Origin: Fimbriosthenelais zetlandica
Taxonomy: Eukaryota
Length of the DNA stretch: 64,000 nt
Assembly: GCA_977030845.1 (NCBI GenBank)
Contig: OZ365114.1
Span: 26,412,001-26,476,000, forward strand
Direction of reading: 5' to 3'
Shown: positions 1-64,000 of the stretch, piece by piece
Layout of the letters: every line of letters starts with the position of its first letter
Numbering within the stretch: the first letter of the stretch is position 1
The notes under the pieces: model-generated
The model's input: the letters and a program-made list of their open reading frames with translations, nothing else
Database searches by the model: none
Told to the model about the DNA's origin: nothing
Program-made: the position numbers and the translations under genes

Positions 1-560
1 ACAAAGGTTGTGCCACCTCCAATATGAACCATATAGAAATAAGAGTGACTCAGCAGAAAATACACCCATACTATGACCACAACCTACTGGATCTTTTCGG
101 AACCCCTTTTTGCATGGAAACCCTAATTAGAAACTGTCCAGTCGGGATCTATTTTTTATTGAATTCCCCGCCGGATGTTTCCTTGTAGAGGTTTGTTTCT
201 TTATGGTACCTTGTCAGGTAATGTTTACTAGGGAATCTTATAGCTATATCTTTGATGATTACCGCGCGTTCCTACCCCATAGGTTCACTCCTTGGATAGA
301 TCAGATCTATAGAATACTGTCTCGGGATTATATTACAAGGAGAAGGGTTCCCATCCTGTGGCTAGAGTAGGATAAGCCCCACCAACACCCTCCAGCCCCA
401 TCCGACCATCCAATTAACCCTTCCCCAATGTCACCTCCCTCTAGGCATCTTGATATGGATCTTTGCCAGTGCCTTAAGGCATCCTTACATTATGTGGGTC
501 CGGATGGCAACCTAAGGCATCAACTTCCACAAAAGAATTTCAGGCAGTTTTCTCTTGGAG
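1..560 (-). mobile_element. Decayed Helitron/Helentron Rep remnant (truncated by window start)
   Basis: Manual minus-strand translation gives RVSMQKGVPKRSSRLW (~77-125), resembling Rep motif 2 (RVEFQxRGSPHxHxLLW). It is preceded by LRHWQRS...GCWWGL (~380-490), resembling the motif-1 region. Stops and frameshifts are present. Confidence 0.4.
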
Positions 561-1556
561 AATAACACATCTAGTCTTGAGTATGTAGTGTTCTATATGT
601 TCCCTTCAACAGATGTGATCTCAGATGTAATACGTGTTCCTCCTTTTAGGTCGAACAACTACTGGGACAAGATGAGAAAACTACTAAGACAAGCTAAAAA
701 TAATAATAAGAAAAGCTGAAATACTACTGAGAAATACCTACTTTAGCACCTGGTCTATTAAAAAATGACCTTAATTGTTATTTAAAAGTCATAAACCATT
801 GATTAATAATGTAATAAAAAAACATGTTTGCAAGATTGATGAACCGTCTGAGAAGTTTCTTTTCTGAAGTCGTCCAGCAAGTGTTAAAACAGTCCAGTGG
901 AGGTGTTCCTCCATAGTGTGCCGGGAGGAGGATATCTATGAGTGTGTTCATTAATCTTTGACCTGCACACTAATGATTCTCCAGCCAGCCGATCGTTATC
1001 ATAGTCCATATAGCCCCTACCTCATGCTCCTGGACAAAGCTATAGCATGCAGCTCCCCCACTAGATCCCCATCTCCAGGCAGGATACAAGCCGTCAGACC
1101 ATATATCCTATATCCTGCTTGTAAATCCCCCCCCCCCCCCCCACCCTCCACCTCATGAAACCCGCACACACCATGTTTGGATGTGTTAATTCTAATTTGG
1201 CGGTGAGAGTCAGAAGTTCCGGTTCCTATGAAAGATGACAATGAAAGATTTTTAAAAGTTCCCAATACAAGCCTTCCTGAAACCTTTTATTTAAACTGCT
1301 ACTAATATAGGCCTAAACCATACAATCTAAAAGGGAAAGTTCAAAGAAAGTCTCTCAACTAACAAAAGAACTCAAATTAACCTTAAAGGTAATCCCAACC
1401 TGAACCTAAAGTTTCAAAACATATCTTTTACTCAATTAGCTTTCTCTCGGCCCCTTTAAGTGTTTTTGTCATCTAGACTGGGGGAATATTTCGGTGGGGA
1501 AAAAAGAGCGGGAATGGTGGATTTGAGTGACAGGTGCCAGCGTGGGAAGAGGGGAG

Positions 1557-1721
1557 GCATCCTGGATACGCGTCGTCTAGCCTTAGCAACGCTGGCGACG
1601 TAACGTCGTGTCAAGTGGTAGCGGCGGAGGACCGTGGGAAAGATCGCTGGCTGGCGGCGACGCATCCTGGATACGCGTCGTCAACCTTAGCAACGCTAGC
1701 GACGTAACGTCATCTCAAGTG
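1557..1721. repeat. CpG-rich ~60-bp direct repeat (2 copies, 105-bp period) with RFX-like half sites
   Basis: gcatcctggatacgcgtcgtc(t)a(g/a)ccttagcaacgct(g/a)gcgacgtaacgtc(g/a)t(g/c)tcaagtg at 1557-1617 and 1662-1721. Each copy contains CCTTAGCAAC and GACGTAACGTC. Confidence 0.9.
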
Positions 1722-2599
1722 CTTTTCCGCCAGATGTTACAATTGGATGTAATTAAAAGGCATTGGGACCTGTCAAAGTGATATGTCAACTTTGATTTAT
1801 GGCTGTTAAACTTTGCCCGAATATGGGCCATCATGCACCTCATGACCCTGTGACTGGGTCTCTAGGGGAAAGAAGTTTGCTCTATAGATCTAGGCCCGAC
1901 AATACTAAGTTAAATAAGTTTCTCAACTTATTTATTTTGAAAAATATACAGAATTCAGGGGGGAAATGGTGCCTATATAAATATACCCGTTATTTGGGCC
2001 ACTATGTTTTTAACAATGCAGAGGTTTTGATACTCTTTCCCAACTTGATTGTTAACCCTGGACATGATGAGGTTACAGGAGCCTAGTTGTAATTTAGGGT
2101 AGGCCATTTAGACCTAATCTCGAGGCGTTTACATAGGGTTGTATATTTGTTATGAAAATATGATGGCTTTTCTCAAAACAAACACGTTTTTACGTGATTG
2201 CAATGCTGTTCAGTATCAGTTTTGAATAGGGTTGGGTCTAGACCAGGGGTCCTAACTATAGCATTTTGATGTTCTAAACCCCTCCTGAACCCCTCCTACC
2301 CCCAACCGACTTTCTGCGGTATTGGACAAGTATGAGGGACATATGTCCTGACTGAGATTTACAGCGGCCCTTTATTTTGCCATTTACATGGCTTTCAATG
2401 CCTATCTCCCTCCTCAAAGCTCCACAGTTTCTGAAGGACATTGCCAATCCTTGGCCATTACAATCTAACCCGTACATGTAAAGATACCAATGGCAGAATG
2501 GCAGGGAATCGATTGAAAACATGATTGGACTCACTATCCCTCCTCCATCTCCTCCATCTTCCCCTCCTTCAGCCCCCTCTTCACCCCCAGCTTCTTCCT

Positions 2600-3750
2600 C
2601 CCCTTCTCCACCTCCTCTTCAGACAGTCTGTCTTTGCTATTTGCTTTACAACGTACATACACATATTCTGGATTTCCTATATCCAAGCCTCTGTCAGTGT
2701 AGGCCAATTATTTCATTTTCTAACAATGTTGTGCCACTCGGAGCAGCTCTTTCTATTGGCCCTTCGTTCAATAGCTCCAGTCAGATACATGCTTATCGCC
2801 GGAGACTATTTTCCTCACACTACCCGCTCCCTATTGATCCTGCTCCTCAACTGCTCTCCCCCGCTTTAGAGAGCGCCTCGCGAGCTATTTATAGAACAGT
2901 TCCGTGTCTTTGGCAAGCTGCAAGGAATGAGGCGATTGGAGCAAAAGTTTCATCTGTGCATTTGTCAGCTTCGCCTTAAGTCTACATGAACCCTGACCCA
3001 AAGGAGGTCAACTTTATGAGTGGCTCAGAGCAAGACCAAAACTGCGCGGAAACCAGCAGAGAAAGGAGTTTTTTAACAGCGGCGGCAAAGGAACGGGATG
3101 CGGAGAAGGAATCGATGCATCTTTTAATAGATTGATGATAATTATGAGTTTCCTCTGGTTAGCCAGATGAAGGCTGGAAGAAGGGAATCCATCTAATAAG
3201 GGCTTACAATCTCACTGACGGTGGTTTGACTGATATACTTTTTAAGCATATCTTAGCATATCTTTGATTTAGCAAAATGTTCCATCAAGGAAAAGTTTAG
3301 AAAGGTTACTGCTGACCTTTCCTATATTTTGTCCATGACGTCCAAATGTTTATCCTTCATAAATAATAAAAGGCGTACTTCCAGAACAATCTAGCCATAA
3401 TGTATGATGGCTCATACTTTACATCTGGGATCTGGCATCTTAAAGTCAGCGAGGCAGTCATTTTACCGCGCATCTTCACTCCTGAGACCGCCTGGAGTAG
3501 GGGGTAGTAAGAGGGTACCACAGTAACAGTCTGGTGATAGGAAAAAGCAGGAGGGGGAGGACATATTGATGTACTTCTCCTGCTCCTCCTCCTGCCTCAG
3601 GCAGTATACGGGAGGAGAAGTCATAGATCTGGCCATGCTGGAGGAAAGGGGGTCTAGATTAGCCAGTGTAAAGCCCCTCTCCTCCTGCCATCAGGCTGCC
3701 CCCTTTTATGAGCATATAGTCAGCATTTCCCCTTCTACGCTAGCGCACTG
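2600..3750 (-). mobile_element. Decayed CR1-type LINE, APE endonuclease region
   Basis: Minus-strand motifs in the correct order: AGGGAGEVHQYV (GGGVAIYV-like), LADFKMPDPRC at 3421-3453 (GDFNxPDIxW-like), HLDVM (LDLV-like). Confidence 0.55.
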
Positions 3751-3899
3751 ATAGAGTCAATAAAAACACATTCTGGAATACTATACCAATATTTCCTAGG
3801 CCTACCACACACCCAGTCATTTTCTACTTATCAAATGGCATGATATGATGATGCTATCAGGGGATGGAAGAAATAAATCAACTATAAATACTAAATCCA

Positions 3900-4310
3900 G
3901 TTTGGAGTAGACCTGTATAGTTAAACGAAAGCAATCAGATTTATATTACGATAAATCAGACAGAGACAATATTTCTGAATTGCAATAATGATGATTTTAA
4001 ACAAAAATGAAGACTTCCCACCGAAGCCAGAATCTAAGCTGTCAATGCAGTAAAATATCTTGCATGAAATAAATCCCATCTATGGACGATAAGGTCCTCT
4101 TTGTATCCAAAGTGACATGCTTTGTACATAATCATGGAAGGACATGATTTAATTGAACTGACATCCATGATTATCCACGGACAATTATTGAAGAAAATCA
4201 TCCTTTCGATGTTGACATGTGTATAATTATGGCAAATCTATAAGAATACCATTGTTGTGCTGTGTATATCCTTGCAAATCCTTTGATGTCTGAAGATAAC
4301 GAATCCTTAA
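3900..4310 (-). mobile_element. Decayed LINE reverse transcriptase fragment
   Basis: Minus strand GF...HSTTMVFL (4241-4264; GFRxxHSTxxAL-like), followed by IMDVSSIKS (LDLSKAFD-like). Confidence 0.45.
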
Positions 4311-5086
4311 TTGTTTTTCCTTTATCTCGGTCCGTTTGAGATGATATGGGCATATATGTTTGTGTCTGTTTTCGATTGCAGCATTTTCGATCGCAGGACG
4401 TCCAGAGGACGCTTACTGGATGAGGGCGGTTTTTTTTGGCGTTTGAAACACACGTTGATATCGTTACAAATTAGGAATGGGCCTAATGAGCAGTATAATA
4501 GATACTTATAATATTATAAGGAAAGAGGAATATGTGAAGACTTTTACCTGGGAGTGTTCCTGGTGCCTTGATTTAGGCCATTGAAGCCTGTGTCATGGAG
4601 GCAGCCCAATGCCACGAGTTCCATCCAACACCAACCTGAAACAAAAACGAAGTACACACATTAAATAAATTAAATTCAATTTATATCACATATTTTTAAA
4701 GTTATTTTTTATTGAAAGTGAACAGCTACTTCCAGAGTCTTTTCAGTTTTCTCATTTATACATTTTCTCGATGGAATTGTACGTTTCCCGCTGTGATCAA
4801 AACAAGTATACTAATACAAGTCTCCGAATACTGGAGATAAAATAATCTGAATTCCCAGTTCGTTTACAGGAGAGATGAGATTTCTATGGCTGTGAAAGCA
4901 AAGTAAGAGTCGCCCTTTATGTGATATCCGACACTGAACAGTATATAGTCTGCCCCTGGATAGACAATAGATGAGGGCATTGCATTGCAATTAATCACAA
5001 GAGGATAAAGCTGTATAAAAACATTATTCAACTCTATAATATAATGGGTTGTTGAGGTAAAGATATTTGGTGTTTATTCAGTTGAG

Positions 5087-5118
5087 ATGATCATAAACCT
5101 GAATGATCATAAACCTGA
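5087..5118. repeat. Perfect 16-bp tandem duplication
   Basis: atgatcataaacctga x2. Confidence 0.9.
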
Positions 5119-6649
5119 TGATGATGAACCCATTACGTGACCGGGTCGGGAGTGTGGAGTTTTTTTCCTCCTGGCTCAATACACTGAGTTCACATTCCTT
5201 GCCCACCTGATCATCTCCAGGCAACAATGCTCTCTCCAGGGAACCGTTCTGTATATATGACACTTTTTAGCACTAAAAGGAAGAGCCCAAGCACTGCATA
5301 TCACAAGCCAAATATCCAGGTGATTTACTTTCTTCAGCATGACACAAAACCCATATTGATTTTAGGTACTACCCTCAAAGATGCTTAGGGGAAAACCATT
5401 AGAATACCAAAGGGCCTGGATTTTTTTATTAAATAAATTATTTGGTAAGGAAAATGGATGAACTGAATATAATTTATTAACACAAGAGTCTGTGGAATTA
5501 AAGTATTCTATCCACAAAGGAAGGTGGAATGAAAAAATGGGTCGGACAAAAAATCCAGCCCCCTAATGCCTTTTCGGTGTTAGAACAAAGATGTGACATT
5601 TTTAAGGAGAGTATTTGAAGGAATATAGGTGGTTGGGTATTTGAATGGACAATGCTGAGTTGGAGCATGGTAGCTGACGGTATAGTGTGAAGCCAGGAGT
5701 CCCTGAAATACTCCAGATAAGACCTGAATCACTGGTGTGTATACAGCAGCTGGCATGGGGGTTACCAGTGTCCTTCTACTAATACTTCACTCTACCCCCG
5801 CCACCTCCATAAACTTCAGGCTAAGGATTACAAACATATACCCCATATATATCAATGTCTATTCTGATATTTAACATTAGTTTCCATGGATGCTTCTGGA
5901 ATACAGTCAAAACTAATTCAGACAAAATACAGCTGTATGTTCTTCATAATTTGAGCATTGCACTAAATGCGTCAATGTTTATTGCCTATTATATAAGACT
6001 ATTAAGCTATAACACGAAATATAGACAGCCTTATTGTGAGTAGTGCATGGAATCTAAACTTTAATCAAGGATACCCCTGCTGTAACCTCTATAGTTCTAT
6101 GGGGGGACTGCTTTAAATGCTGTGAAGAGGAAGTGGTATGTGCCTAGTCAGGACCCATGACAAGACTCTTGTGGTCGGGCTGTCGTTGCACATATTGCTC
6201 ATCTCTTAATAGAATAATGCATCATTGATATCAATCCTGGCACTCAATTTCCACGCCTGAAGCGAGGTAAGTACACGTTGACCCTAGCTCTCTGATGCTT
6301 GTTTGGCCTTTGCTAGTTGCTATGCTACACGTCCGTCTCCCTGGAGATAGCAGCTCTGACCTGCTCGCCATGGCAATGCTGACCCCGGCTGACCCCACTG
6401 ACAACCTTTACTAGCCCCTCCCTCCGTGTGGCTGTCCACTGTCCAAGATTACACTGGAGGTGTTAGACCTGGAGACTGGAGGACTTGCCATCTAGTTTAA
6501 AACGTATTGGCTATAACCATTTATGATATATCTTAAACAATATTGCTCGCAATTCCATTCTTAATTAGACGCTGTATAAACTTCAGATCTCATAAAATGG
6601 AAAATAGTTTGAGTTTCAAACAGTGGTATTTGATTTGTAGCTTTCAGTG

Positions 6650-9340
6650 ACTATTCGATCTTGGCAATCAAGTTGCTGCGTGGGCAAACTTACATTGGAG
6701 AGGCGGGGACAATGTCAGGATTGTTCTGAATTATTTTATTACAGAATTCAATTCAAATTAAAGTGGCTCGAAAAGTTATCTGAAATCGAAAAGGTTAATA
6801 GAAGTGCCACCTTCATAACACCACAAGATCTGATTCTCCAAACAAATGCCATTCAATGAAAAGTCTGAACTGGAGGAAAGATCAATGGAAAGAGGATTTG
6901 CCATTCCCGAATTAGAAACTAAAGATTTCATCCAAACTCTTCTTCTCCTTGAGCGAATGACAATCATTTGGTTGGTAACACATTGCCATTAACACAATGG
7001 ACTTGAAGTCATTAAAGTTTAGGAGCTCTTCTCTCCAACCCGAGCCACTCTCTGGTGTTTTTCACCAATTGCCTTTGAATGTTACCGGTCGAAACAGGAA
7101 AAACAGGTACAACAATAAGGAGGGATGATGAAGGAGGCCGACAAGGGTAAACAGGGCATTAGGTTTATGAAAATAGATCTGACTTTATTGGGGAGTCTGT
7201 TGGTGATGAGGATGTTCAGAAATGCTCGGAGGCTGGGAGGGCAAATAAGTATTAAAAGCCCAAACGAATCGCTCCATCCTACAATGAATTGGTTGGCTAT
7301 ATTTATTAGGATTCAATTCAATCTGACTTCAAGACTTTCCCAATGATTCTTTGCAAGGCGTTCAAAGCTGTCGATATAAAATGTGAACTAAAGTGTATGA
7401 AGGATTCAATGGAGGTAGAGCAGACCAGACTAATATTATCTCGTGGATTCAGATTGATAATGTCCCAATGATGTTTTTGTTTTCGTTGGTCTTTGGTCAA
7501 CAATCCTTACAACAGCAATGATCTAGGTCATACACTAAATGTACTGTAGGTTCAATACACAAGGACTTGTAAACAACATTTTACTTGTGAATTATTCATT
7601 AATATTTTGTATTCAAAGACTTGAAAAGCTACATGGACTTTTGATCTTGCTAATCACTTTGAAATCATTGACATTCCATTGCAGCAGTCCAGATTCACAG
7701 GTATTTCAAAACAAAACCGAAAGTTCCACTGCATGTACCGGAAGTTAGATTTGAATATATAGGTCAGGCGAACCTACCTGGTCCACCAATGGGAAATTAG
7801 GCTCAGAGCTTTATGGAAAGAAACACAATAATCCCCTACAGCACTAGCTTCATCTCCCAGGGGTCTAGCCTATCACTATCAACCTTCCCAAGACCTACTT
7901 TAAATTCCCAAAGGGAAACTTGACACTTCCAGTTCCATGTTTTCCACTCAAACCTAATTTAATTTGTGACATAGATTTTATTGGTTTCGGGTCTGCCGCA
8001 GCATCTTAGACCAACTTTAGGGCTGGTAGTTTCTTGATGGCCTATTACGTCCCCACTTGGATCAAATTACAATCCTACAATCATTATGTGCTGGTGCTTG
8101 AAGCAGCTTAATTTTCCATGAAGTTTCTCTCACCATTTTCTAAGTACAAAAATAGTTTTGGAAATTATTGAATATTCTCTTCTGCCGCTCATCTCGCTCC
8201 TCTTGCACCTGATTTTGTACCTCAGGCTCCAGCTGCTGCCTCCAACCATAGAGTCTTTTTGCCTGCCCATCAACTACCAGTTTACCCTTCATCCCCTTCC
8301 CTATCCCAGCCCTTGGCTCTTCCTCTCTCTCTACTCTTCACCGTCAGACACACAACATCACAATTCCCACAAATGGGATTTCAACAGTGGCTGGAGCCAG
8401 GAATTCCCACTTGCTGAGTGGTTCCGGTAAAAAAAATACTTCATTGTCTTTTGATAATGCACTTTCGCTGTAATCCACGCCGGAGAACAGATTGTCTCGC
8501 CAAGTGAGCTGCGATTCCTAACCTCATTAGATAATCTCTCTAGACGATTATCTTCAGGCGAACGATACAGATTCCAGACTGATATTACTGCTTTCATGAT
8601 GGCAAGAATTGGTCTGAAATATTGGATATACAGAAAGGGATTTCTCATATACGCTCTGATAGGAGCAGGTGCACAATGAAATAGAATATCAAACAGCCAT
8701 GACCGCTGTTATGAAACTTTTCAATTAAAGTGGGACAGACATTGTAAATCGACTTATTCCAAGTTCACTATTGAATCAAAACAAGCAACAAACTGGATTT
8801 GATTGCCTATAATGATGAATGAAACGTGCGCGAATGCTAACCAAATCCGATTCCACAAGATTGTTCAAAATACCTATAGGGTATATACATAAGTTTCTAA
8901 AATAGCACAGCACTATTATAGGGACAGGAAAAGAGCACCGGACAATCATTGAGCTTTCTCAGCATTATTTTTTCAGGTTGTAATACGCCTACATCCCCAT
9001 CCATACGAGAACCCCCTCATCGCATATTTTCAAATAGGAAGAAGTATGTCGTTTGCCTTTGAAGTGTGGAGGATCATTGTTGAACCGTGCTTTGCTTCTC
9101 CACGGGGCCAAAAGCTCAAATCCCGGAGTCATCTTTACAGCCGCCATACTTTGCCACGGGAGAATTATAGCTGGCTCGGCAGGGAAGACCCTTCAAAAGA
9201 AGATTGCCAATTCTCCACTCCATGGTAACACCTTGGAGGTGGTGTCCCTCTTCTTCCTGTGTCGGTAGAGAGGACCCGGAGGAGTATGTTTACAATGGCT
9301 TTGTCACATCCTGTCTGAGGAACTACAAAGCTAAGGCTTT
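6650..9340 (+). mobile_element. Decayed DIRS1-type tyrosine-recombinase retrotransposon (RT-RNase H-C-terminal domain-YR, colinear)
   Basis: Ordered degenerate motifs: VGKLTL..YYRIQF..LQTNAIQ (VGGRL..GYxIxF..LLxKGAI), TMDLKSLKF 6994-7020 (DLKDAYF), GIRFMKIDLTLLG ~7154-7192 (GIRLxIYxDD), LGGQISIK..SLHPT, TWSTN, YSLLPLIS..PYPSPWL (YAFPPFxLI..PxWPxQPW; ORF 8158), RFLTSL ~8513 and RKGF (YR N-terminal part). Confidence 0.65.
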
Positions 9341-11450
9341 ACCACAAGTCCTTACTCCGCTGCTCCTCTTATATTCTCAACGCTCCTGTCTTCAGGCTTG
9401 AATCTCTTATAAGGCTGTTGTTCACCAGACAAGAGTCTCTTATAGACCTCATCGCACGTTCGCCCAGCTCCTTTGATATAATCTATTAAGTTTGCTTTAT
9501 CAATAACAGATATAAAAAGACGGATGACCCATGGGGAGTATGATGCAAGAGAGACGGCAGGTTTAACCTTGACCATCCCAGTTACTCCCCTCCGCTGCTC
9601 ATCTCTTTATTCTTTCCTGGCTGGCTTCTGGATCAACAACAACAGTTTGATCATTAATGGGGAGGTGCACTTAACAATAAAAACCCATGATCCATTATAG
9701 GGCATACCAGCCTCATAAACCATCCCAAGGCTGAGCCCGAAATAACCGCCGCTTCATTGAAATTCATCCAATTGAGGTCATGCCTCTAGCTCACTTGAAT
9801 CTCAATTATTGTTAGATTATTCAAGAGCGAATCAGGTTTGTCACCAATGTCTAAAGTGTGTCTAAATTACAATAAAATATTAGATAAATAGGAAAATATT
9901 ACAGGGGGTGCTTTCAGCTCACGTTAAATGAGACATGGGGAAATCTAAAGACATGGTAGCAGGTGAAGCCAAGCACATTCCCTCCAGGTTAAAAATGGAC
10001 AGGGAACACATAGCTCTGTCACTCTCACTCACTACCAGGAGCTGGGCAGAAAGATCTGAAGTCACACAAGAGTTGGGAATAATTAATGGACACTTAAATT
10101 AGGGCTGGATCGTGCCTTTGTCAGCGACAAGTTTTTGCCGAGGGCTTGGCGTGCATCGGAGAAGACTGGCTTATCTATTATTCAAAAGGCACCGATGTTC
10201 CTGTCGCGGGACCAACTTGAGCTCTGGCACCCACCATGCTATAGTATAGGCGATTCCTCCCCGCCAGAATGAAGCAATTCTGTCCAGCTTGTGTTTTTGT
10301 TGCCAGGACCGAGATTGGAAGATTGGGAATCAGGGAAAGTGGTAAATGGTTCTCACGCCTCTTTTGCCAATCATGCTTTCTCATGAGACTTTAAATTACA
10401 TGGGCCAATTGCGACATCGAATATATAAGGATCTTGTGTCTTCACAATTCCAACTTGTGTCCATACTCACTTTTAAATTAAATATTTCATAGTAGGTGTA
10501 AACGATATTCCCCCAAGGAGACAAGGACATGGATGGCTAGAATGTGTTACAAGAACATGCTAATTCCCATGACTGCCAATGTCATTGTTAATGACTTTCA
10601 GTTCGTCTTGCTGTTAATGGAAACATTGGTTTAAGTAACTAACAAACATTTTCGGAAAAGGGCGTTGAGAGAAGAATAATATAATCATTAGGATTCCCTG
10701 ACAGAATTTCCAACATATACTTCTCGGGCAGCCTTGGAAGGAAGAAATGAGCTGCAATTTGTAGCATTTGTCTTACAGTGTACTGAGCTAAAAAGTACAT
10801 TTTACTGTAGCTGGGGGTGGATATGGAGGTGCTCTTAGTGTGGCACTTGTAGTTACTTTTACCATGTATGGGGTGGATTGACTGTGGCGCTAGTAGTAAT
10901 GGTTCTCCTCACAGCGAGGGCCCAGGTGGCAGAGTAGCGTGACTAGCATACGTTCCTAGTCTTTATGATGTTGTTACTGGAGAAGACTGGTCTGGGAAAG
11001 GGGGGAGAGATAGGGGGAGAGGGGGTTGAGGGGAAAGATGTAGAGGGAGAAACCATCATCTCCTTCCCACTGATGTAAGCACGGGAGAGTCAGAACAAAA
11101 TAACTGTCACCATTCTGACAGTGAATTGCTGAATGCTGTCAAACGTGGAGGCATGGGGAAGGGAGTGTAGCTGTCACAGTGACATAAGTGAATTAAAGAA
11201 AGCCTGACAGACGTGTAAATGCTGTCAGACTCAGATCTGACATCAAACTTTAAGTTAAAATCTTTCAAACACAGGCCCGTAGCCAGGCCTTCCGATTCTG
11301 GCAACTTATCATTTTCTTGCAGCAAATGATCCACTTGCAGTTGATGGTCTTGTAGACAAGCTCCATGTGCAAGAATCACTGCAGGAATCACCAGGCAATG
11401 ATCCATGGTAGGTAACCAAATAGTGTACCAAGTCATTATAAATATCCACT
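9340..11450 (-). mobile_element. Decayed non-LTR retrotransposon (EN-RT-C-terminus)
   Basis: ORF 11107-11436 LCLKDFNLKFD (GDFNxHVD-like); ORF 10178-10384 NHLPLSLIPNL (NYRPISLLPNL-like); ORF 9352-9576 GAGRTCDEVYKRLLSGE..KR (RTE-like post-RT RxLxGExxxxKR). All are on the minus strand in the correct order. Confidence 0.55.
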
Positions 11451-12399
11451 AGATATTCATGACTTGCAATTCTTGCAAAGTTACCTATCTGTCTCTACCA
11501 ATGCCTCCCCACACGGGAGTGGGCTGGGGTTACTAATACATTTGACCTAAATGAACTGGGGCGTATCATGGAGCCACATTCTAAGGCAACGTAATATCAT
11601 TTTCTGGCACTTGCATTAACTGATCAGGAATCGTACATGCTGCGACAGATCAGCGACAGAGCTGCGAGAATACTGCGAGCGATCTGCAACAGGTGTTGTA
11701 ACAGATCAGCGACTGTGAACAAATCAACTTTAAGTCAGATTCGAGGCATGTTGAGATCAGTTTGATAGGAATGATTTTAGGCTTGTCAGATCTATCTCTC
11801 ACATATTATAAAGAAATAAGATGAAAGAAGCCTACATCATCAGTAAACTTCAGAGAACACATCATTTAAATAGGACTCGATGAGGCCGATTGAAGATCCC
11901 TGCATGGTGAGAATACGGAGTATAAGCTTACAGTTCATATTGCCCACTCAGACATCCATTTCCAATCAGATTCTCCCGGGACACGTCCGCCTGATCCACC
12001 TGCTATTTCCTGAAACCTTCTCCAATGACATGACATGATTTTGTAGAAGATCACAATCTTGATTTTAAGCAAGCTAGAATTCCAATACAGACGGCGTCTC
12101 TGAAGGCCTGAATTTAAAGCGGACGATCAGGTAGATCTGATGTTACCTTGAAATAACAGTTTTCTTACAAAATGGCGGGCGTCGGGTAAGGAGCAGCGGA
12201 TCACCAGCGTAGGGTAGCCATTGCCATGGAAATGCTCAGGGATTTAATTTTCATTTCGGCAGAATGTGAGCAGCTCCAAGTGTCATGCTGAAAGCCATCA
12301 GTCATTATGACAGGTAGATGCAGGCCAAATGTAGAAATGTCACACCTTGTTAATATTGCATGGCCACAGATGACAGATTAGCAGTGAAAAGTAAGTACT

Positions 12400-15300
12400 G
12401 CAATGCAGATTGCTATTTTTTATATATATATAATATGAGAATGGGTTCTTCAAAATCCTATATACTGACGCGTTTGTTTGTTTCACGTCACTTTGTACTT
12501 ACATGATGAATGTATCTAGCTGAAGAAAGATTGAAGGAAGACATGATGATTTAAGCCTCATGACTATCCACTGAACTGTTTACTGAGTATCACTTCGTTC
12601 TAGCTATCGCCCTCAGGAATGATTATGTCTGACATACAACAGTCGTAAGTCGAGAAGAAGAAGTGTTAGAAATTAGTTTTTCAAGTTGCTGATGAAGCAA
12701 TGAACTAGAGAGAAGATCTATTTCTCAGACCAAAACATTTACCGACCCATCCGTACCAAGTGTCAGCCTCCCCCAGCCTGGGAAGCCAGAGAAAGCGAGG
12801 CAGAGATAAGGCTGAGGACACAAAGCTGGAAGGTAAAGGTCAGCGCCCACATTGTCACTGCCTGGCCCATGATTTATAACCAGCCATATCAAATTTCTGT
12901 GTGCAGGACGACAGCCCGTTGGCGGCTAATACCAAGCTGTGTCAAAGACTGATTCAAACGCCCGCTCCCCTAGATGAGTGAAAGCGGGATGCTCTAATCA
13001 AAATAGATTGTTTCCTACGTGTGTGAGCTGGGGGCGCTAGTGATGCAGGTATGTGTGTTGGCCCAGACGTACAGAGCGGCGGTGGATGGGGCTAGGTGCA
13101 GTTGGGACAATCCTGGCAAAAAGGAACGTTTTGATTCTGTTGATGTATTGGCATTATAGCCCTTGCATTACAATCTTCATTATATGAAATTGAAAGATGG
13201 TCTCCAGTTTTGTCCTAATTGCTATCATAGCATAATTGATTAATTTTGTTCTTATAAAATATCTTTTGGTTGTCAACGATGGATGATCGGTAAAATGAAG
13301 ACTGCATGACTGAACGGATGAAAACATCAACATTATAGACTCTCAGGTGCCAATGTAATTTCAAAGCAAACATTTTCTTCTCTTTTATGTTCAGTTTAGT
13401 GGATGTGACTGTTCTCTGTGGAGCCTTGGGCTGAATATTGGAGAGGCAGTATGAACTCAGTGAACGTTTATATAGGCTGGTATAAAAACAACCTACAGAT
13501 GAAGGGATAGAAATGTGGAGCAGTTGGACTTCAGAATGTTTTGCATGGACAGGGCAAGAGACAGATAATAATGGACAGGAAGTAAGGGATGGATAGTAAC
13601 AGGAAGGGACAGAAAGAGGAAATCCATGAACTTATTGAGTTATGGAGAGAAGTGACAGAGAATGGCATTGACTTGCATGCGTTGACTGCTCTTATATTAT
13701 TATCCCTTTATTACATGGTCTTTCTTTGCCAGATCTCTATCGTAAGACTGCTTGAAGGAGAGAAAGAGGAGGGAATGAGGGATAAAATATGCAGGCCTTG
13801 TTGCGGTGGCCATGAACTGGCAGACTCTGGTAGAGACAGGGTGGGTGGGTGAGTGAGTGGTCTAGAGCGGACAATCTGCTGTTATTTGTTGTCATATTAA
13901 TCATTGTTTTGCTCAGCCTCTTATCATTTTCTATGGGGGGACACTGATAGGCTGAGATAAGGGAGCATGTAAGGCAGGGCTGGCCGGGGGTGGGGTACTA
14001 TAGGGGACGCCGGTGATAGATCAGAATAGAGGACTAGATGGAACCAGCCAACTGCTATAGCATCGTTTGGAAGGACCTTCAATAGCCAGGAGAATAAGAA
14101 ACCATTCTACGATCAAGGACAGAGAAATTTGAGAGGAGCAAAGGACACCAGAACAAAAAGTGCAATGCAGAAATGGCCCTCGGTATAAGAAAGAGAGAGC
14201 TGGCTGGACCTGACAAAAGATCCGAGGGTGATACAACCCTGGATGGCACGAGAGAAGACTCCAAAGTGGACTACAAGTAGCAGGAAAAGGTGGTGTTACC
14301 AATTGCCCTACTTCCTTTAACTACGTTCACCTTTTGTTGCCTCTCGAGGTTCCGGGCCGCCGGTATAGCCTCTAGAGAAAGGCTTGTTCTTTATATCATA
14401 TAAAGAGTTGACCAGCCAGGGGAGAGTGCCTTACACTGACTGGGGAGTTGAGTCCAGGATGTGGCAGCGATCAGTATGGCACGGTGACTCTGATATTAAC
14501 GATAGCCCAACGAACCCCCTCTCCCTCAGTCCCATGTGTCGTTTGGGAGGGGAGAGTGGTAAACAACTTTTGTTTGCCAGATAAGGGCAGAGCAGGGCTG
14601 GGTAGGTCTGTGATTGAGTTAATCAGACTCCGCAACTTGAAGGTGACTGGGTTTGAGATTAGAGTGTTCAGCCATCTGGGTGACAGAGCATCGGCCTGCT
14701 CCTTTTCCTCTTGTGAAAGCTTCCACTGAAGCGACCAGCTCGACCTACGACACCGTTACGCTAGGATGTTTTCACGAGGATAACTCACCATCCAATAATG
14801 ATGGTTGGCGACAAAAGCAGTGCAAATAATTGGCAGAGAAGAGGAGACTGGTTGGTAAGGTAGTGCTTAATGTTGCCTGCACCCCCTTCAGATCGATCAA
14901 GCATGCTGGCAAGTCATGGCCATTTACCTCACATAATCTTAGTTCTAAATCGGTGTCTATGATACTATCGCCCTATGTTACTTATTCATGGGGATTCGCT
15001 GTTTTGCTGGGGCGTCGCTCCAGCGTGTAGTGACGCACATGGATCTGTCATCTGGGGAAACCCTGGAGGAGCAGGGTCTGGCTGTTGTTGTCTACAGGAG
15101 GAAAAGGCAAGAGGTGGCAGGCAGGGCTGAGGCGGGAAATCAATAAGGCTATTGCGAAGGATACGGGCTTAGGCATGAATATTGCATGGTGAAAATACCA
15201 GCCCGGGACGGTCTCGGTGAGGGGCAATCAGGCTGGAGGAAGAGGAGAGAGCAGGAGAGGGAAGAGAAGAAAAGGGACAGCCAAGAGAGGATCCTAGGCA

Positions 15301-15450
15301 GGAAGAGGAGGCTCCGGAGGAAGATGGGGAGGAAAGCATGAGAGCAGAGGTGCAGAAAGAGGGTTTGGTATTAGAAGGAAGGGCTGCAAGGTCCGAAGAG
15401 AAAATTAGATAATGGAGAGGCAGAAATGAAAAGGGAATATTTGGAAAAGA
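12400..15450 (-). mobile_element. Decayed near-full-length CR1/L2-type LINE with SGNH-esterase-like ORF1
   Basis: Minus strand VT*GDSII at ~14958-14981 (esterase GDS motif of CR1/L2 ORF1), CPYLANK ~14570-14590 (RSLANK-like endonuclease start), H*RPQL 13025-13042 (NYRPISL), AGYKSWAR (GFRxxHST-like). Confidence 0.55.
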
Positions 15451-15491
15451 AAGATATACATGTAATATTTGGAAAAGAAAGATATACATGT
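15436..15491. repeat. Perfect 28-bp tandem duplication
   Basis: aatatttggaaaagaaagatatacatgt x2. Confidence 0.95.
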
Positions 15492-16699
15492 AATAATTCT
15501 TAAGGGTTGGAGAAAGGAAGGATAATGCAGATCATTAATAAACTGCGGCTAAAACAAATATATATTATACGATTTAGGTTTAAAGAGGCATGGTAGATAT
15601 GAGGGGAGATCAGTAGAGATCTGTGGAAAAGATAAGGAGAATGCGTTGGGGAATGAAAATGAAGATGTCAGAAAATAGCATTGTGAAGAAGGGACGGCTG
15701 GTGAATAGCCTTATACCTAGACTCTCTTTCTCTTCATAGGGGTTGCTTCCGTGGCCGTCTGAACGTCATCACATACAAGAAGACGTAAATCAGTAATGAT
15801 GGCCTCAGACGGCAGCAGAAAACATGGCCGCAGGACGGTGGCGACACCCTGCGCCCACTGTCCCCACAACTTCTGCTTTTCATCCCCTGCCTCCACCACA
15901 CCTCCTACACTGACGTCCGATTCAATTTGGAGACGTTATAACGTCAATATACGTCCGTGCTGCAGCCACCTGCTGGCCTGTAATAGAGGAGCTAGCGTAC
16001 GGAAGCTACTGGCGAGGCAGCAGCATTCTATTTCATGTATTTTTCTTGATTCCGACTGGCTGCAGCCTAGAGCAGGTTTGCACAGCTCTTAGCAGCTAGA
16101 CTGCAGCTTACAATGACCAATAAGTGTCGGATTGACCCTCTACCAAGGCACCATCACTACCCAGTTGGTTATCATTCATCAGAGCTCTATATTTAGCTCT
16201 TTCTACCCCTTACTCTTATCTCCTATTTATTTTCTAAGAAATACCACTGAATTTATGGAACAGAAACCATTTTAAATCGGATAAAACAGAGCAATTGGTA
16301 GATATCTTTACGGCAGGGTAATATTTAACAGTTGGCCCTATTTAACTCTTGCCCTTTCCTCACCAAACAAGCCTTGCAAACACTCGGAACCAAACGTCCA
16401 ATGCTCCCCCATCCTCTCCCTGGCACCGTCCCCTTCCCCTTCTATACTCGACATTCCCACCTAACCCAACTCATATCCTTTCCACTTATTTCTGATTGCA
16501 AGTGCAATATAGAGCCAGTCCTCAAAGGGGACCTTGCCGTCCTATTGTACGCTGGTGAGGTGAAGCTGAATTCTCGGTCATCCCAGCAAAATGTCCTCGC
16601 CTAGTTAAGGTTATAAGCCTTGACTCAAGTCCCACACCTCATATCCGTCCTACGGCCTGCCTATTTCCATCGCGCTCCCTCACTTTCTACCAACAACAA

Positions 16700-18720
16700 G
16701 AATTACTGCCATCGCTGGAATGGTTTCCAAAATTCACCTCCCTTTCGCCCAACCATGGCGACTGTGTGAAATTTGCTGGCGAGTGGTGTGTGCTTGAGTA
16801 AGTGGGGGAGAGAACTGCATTGGGGATATCACTTCATAATGGATTTGGATGTGGGGGAAAGGATCTGGGGGATTAATAATAAGAGGTGTGTGGGAAGGGC
16901 ACTTGGTCTCCAATAAGCTTAAGATGATTGCATTCTATGGACTAGGTTCCATTCATTCTGGAGGGTCACATAGAAAGACCCCATCCAGTGCAGGGTTAAA
17001 TTCCCGCCTCCCAACAGTAGACTCGTTGGCCTTTGAGAATATGTACTGTTCGTAATAGATCAATTCCACACACATTCTGATGTGTCCTATATTACATTTT
17101 TTCCCACCATTTGCATTTCCATTATTGCTATTTGTCTTCACTTGTGGCGGCGGTTTGGTTGTGGTTTTCCAGTTAATCATCACTGCATTTCTACCATTAA
17201 GTTCATTTCAGTACATTTCTATAAATTCTATCAGGTTCGCTCTGAAAATAATATGCGCGCCGCTAGCCCATAGAGATGTCATTGGCAAATGGATCGCACC
17301 TTTATTATGAAACAGATTTACCTGGCATGTTAATCCATCTAAGATTAGCGCGGCCAGTCACCCATCTGTCTTGGGGAGTGACCGTTGATTTACCTTCTCA
17401 GATTTCCCCTCTGCTATATACTGTAAGCGGTAGTAGTATATCAAAATGGGATGATTCTCCAGGATTGCCCTTTTAACTCTTTACCATTACAATGCCTATT
17501 CCCAAAATCACTGAACAGCTATTGTGTCTAAACAGCTTTTCTTAGTATAATATTGTCAACAAAAATCTCCAAAGGGGTATTTACTGAATGGGAGCATTCA
17601 TGCGTGGTGGCATGCGAGCATGGATTATTTATTTGATGTGGGATGATTTATAATAGCAGGTATAGCGTAATTCCCTCCCCTCTCCTACTCCATCATACCC
17701 AACCAACATTATTTCATCCCACCCGGCAGACGACAAAGTAGATCAAATACGACCTTGACAATGTCAGACGAAAAGGTCAGCCTATGCTAAAATGATACCA
17801 TTCCTTCGCCCCTTAATTTTTGATGAGTCATTCATCTTTTACCGACAGCGGAAGTGGACCACGCGAGAAGCACGGACATGGATCACGTGGTGCGAGAGTT
17901 ACAGTGGGAGAGTTGTATTTACATGGATCGATTTCATTGATAGAAAGGCACTTCACGCCTTCATAGGCTGTGCGAGATTCTACGCGAGTGACCGATGCCA
18001 GCCAATAGCGGGTTATTTAGCCAAGGGGGACCTATGCTCGAAGATTGATTTGCCTCAACCGAGGCAGGAAAAAGGTACGCAGGACTAGCAAGCTTGACAG
18101 GAGGGCTGTGGAGCATGCCTTCCTCCTACATACACTATTCATGTTACTTCCAGACATTTTTAACAGATATCTCATCTTCCCCATCTCTTATCAGTTCAGT
18201 GATTAAAACCAGGGGTATCCTCCACTATAGGAATATAGCATAGAAAGAACTTGGTAAAGAATATACGACATATAAAAGGACGAATACTTTCAATATAGCA
18301 TAGCGAATCTCCATAGAGTTCTTAAAGGTCCAACTATATGAGAGGGAAAGATGATTTTATCAGATGATTTTTTTTGCATGGGATTACTGTTGGGGGTATA
18401 AATTCCTTCTTCATCCGCGATAATGTGGTATAGGAAGGGGGCCTATAGTGAATCTGATCAGTACAGAAAGGGAATTCATATAGAGCGAGTAGCACCAATC
18501 TAAACATTGCTTCTCAAACAGACGTTGCTTGGCCTTTAACTTCCGGTGGCGCCGCCTGCCGGTCGTTGGCCCGGTATTGACCTAGTTTGGTGGATTGGAA
18601 AAAAGGATCAGGTCGAAGATCCTTCATTCTAGCTGCGACCTGGAAACTGTATCGACTCCATGACAGATAAATAAAGGAAGCAAATTCCAATCATCGAAAT
18701 GAGAATGATTTTTCAGCTCT
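16700..18720 (+). mobile_element. Decayed Ngaro-type (DIRS order) retrotransposon: CCCH ORF1, RT, RNase H, tyrosine recombinase
   Basis: CHRWN..CEIC 16707-16780 (CCCH finger); GLGSIHSGG..MYCS ~16940-17050 (RT N-terminal part); WITWCESYSGRVVF and TDAS 17991-18002 (RNase H); SDQYRKG 18453-18473 (SKTDQFRKG) and SFILAAT 18620-18640 (HSFRIGAAT) of the YR. Confidence 0.75.
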
Positions 18721-20949
18721 ATCTAGCCCGCCATCGATATAAAGAAGTAGACTAGGTCTCCTTAATTCTTCTAACAGCGAAGTCATTCTTCCATTCATTT
18801 CAACGATTTACTAAAGTACCAACACTTGTCCTAACTAGGATATGATTTAAGAATTAATTTTGTGTTATGTTATCATCCTAATTCACGGGTTTTACATCCT
18901 ACATCAAGATTTATGTTACTCCATCTATTTGAATCTTCATTTTGCTACAGATCTCAATTTCCAATCCAATTTCAAACTTCAGGGGTAGGAAAGGCACCCT
19001 TAACCTCTAGTTCTCAGTCCGCTGGCCCAGCAACCTTTTGAAGTTTAATGCTTTTTAATCTCTTCCTTGTCGCTGGCAACCACTGTAGCTTTTTTCTTTG
19101 AACGCCAATCTAACCATTTCGTTTTATCCCGTCATAACAGAGAGACAGTCATAGTAATTTCACAGTGAGGCAAGGCTAATTCATTCACCACAAAATGGAG
19201 AGCTTTGAAAACAAGTCCCTACCTTTGACGGCCACATTTTTTCCAAGGTTTTTCTTCATTCAACAGTTAGACTAAAAACTCAGATACCAAATCGGTTTCA
19301 GTTGAATCAATTTTTGTTGATTAAGGGTTATTCTCATTGAATAAGACATAAGGAATGTATCATATCAGAGTGCGTTTTCAAGAACGCAAAAACAATATTA
19401 TATATGACAAACTATATACTTTAAATACCACTCTAAAATTAATTGTATTATCTACAATTATGGGATAATCCTCCTAGATGCTGTTGCAAATATGTCTGAA
19501 TAGTTCTTGCGGAAAAAGGTAGCCATTTCCTCATTCCAAACACAACGAGGACATTTAACCCCCGCATAATGAAACATGATTTTCATATAAAATTGAAGTA
19601 AGATAAAGGTCGATGAAGGTAATTGAACCTGGTCCGTGTATCTACTAATGGTAGGAGCATGTATTGATCTATAGTCCCTGCCATATGGTACTATCTCATA
19701 GATTTAACTCGTATATCTATAACTGTATCTTCCATTCCTTATCAGGACAAAATCCAATACTGGCCGCCAGCTAAAATGGCTTCACATATGGCTTCCAATA
19801 CTGACCCCGAGAGATGCTCACAAGATGGATTAACTCTTAAAAGTAGGTCAGTCAATGTAGGCCAGAAAACGGTGGATTATTCTGAGTCCTTTAATAAAGA
19901 CGAAGATTTGAAAGTCTGGGGTCATGAACTAAACTCGAAGGGCATGGGTTAGCTTTGAAATGCTTTCATTTGCTCTGGTATAGTTTAAGCTACGTCTTCT
20001 GATCTTAATTGAAGGGCTTGTGGTGCAGATAGAGAAATAATTTACTGACTATGGGATGACATGTTGAGGCAATCAGACCTTCATCTCAGCTAGTCATAAA
20101 CTTAATTCTCTGCATGCTTGTACATTTTTGCTGAGTCATCAAGGGGAGCAGACGTAATGTAATTATGCAAAGATTTAAATCTATTTCCCTAAAATACTTC
20201 ATGGACATCACAGCTAAAAGACTGCCTACTTTTTACAAGAGTATATCATATATGTAAGCATACAGAAGTGAGTGTCTAATTGATTTAATGAAGTCCTGTT
20301 TGATTAAATGACTCGGAGTCTTAGCGTCCTTCCCGAGATGATTAAGTAGACTTCTTAGGGCCTAGAGGCAATCAATGTACTTAATTTCCTTCCCTGACTG
20401 GTCGACTAATAGATTCATTACTATGTCTACCTATGACACCTTTCAACTAATGTCCCATACCCACCCCACAAGGGACCAAAAACGAGAGAAAAATCAACCA
20501 CTGGTGAATCTATGGGAAAATATGGTAAATTTTTCCATAGAAAAGGCTAATGAAGTTTATTTTTTTAATGAGCAGGTCCCTGGTCAAACTTGCTTAAGGC
20601 AATAATTACGAAATTTTTTAGTTTTCCATTGAAATTTGGGATCATTTTCATTGGCTCCGGGATCTTGTCAAAACCATCAGCTGTTAAGATGCTGAATTTA
20701 CCCCAGGGGAAACAGAAGACAGAAAGGAAAATATGGAGATAAGAAATAGGAAATCACTCATGAATCAAGATGATGAGAGAACTTTAAGGGAATCTTTCTC
20801 AGAGAAATGAGAGGAATCTGTTCAATATTCATTCATATTGTTTTCAAAAGAGAACGACAATCTTCAGTGATCCTGAATTCAAGAACAAGAAGGAAAGGAG
20901 AGGAGAGGAGATAATGAGACAGGGAGCTGAGAAGGGGATAGTAGAGAAA

Positions 20950-22580
20950 CTACTGAGTGATAACACTAGACACAGCGCCCACTTGATGCTATATATAGTA
21001 GCCGGCTATTTCTGCCTGGTTTTGGAGCACCCAATACTCCTGGGTTCTATAAAAGTGCACGTAAGTGAAGACGATTGTATTCTTCCCCACTCTTCACTTC
21101 AACTTCACGGCTGGCTTCCGCTTCGATTCTTGCCCTGCGCTCGATCAATTATCGACGATGAACTCTGTCCCACATCCCAAGACTACTGAGCCAAGGTGCC
21201 AGCTATAACAATATTCTCTCCAAGCACTAAACTAACCTAAATTAATCATTACAAGTTTGGGAGGGAGATAATCATTTAATGGACCAAAAAGCTGCCCAAT
21301 TCACAGTTAAAAACTCCAAAATTGTTGATGAAACAGGTCTAGACCAATAATTATCCAATTTACCATTCAATTAGGGGAATAGACGAAAAAGATGCATGCA
21401 TGCACCTTGGACAAATGGGTATAGCTTCAGAAAACAATGTTTTATACCTGGAAATATGACACCATACAGTCATACAGGGATACAGGTATATGTTTGTTCA
21501 AGTCATACATGCACATTTTTTCAGGATGCATCATCTCTGGAATTGATTTCAGCTGTATACATATACGCCTGACTCGGTACCATTCCCAAGAGTCAACAGA
21601 AGGAAAGGGAAACTTGGTATTGGACAGGTTTCTGTTTGCCTTATTGGACCCATGTCACTTATAAGCACACAGTGCACAATACAGAGGCCCTCTTCTCATA
21701 TCTCTCTATAACCAGCCTCAACCCACCATAATACAGCACGCCCCTTCACCACCGCCATATAAAATTGCCTTTTTCACTCAGATGTATATGAGGTCAATTA
21801 AATATACATAAGAGTAATATGATATGAAATATATCCCTGGTTATTGTAATCATTGCCCCAGTCTGTTTGATCTTCTATCGACACTCTCATTGCCTTTTTC
21901 AGAAGCTGATATTTTTATTTTCATTTCTATCAGAAATATTTTTTTCTGCCACCGAGTTCCTGAATAGCACAACTATTCAACGGATCTTAGCACAAAACTA
22001 AACTTCTATATCACACGCCTGACACACTTACCACTGCCAATATCCGCACTTAAGAAAGCTAGTTGTCTATAATGAGTATCTGTGAGAATACTTCAGAAGT
22101 ATTGCGAAATGCCACCGGAATGGGCCAGACAATGCATTTCCGCCAATAATCAAATGAATGGATTTCAATAGATACCCATTGGTCGCTATGCGCTCCATTC
22201 TATAAGACCACAGGTGAATGGTACTGGCGAGACATCTCGTTTTATATATTGCTTACCTGTGGCCAGAATTCAGGACATGGACCCAATATATCAATCACTG
22301 CTTGTCGCATACGCTTTTATTGTGATCCATTCAACAGATGCTGCTCTGGCCGCAGCAGTAAAGGCCTGCCTAGCTTTCTTTAACTTTGCTTGAATAACAA
22401 GAAGAGAATGTCTTCAATAATAAGTCCAGTGGTTTGCTGCTCAGCCATCTCATAGATCACACCGCTGTCCCTCCCCACCGCTCCCTCCCTGACAGCTATA
22501 ACACTGGAGAATATTTCACAAAAGAATTTCTCAAAAAAGTGAGGTACCACCCTGAATTTAGATGCCATGTAATCTTGAAA
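20950..22580 (+). mobile_element. Decayed Penelope-like element (RT + GIY-YIG)
   Basis: PNTPGFY 21030-21050; LSNLPFN (LYTNIP); FYTWK..Q..TG..SYMHIFSG (ORF 21437; Q-GTAMG..SYANIFMG); WYWTGFCLPYWTH ~21617-21655 (WxRYIDDIFxIWTH); FIYCL-CGQ ~22244; EFLKKVRYHP ~22524-22553 (C-terminal WIxxLxTxxPxGLN). Confidence 0.7.
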
Positions 22581-22713
22581 AAGAGGAATTTGCATGAATA
22601 GGGTTCTTCATTGTGTATTCAGGTTACGTGATGTGGGAACCTTTTCCTTAAATCAAGCATCATTCATTAATCATGAAGGCCTGGCTTATTTCTTATTCTT
22701 CGAATGGCAGATT

Positions 22714-24660
22714 TCAACTTACATGGAGATTTTTAAAGCAAGCACTGGCAGTACATTTCAATGACTTTTCTGTAGAATGATTTCCTAAGTTTAACATACA
22801 TGGATTTGTAGAAGAATTAATGACAGCACGGACACATTCCATAAAGTTCATTTTAGTCTTGTCTTTGATGTCCTCCGGGGCAGCTGGAACCTTATCACTG
22901 CCCAATCACTCAGCGAGGACTCATTTTACATTTTACAAAATGGAGGTTCCTTATTCCCTGAACGATTGTTAAAATGTTAACCAGAGAATATAACTGATGA
23001 AACCACATAAAGGCTGCCTTTATATTCATCCACCCACTGCAGTCAGACGCCCAAAAATATCTTGGACATTTCTGCAGGCTTTCCTGCAGGAACCAGGAAG
23101 CATTAATATCTTCCCTGCAGTGTGCTTAGAGCTCAAAATAGGTCAATTGTCCTCGTTCTGCGGGAAGTGAGTGGACAGCAAGGACCTGAGGACCTGAGTC
23201 AAAAGGCAGGATGGCGCCCCTTTCATGGGGCACTATATATCATAGGAAATTCCCATTAAACTTTAACAGGCTCCCGCAAACACAGCCATCTCACTTCTTT
23301 TTAAAGAGGCCTTCTGAACACAAGCAGGGGCCCGTTTCAGAGTGCAGCCATTAGTTCATATATAGACTTTAGACTGGTGAATGTAGCACATCTATGTTAC
23401 ACAGCAGGACTCAAATTTCCTATAGTGGAGAAGGGATCATTTATATTTTGCTTTCTAAGACAAATTGTGTACTTCCTCACAAAAATATATATGGTGTGTG
23501 GGCAAATTGGGCAGCTGGCAACATAATCGAGATATTTATGTTTCCATATCCTTATAGACTGAATAGGCCTAATTAAGCTCACAACAATGCTTAGAAGATT
23601 AAGAATGGATTCAACACAGTTTTTTGTTTTAGAAGTCTAAGTGACGATGTCTGTGTGAGACTCCTAATCATGATGACAAGTATCTTTGTAGCTGTCTTTG
23701 TAGCAGGGTGAACAATTAACCACCATCTTACAGTTTCTCTTGCCTTTCTCTTTACATTTCCCCAACAACATCACACATACATAGCCTAAACAAGATCAGC
23801 GGTTCTGTCCTTTGATGAGACAAACAGGATGACAAAAGGAAAGGCGAGAGGCAGATGTGGAGGTGAGGACTGGTGACCTAATCCTTGCTGCTGGGGCAGA
23901 TGTGCGGTATTAAGGAGGTAGGAGAGGTAGGTGAGAGATGGATGGTGAACCATCTGATGCCCAGACTCTAACTACTCCTATTATCGCCCGTCTGGGAGGG
24001 AAGTGTCAAATCCCGCATCAATAAAGCCAGGCATACTGGATTTCACATGGCTTTGCCACAGGCAAGAATAGGTGCAATTATCAATACTTTACTTTACCAT
24101 CCAAGATGTATTCTTAGTTCTTCCTAAACTTGTGTCTTTTTGCAGACTTTAAGAAATTATAATCGATGCAGACAATTCCCATGTCACAAACAGAGTTAAG
24201 AGAAATCTTTTATCAATTTTAATTAATGCAAGTCTATTTGATAATTTGTTTGACGGAAATGATTTGTGACCATGAAGTAATACATCTCAAGGTGGCCTTC
24301 CGATGTTTAATATCGACCACACAGAAGCATGGACACATTCACTGCGGAGCACCTTGAATTTAAAATAGATGAAGCTAATTGCCATAAATGAGGTAAGGTA
24401 ATGAGATATTTCCATACTGCCAACTAATGAGTGGAACATTTTTTATTATCCAATCTTAAGAACATCCACGAGGAGTTCTTACCAAGGGAATACCTCATAA
24501 TATTGAGGGAGGTCAAACTTTTAATGGAAGAGCGCCCTTGGATCTCCCTCCCGCCATTGACACAGCCTTGGCCTCTACAAATGAGCAATTTCGGAGGGTA
24601 TTCATAGGTCTGCAATAGCAAGCACAGGCTTGTTATTATACATCATCCTTCCTTCCATCT
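22714..24660 (-). mobile_element. Decayed Academ(X)-like DNA transposon (XPG/PIN-like domain + C-terminal Cys cluster)
   Basis: ORF 22714-22905 VPAAPE..SSTNPC..KSLKCTASAC (PAAPE..CSTxRC..GLxCTxxC); upstream KAAFMW (RAxYQAxIW), VVRVWASD (VxVxSxDTD), IITSLCLLLQ ~24610-24645 (IIDGMALLQ). Confidence 0.55.
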
Positions 24661-26564
24661 CTTTCCATCTCCCAATGTTATTTTATGATGAAAATAAAAC
24701 TCCTCCCCCATCTCCGGCTATACGTAAGTTTCGGCTCTTGTATTGATTCGAGTATTGAAGTCTACTCGCTCCTCGAAATCACCCACCATTTTTGTTATCT
24801 CTGACCTAGCGGGATCCAAACAAACTAGCTATTTTAGGAAGGTACCAATATGAAAGATGTTGGGGGATGCTTTAAAGGGAGTTATTTAAGCGATTTCAGT
24901 TCTGAATCAGGTCACTCCGGCCAGTGACATCAATATTTGGGCTTCACGCGCCATAAGAAAGCACATACGTCAGATAAGACCCTGTGATTATTCTTCAAGA
25001 TTTGATCGCTGTAGGCGAATATTTATCCCAATCAATTGGCGAATGAATTAGACATGACTCATCACTATTGTCAGAGTCATTTGTCGGGAAATAATCACTA
25101 GGGTAAATGAGAGGAGATTTGAAAGCACTCTTAACTCATCTTTGATATTGATTAAAATATCAATTGTGGCCTTTTAGAGATCATTTCAAGCTAAAGACTC
25201 CTGGGATTTCTGGATCATCACAATCCCTCAATCCTCCCCCGTCCTCCCGCGCATGCTCTTTGCGTCTCTTTTTCTAAGTAGGACTTGTCAGATTGACCCA
25301 TCATTCCATCAGTGAGCATGCGCAATAGATGATGACATAATGCGATTTCTAACCGTCAGATGGGGTTGGCGACATCCTCGTCATCTTAGTTGGGACGTGC
25401 ATAAAACACGCTAATGACGTCACACGATTCCGGACGACATTTTGGGGAGACTGACGTGGAATGACATCTAGCGGAAGATGTTTGAAGAACACGAAAGGGG
25501 GATACATGTTATTTTGGTGTGCGGGGCCCGAAGAAAAAAACAAGGGTAATTGCAGTTAAATTCTAATTTTAGAATCAAAGACAACTAGGAGTCCTTTTCT
25601 TATTCTTAATGACGACTGATATGCATATCTTAAAACATAACTCACTGCCTTCAACCAATGCGACTAAGGTTCAATTTGACTCCATTAAGATCTATGTCAA
25701 GCAACTAGATCATCAGCTAGGCTTTCCCAACCATTAATGATCAATTCTCAATTTCTCTCTGGCCTTGAGTGATTGGGGAGCCACGGCTTCCTGGGACCCT
25801 GGAGCAGTAGGAAACATTCTTCAGTAAGAATCATCTATCTGGTTCCCGTGAGACTAGTGCCTCAGGTCCCACCTTCCGCATTCCAGCCCTGAGGACCTTC
25901 ACACATGGGTTAGTACTCCCTGAGGGCCTGGACCTTCAGCATTAAACCAAGGTTCACAGCCCTCATGAGGTCCCTTTATATCACACTTATTTCTGATATT
26001 ATAAAGAGTTGAGTGACTCTTCATGCTGAGGGCGTGAACAGCGCATCAATGTGAGGTAATCAAGACGGCAATACCTTTCCCATTTGGTATGACTGAGAAT
26101 TTAAATTCATGTGTATTAAGGTTGAGTAGGCAAGACAATTTCCAATTCATAAGAAAACAAATATCAAGATTTCCGTGGAGGCGGGAGATCCCTGGGACTG
26201 AATGTAATCAGGGGAATGGCCTAAAAAGGCGTAATTAGAAAGGATATCTTAGAAGGGATCCGCACTGCACTACTGACTTATTTTCTCTGGGAAGAAGAAG
26301 CAAATCCTAGCCATAAGTGATTTGTGAATGGGCGATTAAACAGGTCATCATTTCATCACGCTGCTGTGACTGATATAGAAGAGCTATAAGTTGTCGTGTC
26401 TTGACGTGCACGGCTGATAATTCCAGCCTGAGTGGGTGGTTATGAGATATGAAAAGAAACCATGAGTGAATCACCCAAAGACTTGGCAGAGAGCAGAGAG
26501 AGGAGAGGATGAGGTTGGAAAGAGAGACGGGAAGCCCTGAGCCGTCCAAGTCACACAAAATCAC

Positions 26565-26760
26565 GCCAAACCACGTCACGCAGTCTCGCGCTGATGAGAT
26601 TAGCCCCAAAGAGTCAGGTCCTCTCGCGTTTTCTCGCCACGTGCGAGACCTCAGGGTCACATGGGTATTTTGGATTCAGGCCTTGGTTTCCATAGCTACC
26701 GGGATGTAAAGTTTTGTGTCTTGTCAGCGTCTCTCGCTGAGATCTCGCCTCTTGTTATTC
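26565..26760. promoter_or_regulatory. CpG-rich promoter-like island with 6 TCTCGC half-sites, E-box and RFX X-box
   Basis: TCTCGC at 26584, 26622, 26632, 26732, 26743 and GCGAGA at 26643; CACGTG 26638-26643; GTTTCCATAGCTAC 26686-26699. Function is inferred only. Confidence 0.4.
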
Positions 26761-27499
26761 TACTTCCCTTAGAGGATCAATACATCTGACTCCCATTTTT
26801 GAAATGGAGCAAAACATGAGAAGTTTTTCCTTCTATTTTCTTATGCATGCTGTCAGACTGACGCTCCCTATTTAAATCACCGAGGACCATTTGAGGGAAC
26901 AAAATGCACAAATATTAAGGAATTTAAAATGTCAATTCTCATGAGAGTGAAATAACGAAAAGATCAATGTCTTCAGAGTAGGGTTAGGCATCCTGTTACC
27001 CGTTTTCATTCTAAAGTTATACTCCCCCTAGCTAACTAAGGTCTTTCTAAGGCCTAACATAACAACATTTTAAGCTCTACTATTATATTATGGCACTGCA
27101 TTTTTTTCCCACGTTGCAAGGGATTCAGAAATCTAGCCACCTTAAACCCTGGTCTCATATCAACATCAAAATCAAATCCCACTTTATTCCTTCTGCTTCA
27201 CAATTTCCAGAGAAATGCTGGTGGAAACCATTTTTGCCAGGTTAAAGTTGTAAATACCATTTTTGCCTGTCGGATCTAATGGCCAGATTTGTACTTGTGT
27301 GTGTAATAGGCTGGTCGCATGCACAGTGTCAAACATGGCAATGATATTAATGCCAAAAGTGATATGGCTTAGAAAAACTCAAAAACTCCCCTGTCAAATG
27401 GAAAGTTCATGCAATCAAATTGTCCAATAAAGATGAAAGAGAATATGGTAGTAGCAGCTTTGAGCTTGTATTTTACTTCCAGATTCCAGAACCAGTATA

Positions 27500-28310
27500 A
27501 CGTTCTTTCAGCTCCGATTGGAATATGAAGCATTGGCGGAATTATCCTCCTTCAGGAAATCACAATTTATTCTACTGGGATACGGGGTTACCATTTGAGT
27601 CAGTGATTCGATTATGGCGTGTCATATGAACATTGACAATGCCATGATTCCATTTCACTTTTCATAATAGTCCAGAAGCAGCCGAAGAACACTCCATGCC
27701 ATGCGAAATATATGCAAGGACGACCATATACTGACTAGCTCACCATTTTACAGACCCATTTAATTCTATGTTTGAAAGAAATTACAATTTTCCCATGTTC
27801 AGCATCCATTACCGACATGTCTAATAAGATTTAAGATGTTTTAAGACGGTAAAATACCATTTAAAGATCCCATCAACAGTGTCGTAATTTGTATCTGAAA
27901 GTTCATACGGCAGTTGGACATGAGGTATATGTTGGAAATGAATTCCCCACACATTTCCTCCAGTCCTTGAAGCCTTTCTAACATGTCCTTCTGAGTATTT
28001 AAGAAAAAAAGGATCCGGCCACATGTCTCTGAACAATTACTTGCTCTAGTAATATCCAATTTGCATGGAGGGGGAATGTAAGCCTGCAACACGCTATAGA
28101 TGTATTTTTATGATCCAATATTTCCCTCCGTCTCTTCTCAGACATGTGATAAGAGCTGGTTTATTGAATTTGATCTCCGTACATTTGATTGCGCACGAAA
28201 GACACTGTGCAATCTTTGTTCATTCCAATTTTATAAGAGGCACTTATTAGCCTAAGATGAACTATTGCACTTGTAATAGTCATGATTGGAAACTTTCACA
28301 GCATTTTTTA
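27500..28310 (-). mobile_element. Decayed MULE (Mutator) transposase remnant with FLYWCH-like N-terminus
   Basis: TVDGIFKWYFTVLKHL (ORF 27821-28036; DGTFK..P..FxQL), FGCFW ~27680 (GCxFH), YYKC..C..H ~28130-28280. Confidence 0.55.
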
Positions 28311-28559
28311 CTTTTAAAAGCGATTGCTTCTTGTATTACCAAGAACGGTTAGCGTCTAGGAAGTAAAGTTCCACAGACTTTTTGCCACAACATATGATGT
28401 GTTTGAATTGCTTCAATTTCTAGCTTACAAAGCTTCTAAAGACCCAATTGATAAGACTCCCACACACAAGCGATAATAGACTCCCACATATATCCAGCGA
28501 ATCTTCGTAAAACACAACTCACCTAAAGGTTTTCCGGTAGAATATTGTGCTGATTCCTG

Positions 28560-29100
28560 CTAGTGAGCGATATTAGGCCATCCAAGGCAAAAACGCCGTG
28601 TATGTTACATGTTGAGAGCTGCAAATATCCCCACCACTCGTTACTCATCATCGAGCAATCCCATATAAAGTCATGTCCCTCTGCTAGCCGCCCCTTTTAT
28701 TTTCTTACCCAAGTCATTGACTTGCAAATCAAGTGATAGTAATCAGAAGAAGAGCTCTTCTGACAATTGAAACAATTAAATTTTACCCCAGAGCCTGCTT
28801 GGCTGGCTTTGAGTAGAAGCCTCAGCGGGACTGTTCGCTAAGACTTCTCATAGGATGGGGACGTATATGAACAATAAGAACAAGTATATCAATAATCATC
28901 ACAAGCTCCTGATCCTTCTATACAATCTATCTTTAGGAACAACTTTACCATGATATATACACACAAAAAAAGCTTGTTTCAAAACAAATGTCAGTAATGG
29001 TAAGACAGTCGTAAAACTGATTAAGGTAATCCAAATGGCCAAACGCAACATTGAATCATTATAATATTAAGGATAGTAACATAATCCTTTCATGAAAAGT
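28560..29100 (-). mobile_element. Decayed LINE RT fragment
   Basis: LDYLNQFYDCL ~29000-29035 (LDLSxAFDxV-like), VNDLGKKIK..LYM..DD ~28650-28730 (INDLP..YADD-like). Weak. Confidence 0.35.
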
Positions 29101-29283
29101 CAGTCTTAAAAAATTAACAATATTCAGTGGCTTTCTCCATATATTATTCTTCACTTTTAAGCATTGAAAGAATGGTCTTAAGATCCGGTCAGAATGCAAT
29201 TAATTCTAGAGAATTCTATAGGGAAATTAAGCAGCATTGTTTGAAAGCTAAATGCTTCATGAATGCATGTTAAAGGTCTTAAG

Positions 29284-29317
29284 TTTTTTCCTATGTTTTT
29301 TCCTATGTTTTCCTATG
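29284..29317. repeat. Short tandem repeat (ttttttcctatg)x3
   Basis: Seen directly; the third copy is 2 nt shorter. Confidence 0.85.
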
Positions 29318-30374
29318 TTAACCAATCTTCTTATTCTTTAGACAAAGCTTCTTCTACTACTAGAAAATGCTTCACAAATGATTGGACAAAGCACAACAAA
29401 TATCCCTATTGTAAACAATGCTATGGACCAGAGGTAGGAAAACATACAAGCCTATACATTATACTAAGAGAATGCCTGCAGCTTTGGGTAAGTAGCAAGT
29501 TCCTGGGTGCTCGGAAATCGTTTATGTAGTTAGGGGGTCGTTAGTGGATTTTTTGACTTAATCACTCTCGCTAGGTTCGGAAGTAAGCAGTCACTATAGG
29601 TTTCCTAATCTCTAGGGGCTCGAGGCCACAAAATGAGCTTCTCAACCCCAAGAGTAACTGGTGAGCTCCTCAGAGACAGTCATGTATAAATGTATATCCA
29701 TTGTAAGATCAGGCAAAACAGATAAAGATTATGTTTATCTATATTGTAATTTGTGCTTTTCTCCATCTTGCCCAGAAGGATAATATTATATCGCAGCAAG
29801 TCACAGAGGTGTTTCTTTGTGTAAAAAAAGTTGACATTGTACAAGAACTTAACTGCAAACAAATTTCGCACAAACTATCTACGATATTTTGTAGCTCGAT
29901 TTGCGAGTCCTAGAAAGTCCTAGAAAGTGACCTATGAAGGAGGGAAGGGAATCGTGTATTAATATTGATACACGACAGTGGACCCACCATATTCTTGTAA
30001 GGTTATAAGGGGGCGGTGCACTCAATCAAATCTGTCACTCAAAGTGATCACATTGGGGCCTGACCAGCCCCATAGCGTGCACGAATTTAGAAGCCATTTA
30101 ATGACACCCATATATATCTCAGAAAACAAATTTCCTTCCCAGTTCCTCCCAACCACACACCCACACACACGAACGTAAATGCCCAAGAAAGAAAGACGTA
30201 TCATGTGACTGCAATGTCTATCAAGTGAATTGTACCCGGATGAAACAAAATAGTATTTCCATCCGTTGCAGTAAAATAGATATCTGAAATTCCTGTCATC
30301 GTGCAAGTTTTTTTCATCGTCTAATCCCCATGATCCGTGTTCAAAATGAGATAGAAGCCATGTTCTGACATGGC

Positions 30375-30660
30375 CCTCAGTGACGTCATATAGAGGGCGT
30401 TCATGACGCACGTGTCACTCCCGGAAGCTGATCGACCCCAAGGACACCCAATCAGAGGCTTTGACACATCGTAGGCCAGCCAATGAAAAATCCCGATAGA
30501 TGAGATCAGTGCTGATTGGCTTACTAATACAAGGCTTAGAAGGATGCATGGGACATCATCAAGAATACTGTGGGCACGGGGTGGGCGATGAAGGCGGCAG
30601 ACTTTATATCAAAAATGACGAAGATGGCGGATTTTATCAGTGATCAGGGTATAAATATGT
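30375..30660. promoter_or_regulatory. Promoter-like CpG island: CRE, E-box, ETS, three phased CCAAT boxes, YY1, TATA-like
   Basis: TGACGTCA 30381-30388, CACGTG 30409-30414, CCGGAAG 30421-30427, CCAAT 30448 and 30480, ATTGG 30515, AAGATGGCGG 30621-30630, TATAAA ~30650. Confidence 0.55.
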
Positions 30661-31935
30661 CATCATGCACCCTCAAATAGGATCAGCCATTCTATACCCA
30701 AGACATGAATTTAGACGTGTATCAGTCCGATGCCTATCACTGCAAAGAAAGCCACTAGTCAGTAGTACTGTCCAACTTAAATTCTCTTATCCCCAAATAA
30801 ATATCTGTATATGCCCCAAAAGAACTACACAAAGGAATTTCCAAATTGTTCTTGATTTCATGAAAAATACAAGCTTATTTTGAGCGATTCTGCAACAATG
30901 ACCATATAAATTTGGCATTGGCATGGAAATGCTATTATAGGTGGATGCATTTCCTTTGTGATTTAGTAGAGCATTGAGCAGGCAGATTGGGGGTAGTAGT
31001 GAGTTAGAGGCGGTCTAGATGGCGCTGACAGTAGATATCCTCTTATGATGAGGTTACTGCGCATGCGTAACCCAGGATGAGGTGGACAGGTCAGTGAGGT
31101 CGCATGTGTGCATGATCTACAGTTGAAATAGCTTGCAATGTCCATAAAGAAACAGTAATCACCTCCCCTCCCTATCTATCACATCACAACCTGGGTTAGA
31201 GGACATGAATGGTAATGAATCTACGATCTCCCTTCATATAACAAGCTGCTAAGCTAATGAATATTTTCAATGCATGGATAATTATTTAAAGTAGAAAGAA
31301 TCACTTGAAGAGTGGAGCATAACCTATGTGGTTATTGTATACAGGGTTTTGCACCTCGTCAATGGCGAGGGTTTGCGAGGGTCGGCGAGAATTAATAGCA
31401 AAGAGCCATTCAAACGACACCATTGCATATTATGCAATGCATTGTATATTGCATTAAATAATGATTCTATGTAATGCAATCGTTTGACGAGGGGCTTTAT
31501 GCCATAAATATTATAGGGAATATTGTAAATGATTTGAATAATCTTTTGTTAAAAGACAATCACTATTTTTTGTTTTGATTTTCACAGGGAAATTGTAGAA
31601 CATCCACAGTACATGTGTGAGCCTCCCTACCCCTACCCATCCCCCACCCCACCCCCCACCCACCAGCCTCCCCGCCCCACCTCCTCATGCCCCACCCTAT
31701 TACCTCCAACACCCTGTCTCCCTATTCAACAACATGTAAGCCACAAATCTGACACCATCTTCAAAGCACTGCCTCTCATCCCATGGCTTCCAGGCCTCCT
31801 CCCTCCAGCCCTGCTGTCCCTCCCCTTTCAAGGCAGGCTGGTGGGGAGGGGGCGGGGGGTGGAGGGGGGGGGGGGAGGGGGTTGGTGGGTTTGGTTCGTC
31901 TTCCTAAGATTTTAAAATGAAATCTCTTCAATTTA

Positions 31936-32450
31936 ATGGATTTTCTTGCGCCGCTTACTTTCTTAAACACTAGAAGTCTCAAGAAAATCCCAGAAATTAA
32001 AGCGTTTAATTATCCCAAACATTACATGGAGGGGGCCCCATCCTCCTCCTGGAAAATCAGAGGATTTGCCCCAGCCATCCTTCCCATCTTATACTACTCC
32101 ACAAAAGACCTCCCGGTCCATCATTGTCACCTCCCCTTTCCCAACTCCTTCCAGCAAATCCATATGATCATGCCTTTCCTCCCTTTCTCCCTTGTGAACC
32201 ATCGGGCTTTGAAGTTGGGAACAGGGCTGGTATGAATTGAATTCGTCCTGATTGAAAATGGGAGGGAATTGGGAAGGGGTGGATGTAGTGGCGGAGGGCA
32301 TGGGGAAGGTCCCCCGCCTTTGACACACCACTGTCCTGATCCAACTTCTACAAGGCAAATCGACTTCAGTAGTTTGGGTTTGGTCTTCTACAATACATGT
32401 AGTGTTATGACATCTGGGTCTCTCCAATTCTGCTCCCCTCTATACAGGAA
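31936..32450 (+). mobile_element. Decayed LINE APE endonuclease fragment
   Basis: LTFLNTRSLKKIPEI (ORF 31936; LNxRSLxNK), RGFAPAI (RGGGVAI), QIDFS (GDFN). Confidence 0.45.
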
Positions 32451-32499
32451 GGAGAAAGCATTGGTGGATGGAATAAGGAAAGGCTCAAATGGGTGAACC

Positions 32500-33950
32500 T
32501 GAGGAGTTCCATATATAATTATACTTCTCTATCTTTACCTCTTTGATTTTAGCCGACACAGTTTCTAATCAGTTTCACAAAATTGAGCCAAACTAGTCAC
32601 AGACACAGAAGTCCATAATAAGTGAAAAATCTGTATAAGGCGAGTTTTGCATGATGAGGGTCTTGGCTATTAACATCGAATGTTTCCTTTATAATTTAGC
32701 AGCAAAAGAGCAAATTCTTTCAGCCATGTTGTAGGAGTCAACATTGAGGAAAAAGTCCATTTTTCCACCAGGTACATAACAATTCCTGACTGCAGCCTTG
32801 TCAGCAGTGGACAGGTAACGTTACTGCATGCCCTGTGCTTCTTTTTTGCTGAATCAACAGATTTTCCTTCGAGGGCGAAGAAGAAAATGCCAGAAATAAG
32901 AAAAAAATCAGCATAAATAATAGCATGATTGTCTTGGCCCGGGGAGTTGATAAAGTATTAAGGGAGCTGATAGCTGTGGGTAAATCATGGCGCGTTCATC
33001 TATTTTGTATATATGTGGAGTTCCTGGGGCGGGATGGAGGGAGGGGGTAGAGTATAATGGATGAGGGTGACCCTCTAAGCTGGAAGATTTGGCATTCAGG
33101 TGGGTCTTGGTCAGTGGAGGCCACATGTGCGCTCCACCTCTGAGAAAATGATGAATGGATGATAATTGGATTATCCTCAGAGCTTGGTGAAAGTTGCTGA
33201 AGCAGCTTATACCTTATCTACGTCTACATTATAGAGGATAACTCACTCTTACACCTGAGCTGTCCTGTCATATGCTTCTATCTTAAGATATGGATAATTA
33301 GGGGATTTATAAATTTATACAAAATACCATAGCTTTGTAGAGGCATCGCCCAAGAGGTTATCATTATATGGGTGCATTAAAATAACAAAAAGTATCATAA
33401 AACTGAATGTTTTAAAAATGTTTTAAAAGTGACATAGCCAGGAGCATGAATACAACTATGAATAAGGTATAAGGTATGAAGGAAACCCAAGTAACGCTTC
33501 CCTCCAATTCGTTTCTATGTAACCTAACCTAAAGCTATTTTGGTTGCTGAAGCTGGAAAAGCACCGACTGATGTCTTAATGACGTCAGGCTTAAAAAAAA
33601 CTTTGGTAAAAACATCCCATGACGATATATTGATCTTCTTCAACACAGAACATTAAAAAACCTGTTCTTGTCAAACAAAAGTCCTTTGATTTGGCTATAG
33701 TTGAATGTTTAATCTTTTGCAATAGAAAAATGCACATTATATCCTTGTGCCTGAGGGCTAGAAGTCTTGGGTGCATTTTTGGGTTTGAATGTCGTATGGA
33801 GCCATGCACCCAATAAGGAACAACCATAGCCCGGGGCTGTGGAAATTCATTACAGGCTATTACAGGTTCTGTACTCTTTACCTCCAGCATTTTGCACTTG
33901 GGTTTATGCCGCAAAATACCCAGTTATGTTGCTTAAAGTATGAAATGCGG
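32500..33950 (+). mobile_element. Decayed Ty3/Gypsy pol (RT, possibly protease)
   Basis: LDYPQSL..AYTL ~33170-33220 (DYRxLN..DAYPLP), RGYHYM ~33355, SNASLQF (GLxNAPxxFQ), DDILIFFNTEH 33621-33653 (YLDDILIFS..EEH), FLGLNV, GYYRF 33855-33869. Confidence 0.65.
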
Positions 33951-35459
33951 ACGGAGTACACTCTGGCCCTATCAGAATTGATACAGCATTTAATCAGGGG
34001 AAGAGATACTAAGATCAAATCAGCCAGCTCTTCTCCATCTTTATCACCCATCCCTACTCAACCCTACAGCCAAACCGGAAGTGGCACAGGAAGTGGGCCA
34101 TTGTAGAGAAATACAGGTCCCCGGATGGAAACAACCCCCAAGTGGAAGGGCCCTAAACTATTACAAATAAATCTACTGTGAAGGGCCGGCGGCCGAATAG
34201 GGGTATACTTGAATAACGTCAATTGGGAAGGAATCCCGCTGATACAAGTGACTGGGACTGGGACTGGGATGTCCACAGGGCAGGTTCTTATAGGGAGTAA
34301 GGAAAGCGGATCATCAGAGAACCAGCTTATCTGCACGATAATGTTTACATACACCCTGGTTAAGATTACCATATTACTTACCGCACTGCCATAGCAATAG
34401 TCAATGCAGAAACTAGTGTAATTCGTTTAAATAACCACATTAATAAGAAAACAATAGGTTTCTTAGGTTGCCCTGAGATTGAACATCGGGACAGTAAATA
34501 CCATTACAAGCATGGTGTACATGGGAGGGGAAAAGGAAGGAGAAGCTGTATAGGGAAATAGTGGGCTGTATAGGGGAGTACAGGGCTGCCTTCATACTGG
34601 CTGTAAGGTAAAAGCACACAAATGAAAGGCCCGTGTAATTGACACCCCCAGCAACCTGGATGTATGACACTTACACAGTGCAAGACCCATGAAGGCTGAG
34701 GTAGAGGCAGAGTGATGGTTAGCCGGGGGAGATTCGGGGTGTAGGGGGAGGGGGTGGAGCCATGTAGAGTGATGGGGGAGGCCTGGAAAACATTCTAAAT
34801 GTGGGGCAGGACATATATGTAGCTTTCACAAAATGAGAAATGTGGGTGGGTCATTGACCGTCAACTTGTCAAAGATACCCTAGAATGATGGACCATGTAC
34901 GAGCCTACTACCCCTACCCCCTACCCCCTACCCCCCACTCCCAACCCCCACCCCCCGGCTCCTCCAGGGCTGCCAGAAGGAGAAGTAAGAGAAGTTGTAA
35001 TGGCTGGAAGAAATGGTGTTAATAGGCTTGGGAGTGTGTGCAAGAGGCAAAAGGTTCTGGCAATGGCAGCAAGGGATCAAGGCACCGCTCAAGGCTGTCT
35101 TTCTGCTGTCTGTGAAAAGAATAACATAAATAGGTGAAAATTGTATGTAAATTGTCTCCTATTAGGGCCATGAGGGCTGCCGAGATCTATAGGCGGGACT
35201 GAAAGACCCAGAAGCATATTATGTTTCAAATAGACGCAAATAGATAAATCGTAGCTTAATCATAGCGCCTGGATTCAATTATGCGCTGTAATTATGTTAC
35301 ATATAGCAGTAATGATATATGATCGCTGTAATAAAGGAGCGAAAATAAACTTCATATTATATGTAAATGATTAAAATGACCTCATATCTGCAGGAGGGTG
35401 TTTGTGAATAACAGAAAAAACCTATTGTGATATTTTACATTCAAATATAACCTAGAATT

Positions 35460-37300
35460 ATGCTGATGCTGCATTATGATATTTTGAAGGGAACACTTCC
35501 CATTGTCTCTGGTAACAATGCATCATATCATTTACTTCATTACAGGTCAAATATGTACTTGTACATGTGTATATCTAGAATCTCAAACCTGAACTTTAAC
35601 ACGCTACATCAAGCCTACAGCTGCTGGTATAGAGGCCATCAAAGTTCAGAAACAATATCGCTTCGATTGGCCTCCTGGGAAATTCAGCCCAAGGCTTTTC
35701 CATATAAACAAAAGTATGCAACTATTAGCTCCAGGCCTCCACATCAATTTGTATCCAGGATAGACAGAGCTCATCGAAGACCATGCATGGCAATGGCTTA
35801 CGATCCCAGCAGGTCAAAGTAACAAAGTACACTACAATTACTGCATATTTATAAACACTAACAATAAAGACTTTGAATAATATACACCCTTGGCGCCTTT
35901 GAAAAGTAAATAAAAATGTGGATTAAAATGAAGTGATTTTGGATTTATTCAATGAGTGCATGATCAGCATTGGAATGACTATAGATAATCATGTTTGATC
36001 AGAATAATTCTGAAATTAATCACTGATGGAATGTTTAAGATTTCCTATTGAACGCCTGATAGGAATGACCATTAGGTTTGTTCAATTAGTGGCCAATATC
36101 TCCTTTTTAACCTCGGGTCAAGGCATCTGCCAAAAGCATTCTTTCACGATCTTTAATTGGAACCTGCGTCCCCAATTCCTAACCCTTGCATGTCCTGAAG
36201 CAATCGAAATGAAATGGTAATGTTTTAAGAAAAGAAAATGAGAAAAAATAATGGAACTGTGTCCTATATTTCCAACTCAGACATCAATCATATACTGGTT
36301 TTTAATCAGCCAATCAATTACGGGACATTGCCTCGTCATTCTCTTCATCAGGTACCATTTAAAACCAAGGTCAGGTCTTTAATGCTGTCCTTTAATACGG
36401 ACATGTTTGTCAAAAGCTATATATTTGAACGTAAAAATTGCAACAAAAAATACCTCCACTTATTGCATAGTTAAGAGGATTGCCTAGGGATATTTTAAGC
36501 AGAATGATGCAGGAATGCTTAAATGGCCTATAACTATAAGCCTACCTGGGGATATGGAGCATATGAAGCAGTGTAATTAGCTGGCTGGGTAGGTATTCCC
36601 TTTGTGTGGAATCTGCGGGATGGCTAGCTCCCATACCTCCATATACACAGACAGCCCAGACTGCTATTTGTACAGGCACACAGACATGGATTTGTGAGAG
36701 TAAAGTATAAAATCTTTTGATGTTTATGTCTGGATGGTGAGGTGATATATTGGAATGAATATAGCCTAATTGACTAATGGCTTCCTCAGAGTGCTTTCCA
36801 CAACAGCTTCCTAGGACTATAACAAAGAGGTAATCATCACTAATGTTCATGTCTGGAAACTTGTTCATTTAACATGGCTTTTGAATAAGGCACATTGCAG
36901 TGTAACATGTGAGGGAAATGCTCTAGTGAAAGAGGCTTTAAAACTGATTGGACACTTACTTTTGTAATAAAAATGCTGAAATTATCTTATCCTGTTGATT
37001 TTATGGTCCTGATAGCAATTGCTTGATTAGAAAGATTATTAATTAAAAGCAAAATATAATGCTGTCACCTGATAGTATTAAGTTATTAGGTTTTTATGAT
37101 CTTATCTCAAAATATAACTAATTCAGCTGATATTAATTTTGTTAATGAAATGTAAAACTGAACAAGATGAGGGCAAATACACACAGTTCAGTCACCTTAT
37201 GATTAATTTCTAGGCTCGGTTCATTCGACATTAAAACTAAACGTTGCAATCTTTTGACCATGTATGCAGCGAATGTATAAGAAATGTATGTTTGTTTCCT
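35460..37300 (+). mobile_element. Decayed Helentron/Helitron2 Rep remnant
   Basis: PKAFPY..RP (AFPxLFPxG), ICQK..NLRPQFLTLAC..W (YWQ..QLGxPTFFLTLSxA..W), PRHSLHQV (ARHFDHRV), YIFER..YLHLLH (motif-2-like), CFPQ (CRFxFP), ADINFVNEM (NMDIQFVLD). All are in Rep order. Confidence 0.55.
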
Positions 37301-37969
37301 CCAAACAGAATTCGGCGGATTTTCAACTGAGAACAGTAAATTAACGCAAATTGGTTCAATTCTGAACACGACCACTGAGGCAGAGTTAATTGAGCTTCCT
37401 CCAGGGCTGGACCCTTCCTGTAGTGCCATCTAGTGAGCTTTTGTGGAAGCAGAATGACTAGGTTTCCCTACTGGCTTGTTTACCTTCTGAGTCTGATGGA
37501 AAGTGCTGCAAAAAGGGAGGGAAGAAGCTAATGAAGGAAGAAATAGAGGCAAAGAAATAGAGAAACTGAAGGAAATGGGGGACAATCAGGATATGAGACG
37601 CGCCAGGAAACGGTTGGATTTGAAGAGGAAAACTGGGGAAAAGAAATTACATTGAAGGAAACACTCAAGCAGGACAGTTAGTCTGGGACGGAGGAATTCA
37701 ATAAGTTGATGGAGTAACCGAGGAAGTTGTGAGCCACAAAGCAAAAAAATAAGTCAAGAAATCAATGAATCAATGTAGGCGAGGAGTGTAAAGTTAAACA
37801 AGGGACTGCTAAATTGTTTTTCAATAAAAGAATTAAATTCCCTAAGCTAAAATCCACTATAGTGATGCTGTAAATTTGCTGATTCTCTCGCTGGAGCTAT
37901 AAGGTATGGCTGGAGGTTTTTGAGCTTGTCAATAACTGTTTTGGACTGTGTTCAGCCATGCCTGAATTG

Positions 37970-38600
37970 TGCACGTGCTACTTGCCTCCCGCGCGCCCTC
38001 TGGATATATCTTGCTCACCACAGATGCTCAAATCAAGCCTAACCCCACCAGATTGTCTCATCACCTACTCCTTCATTGGCAAACTCCTCTAACCTCCTTC
38101 TGTGTGAGCAAACCTGTCATCCCTCTTTGTCATGAACACTCTCGTGCTCCCTTCTGGTATACCCACATACCTATCTCCCCCTTGACTCGGTATTGGGTAC
38201 CTTTCTATCCATGAATGCCCCCATTCTTTGTCTCCAACTACCCTGAAAGGTTACATTCGATCCCCCATCCCCTTTGTTTCCCTCTTTTCTCCTGCCAATG
38301 AGTTCCACTCTGACCCCTTGTTGTTTGCCTGTCCTTTCCTCTTCCTGCATACCCTTCTTTCTCCTCTCTTCTATTCCATTCTCCCCTTCACCTCTTCTAC
38401 CATCCACCATTCCCCAGTCTCTCCCACCCCCACCCTCACTCCTAAGACCCAACTCATGCCAGTCTCTCTTAGACACGGATTTACAGACTTGCTCGTTCGT
38501 TTCATTACTTGCTTAATGACCTGAAAGAGCAACATACCCCAGCTACCTTCTGTTGGCGGGAGCAGTTCATGCTCTACAGGCCAGCTAAGAGCTGCTCCAG
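37970..38600 (+). mobile_element. Decayed L2/CR1 endonuclease fragment (pyrimidine-rich)
   Basis: ORF 38228-38524: GYIRSP (YRPP), NEFHSDP (GDFNxHxD), TQLMPVSLRHGFTDLLV (LxQxVxxPTHxxGHTLDLV). Confidence 0.45.
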
Positions 38601-38898
38601 GGCTGCTTATATAGGAGATGGAGCTGGTGTTTTCCTCCCAAATGCTTGCTCTCACTCCCTTCCCTCCTCATCCCAATGCCTGCCCTTCCTTACACCCCTG
38701 TCCCATTCACATCTCACGCAAGGGCATTAGTATGAAGAATTATATCACAGCATAGTAATCATGCTTAGTTAGAGTGGAAACATGTGAAAAACATGCTAGC
38801 GTTTTGATTTATTTAATAATCACTTAGAACATTCTCTCTCAACTTCATCATCTGGGAATCCTGCTCTGAGACAATTTCAGCTCAGAAATAGTGTTTTC

Positions 38899-38946
38899 AT
38901 GAACATTGAAGTATACAAATATATGAACATTGAAGTATGCAAATAT
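38899..38946. repeat. 24-bp tandem duplication (1 mismatch)
   Basis: atgaacattgaagtat(a/g)caaatat x2. Confidence 0.9.
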
Positions 38947-39699
38947 TAAATATATCGAGGTAATATATTTTAGTTAATGTCAGCCGTCCTGCAGGTGGCT
39001 GTACACCAGACCATATATGCCACCTCCAGAGAAGTCTATTGGGGGCAGAAGTAGTATAGGCAAAGTGTGACCTTAGCTAGGCGATGGGGCAGTTCAAACA
39101 CGGATACTATACGAACTGAGGTTGGTTATATACAATGCTGAGAGTGTATGATTAATAGCTTCAGGGTTAGATGTTTTATGTGATGTAAGAATGTGATAAA
39201 AGTCTGGTTTAAAAGTGAAGCAAAGGAACCAGACTCTAGCTTCTTATTCCTCTCACCTCCCCTCAGCTCAACTCACCCGGTTCTTTACCTCCATCTAAAC
39301 CCCGCCGTCTCCTCTAACCCCATCCCCCTCCTCCACACTACCCCCTCACAGTCCAGGAACAATACCCTCTGATTCCCTACTCCTCCAAAACTCTCCACCC
39401 CTATTCCACATCCAAGTCTCGTCCGGGCGAGATCTCAGCGATACTGCGCGAGATTTCTGAAGTAGCAGATCTAGGAGTACTGATGGCGTCTGGTAGGCGC
39501 CCAGTGGGGGAATCCCACCCCTTACCTCCCCCCCCCCCCCCCCCCCCCCACCCCCGCTGAAATGACCAGACCATTTTTTCTCACCTTCTGCTTTGAAAGG
39601 GTCTCTGATCATCCTGGGAGAGAATCACAAAGTTGGCTTGGTATTCCCGGGAGCATCTGATATTTGTATCATCAGTAGTGTTGGGTTAGTCAGTATATT

Positions 39700-40400
39700 G
39701 GAAGGTATTTTTATTCGAGATGTGATGAATCGAAAGCTGATTGGGATAGAGTGGCGATGATTTCAAATTTATTTAAGCTTACAGCATTTTTTGTGTGAAA
39801 AATCAACGGTTTCTTTCGTAAGATAAAGACACACTATTGTTACCAAGGGAGTGAATAAGCTCATCTGATAATTATTGTGAGCTTCTTTGTAAAGGGTAAA
39901 ATGGTTTCTTTTAAGCCTTTTCAGGCAAAATCGGGATTTATCTTTCTTTCAGAGGCACAGATTTTCCACCTGGATTTCCATCTTTGTTCCTGTTAATGGC
40001 CTCCGATGCAATTCTTGAGCAAAACAATCGTTGCCAAGTTCTGACACCCTTTATGGCCTGGTGGACCTTGCCCCCATTGCCAAACATGAGAAAATTAAGT
40101 CAGCCTAAGATCCTGCACCTGTGCACAAACTGCCTTCAACAACATTGTCTCATGTCGGCCGGGCCTCCATTTTAGTTCACAAGGACATCCACAGGGGCAC
40201 AAGAGCCCTACCTGCCACACGGGGGCGCCACAAGGAAGGACGGTAACATCATTACCCCTCTGGCGGCCACCAGCCATACTATATTCATGCCAACTAATAA
40301 GTTACTTTGAATGCTGGGAATCGGTTTAGGACTGCCACAGGGAGTTAGGCTACACGAGTCGAATTGAATCATGGGAGAAGCCTGACTTGTAGTTCGCCTT
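39700..40400 (+). mobile_element. Decayed Academ(X)-like remnant
   Basis: HLIIIV-SFFVKGKMVSFK 39863-39915 (HAFTGCDTTSxFxGKGKxxxWK), then LCTNCLQQHC (LPPTxxALxQH). Confidence 0.45.
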
Positions 40401-42379
40401 TCTGCCGACAGGAGGCGTGGCCTTTGTGAGCAGGGAAGACACCACTTTGGGGGATATACCTAACGCAATAGAGCCCTAATCTCTAACGGATCGGCAAGAA
40501 ACGATCACATATGCACATGGGTGCTTTACTTCCCACAGGCTAGTAAGGAGATGGGAGGAGGTGGGGCTGAGGAGGGAGGAGAGGGGATGGGAGGGACTGG
40601 GAGTCCTTGTGATTTGGATCAACATGGGACTGCCATCTCCACTTGGGGTCTTGCCATCTCCTTTATTCTCACATTTCTTTTCATCCATCTTACACTTATC
40701 ATTTTTTCCTTTTTTGTTTTTCCCAGACAACTCATCTACAAGTTTGATAGACATTTGTCTCGCGATACCTATAGGATGCAACCTTTTCGTTTGTGACCAT
40801 ATTATGATTAATAATAAACCTCGCAGAGTCAAGATGGATTCATTCTGGATTGTTTTTTTCTCAGTGTTTTGTTTTGTGGGATTGTCTCAATCAACAACAA
40901 ACTGATATTAAATTTCTTTCGAGCAATTCGTTTCTTTCACAGTTCTCTTAGTGCAATAGGAGTTTTGCTGTAAAAGGCCACAAACAACGAACAGGCATAT
41001 TGGGTAATTAATATCGTCTGTTTTACTCAGTTACAGTAACCTAGTTCCGTCTATAATCTCTGTGTATCTGGAAGGAGCTTTGGAATAATTCGAGCCTTCG
41101 TTGTTTTTACATTAAGTCCAGGATCGCATGCGCCTGCTCAAGTGGACATATGCCTTGTTTGACATTGCCCCATTTGATGGGCAGCCCGCCTAATCAATTT
41201 CTATTTACCCCCGGATATGAAGGCCCTTGTCGGGGCCTGGTAAGGGCATCTGGATGACTGGATGTGGCCCTTAGAAGGTCCTCAAAAGGGACCAAACCTT
41301 GGACAAGCTGACCCTTTGTCCAGGCTCCCAGCACGAGGGCTACAGATGCTACAGTCTGCCTACAAATATGGGAACATGGGTTGAGAATCGGAGGGTAGAT
41401 ATTGCTGCCCATGCATACAGCAGACGGATAATGTTATTGTGTTGATATTTACACTGATCAATGGATAAAGTGCTACGACATTCACTTATTTAGACATCTA
41501 TTTCAGTGGCAATATTTTTCAGCAGATTTCGCCAATTCAGATAAAGCTACATAAATGAGCATTTCATGATGGACAAGAACTGAGATTTGTGGTTTAATCT
41601 GTAAGAGTCTACAATCAGGATCTCTGATTCTATATCCGGTCTGTGGTGGACATAAAAGAACAGAAAGCAAACAGCAGAAGAAACCAGAGTCCGAAAAGCC
41701 TATGCACCAAGCAGTCAATGACCAAATTCCAGAATTAAACTGCCCCAGAGGGGTTCCAAGCACCAAGGTAGATAGTAAAGCGCAGGGTGGCAGAAGGAAT
41801 GCTGAAGCGCGGAAATAGTCTGAGTTATGAGCCCACAGACGGGGCCCGCCATTTTGTTGGTGCTATTAATCACACTGCCGACGCCTCGGGGATCGCCGAC
41901 GCCATTTCACCTGTCGATATCGCCGTAATTTTAGTCGCGAGAAGACATCAAGTCCTTTTGGTTCTTTTCTTGGCTCAGTTTATCGAGGCAGATGATAGCG
42001 TTTCATAAATATGCACTTAGGCTTAGGACCCTGGTAACAAAGACATGTGCGTGACTATAATTGGTTTATCAGGGGAGGCTGAAAGGGTTTTACTACCTCG
42101 GGCAAGATGAGGGGGGAGGAGGATGGTGGAAAGAAGAAATCAGTGGTGAATGGGACATTTCTTCATATGGCTTCGTCTGTTTGCCATCCACTACTGCATG
42201 AAGCCATCAAATGGCTCGCAGTTGAAAGTGGCTGCGTTAAATTCAAAGTGTTTCTTCACAGTAACAATAGTCTTAAGCATGTCAGCAGGCATCTGAATCT
42301 TCCTTTGTTCGGATTATGTACGTATTTCAATACAAAAAGTCCATACATCTGCCTTTCATTATTAAATTTGTTAAAAGGG

Positions 42380-43000
42380 ATTACCTTCACAAGATACGGG
42401 TATACTTAATAACAGAATTTGATCAGATTTCCGTATTCAAAGATTTTCTTAGCAATGCACATGTGAAGTAACATAAATCATCAAAAATATGATTTAAAGC
42501 GAGATGAAAACATTGCTTGAAAGGCCTTCACAGCCTCTTTTAAAAAAATCATCCTCAAGGGTAAAAGAAGACTTGAGAGGACTGGCGGGTGTTTGCTATG
42601 TTTGGCCCGGCCTTGACCTGGCTACATGGAGTGCGTGATGGAGTGCTATGTTATAGCGTTGAGTGTAGATTTCCATGTTACATGAAACATGACAGCTTGT
42701 CATGCTAGCAGACTGTCATGCACATCCGCTGTAGCCAAGATGACACATTGACACATACCCACATTATCATGCTTCACTGAGGCAATGCTTGCTCCATCCA
42801 AGATCTCTACAGAAACACCCACATATTCATCAGAACCTCTTGAGTGTCTTTGATTTACAAGTGTTTTCTGAAATACATCCAACTACTTCTGCGTAATGTA
42901 AATCTTAAAACTGTTACAGCAATATCAGCTGCAGCATCAGCGATATCTTAATTACCTTAACCATTTGATAAGCCAGAAGGAGATGGACTAAAAACATCCT
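42380..43000 (-). mobile_element. Decayed Academ(X)-like remnant (PIN/XPG-like region)
   Basis: PSPSGLSNG (PPSLSxxG), VEILDGASI (ORF 42700-42882; ILDGAAIV), MEIYTQ (WDVY), FTLEDDFFKE (FLRxDDNKxE), E-SDQILL (EEADTRIIL). Confidence 0.55.
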
Positions 43001-43559
43001 GTAAGAAAAGTTCACTCAGTGCAGTAAATTCCACCATTAAAAAGCTTCAGGACAGATTACCAGAGGGGATTTATTGAAGATGTAAAAACACTTGAAAAGG
43101 TGGTTAAAGAAATAAAATGCCTTTCCTTCCCCAAAGCTACAAATACCACACGCATGCATAAGAATAGAAAATGAATATCATGTTTATATGAAATCTGACT
43201 AGCTTTTTCAGGGCCTTTAGGTCACATTAGCTTCCAAATTCTATGTCCTTTCTATTCCCCTCTCTCAATTCCTCAGTGTCCGGAGAATTGACACAGATTT
43301 TGGTTCATTGGCTATTAAGATGTTCGCTGTCCGTGGAAGTTTTGGGTCTTTTAGGAGAAACGTGTGTGGGCTTCTTTACCGGGATCCTAGCCTCTCCCTT
43401 TGATCAGCTACTTATTGACCCGGTAACCCATAGACAGAGCACAGGTGGGGGTGAGTGAGGATGGGGGTGTATTGGCATACACTTGATTATTCCGCCCTAA
43501 ATTACCCGGGTTGTGGAACCCAAATTAAATGTTCCTATTGAAAAACAGCCCCGGGATAT

Positions 43560-43900
43560 ATGGTCAAGGGTTGAAAGGTTGCACCCCAGAAACGTGGGTT
43601 AAGTATGGTTAGGGTGCCTAATGCTTAGCTGGCTAATTCCGTGAGAGCACATAACTCATGGCTAACCTACATTCTGCACGTGCAGTCGACGGGAGTGGGT
43701 ATTCAGCGATGACCAGCTTTCATTTGCAAGCTCCTGCTGCTACTGGGCCCTCTTTTCTCACAGGGGTTTAGGGGGTTGGAGGCCTAATCCCCCTGGGCTT
43801 ACAGAGTATCAATCTCTGCCCAGATTGACAGAGAAGACTCTGGGATGGATGCATGACAACAACAGTTTTCAGTGGGAGGCCTTTGCAAAAACCCTTCATT
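43560..43900 (+). mobile_element. Possible LINE endonuclease fragment
   Basis: ETWVK 43589-43603, RAVDGSG (RxDRxxGGGV-like), DNNSFQW (GDFNxxxIxW-like). Weak. Confidence 0.3.
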
Positions 43901-45118
43901 TTTGCACCTTATGGTGTTTCTTCGTCGGAAGTCTATTGGTTATTTCCCACCTCCATTTCTCCCATCATTTCTCCATTCTTCCCTTCACCTATTTTCTTTA
44001 AACCCCACCCATTTCCTCAAAGAAATCGGAGGAGGATATATGCTGCCCCCCATTCGTGCCTCTCACCCACTATTGACTGCCCCTGGCGGCGAGGCGACAT
44101 GAACCTGTTTAGGTGGGGGCACAACAGAAGGGACCAATCCCTATACGGCTTTGATAACCAGAAGCCCTTCTCCCGTGATCCCTCCTATCATTTATGATCA
44201 AAAGATGCTTCCAGATAGGAGCAGAAGAAAGGGGAAATGTTGGCCAATCGGCGAAGACATAAGCCCTGAACCTTTATCCTGCGTTCAGTCATGCTAGAAG
44301 AAGCGGAGAGTAAGTATTCTATGAGGGTAAATGAAGTGTTCATGGCTCACGTCTGAACCCCTCTGTCTTAGCTTTACGTATTGAACCCCTCAGAGACTTA
44401 TTGTTTTTCCACGGGAGAAGGGACCTCCATTTAGGTGGCATCTGACTCTATGATGTTAAGCAGTCAGGAGGCAGTAAGATAGCTGCTGTTTCGTCAATGA
44501 CTTTTGACACCGTTTTGAGTGCCTCAGAGCAGAGTCTTTCTGCTCAGAGCTAAGTATTTTTTATCAGAACAAAATAATCTAGGGATAGGTTCATGGAATA
44601 TGGGTCAGTATCTTCACTAAATCTTATAAGTTTAATAAAATGTATATCCATTAGCATCTATAAGTTGATATTGCAAAGTTTCAATATAGATCCATTATTT
44701 TATTAAACAAGGCGATGAATGATCACGTCTAATTTAATCAGTTGAATAGACGCGGGTGAATAGATGAATATTGTAATAATCCTATTTGCGAATCAAGGAG
44801 GAAATCTATGGATGTCATCTCGAAATGTTACCAGGAGTTTTATAGGAGTTCGCGGATATGTTTACTAATAAAACAGAGTAACATAACGGACTTGATCTCT
44901 TTCACAAGAAGGTGAGTGTAACTGCTCACTCCACCCCATCACTTCTTCCCTTTGCAACTTTTTTAGCCAGGCAGTAAGTTGCAGTAATTGGACTGCCGGG
45001 CCAGCTCCAGCCCCACTGACCTAAGCCATATCAATTTAGTAGAAACTTGATATTTGTCACCGTCCAGGCGACAGAGGCTGATAAGATAGCACTAATCCAG
45101 ATTATTATCTCCTCCCGA

Positions 45119-45260
45119 CCGCCACCCAGTGGCAGCACCGATACTTGCCAGGTCAGCAAGGTGAAGCTATGACGTCATGGGAGGCGTTGAGCGCCCCTGG
45201 TGTTAGGCTCAGATATCAGACGTTATGGGGTCACTTGGGGGGGGGGGGGGGGGGGAGGAG
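45119..45260. promoter_or_regulatory. CpG-rich segment with two CTCF-like motifs and a CRE, ending in G19
   Basis: CCGCCACCCAGTGGCAGCA 45119-45137; TGACGTCA 45171-45178; AGCGCCCCTGGTG 45190-45202; G19 45237-45255. Confidence 0.3.
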
Positions 45261-46559
45261 GAGGAGGTTCCGTTTCCGCTGGTGTAACCATTGATATTGA
45301 TCTAATATGGATCGGGCAAGGTTGGCCAGCTTGAACCCCAGCAGCAGGGAGTAGGGTCATTGATTGTTATTGGTTGTTAAATGTGTGACAGTATTGGTAA
45401 GTCATGCTTCAAATACACTCTGCCAAGTCCCCATCGACTCCCCTCCGCTTTTCCCCACATTCCCGCAACCATTTATTCCCATCCCGCACAATAAGGATTA
45501 ATTAGCGTATTTAATTAACTTCGATTCCGATTGTGAAAAGACGTGGGATTACAATCGATTGGAATTGGTGAGGGTTGGACCAGCCGTCAAAATTTTGAAA
45601 GGCAATGGCTAAAAATAAACTCATTAACCTCAGAAGATGAACGGGTTTGAGTGGAGAACCAGGGGTCCTACTGGACCCCATTTTTTACCCTTGGCAAGAG
45701 ATTATTTTGGGAAGCGTTTTGAGACAACTGCTTAAGCGGCGTTGATTGGAAAGAGAAACTCGATACGTCCATGTCATGCCATGAAATACCAGATGGACCC
45801 GATTTGAATTGCCTTACTGAAATCTGATTTTCATGTTTTAGGTTGCGTGACCTTTTGAAGGCTCAATTTCATTTGTGTCTTTTCTCACCTCAGTTGTTAA
45901 GGAAAAAGGAGTTGATTAGTTCTGGAAATGCCCGCCTGGTGGTTACTTTAAGCTTGAAACCAACAGATTTGCTCGACAGAGAGAGGCAGTTAGCCTCAAG
46001 GCCAATTAAAGTCTCGAAAAATTATTGCTTTCCATAGCTGCGATTCGATTTTGCACCAAAACATTGACTTTTATCAGCAAAGATTCGTCTTTATGGCTTC
46101 TTGGTGGCGTGTTGAAATGAGTAGGCTATATTATATAGATGTAAGGCCTACTTCTAAAGGGAATCACTCAAGCTAAGGCTTATGGAGTTGCTCATTTATG
46201 AATATATTATGTGTGTACAGTGAAGTTATTTTAAAAAGTGGGACATGGTAGTCCCGATGTAGAACTTAATTTCATTCTATCGATCCTCACAAGGATGCCC
46301 GACCAAGCCTGAATTTTGACGTTCCCATTTTTAATCCGACAAAAATACATTTTAACAGAGACATGACTTTTAAAATTTCATTAACTATTTTACATTCAAT
46401 CTTCGCAACAGCCGTGACATTATCTATTTGTTTCCTGAGAATGACTCAATATTTCTGAAGCTTTAGTAAAGGGACTTACCAAATGGATCAGAGTTAGTCT
46501 CAGAGAGGGGTTCCCGGTTTACAGCATTGATCCTCTTTTCGCTGCCAGGGTAGCGCATG

Positions 46560-47256
46560 AATGGGTGCTACATTAAATACGCAGTACAAATATCCATTGT
46601 CGCTATGACATGTCATTTTTTTACGGGGCTATATATATATATATAGGGACCCAGCTCATTTAGGAATTATCACAATAGTGCTGTGTCCGCATCAAGTAGG
46701 ATTTCGTATCATTTGGTTAGAACACATTTTCTGCAGTTTCAGAGGCCTACATCTGACTAATCTGTTTTCCAATTAGCAAATAGTCAATCATATGCGATAT
46801 GGAAGGTTCTCCTAAAGTTTAGCCTCTACTTTACAGGTATTGATGCAATTGAGCAATGACTGAAGCAAAACAATAAAATGCCCCGTTTGAGAATTTATAA
46901 CTGTACATTAAAAATCAAAATCAAACTAACATTTTCATAAATGTTTCAAAAGGAATATTTACAACGCCAAGTCTATGGCTAATATTCGTTTTGAAACAGG
47001 CTCCAGTTCTACCTAGTGCGTACATAACACAACATTTCCAGTAATTCACCACTTCTTTATTTCTCCTAACCAATGTGACACCAAAAACACAATCAAAACG
47101 CTGACCCATTTCAGAGGATCCGATCCAGCCCGTGTCATCTTTGAGGAGATGACCAATTGGGAGTATTTCTGACGTTGGAAATGACAATGTCTGTCTCCTA
47201 ACTGAGATATTAATAAGGACGTCCTCTAGAGGACAGGACCTCAATTTCCCCACCAT
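46560..47256 (-). mobile_element. Possible MULE/FLYWCH transposase remnant
   Basis: RRNKEVVNYWKC (ORF 46921-47256; FLYWCH-like YWxC), downstream VFNVAP (TFKVAP-like). Weak. Confidence 0.3.
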
Positions 47257-50200
47257 GTCATTATCTAATTACGGAGCCTCAATTCATGATACCAACTGAC
47301 AATGGGTACTTGAGGCCTCTTCATACTAGAAAATTGTTCTGGATAAAACGGCTAACAAAGATGTCTTGACCAGAGATTTGTATAATTTACACTTACACTT
47401 TCAAATAAAATGGCAGTCAAACATCCTTTTGAGTTAGGGCGTACATGACTTATCTCTGTTTTCTGCATTCATTTGTGTTTTTTTCAATTGGACTTGATTG
47501 CATGTTCGGACCCAGTGTTAACCGAGCACCAAAAGCACATAAATTGGGATGGATATTAAAGTAAGGCCACTAGTTCGTAATAACTTTTTCATTTACTCTC
47601 TGAAGTGGTTGTCAAATTGTGATATTGAAAGCGGGAAAGTAAATTCAGGCCACTAGTTTGTGGATTAGAAAAATTGCTATCCTGTATTAATGTGATGTGG
47701 GATTATCTTCCTAATTGTCATAGACCATAGCTCATCTCTCAGTGATAGATATCTCAGGGTATATCAGGGGCAGAGAGTTTCATTAAAAAATCAAACAATA
47801 AAAGTAAGTCTTTGAGACAATTTCACAAATCCAATGCCCCAAATAGTATATTACACAAATCCAGTATAATTATAGAATCACTTAAGGTCCTTCGGCAATA
47901 TGTATCCCTGGAAGTGCTTCACTGTTATCTTTGGATTTAGGTTGGCACCCCATAGTAACAACAGGTGGTGTCTATATTAAGAGTCCCCTATATTATTACC
48001 TGCATAATAACGTAGCAATCCACCCTCGCCACCCCCATACAGTCCCCTGCTATAACTGGTGAATAAATAAAAACACCTCGCAGTGTTAGAGAGGGAGGAG
48101 GGAGATACCACTCCTGGTATGCATTTTTTATTCCCTTTTTTATGGCTTGTCATCCGAGGACTTGGATAAATTACACGCTGGATGTGTGGTCGCTAGAAAG
48201 ATGTTTCTATTCATCACAAACCTCCCTCACCACCACAGCGTCTCCACAAACATGTATTCATTTTTTTCTCAGAAGTTTTTTTTCTATAATAAGAATCCCT
48301 CACTCAGTAAAATACACTGCTGGCTACAAACAAACCTAGGTGCAATTCATGGGCTAGCAACTGTCCAGGTATAAAACATAATTCGGGTACTCGGATATCA
48401 ACATCGGTTACACCAAAAAAATGCATTTACATGCAAAATAATTATGTAATTATGTAGTATAGCCAAGCAACTCTTATCTGAATAATTGTGAGACAGGGAT
48501 AGACAGAAATCTGATGCCTGAACCGTCACAGTTTGAGTAGACGTAGCCAGGGAATGTTCCTATGCAAGAACATTGATGTTTGAGTGATGATATCTGGTAC
48601 CTTCAGAACCGATGAAAGCCATCAGTCCTGTCCGTCTTACTATATATCAGTCCTGTCTGTCTTAATATCCATCATCAGTTAGCCAGTATAGGCAGCATTA
48701 TCCTGTAGACAGACACCCTGACACCCTGATAGACATGTCTGGTCTACACCCACTCATTTAAACTTCAAACTCACAAGACAAAATCTCATATCCGGAAAGT
48801 CACTTCAATGAACTGTCACGTGAGAGGATGCAAGATACAGGACCGTCCTGTGATTCTACAGGGGGTCCTGTATTTCATGTCCTAAACCTTTTTTACAGAA
48901 CTGAATAATTTGAACCCATACAGTCCTGTAAATTGTGTAATTCATATTTGCAGTGTGCAACCACTATCCGCCTAATCACTCTTATACTGTCTTTGCAAAT
49001 TACAGAGAATTCCAAGGCCATAACATGGGTAAAGTATTGTGAACGACACTAATTAAAACTGTCAAATGGTTCAATAATGAAAAGGAACAGATTTAATTAA
49101 AGGACAACTTATTGTATATAGGTTGCCTGTTGCATATGTCAGCCTATTTTCTCGTTAGGTAAGCAGAATGATTTTTTTTCTGGTATAAAATTGGTTAAGT
49201 AGAAATCTCTCGGTCATCTGTTTGGAATTTGGAATTCATCTATATTGCTATAAACAATAGCGGTGAAGCTTCATATACATGTATATTATGAAACAAGATA
49301 TTTTATAAACACATTTACTTTAGGCAATATAAAGAGGTTGCTCTTCAGGGGTTCTGTATATATGTGTGGGTGGCAGACCACCATGTGCAGTACTGAGAAG
49401 ATTTAAGATTGTTAATTCCTGTAAGCCTTATATACGACCATACTTGATTAATCCACCCTCTGCACCTTCCCTTCCAACCTATCTCTAAACCCCAATTTTA
49501 ACCTGATATTGTCCATCTTATAACCTAACTTCTCTCCCATTTCCTACCAGAACCTTCCTCATAAGAAACCTCTGATCGGTCTCTATGTAGGTATATAAAT
49601 CAGAAGCGGTCCAGAGGTGAGAGGCGACTTCAGCAAGTATCATCTTACTGATGGACTATTGCAAATGCATAAATCACATCGCGTTTCGGAAGTTTCTAGG
49701 ACTGGGATATACTTGCAGCGGGATCAGATGATGTATTACAATGCCCCCTGGCTTATAAACCATCAGCGCATCAAGAGGTGATCCTACTTGACATTTATAT
49801 GTATGAATGTATGCTCTATACATCCGATGGTTTCAACATGTTTTATGTGCCTTATAGACATTGAAACTTGCCCATGCCATATGCAATTATGTTTAGCGAT
49901 GAAAACCTACTACAATGCAAAGACCTTAATAATTTAGATTGTATATACCGCACTCAACTGAAGCCTGCCCAAAGTCTATTCGTGTGAAAAATTAGGATTC
50001 TCTGCCAGATTAGTTTGGTTAAACTATGACTAAGTTCAGTGTCCATCTATAGCATGCCAACATTAGAACTTACACACCGACACCATGTCTCCCATTCAAC
50101 CCAGCCCCACACAATAAATGCCAAGACTTTCTGTCGGAGCATATTCCCCCTGGGACCTCTAGGCTCTTCCTGTGTGCTTCAATTATCGTCCACAATTTAT

Positions 50201-50899
50201 TGAGTTTCAGGACAGGCAGTGTGCGGATACAGCAAGTTTAAACTTGTGCTTGGCAAGGTCAGGCTGGGTCAGCTTTCTTGGCGGGCAACTGTTAGCCTAG
50301 CCAGAGTCCCCTACTGTTGCTCACTAGCCTTTCAATTAGTCTACGCAGACGTCCTGCCGACAGTTGAATGACTGCCATATCTATCAGCCAGGGCCAATAG
50401 AGCGTAAATTATGCCAATCGTGGACCGCAGTTCCCCCGGGGCTGGCCAGGCAGTGCTTGGCCTGGCCCGGTGGATGCCACATGGGAAGCCATCTGCCCAA
50501 AAGGTGTGGCTTCTCTAAAGCGGTATGCGGTCTCTGAGGCCGTGATTCGATCGCACCGAAGTCTGTCGTCCTCAGGAAATGGATGCATTCTAGCTAAACA
50601 GTAAGTAGCACTTTATAAGTGCCGCCCCCTACAGGCCTTCTGAGGATCTTATCCATATTAGAGGAGATGAAGAGGAGGAGAAGCCAAGTCAAAAGGCGTG
50701 TTTAGAGGGGCTTCCTGACTCCAACAAAACATGATGAAAACGCTCCTACTCTTAGCAATAGACACCGCCTGTCCTCAGGGGTATGTGTGAATATTCTAAA
50801 CAATCTAGCCTTCAATAAAGCTATTTTTCATCGAGCCAGTACTTCTCCGAATAGAAATGCGTCCGTAGAAAGCAATACAAATTGGTTTATCATGTAAAC

Positions 50900-52250
50900 T
50901 GTTTTTCTATTATTCTAATGGACTTCCTTTCACTTCATTCCGGGGCAGATGGTGGCATTAACTTGATTATGTCAGTGATTCAGCGTAGAGAATTGTGTTA
51001 AGGCTAACATTTATCAGCAACATGTTATACGGCATGTAAATAGACTTACCAACAACAGATGTTAATCCGACCTGGGACACGGAGAGCGGGGATAGGATGC
51101 CACATGGGGATGATCCGGGCCGGGGGGAGCCCACTGCTACCAAAGCTTGAATCCAACACTTAAACTCACATTGAAATCCTGCTAATCCGCACATCCAGTT
51201 GCTTAATCCATAGCATGTCCCTGTGAAGAAAGGAAGAGAAGAAAGTTAACTCCGACAGATCTTAGTGCTATTTCATGTCAAATCATTATCCTCCTCCACA
51301 AAATTGTGAACTTTATATATATCTGCAGCAATGGGAATAAATTCACTAAATTCCTTGTATTCAATCAAATTTACATTAAGAAAATAAAGAAAATGTATTC
51401 TACTTTATTCAAAAGTGTACCTTAGAAGTTATCATTTTATCCAGGATCCACAAACTATTTTCATGACCCACAAACGAAATAGATTTGTAAAATTATTGTA
51501 ATGCAAGGTACGTTCTTCATTCTGACACTCCTTGATTCTGACACTTTTGTAGCATCAACAAAAGGTAAAATAGTACTAGTATAGTAGTTGTTAGTATCAG
51601 GGCTATTTGGTAGTGAGTGGCTGTTGGTTTCAGGAGGAAGAGGAACATTGGGACTAGGAGACTGACTTGGCAGGCTAACTGTTGGAGGCAGACGTCTGTC
51701 TGCCTCTTTTATCGACTTCTTCAATTTTGCATGTGCTTTTCAGCGTCAATATCACGTGAATTGATGTCATTATACACTCAACCATTAACCACTTTAAAAG
51801 AACTTGTAAAAATTGTACTTTGATTGCTACTGGGGCTGTGGGTGATATACAAAAGGCGGAGCAAAGTCTGTAGAAAGGCCCTGCCCCTTGATACAAAGGC
51901 AGGAGGTAAGTCTGAATAGACCATGGCATCTGATGGGATCAGAAATGCCACACGCGCTCCTGAAATGTACAAGTAAAGTGTTCACAGTAATTTGGGTGAT
52001 TTATCGAAAGAGCCTTTGGGATTGATTTTGATTGCGGGGTTGCCCATTCACGATCCGCGTCAATTGAATCTGTTGAGATCTGAGCTGTTGGTGGACATTG
52101 GGAAATTGGGTATTCTGAGGGACACGAAGAGGTTTATGGGTTTGGAAATAGCAGATATAGATCAAGACTTAAATAAAATAGAAATGGAGTGTTTCCTCCT
52201 GAAAGAATGAACAGATTTACACTGCAGGAATCGGAATATACAATTTCAAA
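50900..52250 (-). mobile_element. Decayed LINE ORF2 (pre-RT and RT)
   Basis: NPKGSF..CEHFTCTF (NPKxFW..LNxYFxSVF), PDTNNYYTSTILPFV (ORF 51461; DPNNYRPISLLP), LIEYKEFSEFIP (FxDxxKAFDSI), SSPCGILSPL and ILYAES (ORF 50967; QGxILSPL, LYADD). Confidence 0.6.
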
Positions 52251-53736
52251 ATAAGGGTTGGCATCGGATTTCTTACAATTTGAAATCTATTTTTAAGGTC
52301 CTTACAAATGCTGACCTAGCTGCCATCTGGTATACAGACATAAGGGTGATGATCACCTTTTGGGGACATATCCCATGAGAATGACTTTTGGGTTGAGCAG
52401 GTGAATAACTGGCCCTCAGGTGGGAAGGAACGCTGGTCCCTGAGGTATCCCCTGACTAAACTGCGTCACCATGCAGCTATATACACCTGAGAATTGGTGC
52501 ACCACGGTGAATGAAGCACCTGCCCCCTGTTAACAGGTCAGAAAACAGCTGCACCAGCAAGGCCCTCAGGTCTCTTTATGGACTTGTCAGTGGTATAAAT
52601 ACACACCCTCGAGGACCTTAGAATGGATAGGAATCCATCAGGAATGACCTTAGGAAACTGCTTTTTCACGAAGAAATATTGTTCATTTTTTTCCCTTTTT
52701 TACTCGGAATATAAGAGTTTATGTATATTTCCTTTATCTTAATTTCTTTAATTTTTTTCCCACGACTTGGTCTGAATTTGTTTATATTCTAAACATTATT
52801 ACATTACATGGCACGCGTCAAAATTAGGGCAGTGTGCCACAAAATGGCCCCCATATATCATGAAATATGCAGTCGTATTTAATTGACTGCAAATGAGTTG
52901 AGCTTTGTAAAGGTAGTATAGCCTGGGCCTGGGGGTATAGAAGTACACAGAGGATGTGGTAATGTGATGGATGTGATTTCTGACACCTATATTAGTCAGC
53001 CACCTTTCATCTATACCACACAGGTGTAATGAGGCAGACTGGACTACTGGCCCACACAGCCGCTACACAACAACATATCTAAATATTACATACATCATTC
53101 CTATACCCTACACACTCCACTATTTATCATCTTAGTCAACACATATTTTAGGGATTTTATTCCCAGGGATTAAATATACCCTGCAAATTGGGAAATCGAC
53201 CATTATATTAATATATAATACCAATTACCCTGGGTACTTTTAGTCTTTTTCAGATGCTTTTGGCCTAAAACTGTACCATTTGACAGGCAATTTCAGGTCG
53301 GAAAATATACATAATGTTAAGATATGGGGCCTTCAGTTGATACCCTTTTAATATGTCATAGGAGTTTGACCAAAATTTGTCAGAAAAATGACATTTAGTT
53401 AAGCTGTAAGGCAATGTGAATGAAAGGTCGGCCATGTGAACATTGATGTGGACCTACATTAGTTCACTCCGTTATTGAGTCTGTGGTAAGGTTTATGTCA
53501 TGTTGATCTATCAATCATTGTCATTGATTGACAGGTAGGACTGTTGAGGCGGGGCTTGCATCTCAATGTAAGGTAGACGGTGATTTATCCCTCATTAGTC
53601 AGTGATTTATCATGATGTATGGTGATAAGTTCCCCACCTGACTCCTCAACCTCTCTATACTGAGCTCTGTCAGACCTACAGCATGCCCAACCTTACTTTA
53701 CCCTAACACACCATAATCCATCTACTCATTCATTTA

Positions 53737-54580
53737 GGGTAGGGTGGGGCAAAACGCCCAGGTGGGGTAAAACGCCCACCACCAAAATATCAGTGATGCT
53801 CTATTTTTTCCCGTGACGTCAGTCATCAATAAGTGCTTCAATCCTAAAGGGTTTCTCCCCATGTGACACTGGTGGCACAATCTAATAACTTTAGTTTCTA
53901 TAGTCGATTTACCAATTTTGCCCTAATTTTTGTAAAAAATACACTGTGGTTATGTGGCTGCCAAATCCAGACAACTAGGTAGACTTCCAATAACTCTATA
54001 TGTGCTGGTAACTAAGGATGTTAGTTAGTCATTTACTGGGTTGTTGGTGGGCTATTGTTTAACAAGAGAGTTCAGGGAACTATAGTTACATGAACCTACA
54101 TTGGGGCAAAACGCCTACCCTGGTTCGGGGCAAAACGCCCATGTGGGCATTTTGCCCCTCGAAGAAATACATTGGGGCGTTTTGCCCCACACCAGGCTGG
54201 GCGTTTTGCCCCATCCATATTCGAACTAGTGGGGGGCAAAACGCCCACTAGTTCGGGGCAAAACGCCCACTAGGTTCGGGGCAAAACGCCCACCAGTTGG
54301 GGCAAAACGCCCAGTGGGCATTTTGCCCCCAGGCACCTGGGCGTTTTGCCCCCAAGGCACCTGGGCGTTTTGCCCCACATAGGGGGCAAAACGCCCTTTT
54401 CAGAAAAAAAATTATTTTCGAAATTTTAGAAAGAATATTAATGGAGGACTCATGGTTTAAAGGATATTGGTAGCACTAATAATACTTCATAATTTGTGAT
54501 TAGGATTGTTCTTCAAATTAAAAAAAATCAAGAGATACACCACATTCTGCTTAGGGTGGGCGTTTTGCCCCACCCTACCC
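53737..54580. mobile_element. Young non-autonomous DNA transposon (MITE, 844 bp; Tc1/mariner-pogo-like by TA TSD)
   Basis: Perfect 24-bp TIRs GGGTAGGGTGGGGCAAAACGCCCA (53737-53760) and its reverse complement (54557-54580). TA on both sides (53735-53736, 54581-54582). No ORF. 13 internal copies of GGGGCAAAA(C/T)GCC(C) at 54103-54396. Confidence 0.92.
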
Positions 54581-54635
54581 TACTCATTCATTTACTCATT
54601 CATTCATTCATTCATTCATTCATTCAATCATTCAT
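54581..54635. repeat. (TCAT)n microsatellite (MITE target site)
   Basis: tactcattcatt units continue on both sides of the MITE (also 53723-53736). Confidence 0.9.
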
Positions 54636-54660
54636 ATATTAACCCATACAACTAATAAGA

Positions 54661-54844
54661 AGGACTGGTTTCAGGCAGGTCCGAGCGGCCGTAGCCTATC
54701 GTGAGAGCATAGAACTAGAATATTATAGTTCTATGTTGTGACGGTAGGTCGCGCAAGCATCTGCCGCCGGAAGCCCAAGGCAGATCCTTGCACGACCAAC
54801 CTAAGCATGATACGAAGCCGCTGGACCTTACCGAAGCCTGTCCT
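54661..54844. other. Unidentified Y-shaped fold-back element (possible structured ncRNA or TE/viral terminal hairpin)
   Basis: Imperfect complementarity 54661-54703 with 54806-54844 encloses two hairpins: 54708-54717/54726-54735 (perfect 10 bp) and 54743-54765/54779-54801. Confidence 0.6.
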
Positions 54845-54848
54845 GTAT

Positions 54849-54944
54849 TTATGTCACCTCCAACCCACAAATATTACAATAATAAACGATAGTTTTACCT
54901 GTGTTTAGCGTGAAAACCTTCGCATTGTTTGTATCGGGCGCCAT
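54849..54944 (-). other. Candidate first coding exon (MAPDTNNAKVFTLNT, donor CAG|GTAAAA at 54899/54898) or 31-aa mini-ORF
   Basis: Context aaacaaaagcatcATGGCG. Unspliced it reads MAPDTNNAKVFTLNTGKTIVYYCNICGLEVT*. CpG-rich surroundings. No downstream exon identified. Confidence 0.3.
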
Positions 54945-55585
54945 GATGCTTTTGTTTCTCACCTCCTCGAGGGAGAGTTCCACACGCGCACACAACAACG
55001 GGTAACATGTCTAACGGTCTGTCTGTGGACGTAAATAAGAAGAAAGGTGGATGACCGAGCCCATAACAAACTTTACCCTTATATTAGGGTGCTAAGGACA
55101 TAGCCTGGAACATTCCTAAATGATTTGAATACTTCTCTGATAGTGTTTTGACTGACACAGTACAGAAACAAGATCAACAACATTAGAATCATCGGACCTT
55201 TTCTCGGGACATTAGCAGACTGTCACACTGTCACCAACACATTGACAACATGTAAACATTGCCATCCCTTCGGATATCAGGGTTTGAGGACAACTCACTT
55301 TGGATCGATGGATGGATTACAATTGTAAGTGTTAAATCTCCTTTCATTTGGTTTCACCAGGTTTCACTCATGCCCTACCTCTTTGACTAAATCATTCATT
55401 CACTAACACATTCACTCATTTCATGTTATCCCTTGTATTAGTTGTCCATGAAAATAACATGGGTACCTGGTATCCCGGAACTGGGACATATTAGTTCCAC
55501 TATTCACCGCTCAGTCAGGGCGTGCTGGTTTTGCCATAGCTTCCGGTCCTCTGACACATAATGTCATACATTCAAAATGGCAGAC

Positions 55586-55645
55586 GAGTGAATGGGAAGG
55601 GAAACCCACAGGCTAAAGCTCTTGGGTTTCCCATCCCATTCTCTC
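55586..55645. other. 60-nt hairpin, 23-bp stem with 2 mismatches
   Basis: gagtgaatgggaagggaaaccca / tgggtttcccatcccattctctc, with a 14-nt loop. Confidence 0.7.
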
Positions 55646-55716
55646 TCTCAGGGAATAATATAATAGCTAGGCCTACCAACAATACGACTTCTATGTGAGT
55701 TATATCACTACCTCCC

Positions 55717-55774
55717 TGACTCACTCACTCATTCACTCATACATTCCCTCATTCACTCACTCATTCCCTCACTC
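55717..55774. repeat. Degenerate (TCAC/TCAT)n microsatellite
   Basis: Seen directly. Confidence 0.8.
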
Positions 55775-56909
55775 TTTGTTACCAATAACATGTAGCAATC
55801 ACAACACAAAACGCAGCAAATTTCATTTAAGAGGAGAAAATTGGATGAAGCAGTCCAAGATCCCAGCGATCAATATTTAATAATTTCAATTTAAACAAAG
55901 GAAAGCAGGTGATTGGAAATGCCAAATCCACTTCCCATTAGTAGTATCAATCTCCGAGCTGGCCTCTTCTGGATCTGAGGCCGATGATATATGCACATGA
56001 GTTCCTCCGAGTTTCTCCTGACATGCCTAAATCTGTCAGTGAGTCAGCTAGAGGGTAAAGCGAGATGACCCAGATTAACTAGAATAAAACATGTAGGTCT
56101 ATGAACAATCATAGATGTACAGTGTACACAATTATGGATGATCACGTTCTTGGCCCATGTTTTTTTGTTTTGTTTTCTTTTTAGTTAGAATTTTGATAGA
56201 GCCTGTTATGGGTGAATACCAGCTCACACTCTTGATTACACAAGTTTTTGGTGAGAGATTTCATATAAGTATACCATAATCATTTCCAAAACAATAAGTC
56301 ACATAGGCCCTACATGACTTTTCCGACAATCTCCTGATCCCGGTGTCCTCAATACAGGCTACTTTTCCTATTACTTCACTTTCTATGAACTCCAACAAGC
56401 ATCGAGGATTCATGGTAAAAGAACACTTATAATTGAGAACAAACATGTTTATACGTCAACGCTTCACGCCACACTATATTCATGTAGAGGGAGCTGGGGA
56501 GTGTTTACTGGTGAAAGGTTGAACAGGTGTGCAGGTACCACCCTCCTACAAGTCTCTTTTTATATTTTGAAGCCTCAAATAACTATGTTTGTGTGGCATT
56601 TTATAGGAAAATATGTCATAATTTGTAAAGTCATTTTCCTGTCTGTTGCTCTACTACTGAATGGGATGAGTAACTCTTCGTCCAATAATATAGAGGATAC
56701 ATCTTAAAGAGACAAAATCGAAATAAACACATCCCCAACACATAGTCTAACATATCATATTATCTACAGGATTAGACTAAATTCAAATTAATTCAGGACT
56801 AGGCTCAAGTTGACGAATACATATTTTTGTCACACAATTTGAATATCCATCCCCAATGGAAATCTGAATATAGGCCATGGTCATAATCAGTTTCATCTTC
56901 CAAAATAAA

Positions 56910-56936
56910 ATCTGTCAGATCTGTCAGATCTGTCAG
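56910..56936. repeat. (ATCTGTCAG)x3 tandem repeat
   Basis: Seen directly. Confidence 0.9.
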
Positions 56937-59900
56937 ATGGCATTCCTCTATGGGAGGAGTAGGCCTGATCCCTCACTGTTCGTAGGCCTAGAGACACGTC
57001 GGAGCGTTCATGACCAATTCAACATTTGATAGTTCTAATGTATCACATGTCATGAACGGCGATGGAATTCAATACAGGAGATGTGAGAAGAGGAAAGAGA
57101 TTTTAATTTGTGTTTCAATTTGTTTAGATCTGATTTGCCGGGAGTTCTGTGTGAGGGCGTGTTGTTGGCACTTGTCTCTGGCATGGCAAGAATTATAGAC
57201 GCTCATGTCTGCGTGCTTTCTAACAGATTTGAAGTCACGATTCCAGTTATAAAGATTGATAAAAAAGAGGAGAACAGCAGACCACTGTTAGCAACAAACA
57301 CCCATACTAGAAAGGCATGCAAAAAGGTGTGTTTTTATGTTACAGTATGCCCTATCTACTCGCCTGTTAACTTTAGTGAAGGTACAAGTTAGGCGTAAGC
57401 CTACAGATCTAAATAGGATTTTGTAATGGGCCTCATGAAAAGTAGGCCTATCCTACATCCACACGTTCTTTAGATCGACAAGTTATGATATGTTATAATG
57501 GCCTGGCTCCAGGAGGCGATAAAATCCACCGATATAGGCTCTGTTGCAGGGGTTTGTCGCGACTTCTTTGGTATAGGCCTAGGCCTAGTTGAGCGACAGA
57601 CCCGCTGTTGGTCGCCTATAGCAGTTCCCTATATAGGAAAATAATAGATACTCACATTTAATTAGGCCTATCTTGGTTATGCCTAGCATAAGCTAGATGC
57701 CTACTGATTCCTCCAGCCAGGCCTAGGCAAGTTGTGTTGTATGAAACCAGTTGTAGGCTAGCAAAGTAATGAAGATGGTTCTCCCAAACATCAAGCTGGC
57801 TTATGGCAAGATCAGAATAAAGTGAAATACTATATAATATCTCTTGAGTCTTAACAATAACACTAAGGCAAACTCCCGCCCACTTCATAGGCCTATTCTC
57901 CTTTAACTTCTCCTTCTCCTCCCACTCATTCTCTTTGTCCACACTCACTTCCATAGGAAAAGTCGATTTCGGGCCTTTTGCCAGATTATGGTCTCCAGTT
58001 CCAAAATTACGATGCCTCTACTTAGGGGAACCCCCTTGCTATGATCTTGTTAGGACAAGAAAACATCAGAAAATACTTTTGATCTGACCCTCTCTTTAGG
58101 AAACGAAAGTAGGTCCCTAGTTCGTCTAGGCTACTTGATATTAAAATCAATTTAGCCTAGGCCTAATTTATCTAATTTCACTAGCCATAATTCTCTGTTG
58201 TAGGCTGTACAGAAAAATCAGAAGCAAATTTCTTTCTGTTCTCTTGGATTGAAAATTGAGATTTTTAGGACAAAATCTCGAACAAAACTGTGCATGAACC
58301 CCCATTGGCAACATGATGCTCCAAACAACTCCCCCGGGGGCTCATGGGGGCTGGCCCCTTCATGCCCCATCCCCAGCATCAAGTGACCCACTCCCTCAAC
58401 TGAAGAGCCACCCCAGACCATGGCCTTCCTTGCCTATCCAGTCAGACCAGTGTTTGTCCTGCCAACAAGCCTTGCCTTACCGAGCTGGCTCTTGGCAGGC
58501 CCATTTGGCAGCTGCATTATGATGCAGGGTGACATGAGGGCCCTACCTTCTCTCCTACCACTCAGCCAACTTGGGGAGCTGCTCCTTTGAGCTCCTCTAG
58601 TAACCAGTCCAGCTCTCTCAGTCTCAGAGCCAGCCAGGGATCAGGACATCACCAGAATTCTAAGTGACTCCAGGCCAGCCATCTTCAACAGAATATCAAT
58701 TCTTTAAAAACAGCCCACATCCCCATGTTTCAGGAATGCATCTCTCAGGTCCCTGGTCAAATTTATTTGATGCTATTTTCTATCTTGGTAATTTAAAACC
58801 TATAACTAGTCAATTTTCTCGTCGCATACTCTACCTCCCTGCAATATGGCACGATACCGATTGGACCCATTCATTATCAATTTGATATCCAAGTAACACA
58901 ATCATGGTTTTACTATAGATTTCATGTCTTCATGTCTACCTTTACAAGGAATTATTTCCAGTGGGTAAGGTTCATTGGCTTTTCTTGCTTGCTGTTGCAA
59001 AAAAGGAAAAAGTAAACATGTTTGCGCCTTAAACTCTCTAATCAATAATCAGCGGAAGGTAAATCTTTTCGACAGGCAAAAAGAACAGAAGGTTATCTTC
59101 TCCACTGTACCCCCTAAAGTGCCATGAAAACCAGCAGTGAAGTGTTTATTGACTCGCGTAATGTTGGCTGCCCAAACAACTACGTCAGACTCATCCAAAC
59201 GTCCACCTCACTGGATACGGCTTCGTATGGAAGCCGCTAGGGGGAAGAGCTCCCAGCTGTTCATATTCCTGGAAAGTGTGATTTTCAGGAGTAAAAAACA
59301 TGGTGGAAGTCACACCTCTGGTTTTGAGAATCACTCAGACCACTGGGGGGTATTGTCATGGCAACACCCGCGCTAAATGTCAAGGGGAGAGTTTACTTCG
59401 CATGGTTAGTAGTGTACTCTCACATTTTCTTCATCTTTTACGAGCTGTTCACAGAGGAAATATCGTTTGGGTATTATGTGGGTTTTCTTTTTAAGATTTC
59501 CCCAACATTATATATATTTTTAGAGCTGTATTTATTCTGGTTGTTCTTGGCGTGGCCGTCAGATTTCATCGCAACTTGCATGATATAAAGCAGGCAAGTA
59601 CGAAAAAAATAAGAACTTGAAGTAAAATAAGAACAATGAAATATTTAAACACTTGTGAGTTAGATAACTTTAAGGGGTGCTCTGCATTCAGGGTGTCCCC
59701 TTTGCCCCTCAATTTGGTGATGGAACTTTAATTAATTTAAGGAGCCATTAATTATTCTACAAAGTACTCATGTCAAAGACAATGTATCTGAGTTGTTCTG
59801 ATATTTTTATTAATCAGTTTTGCAAATTTAGGCAATTCCTGAATTTCGAATTTATATTTAGAACTTAGGATTGATATGAACCCTAGTAGATAATAGATAT

Positions 59901-60559
59901 GAGACAGTGTCCCTCTATTTTCATGTTAATACTCTTGGCCCAGATGCCATTTGCCAGGCCAAATGTCGTTCATCCATCCTGGGGCCTGTAGGTGGCGACA
60001 CTGCGTACATAAGCAAGTCGGCCATGTTGTATGCAGGGCAGGTATAGCAAGGATCGATCATTATTTTGACACGTGGGAAATGTTACACTTTCTCCTTGCT
60101 TTGATGTCTCCCGAGGCGCCAGCCTCGCTTTGAGTTTGTCCAAATTACCTTGTGAGTTCTCTGCCCTGAAAACACGGAAACTCCCGACATGCTCCCCGTC
60201 CCTAGCTTCCGCTCAAGGTCAAATGTCGCAAACCGAAGCCGAGGTTGGCATGACGATGGAAGGTCAGCCACTGGTCAATAGGTCGGGGGGTTTGGGATTC
60301 AAGGTCATTGTTCAAGGTCAAAGGGGAGACCTGGAACGGTGGAAGAACATGGTTCAGATCAATAATGAGGTGTGCGGCAGGCTGGTGTGATGCTAGATCT
60401 TCAGGCAGACGGGATATTAGGCTTCAGGGATATAGGGAAGAGAAAGGTGGCGTCCAGGGAGGCTCCCACCACCCCCACACCCCTCGTGGTTAAACTAGCT
60501 GTCAGTGAAAAATGATCTCCACAGCCTCAACCCTCAACAGACCTGTCGTCCTGGATGTG

Positions 60560-61489
60560 GGACCTGCTTATGACAGCTAAGAGACAGTGGCCAATATTGG
60601 ACTGACAACGGCATCAAATAAGCTAAATCATTGCGTCCTGACTGTAAGGCAAACAACATTGGTGTCTGGAAACCAGTATACAGTGTACATGTTGACAGGA
60701 TTTAATGTTACACAAAAAGTATTATACATGTATCTAGGGCTGACGCGAGAATGGGTGACATTTGTAAAGGCGGACATGATGTCAATTAAGTCTTGTCAGT
60801 AGGGCCATTATGTGTTTTGCAAATCTTTTGAAGGTTGTCAGTTCATGTACACATATGTGCCCACACTTCCAACTTCAATCTCCCTTAGTGACCACTGATA
60901 TTGGAACCTTACAGCTTGAAAGTTCTATGCTGGGAACATCCTTTGCAAGTTGTCAATTCATGTGCAAATGCACACAGACAATCCCACCCCGACCTTGGAG
61001 AAACACTCGGGCACCAACGCCTCCTGAGTCCTACATCCAGGACTTTAGGAATGGGGGCAACATTTATAATTCAAGCAAGAGAGAGACAAAGCAGGGCAAG
61101 CATCATTACAGAACGCCACCATGTGTCAAAGAGCACATTACTTCCCTTGAATGAGGGCAATCCTATGGTTTACCTTCCAGGCAATGTACAATTTATGCTA
61201 AAACTCGCTTGTTGGGCTTGACCATGCTTGTTATTAAAGCTTTAGAACCAATATTCCAAGTAGAAAAACATGACCAAGTTTGACCTAACTCTTTCGAGTA
61301 GTGCCTTTTGATTTTTCGATATTGTTGTGATAATTTTCGGTCAATACAAGGCGTGTCTAACCTGAAGTGAAATTCTCCTCTAGTTAGAGAATTGGTGTTG
61401 TTGTACAAAGCAAAATGACAACGTGTATACAAAGAGTGAACAACTAAACTTGAGATCTCCTCTACCACGACCCCTGGCGTGTAAAGCAT
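60560..61489 (-). mobile_element. Decayed Ngaro-type RT/RNase H remnant
   Basis: ORF 61193-61489: EEISSL, RGEFHF, LSQQY..ELGQ, TWNIGSKAL (KExxLG, PGEFRLI, SLQY..LGxG, DIxSAF). Then LVP..SKVG..IDNLQRM (VPxxxEKxxG..EIDTxxM), LLTRL-ID (FLRRLID), FSLFDA (LFTDAS). Confidence 0.55.
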
Positions 61490-62599
61490 TAATCTTTCAC
61501 CGGAAGTCGTTGTGGATTGACTGAAAGGTAAAGGTCAGCGCGTTCATTCTCCCCCATTGTCCTCCCCCTCTTCCTCCTCTGTGATTGGTTAATAGAGTCA
61601 TATGACCAATTTGAGGGTGTGGAAGCCAGAGCCCCGGGGGCGGTGACTGTAAGGCGAGGATTCTATTGTGTCCATAGTAGTTAGACCTGTACATTGCCAA
61701 TTCCATGGAACAGTCTTTGCCAAGTTTCACTTCAAGTTGTCATACTACGGTACCTTTTCTTGGCTTTGCCCATTCAATAAAAAAGATTGTATGTTTCCAA
61801 GCCTCCCCCTGGGGGAGCAGTCCCTTCTTGATGTGCCATCATCAACTTGGACTGCTCTCCTGGAATAAACAATGTTTTTCGCACTCTATATTTTCATTCT
61901 CATCTTTTCGTATATAGACGGTCGATTTATAAACATCTCCTTTTTTGCTAGCCTAGTAATAAAATGCCAGGGTTCTAACAACCGTAACATTTTGTGTCAG
62001 CCTTTCTGGGTCAGGACTTACATCCTGCAGTAAATCACTGTTCAGCAGTAAATGACGCCCATCACGCCGGAGCCGCCATTTTGTATGAGAATTAACTCCA
62101 CTTTGACTCACATCAAACACCCCCGACCCCTGGCCTCCAATCGACCGTCACACGCTTGCTTCATCTGCCTCTTTTAGCGCACGATTTTCTAAGTCCTTGG
62201 TGTTCCTCCATGGGTCGTAAGGACAGGCTAATCACCGCTAGAGAGGAAGACATTACGCTGTTTTTGAAGTAAGGGAAAGTAGTCCATCTGGGAGATCAAT
62301 GTCTGATGTATTTATCCGCCAGGACAAACCATGGGTGATAAGAAAACCTGCCCTCTTACTTTTGTATCCCCTAGTTTTGCTTATTTATAATTTCTTTAAA
62401 GCTATAAAGGCTGGAAATGTTAAGGGCTGGGTGGGGATAAAGTTTTGTGAAAAGGTTGGAGGAAGGGAAAGATAAGCACGAGTGAAAGAGCGGGGGCGGC
62501 AGAGATATATTTTGGGAATCTGTTATATTTGGCAGAAATCCAGTCACTTGACATTTCTCTGTGACAAAAGCTTTTGCTGTATGAACTTAATGTAACATT

Positions 62600-63450
62600 T
62601 TGTTCAGCAAGAAATCAAAGATCGTTTATGTATAAATATAATATTGTAACCTTGAACTCCTTCCCCTTGGGTCGCTAGGGCAGGTTAATTCGAAGGATGT
62701 GATTATGAAAATGCGTGATGCACTGATCAAATCTGCTATAGGAGTTATGGGAGAGGGAGTTCGGGGGAATGTATGATTTCTCTATGGAGATAAATTATTC
62801 CCTATCCTGGCTTCTCTAGATCCCCAGCGTAGCTGGCTTTACCTAAACTCCCTCAATTTAATGAGGCATGTATAATACGCAATAACATTTATGTAACATC
62901 ACATCCTAATAGATGCATGCACTTTTGGAATTGATGAAATTATGGATGAACAGATTGAATACATTGCCAAAACAGCACCTATTTGGTGATTTAATTGCCA
63001 GCTGCCAAGACTGGATATTTGATTGAATATACATACATTTCATCGATGATAATATTGGTTTTTCGCGATAGCTTCGCTATTGTCCGAGATTGCCTTATCA
63101 TAAAGTTCCCTTTCCTTTTCTTTCCCTCGCCTCCCCTACCTCCTAATTCCATTACCCCTTCCCTAAATCCCCTGCAATTAAGTAATGAATCATTACAAAC
63201 ACTAGGTGGAAGCACCTAACGAGTTGTATTGATCTTTGAATATCTGTCATAAGCCATCATAGCTGTCATATATCAGGCCGGCAGTCAGTGATGGATGTTA
63301 CCAACATGTGTACGGCAGACAGTCGTGATTGATAGACCTGTAATCCAAATGATTCTGACTTAATGTAATCAATACTTTAATGCCGCTACCCACGGCCACT
63401 CAAATCCAATGATTACTCTATAGCAATTGGGTCTCTCCCCGCGACAGAAT
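62600..63450 (+). mobile_element. Decayed Penelope-like RT remnant
   Basis: HFIDDNIG 63036-63059 (RYIDD), DVT ~63295, NPNDS 63342-63356 (KPTDSH), YPRPLKSNDYS ~63387-63419 (HPxHxKxSIPYS). Confidence 0.55.
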
Positions 63451-64000
63451 TTTGACGGTTATTAGTATAGTCTCCACCCTATTGACTGCTTGCAGGTGCT
63501 TTATGTTGTTTTACTTTACCCATGCATACACGTACAGAATAATATTGTGTTTTTTTTTCAATTCTAGAAGGTTCCATATATAATGAAGACTTAAAATAAT
63601 TGAATGATTCAATTTAAAAGTAAAGATATCAATAATTGAAGATGAAAGGACATCATTTACATTAGAAAATAATTGTCCAATAAAAGTAATTAAATATGAT
63701 TAAACATCAGTCTCTATATAGAGAGTGAAAACATGTATATCAAATCTATGAAGGTCATGATATAGATTTTACTATTTACTGCTTCTATATGAATTCGATT
63801 TGAAATCCGCGTCTGGATATCATTTTCGTTTCCGGAGATCGGTTGGATCTGACCTTTCACAAGATAAACTTCCAGTCTCGAATGAGTATTAATCTATCCA
63901 CAAAGACAGATTTTTCATGCGTGACATTTTGCCAGGACTAAACACCGTCTGTTCTCATTAGAGTTTGGTGAATTTATGGAGAGTAAAAACTCCCTCTCTG

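Follow-up and report, generated by a model that had tools for sequence, protein, structure and literature searches.

The locus

The window analysed here, a continuous stretch of 64,000 nt, is a gene-poor eukaryotic region with a mosaic distribution of CpG dinucleotides, in which 408 stop-free segments yielded no credible Pfam domain and almost no internal repeats were found (4 blastn pairs). At positions 54661-54844 of this window lies a palindromic segment of 184 nt that folds, on both strands, into a three-way junction of 68-69 bp, made up of an outer stem, an AT-rich hairpin (arm 1) and a GC-rich hairpin (arm 2). The fold adjoins a CpG-rich segment on one side and, across a short spacer, a tetranucleotide tract on the other; this tract is split by a non-coding TIR element, and the whole assembly is bracketed by an exact 10-nt direct repeat (Table 1).

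Table 1. Coordinates of the fold, its helices and the neighbouring features within the window.
Feature	Position	Strand	Details
Left direct repeat ACTTTACCCT, exact, 10 nt, candidate TSD	53695-53704		exact repeat, chance estimate 0.11
Remainder of the tract beyond the nested TIR element	53705-53734	-	about 13 nt TCAT-like, 17 nt non-repeat
Non-coding TIR element, 848 bp	53735-54582		perfect 26-bp TIRs; exact 10-bp TSD CTCATTCATT at 53725-53734 and 54583-54592
(TGAA)13 tract, (TCAT)n on the plus strand; putative retroposon tail	54584-54635	-	TRF period 4, 13 copies
Spacer between fold and tail, 25 nt	54636-54660	-	AATATA (54640 to 54635) abuts the first tail repeat
Whole three-way-junction fold	54661-54844		MFE fold, z about -9.6 on both strands
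Outer stem, 5' arm	54661-54695		pairs with 54805-54844, 31 bp, bulged
Arm 1, AT-rich hairpin	54697-54746		perfect 10-bp core 54708-54717 / 54726-54735, 8-nt loop
Arm 2, GC-rich hairpin	54747-54797		54747-54765 / 54779-54797, 13-nt loop 54766-54778
Single-stranded junction strand, arm 2 to outer stem	54798-54804		7 nt unpaired
Outer stem, 3' arm	54805-54844		pair list, arm alignment
Unique CpG-rich segment, 225 nt, upstream of the fold on the minus strand	54845-55069	-	holds candidate ATG 54947 and GT donor 54900/54899
Right direct repeat ACTTTACCCT, exact, 10 nt, candidate TSD	55070-55079		starts 13 nt after the block's last CpG

Several smaller features occur elsewhere in the window. CpG enrichment peaks in a patch with o/e values of up to 1.27, and this patch contains a direct repeat of 67 nt with 90% identity (1551-1617 and 1656-1721). 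Two low-complexity tracts, one C-rich (31630-31697) and the next G-rich (31840-31889), could pair with one another, and a small hairpin (55586-55645; 23-nt arms, 91% complementary, 14-nt spacer) is located between degenerate ACTCATTC-type tracts (55371-55429 and 55700-55782). The Rfam model mir-4436 matches weakly at 31794-31873 (E 0.076), far under the gathering score, and this match is probably compositional.

Architecture and stability of the fold

A sequence-only reading of this stretch had described a Y-shaped structure of three helices, and all three are present at essentially the coordinates that it gave. The MFE of the 184-nt segment is -97.3 kcal/mol on the plus strand and -97.4 kcal/mol on the minus strand, so that the two strands are equally stable, compared with mean values of -54 and -57 kcal/mol, respectively, for dinucleotide shuffles of the same segment (z -9.7 and -9.5). 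None of 200 shuffles reaches the native stability, which places the structure far beyond chance. The same three-way shape is obtained with DNA parameters (-48 kcal/mol, z -7.3), the helices have mean pair probabilities of 0.89-0.99 on either strand, and on the minus strand the fold persists as a separate domain when embedded in 487 nt of its context. A scan of folding strength across the window, with correction for GC content, places the neighbouring TIR element alone above the fold.

At the level of the individual helices, some of the boundaries differ from those first read by eye. The outer stem, initially taken to be ~40 bp long and to extend to 54703, is real, but its inner end is at 54695, giving 31 bp, and the bases on the 54703 side join arm 1 on the plus strand. 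The perfect 10-bp AT-rich hairpin at the core of arm 1 is found exactly as read, and the arm as a whole reaches 19 bp (54697-54746), with the extension formed on the plus strand only; described as a palindrome with no spacer, it has arms of 27 nt that are 81% complementary. For arm 2, the loop lies where it had been placed, but the outermost pairs of the helix proposed at 54743-54765 / 54779-54801 constitute an optional extension of 3 bp (54743-45 / 54799-801), which competes with the base of arm 1. Six bases (54743-54748) can therefore pair within either arm, and the junction may shift by a few pairs. It had also been noted that removal of the AT-rich hairpin would leave a single long rod, and inspection of the pairing agrees with this, with arm 1 on one side and the 7 unpaired nucleotides of 54798-54804 on the other interposed between the outer stem and arm 2.

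Searches for RNA families, relatives and proteins

Rfam gave no match at or above the gathering score in any part of the window. In the sensitive mode, applied to 54400-55100 and admitting E values up to 10, the best matches inside the fold are to plant miRNA models at chance level (E 2.3-5.5), and a sensitive scan of the whole window added nothing. ARAGORN detected no tRNA; a hammerhead core of the CUGAUGA or CUGA-GA type is absent from both strands of the fold, with GAAA occurring once, on the minus strand only; and there is no T4 run that could act as a Pol III terminator within the fold or the next 60 nt on either strand. The sequence-only reading, too, had matched the fold by eye to neither a tRNA nor 7SL nor a hammerhead ribozyme.

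Searches for relatives were similarly blank. There is no second copy of the fold within the 64-kb window (blastn with word size 7 or 9; nhmmer --max), nor of the adjoining segment 54845-55069. Relatives were absent from 2.9 million viral contigs (four scans with exact or degenerate DNA patterns or with peptide patterns, in which one match was confined to the pattern itself, L002), from metagenome contigs (two scans with DNA or peptide patterns) and from prokaryote genomes, where a single chance match of 20 nt (L001) did not extend beyond the pattern. A word-indexed search of a protein library with three translated frames that span the fold and the segment 5' of it returned no relative either. 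The sole match of an exhaustive phmmer search, P0001, was rejected as spurious, being the translation of a 207-bp satellite (L003) with no DNA similarity to the fold; the region concerned (1-10966 of a 1.0-Mb contig, ENA ERZ25074135) is a gene call on an array of about 53 satellite units, and it illustrates that the protein library contains ORFs called on eukaryotic repeats. Because the viral, metagenome, prokaryote and protein collections are not expected to hold the source eukaryote, these blanks say little about the copy number of the fold in its own genome. An exact look-up of six ORFs of the window in the contig index found none on record, and the full text of published papers contained no match to sequence strings of the fold and the neighbouring TIR element, nor any joint mention of 'MITE' and 'three-way junction'.

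The region is also without recognisable coding capacity. Pfam gave no credible domain for any of the stop-free segments, which numbered 121 for the window as a whole (at least 75 aa), 137 within 50.3-59.6 kb (at least 36 aa) and 150 for the minus strand within 28.9-50.3 kb. No gene for a replication protein, capsid protein, transposase or reverse transcriptase therefore adjoins the fold, and neither a reverse transcriptase nor an endonuclease domain was found in the window.

These results bear directly on the proposal that the segment is a terminus of the parvovirus or densovirus type, in which case it would be a solitary terminal hairpin left behind after integration of a viral genome and loss of its coding part. 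The shape is appropriate, as a Y-shaped palindrome of ~180 nt that forms on both strands and also as single-stranded DNA (z -7.3). However, no credible domain was found in segments of at least 75 aa across the 64 kb or of at least 36 aa within 50.3-59.6 kb, neither a second hairpin nor a related repeat is present in the window by blastn or nhmmer, and none of the 2.9 million viral contigs matches. In parvovirus termini, moreover, the side arms are usually much shorter than the 19-27 bp of the present fold, and the stem is less mismatched. With nothing but its shape to recommend it, and in company with neither viral genes nor a second hairpin nor a viral relative, a viral origin is barely credible.

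Differences between the paired arms

When the paired arms are compared with the reverse complement of their partners, they differ by 8 transitions, 8 transversions and 8 gap columns; in the outer stem, the alignment comprises 29 identities in 42 columns (69%), 6 substitutions and 7 gap columns. Three of the transitions are compatible with G-U pairing on the plus strand and five on the minus strand. The G-U-compatible changes that the sequence-only reading had emphasised do exist, to the number of 8, but they indicate no one transcribed strand and are equalled by the 8 transversions. Folded alone, arm 1 is much more stable on the plus strand (-29.9 versus -17.2 kcal/mol, a loss of 12.7 kcal/mol on the minus strand), whereas arm 2 is more stable on the minus strand (-34.4 kcal/mol on the plus strand versus -42.2 kcal/mol), where it acquires three extra G-U pairs and a closed tetraloop. 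As the strand preferences of the arms are opposed and the G-U-compatible transitions are split 3:5, there is no signature of an RNA made from one strand. The pattern of arm differences is that expected of drift in a DNA palindrome and is equally compatible with an RNA that has designed loops, and one sequence cannot separate the two. A common origin of the three helices by triplication was also considered, and no sequence relatedness among them was detected. As they are mutually unrelated, the fold is not a hairpin in three copies, nor is it obviously one MITE family nested within itself.

Such an arrangement may be read as a small non-autonomous class II element or its relic, of the MITE or foldback kind, occupying 54661-54844, with its arms as TIRs. 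The element would have moved as DNA, the arm differences would be neutral decay, and the CpGs would have been kept by an unmethylated patch. The segment is indeed palindromic, small and non-coding, with inverted-repeat termini whose outer arms pair over 31 bp; both strands fold equally, with the preferences of the arms cancelling one another; and the unbiased distribution of differences over transitions, transversions and gap columns (8 each) is as drift in a DNA palindrome would produce. The CpG-rich state exceeds the fold, so that youth of the element need not be assumed, and only 78 nt away stands a bona fide TIR element whose TSD is clean, which suggests that elements of this sort are active in the genome. 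Against this, no TSD of 2-10 nt is found for boundaries placed up to about 12 nt from either end of the fold, and there are no TIRs outside it. Furthermore, the fold consists of three independent, unrelated palindromes rather than one hairpin, its outer arms are 69% identical with gaps and yet the CpG o/e is 0.96, and no further copy was found in the window or in the metagenome contigs. On balance, we regard an origin as a MITE-like element as possible but rather unlikely.

The neighbouring TIR element splits the TCAT tract, stands 78 nt from the fold and is not part of it. Its 10-bp TSD and long subterminal repeats suggest a MITE of the Mutator-like or foldback type. The interior carries arrays of 18-24-nt units that contain GGGGCAAAACGCCC in both orientations, and at -131.6 kcal/mol per 200 nt the element folds more strongly than any other stretch of the window.

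The fold is single-copy in everything that was searched, has no TSD and shows no strand bias, all of which would also suit one-off local inverted duplications, generated by template switching during replication and endowed with neither mobility nor function. Three unrelated nested palindromes would, however, call for three independent events within 184 nt, and the window contains no comparable structure other than a real transposon, which makes this a distinctly improbable origin.

CpG content and the putative mini-exon

The CpG o/e is 0.96 in the 184-nt fold as compared with 0.49 in the window, and the segment had accordingly been described as CpG-rich and far less decayed than its surroundings. 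In fact, the CpG-rich block (54682-55057; 25 CpGs in 375 nt) ends 213 nt past the fold, with the next CpG at 55193, and the o/e is 1.03 over 54636-55069 and 1.10 for 54845-55069. As the enrichment runs past the fold to 55057, it is not special to the fold; the description is accurate for a block of ~400 nt but not for the fold alone, and about 25 other patches of the window have a CpG o/e above 0.85. CpG richness thus belongs to a unit of ~400 nt that includes the fold and provides no evidence for constraint on the fold itself. Examples of the CpG-rich patches are 1350-1950, 17600-18100, 25150-25700 and 41650-42150.

On the minus strand, the CpG-rich segment holds a putative mini-exon (54901-54947), in which an ATG whose context is good precedes CAG/GTAAAA by 47 nt, giving a possible first coding exon of 16 codons; the candidate donor is at 54900, close to the 54898 of the sequence-only reading, and the fold would be reached 57 nt into the putative intron. 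A weak TATA-like motif is present near 55079-55086 on the same strand. No exon was found downstream of the candidate donor on the minus strand, either by motif regexes or by Pfam over 28.9-50.3 kb. Assignment of the mini-exon as the start of an aldo-keto reductase was considered and dropped, as regexes for short motifs revealed no further exon; this negative is given no weight.

Taken together, the CpG-rich block and the mini-exon could be understood as a host locus, the block being the unmethylated, promoter-proximal island of a minus-strand transcript and the fold a locus-specific structured RNA in its first intron, where it might act as a small-RNA precursor, a protein-binding scaffold or a splicing regulator. 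Consistent with a host RNA are the exceptional stability and well-defined helices, the bulges and 1x1 loops, which are RNA-like, the CpG o/e of about 1 over 54682-55057, the ATG in reasonable context with its CAG/GTAAAA 47 nt on, and the three G-U pairs and closed tetraloop that arm 2 gains on the minus strand. However, there is nothing credible in Rfam and no T-run terminator on either strand, and the gene model is unsupported by any downstream exon or protein domain on the minus strand, either over 28.9-50.3 kb or near the fold. The strand evidence is contradictory, with arm 1 losing 12.7 kcal/mol on the very strand that would be transcribed, and the collections searched gave no homologues in which covariation could be sought. 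We therefore consider a host RNA unlikely. Unlikelier still is the proposal that the fold is no remnant of a transposon but a lineage-specific, independently folding three-way-junction RNA of a family outside Rfam, such as a small-RNA precursor or protein scaffold, within an unmethylated promoter-proximal intron; within that proposal, a solitary hairpin of a ssDNA replicon is less likely than the RNA.

Nothing shows that the fold is a functional RNA, and neither CpG richness, nor G-U-compatible changes, nor an intronic position supports selection on an RNA. Should conservation at this locus, accompanied by compensatory changes, be demonstrated, the fold would represent an unclassified structured RNA. 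The value of the present analysis is mostly negative in this respect: three of the arguments of the sequence-only reading lend selection on an RNA no support, and that for a virus terminus comes down to shape. The most probable view is that a small mobile element inserted here and that the fold is its structured portion, as opposed to a new functional RNA or the end of a virus.

A putative retroposon

Our preferred reading, which we hold tentatively and at less than even confidence, is that a small non-LTR retroposon, either non-autonomous or truncated at its 5' end, inserted on the minus strand over 53705-55069 and that the fold is a structured module in its interior; some of the probability falls to none of the readings considered here. 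In minus-strand order, the element would run from the unique segment of 225 nt through the 184-nt fold and the 25-nt spacer ending in AATATA to (TGAA)n, with ACTTTACCCT on both sides, and the 848-bp TIR element would have landed in its tail later. Of the possibilities raised by the sequence-only reading, the context favours an unclassified mobile element of which the fold is the end or another structured portion, given the tail, the AATATA hexamer, the nested TIR element and the 10-nt repeats, which lie at the edge of the CpG-rich block.

Several observations argue for this assignment. The (TCAT/TGAA)n tract at 54584-54635 is the only one of its kind in the window and is 25 nt from the fold, and on the minus strand it is immediately preceded by AATATA, which abuts the first repeat. 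Short retroposons that have no tRNA head and that carry terminal tandem repeats after variants of the poly(A) signal, AATATA among them, have been described, and LINEs that end in tandem repeats share this layout (PMC4758252). The fold forms an independent domain in the 487-nt minus-strand context. The two copies of ACTTTACCCT flank a stretch that holds the CpG-rich block and the fold together with the microsatellite and the TIR element: as the right copy is located 13 nt past the last CpG of that block (o/e 1.03 versus 0.49), the repeats enclose one compositionally distinct unit. The unrelatedness of the helices and the lack of both a fold-flanking TSD and outer TIRs disfavour a simple or nested MITE, and the lack of a nearby protein domain fits a non-autonomous or truncated copy. 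Within a retroposon, the putative mini-exon would lie inside the insertion and be incidental.

We infer that these parts, namely the fold, the tail, the hexamer and the CpG-rich segment between direct repeats, belong to one unit that moved through RNA and in which the fold has a protein-binding role. ORF2 proteins of LINEs of the stringent type must bind a 3' stem-loop beside the tail (PMC4176376). By analogy, the element would have been copied via RNA, and the Y-shaped domain beside its tail may have served as a handle, bound by the reverse transcriptase of a partner LINE ahead of target-primed reverse transcription. The bulges and mismatches would then have been inherited from a source copy and would not represent decay.

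A number of observations nevertheless weigh against the retroposon. No second copy was found in the window or in the viral, metagenome or protein collections. Microsatellites and AATATA are common in AT-rich DNA, and a shared 10-mer between segments of this kind is expected by chance in 11% of random placements in the window. The left copy of ACTTTACCCT is separated from the TCAT tract by 17 nt of non-repeat sequence, which is unusual for the tail of a retroposon. A Pol III head derived from tRNA, 5S or 7SL was not found (ARAGORN; Rfam over 54400-55100). Assignment to the minus strand receives no support from strand preference, as arm 1 folds far better on the plus strand and the G-U-compatible transitions number 3 (plus) and 5 (minus), and the 3' handles of known LINEs are single small stem-loops, not three-way junctions of 184 nt.

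Comparison with known systems

The fold has the three helices and closing stem of the three-way junctions represented in Rfam (hammerhead, 5S rRNA and Y/vault-type small RNAs), but it differs from them in matching no covariance model (best E 2.3, plant miRNA) and in having neither a catalytic core nor a Pol III terminator. With the Y- or T-shaped terminal hairpins of the Parvoviridae it has in common the Y shape, the size class and the ability of single-stranded DNA to fold on either strand; unlike them, it is accompanied by no adjacent viral genes, second terminus or viral relative, and it has long side arms and an imperfect stem. The likeness to MITEs and foldback elements resides in its small, non-coding and palindromic nature, with both strands folding, and the TIR element with a 10-bp TSD is located 78 nt away. 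In contrast to these elements, however, the fold is without a TSD, has three branches instead of a single hairpin, and is composed of arms that are 69-81% identical.

The arrangement as a whole resembles two groups of retroposons in layout. Like the 'LP-SINEs' of molluscs (PMC4758252), the putative insertion has no Pol III head, a total length of ~0.5 kb, AATATA before a tandem repeat and flanking direct repeats; as the 'LP-SINE' families are recognised by their many copies and by a 5' end that derives from a LINE (PMC4758252), the likeness here is one of layout. The 3' tail stem-loops of LINEs and SINEs of the stringent type, as in eel UnaL2 and zebrafish ZfL2-1 and ZfL2-2 (PMC1636434, PMC4176376), share with the fold the placement of a stable structure just upstream of a terminal short tandem repeat, and in these LINEs the 3' structure is needed for recognition by the element's own ORF2 protein (PMC1636434, PMC4176376). 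Here too the likeness is one of layout, and the LINE stem-loops are single hairpins of a few tens of nucleotides, whereas the present fold is a three-way junction of 184 nt situated 25 nt from the tail. If the retroposon reading is correct, the fold, as the RNA handle of a retroposon with a tandem-repeat tail, would be unusual in its size and elaboration, which would be useful for the repeat annotation of this genome and of some interest for the choice of templates by LINEs.
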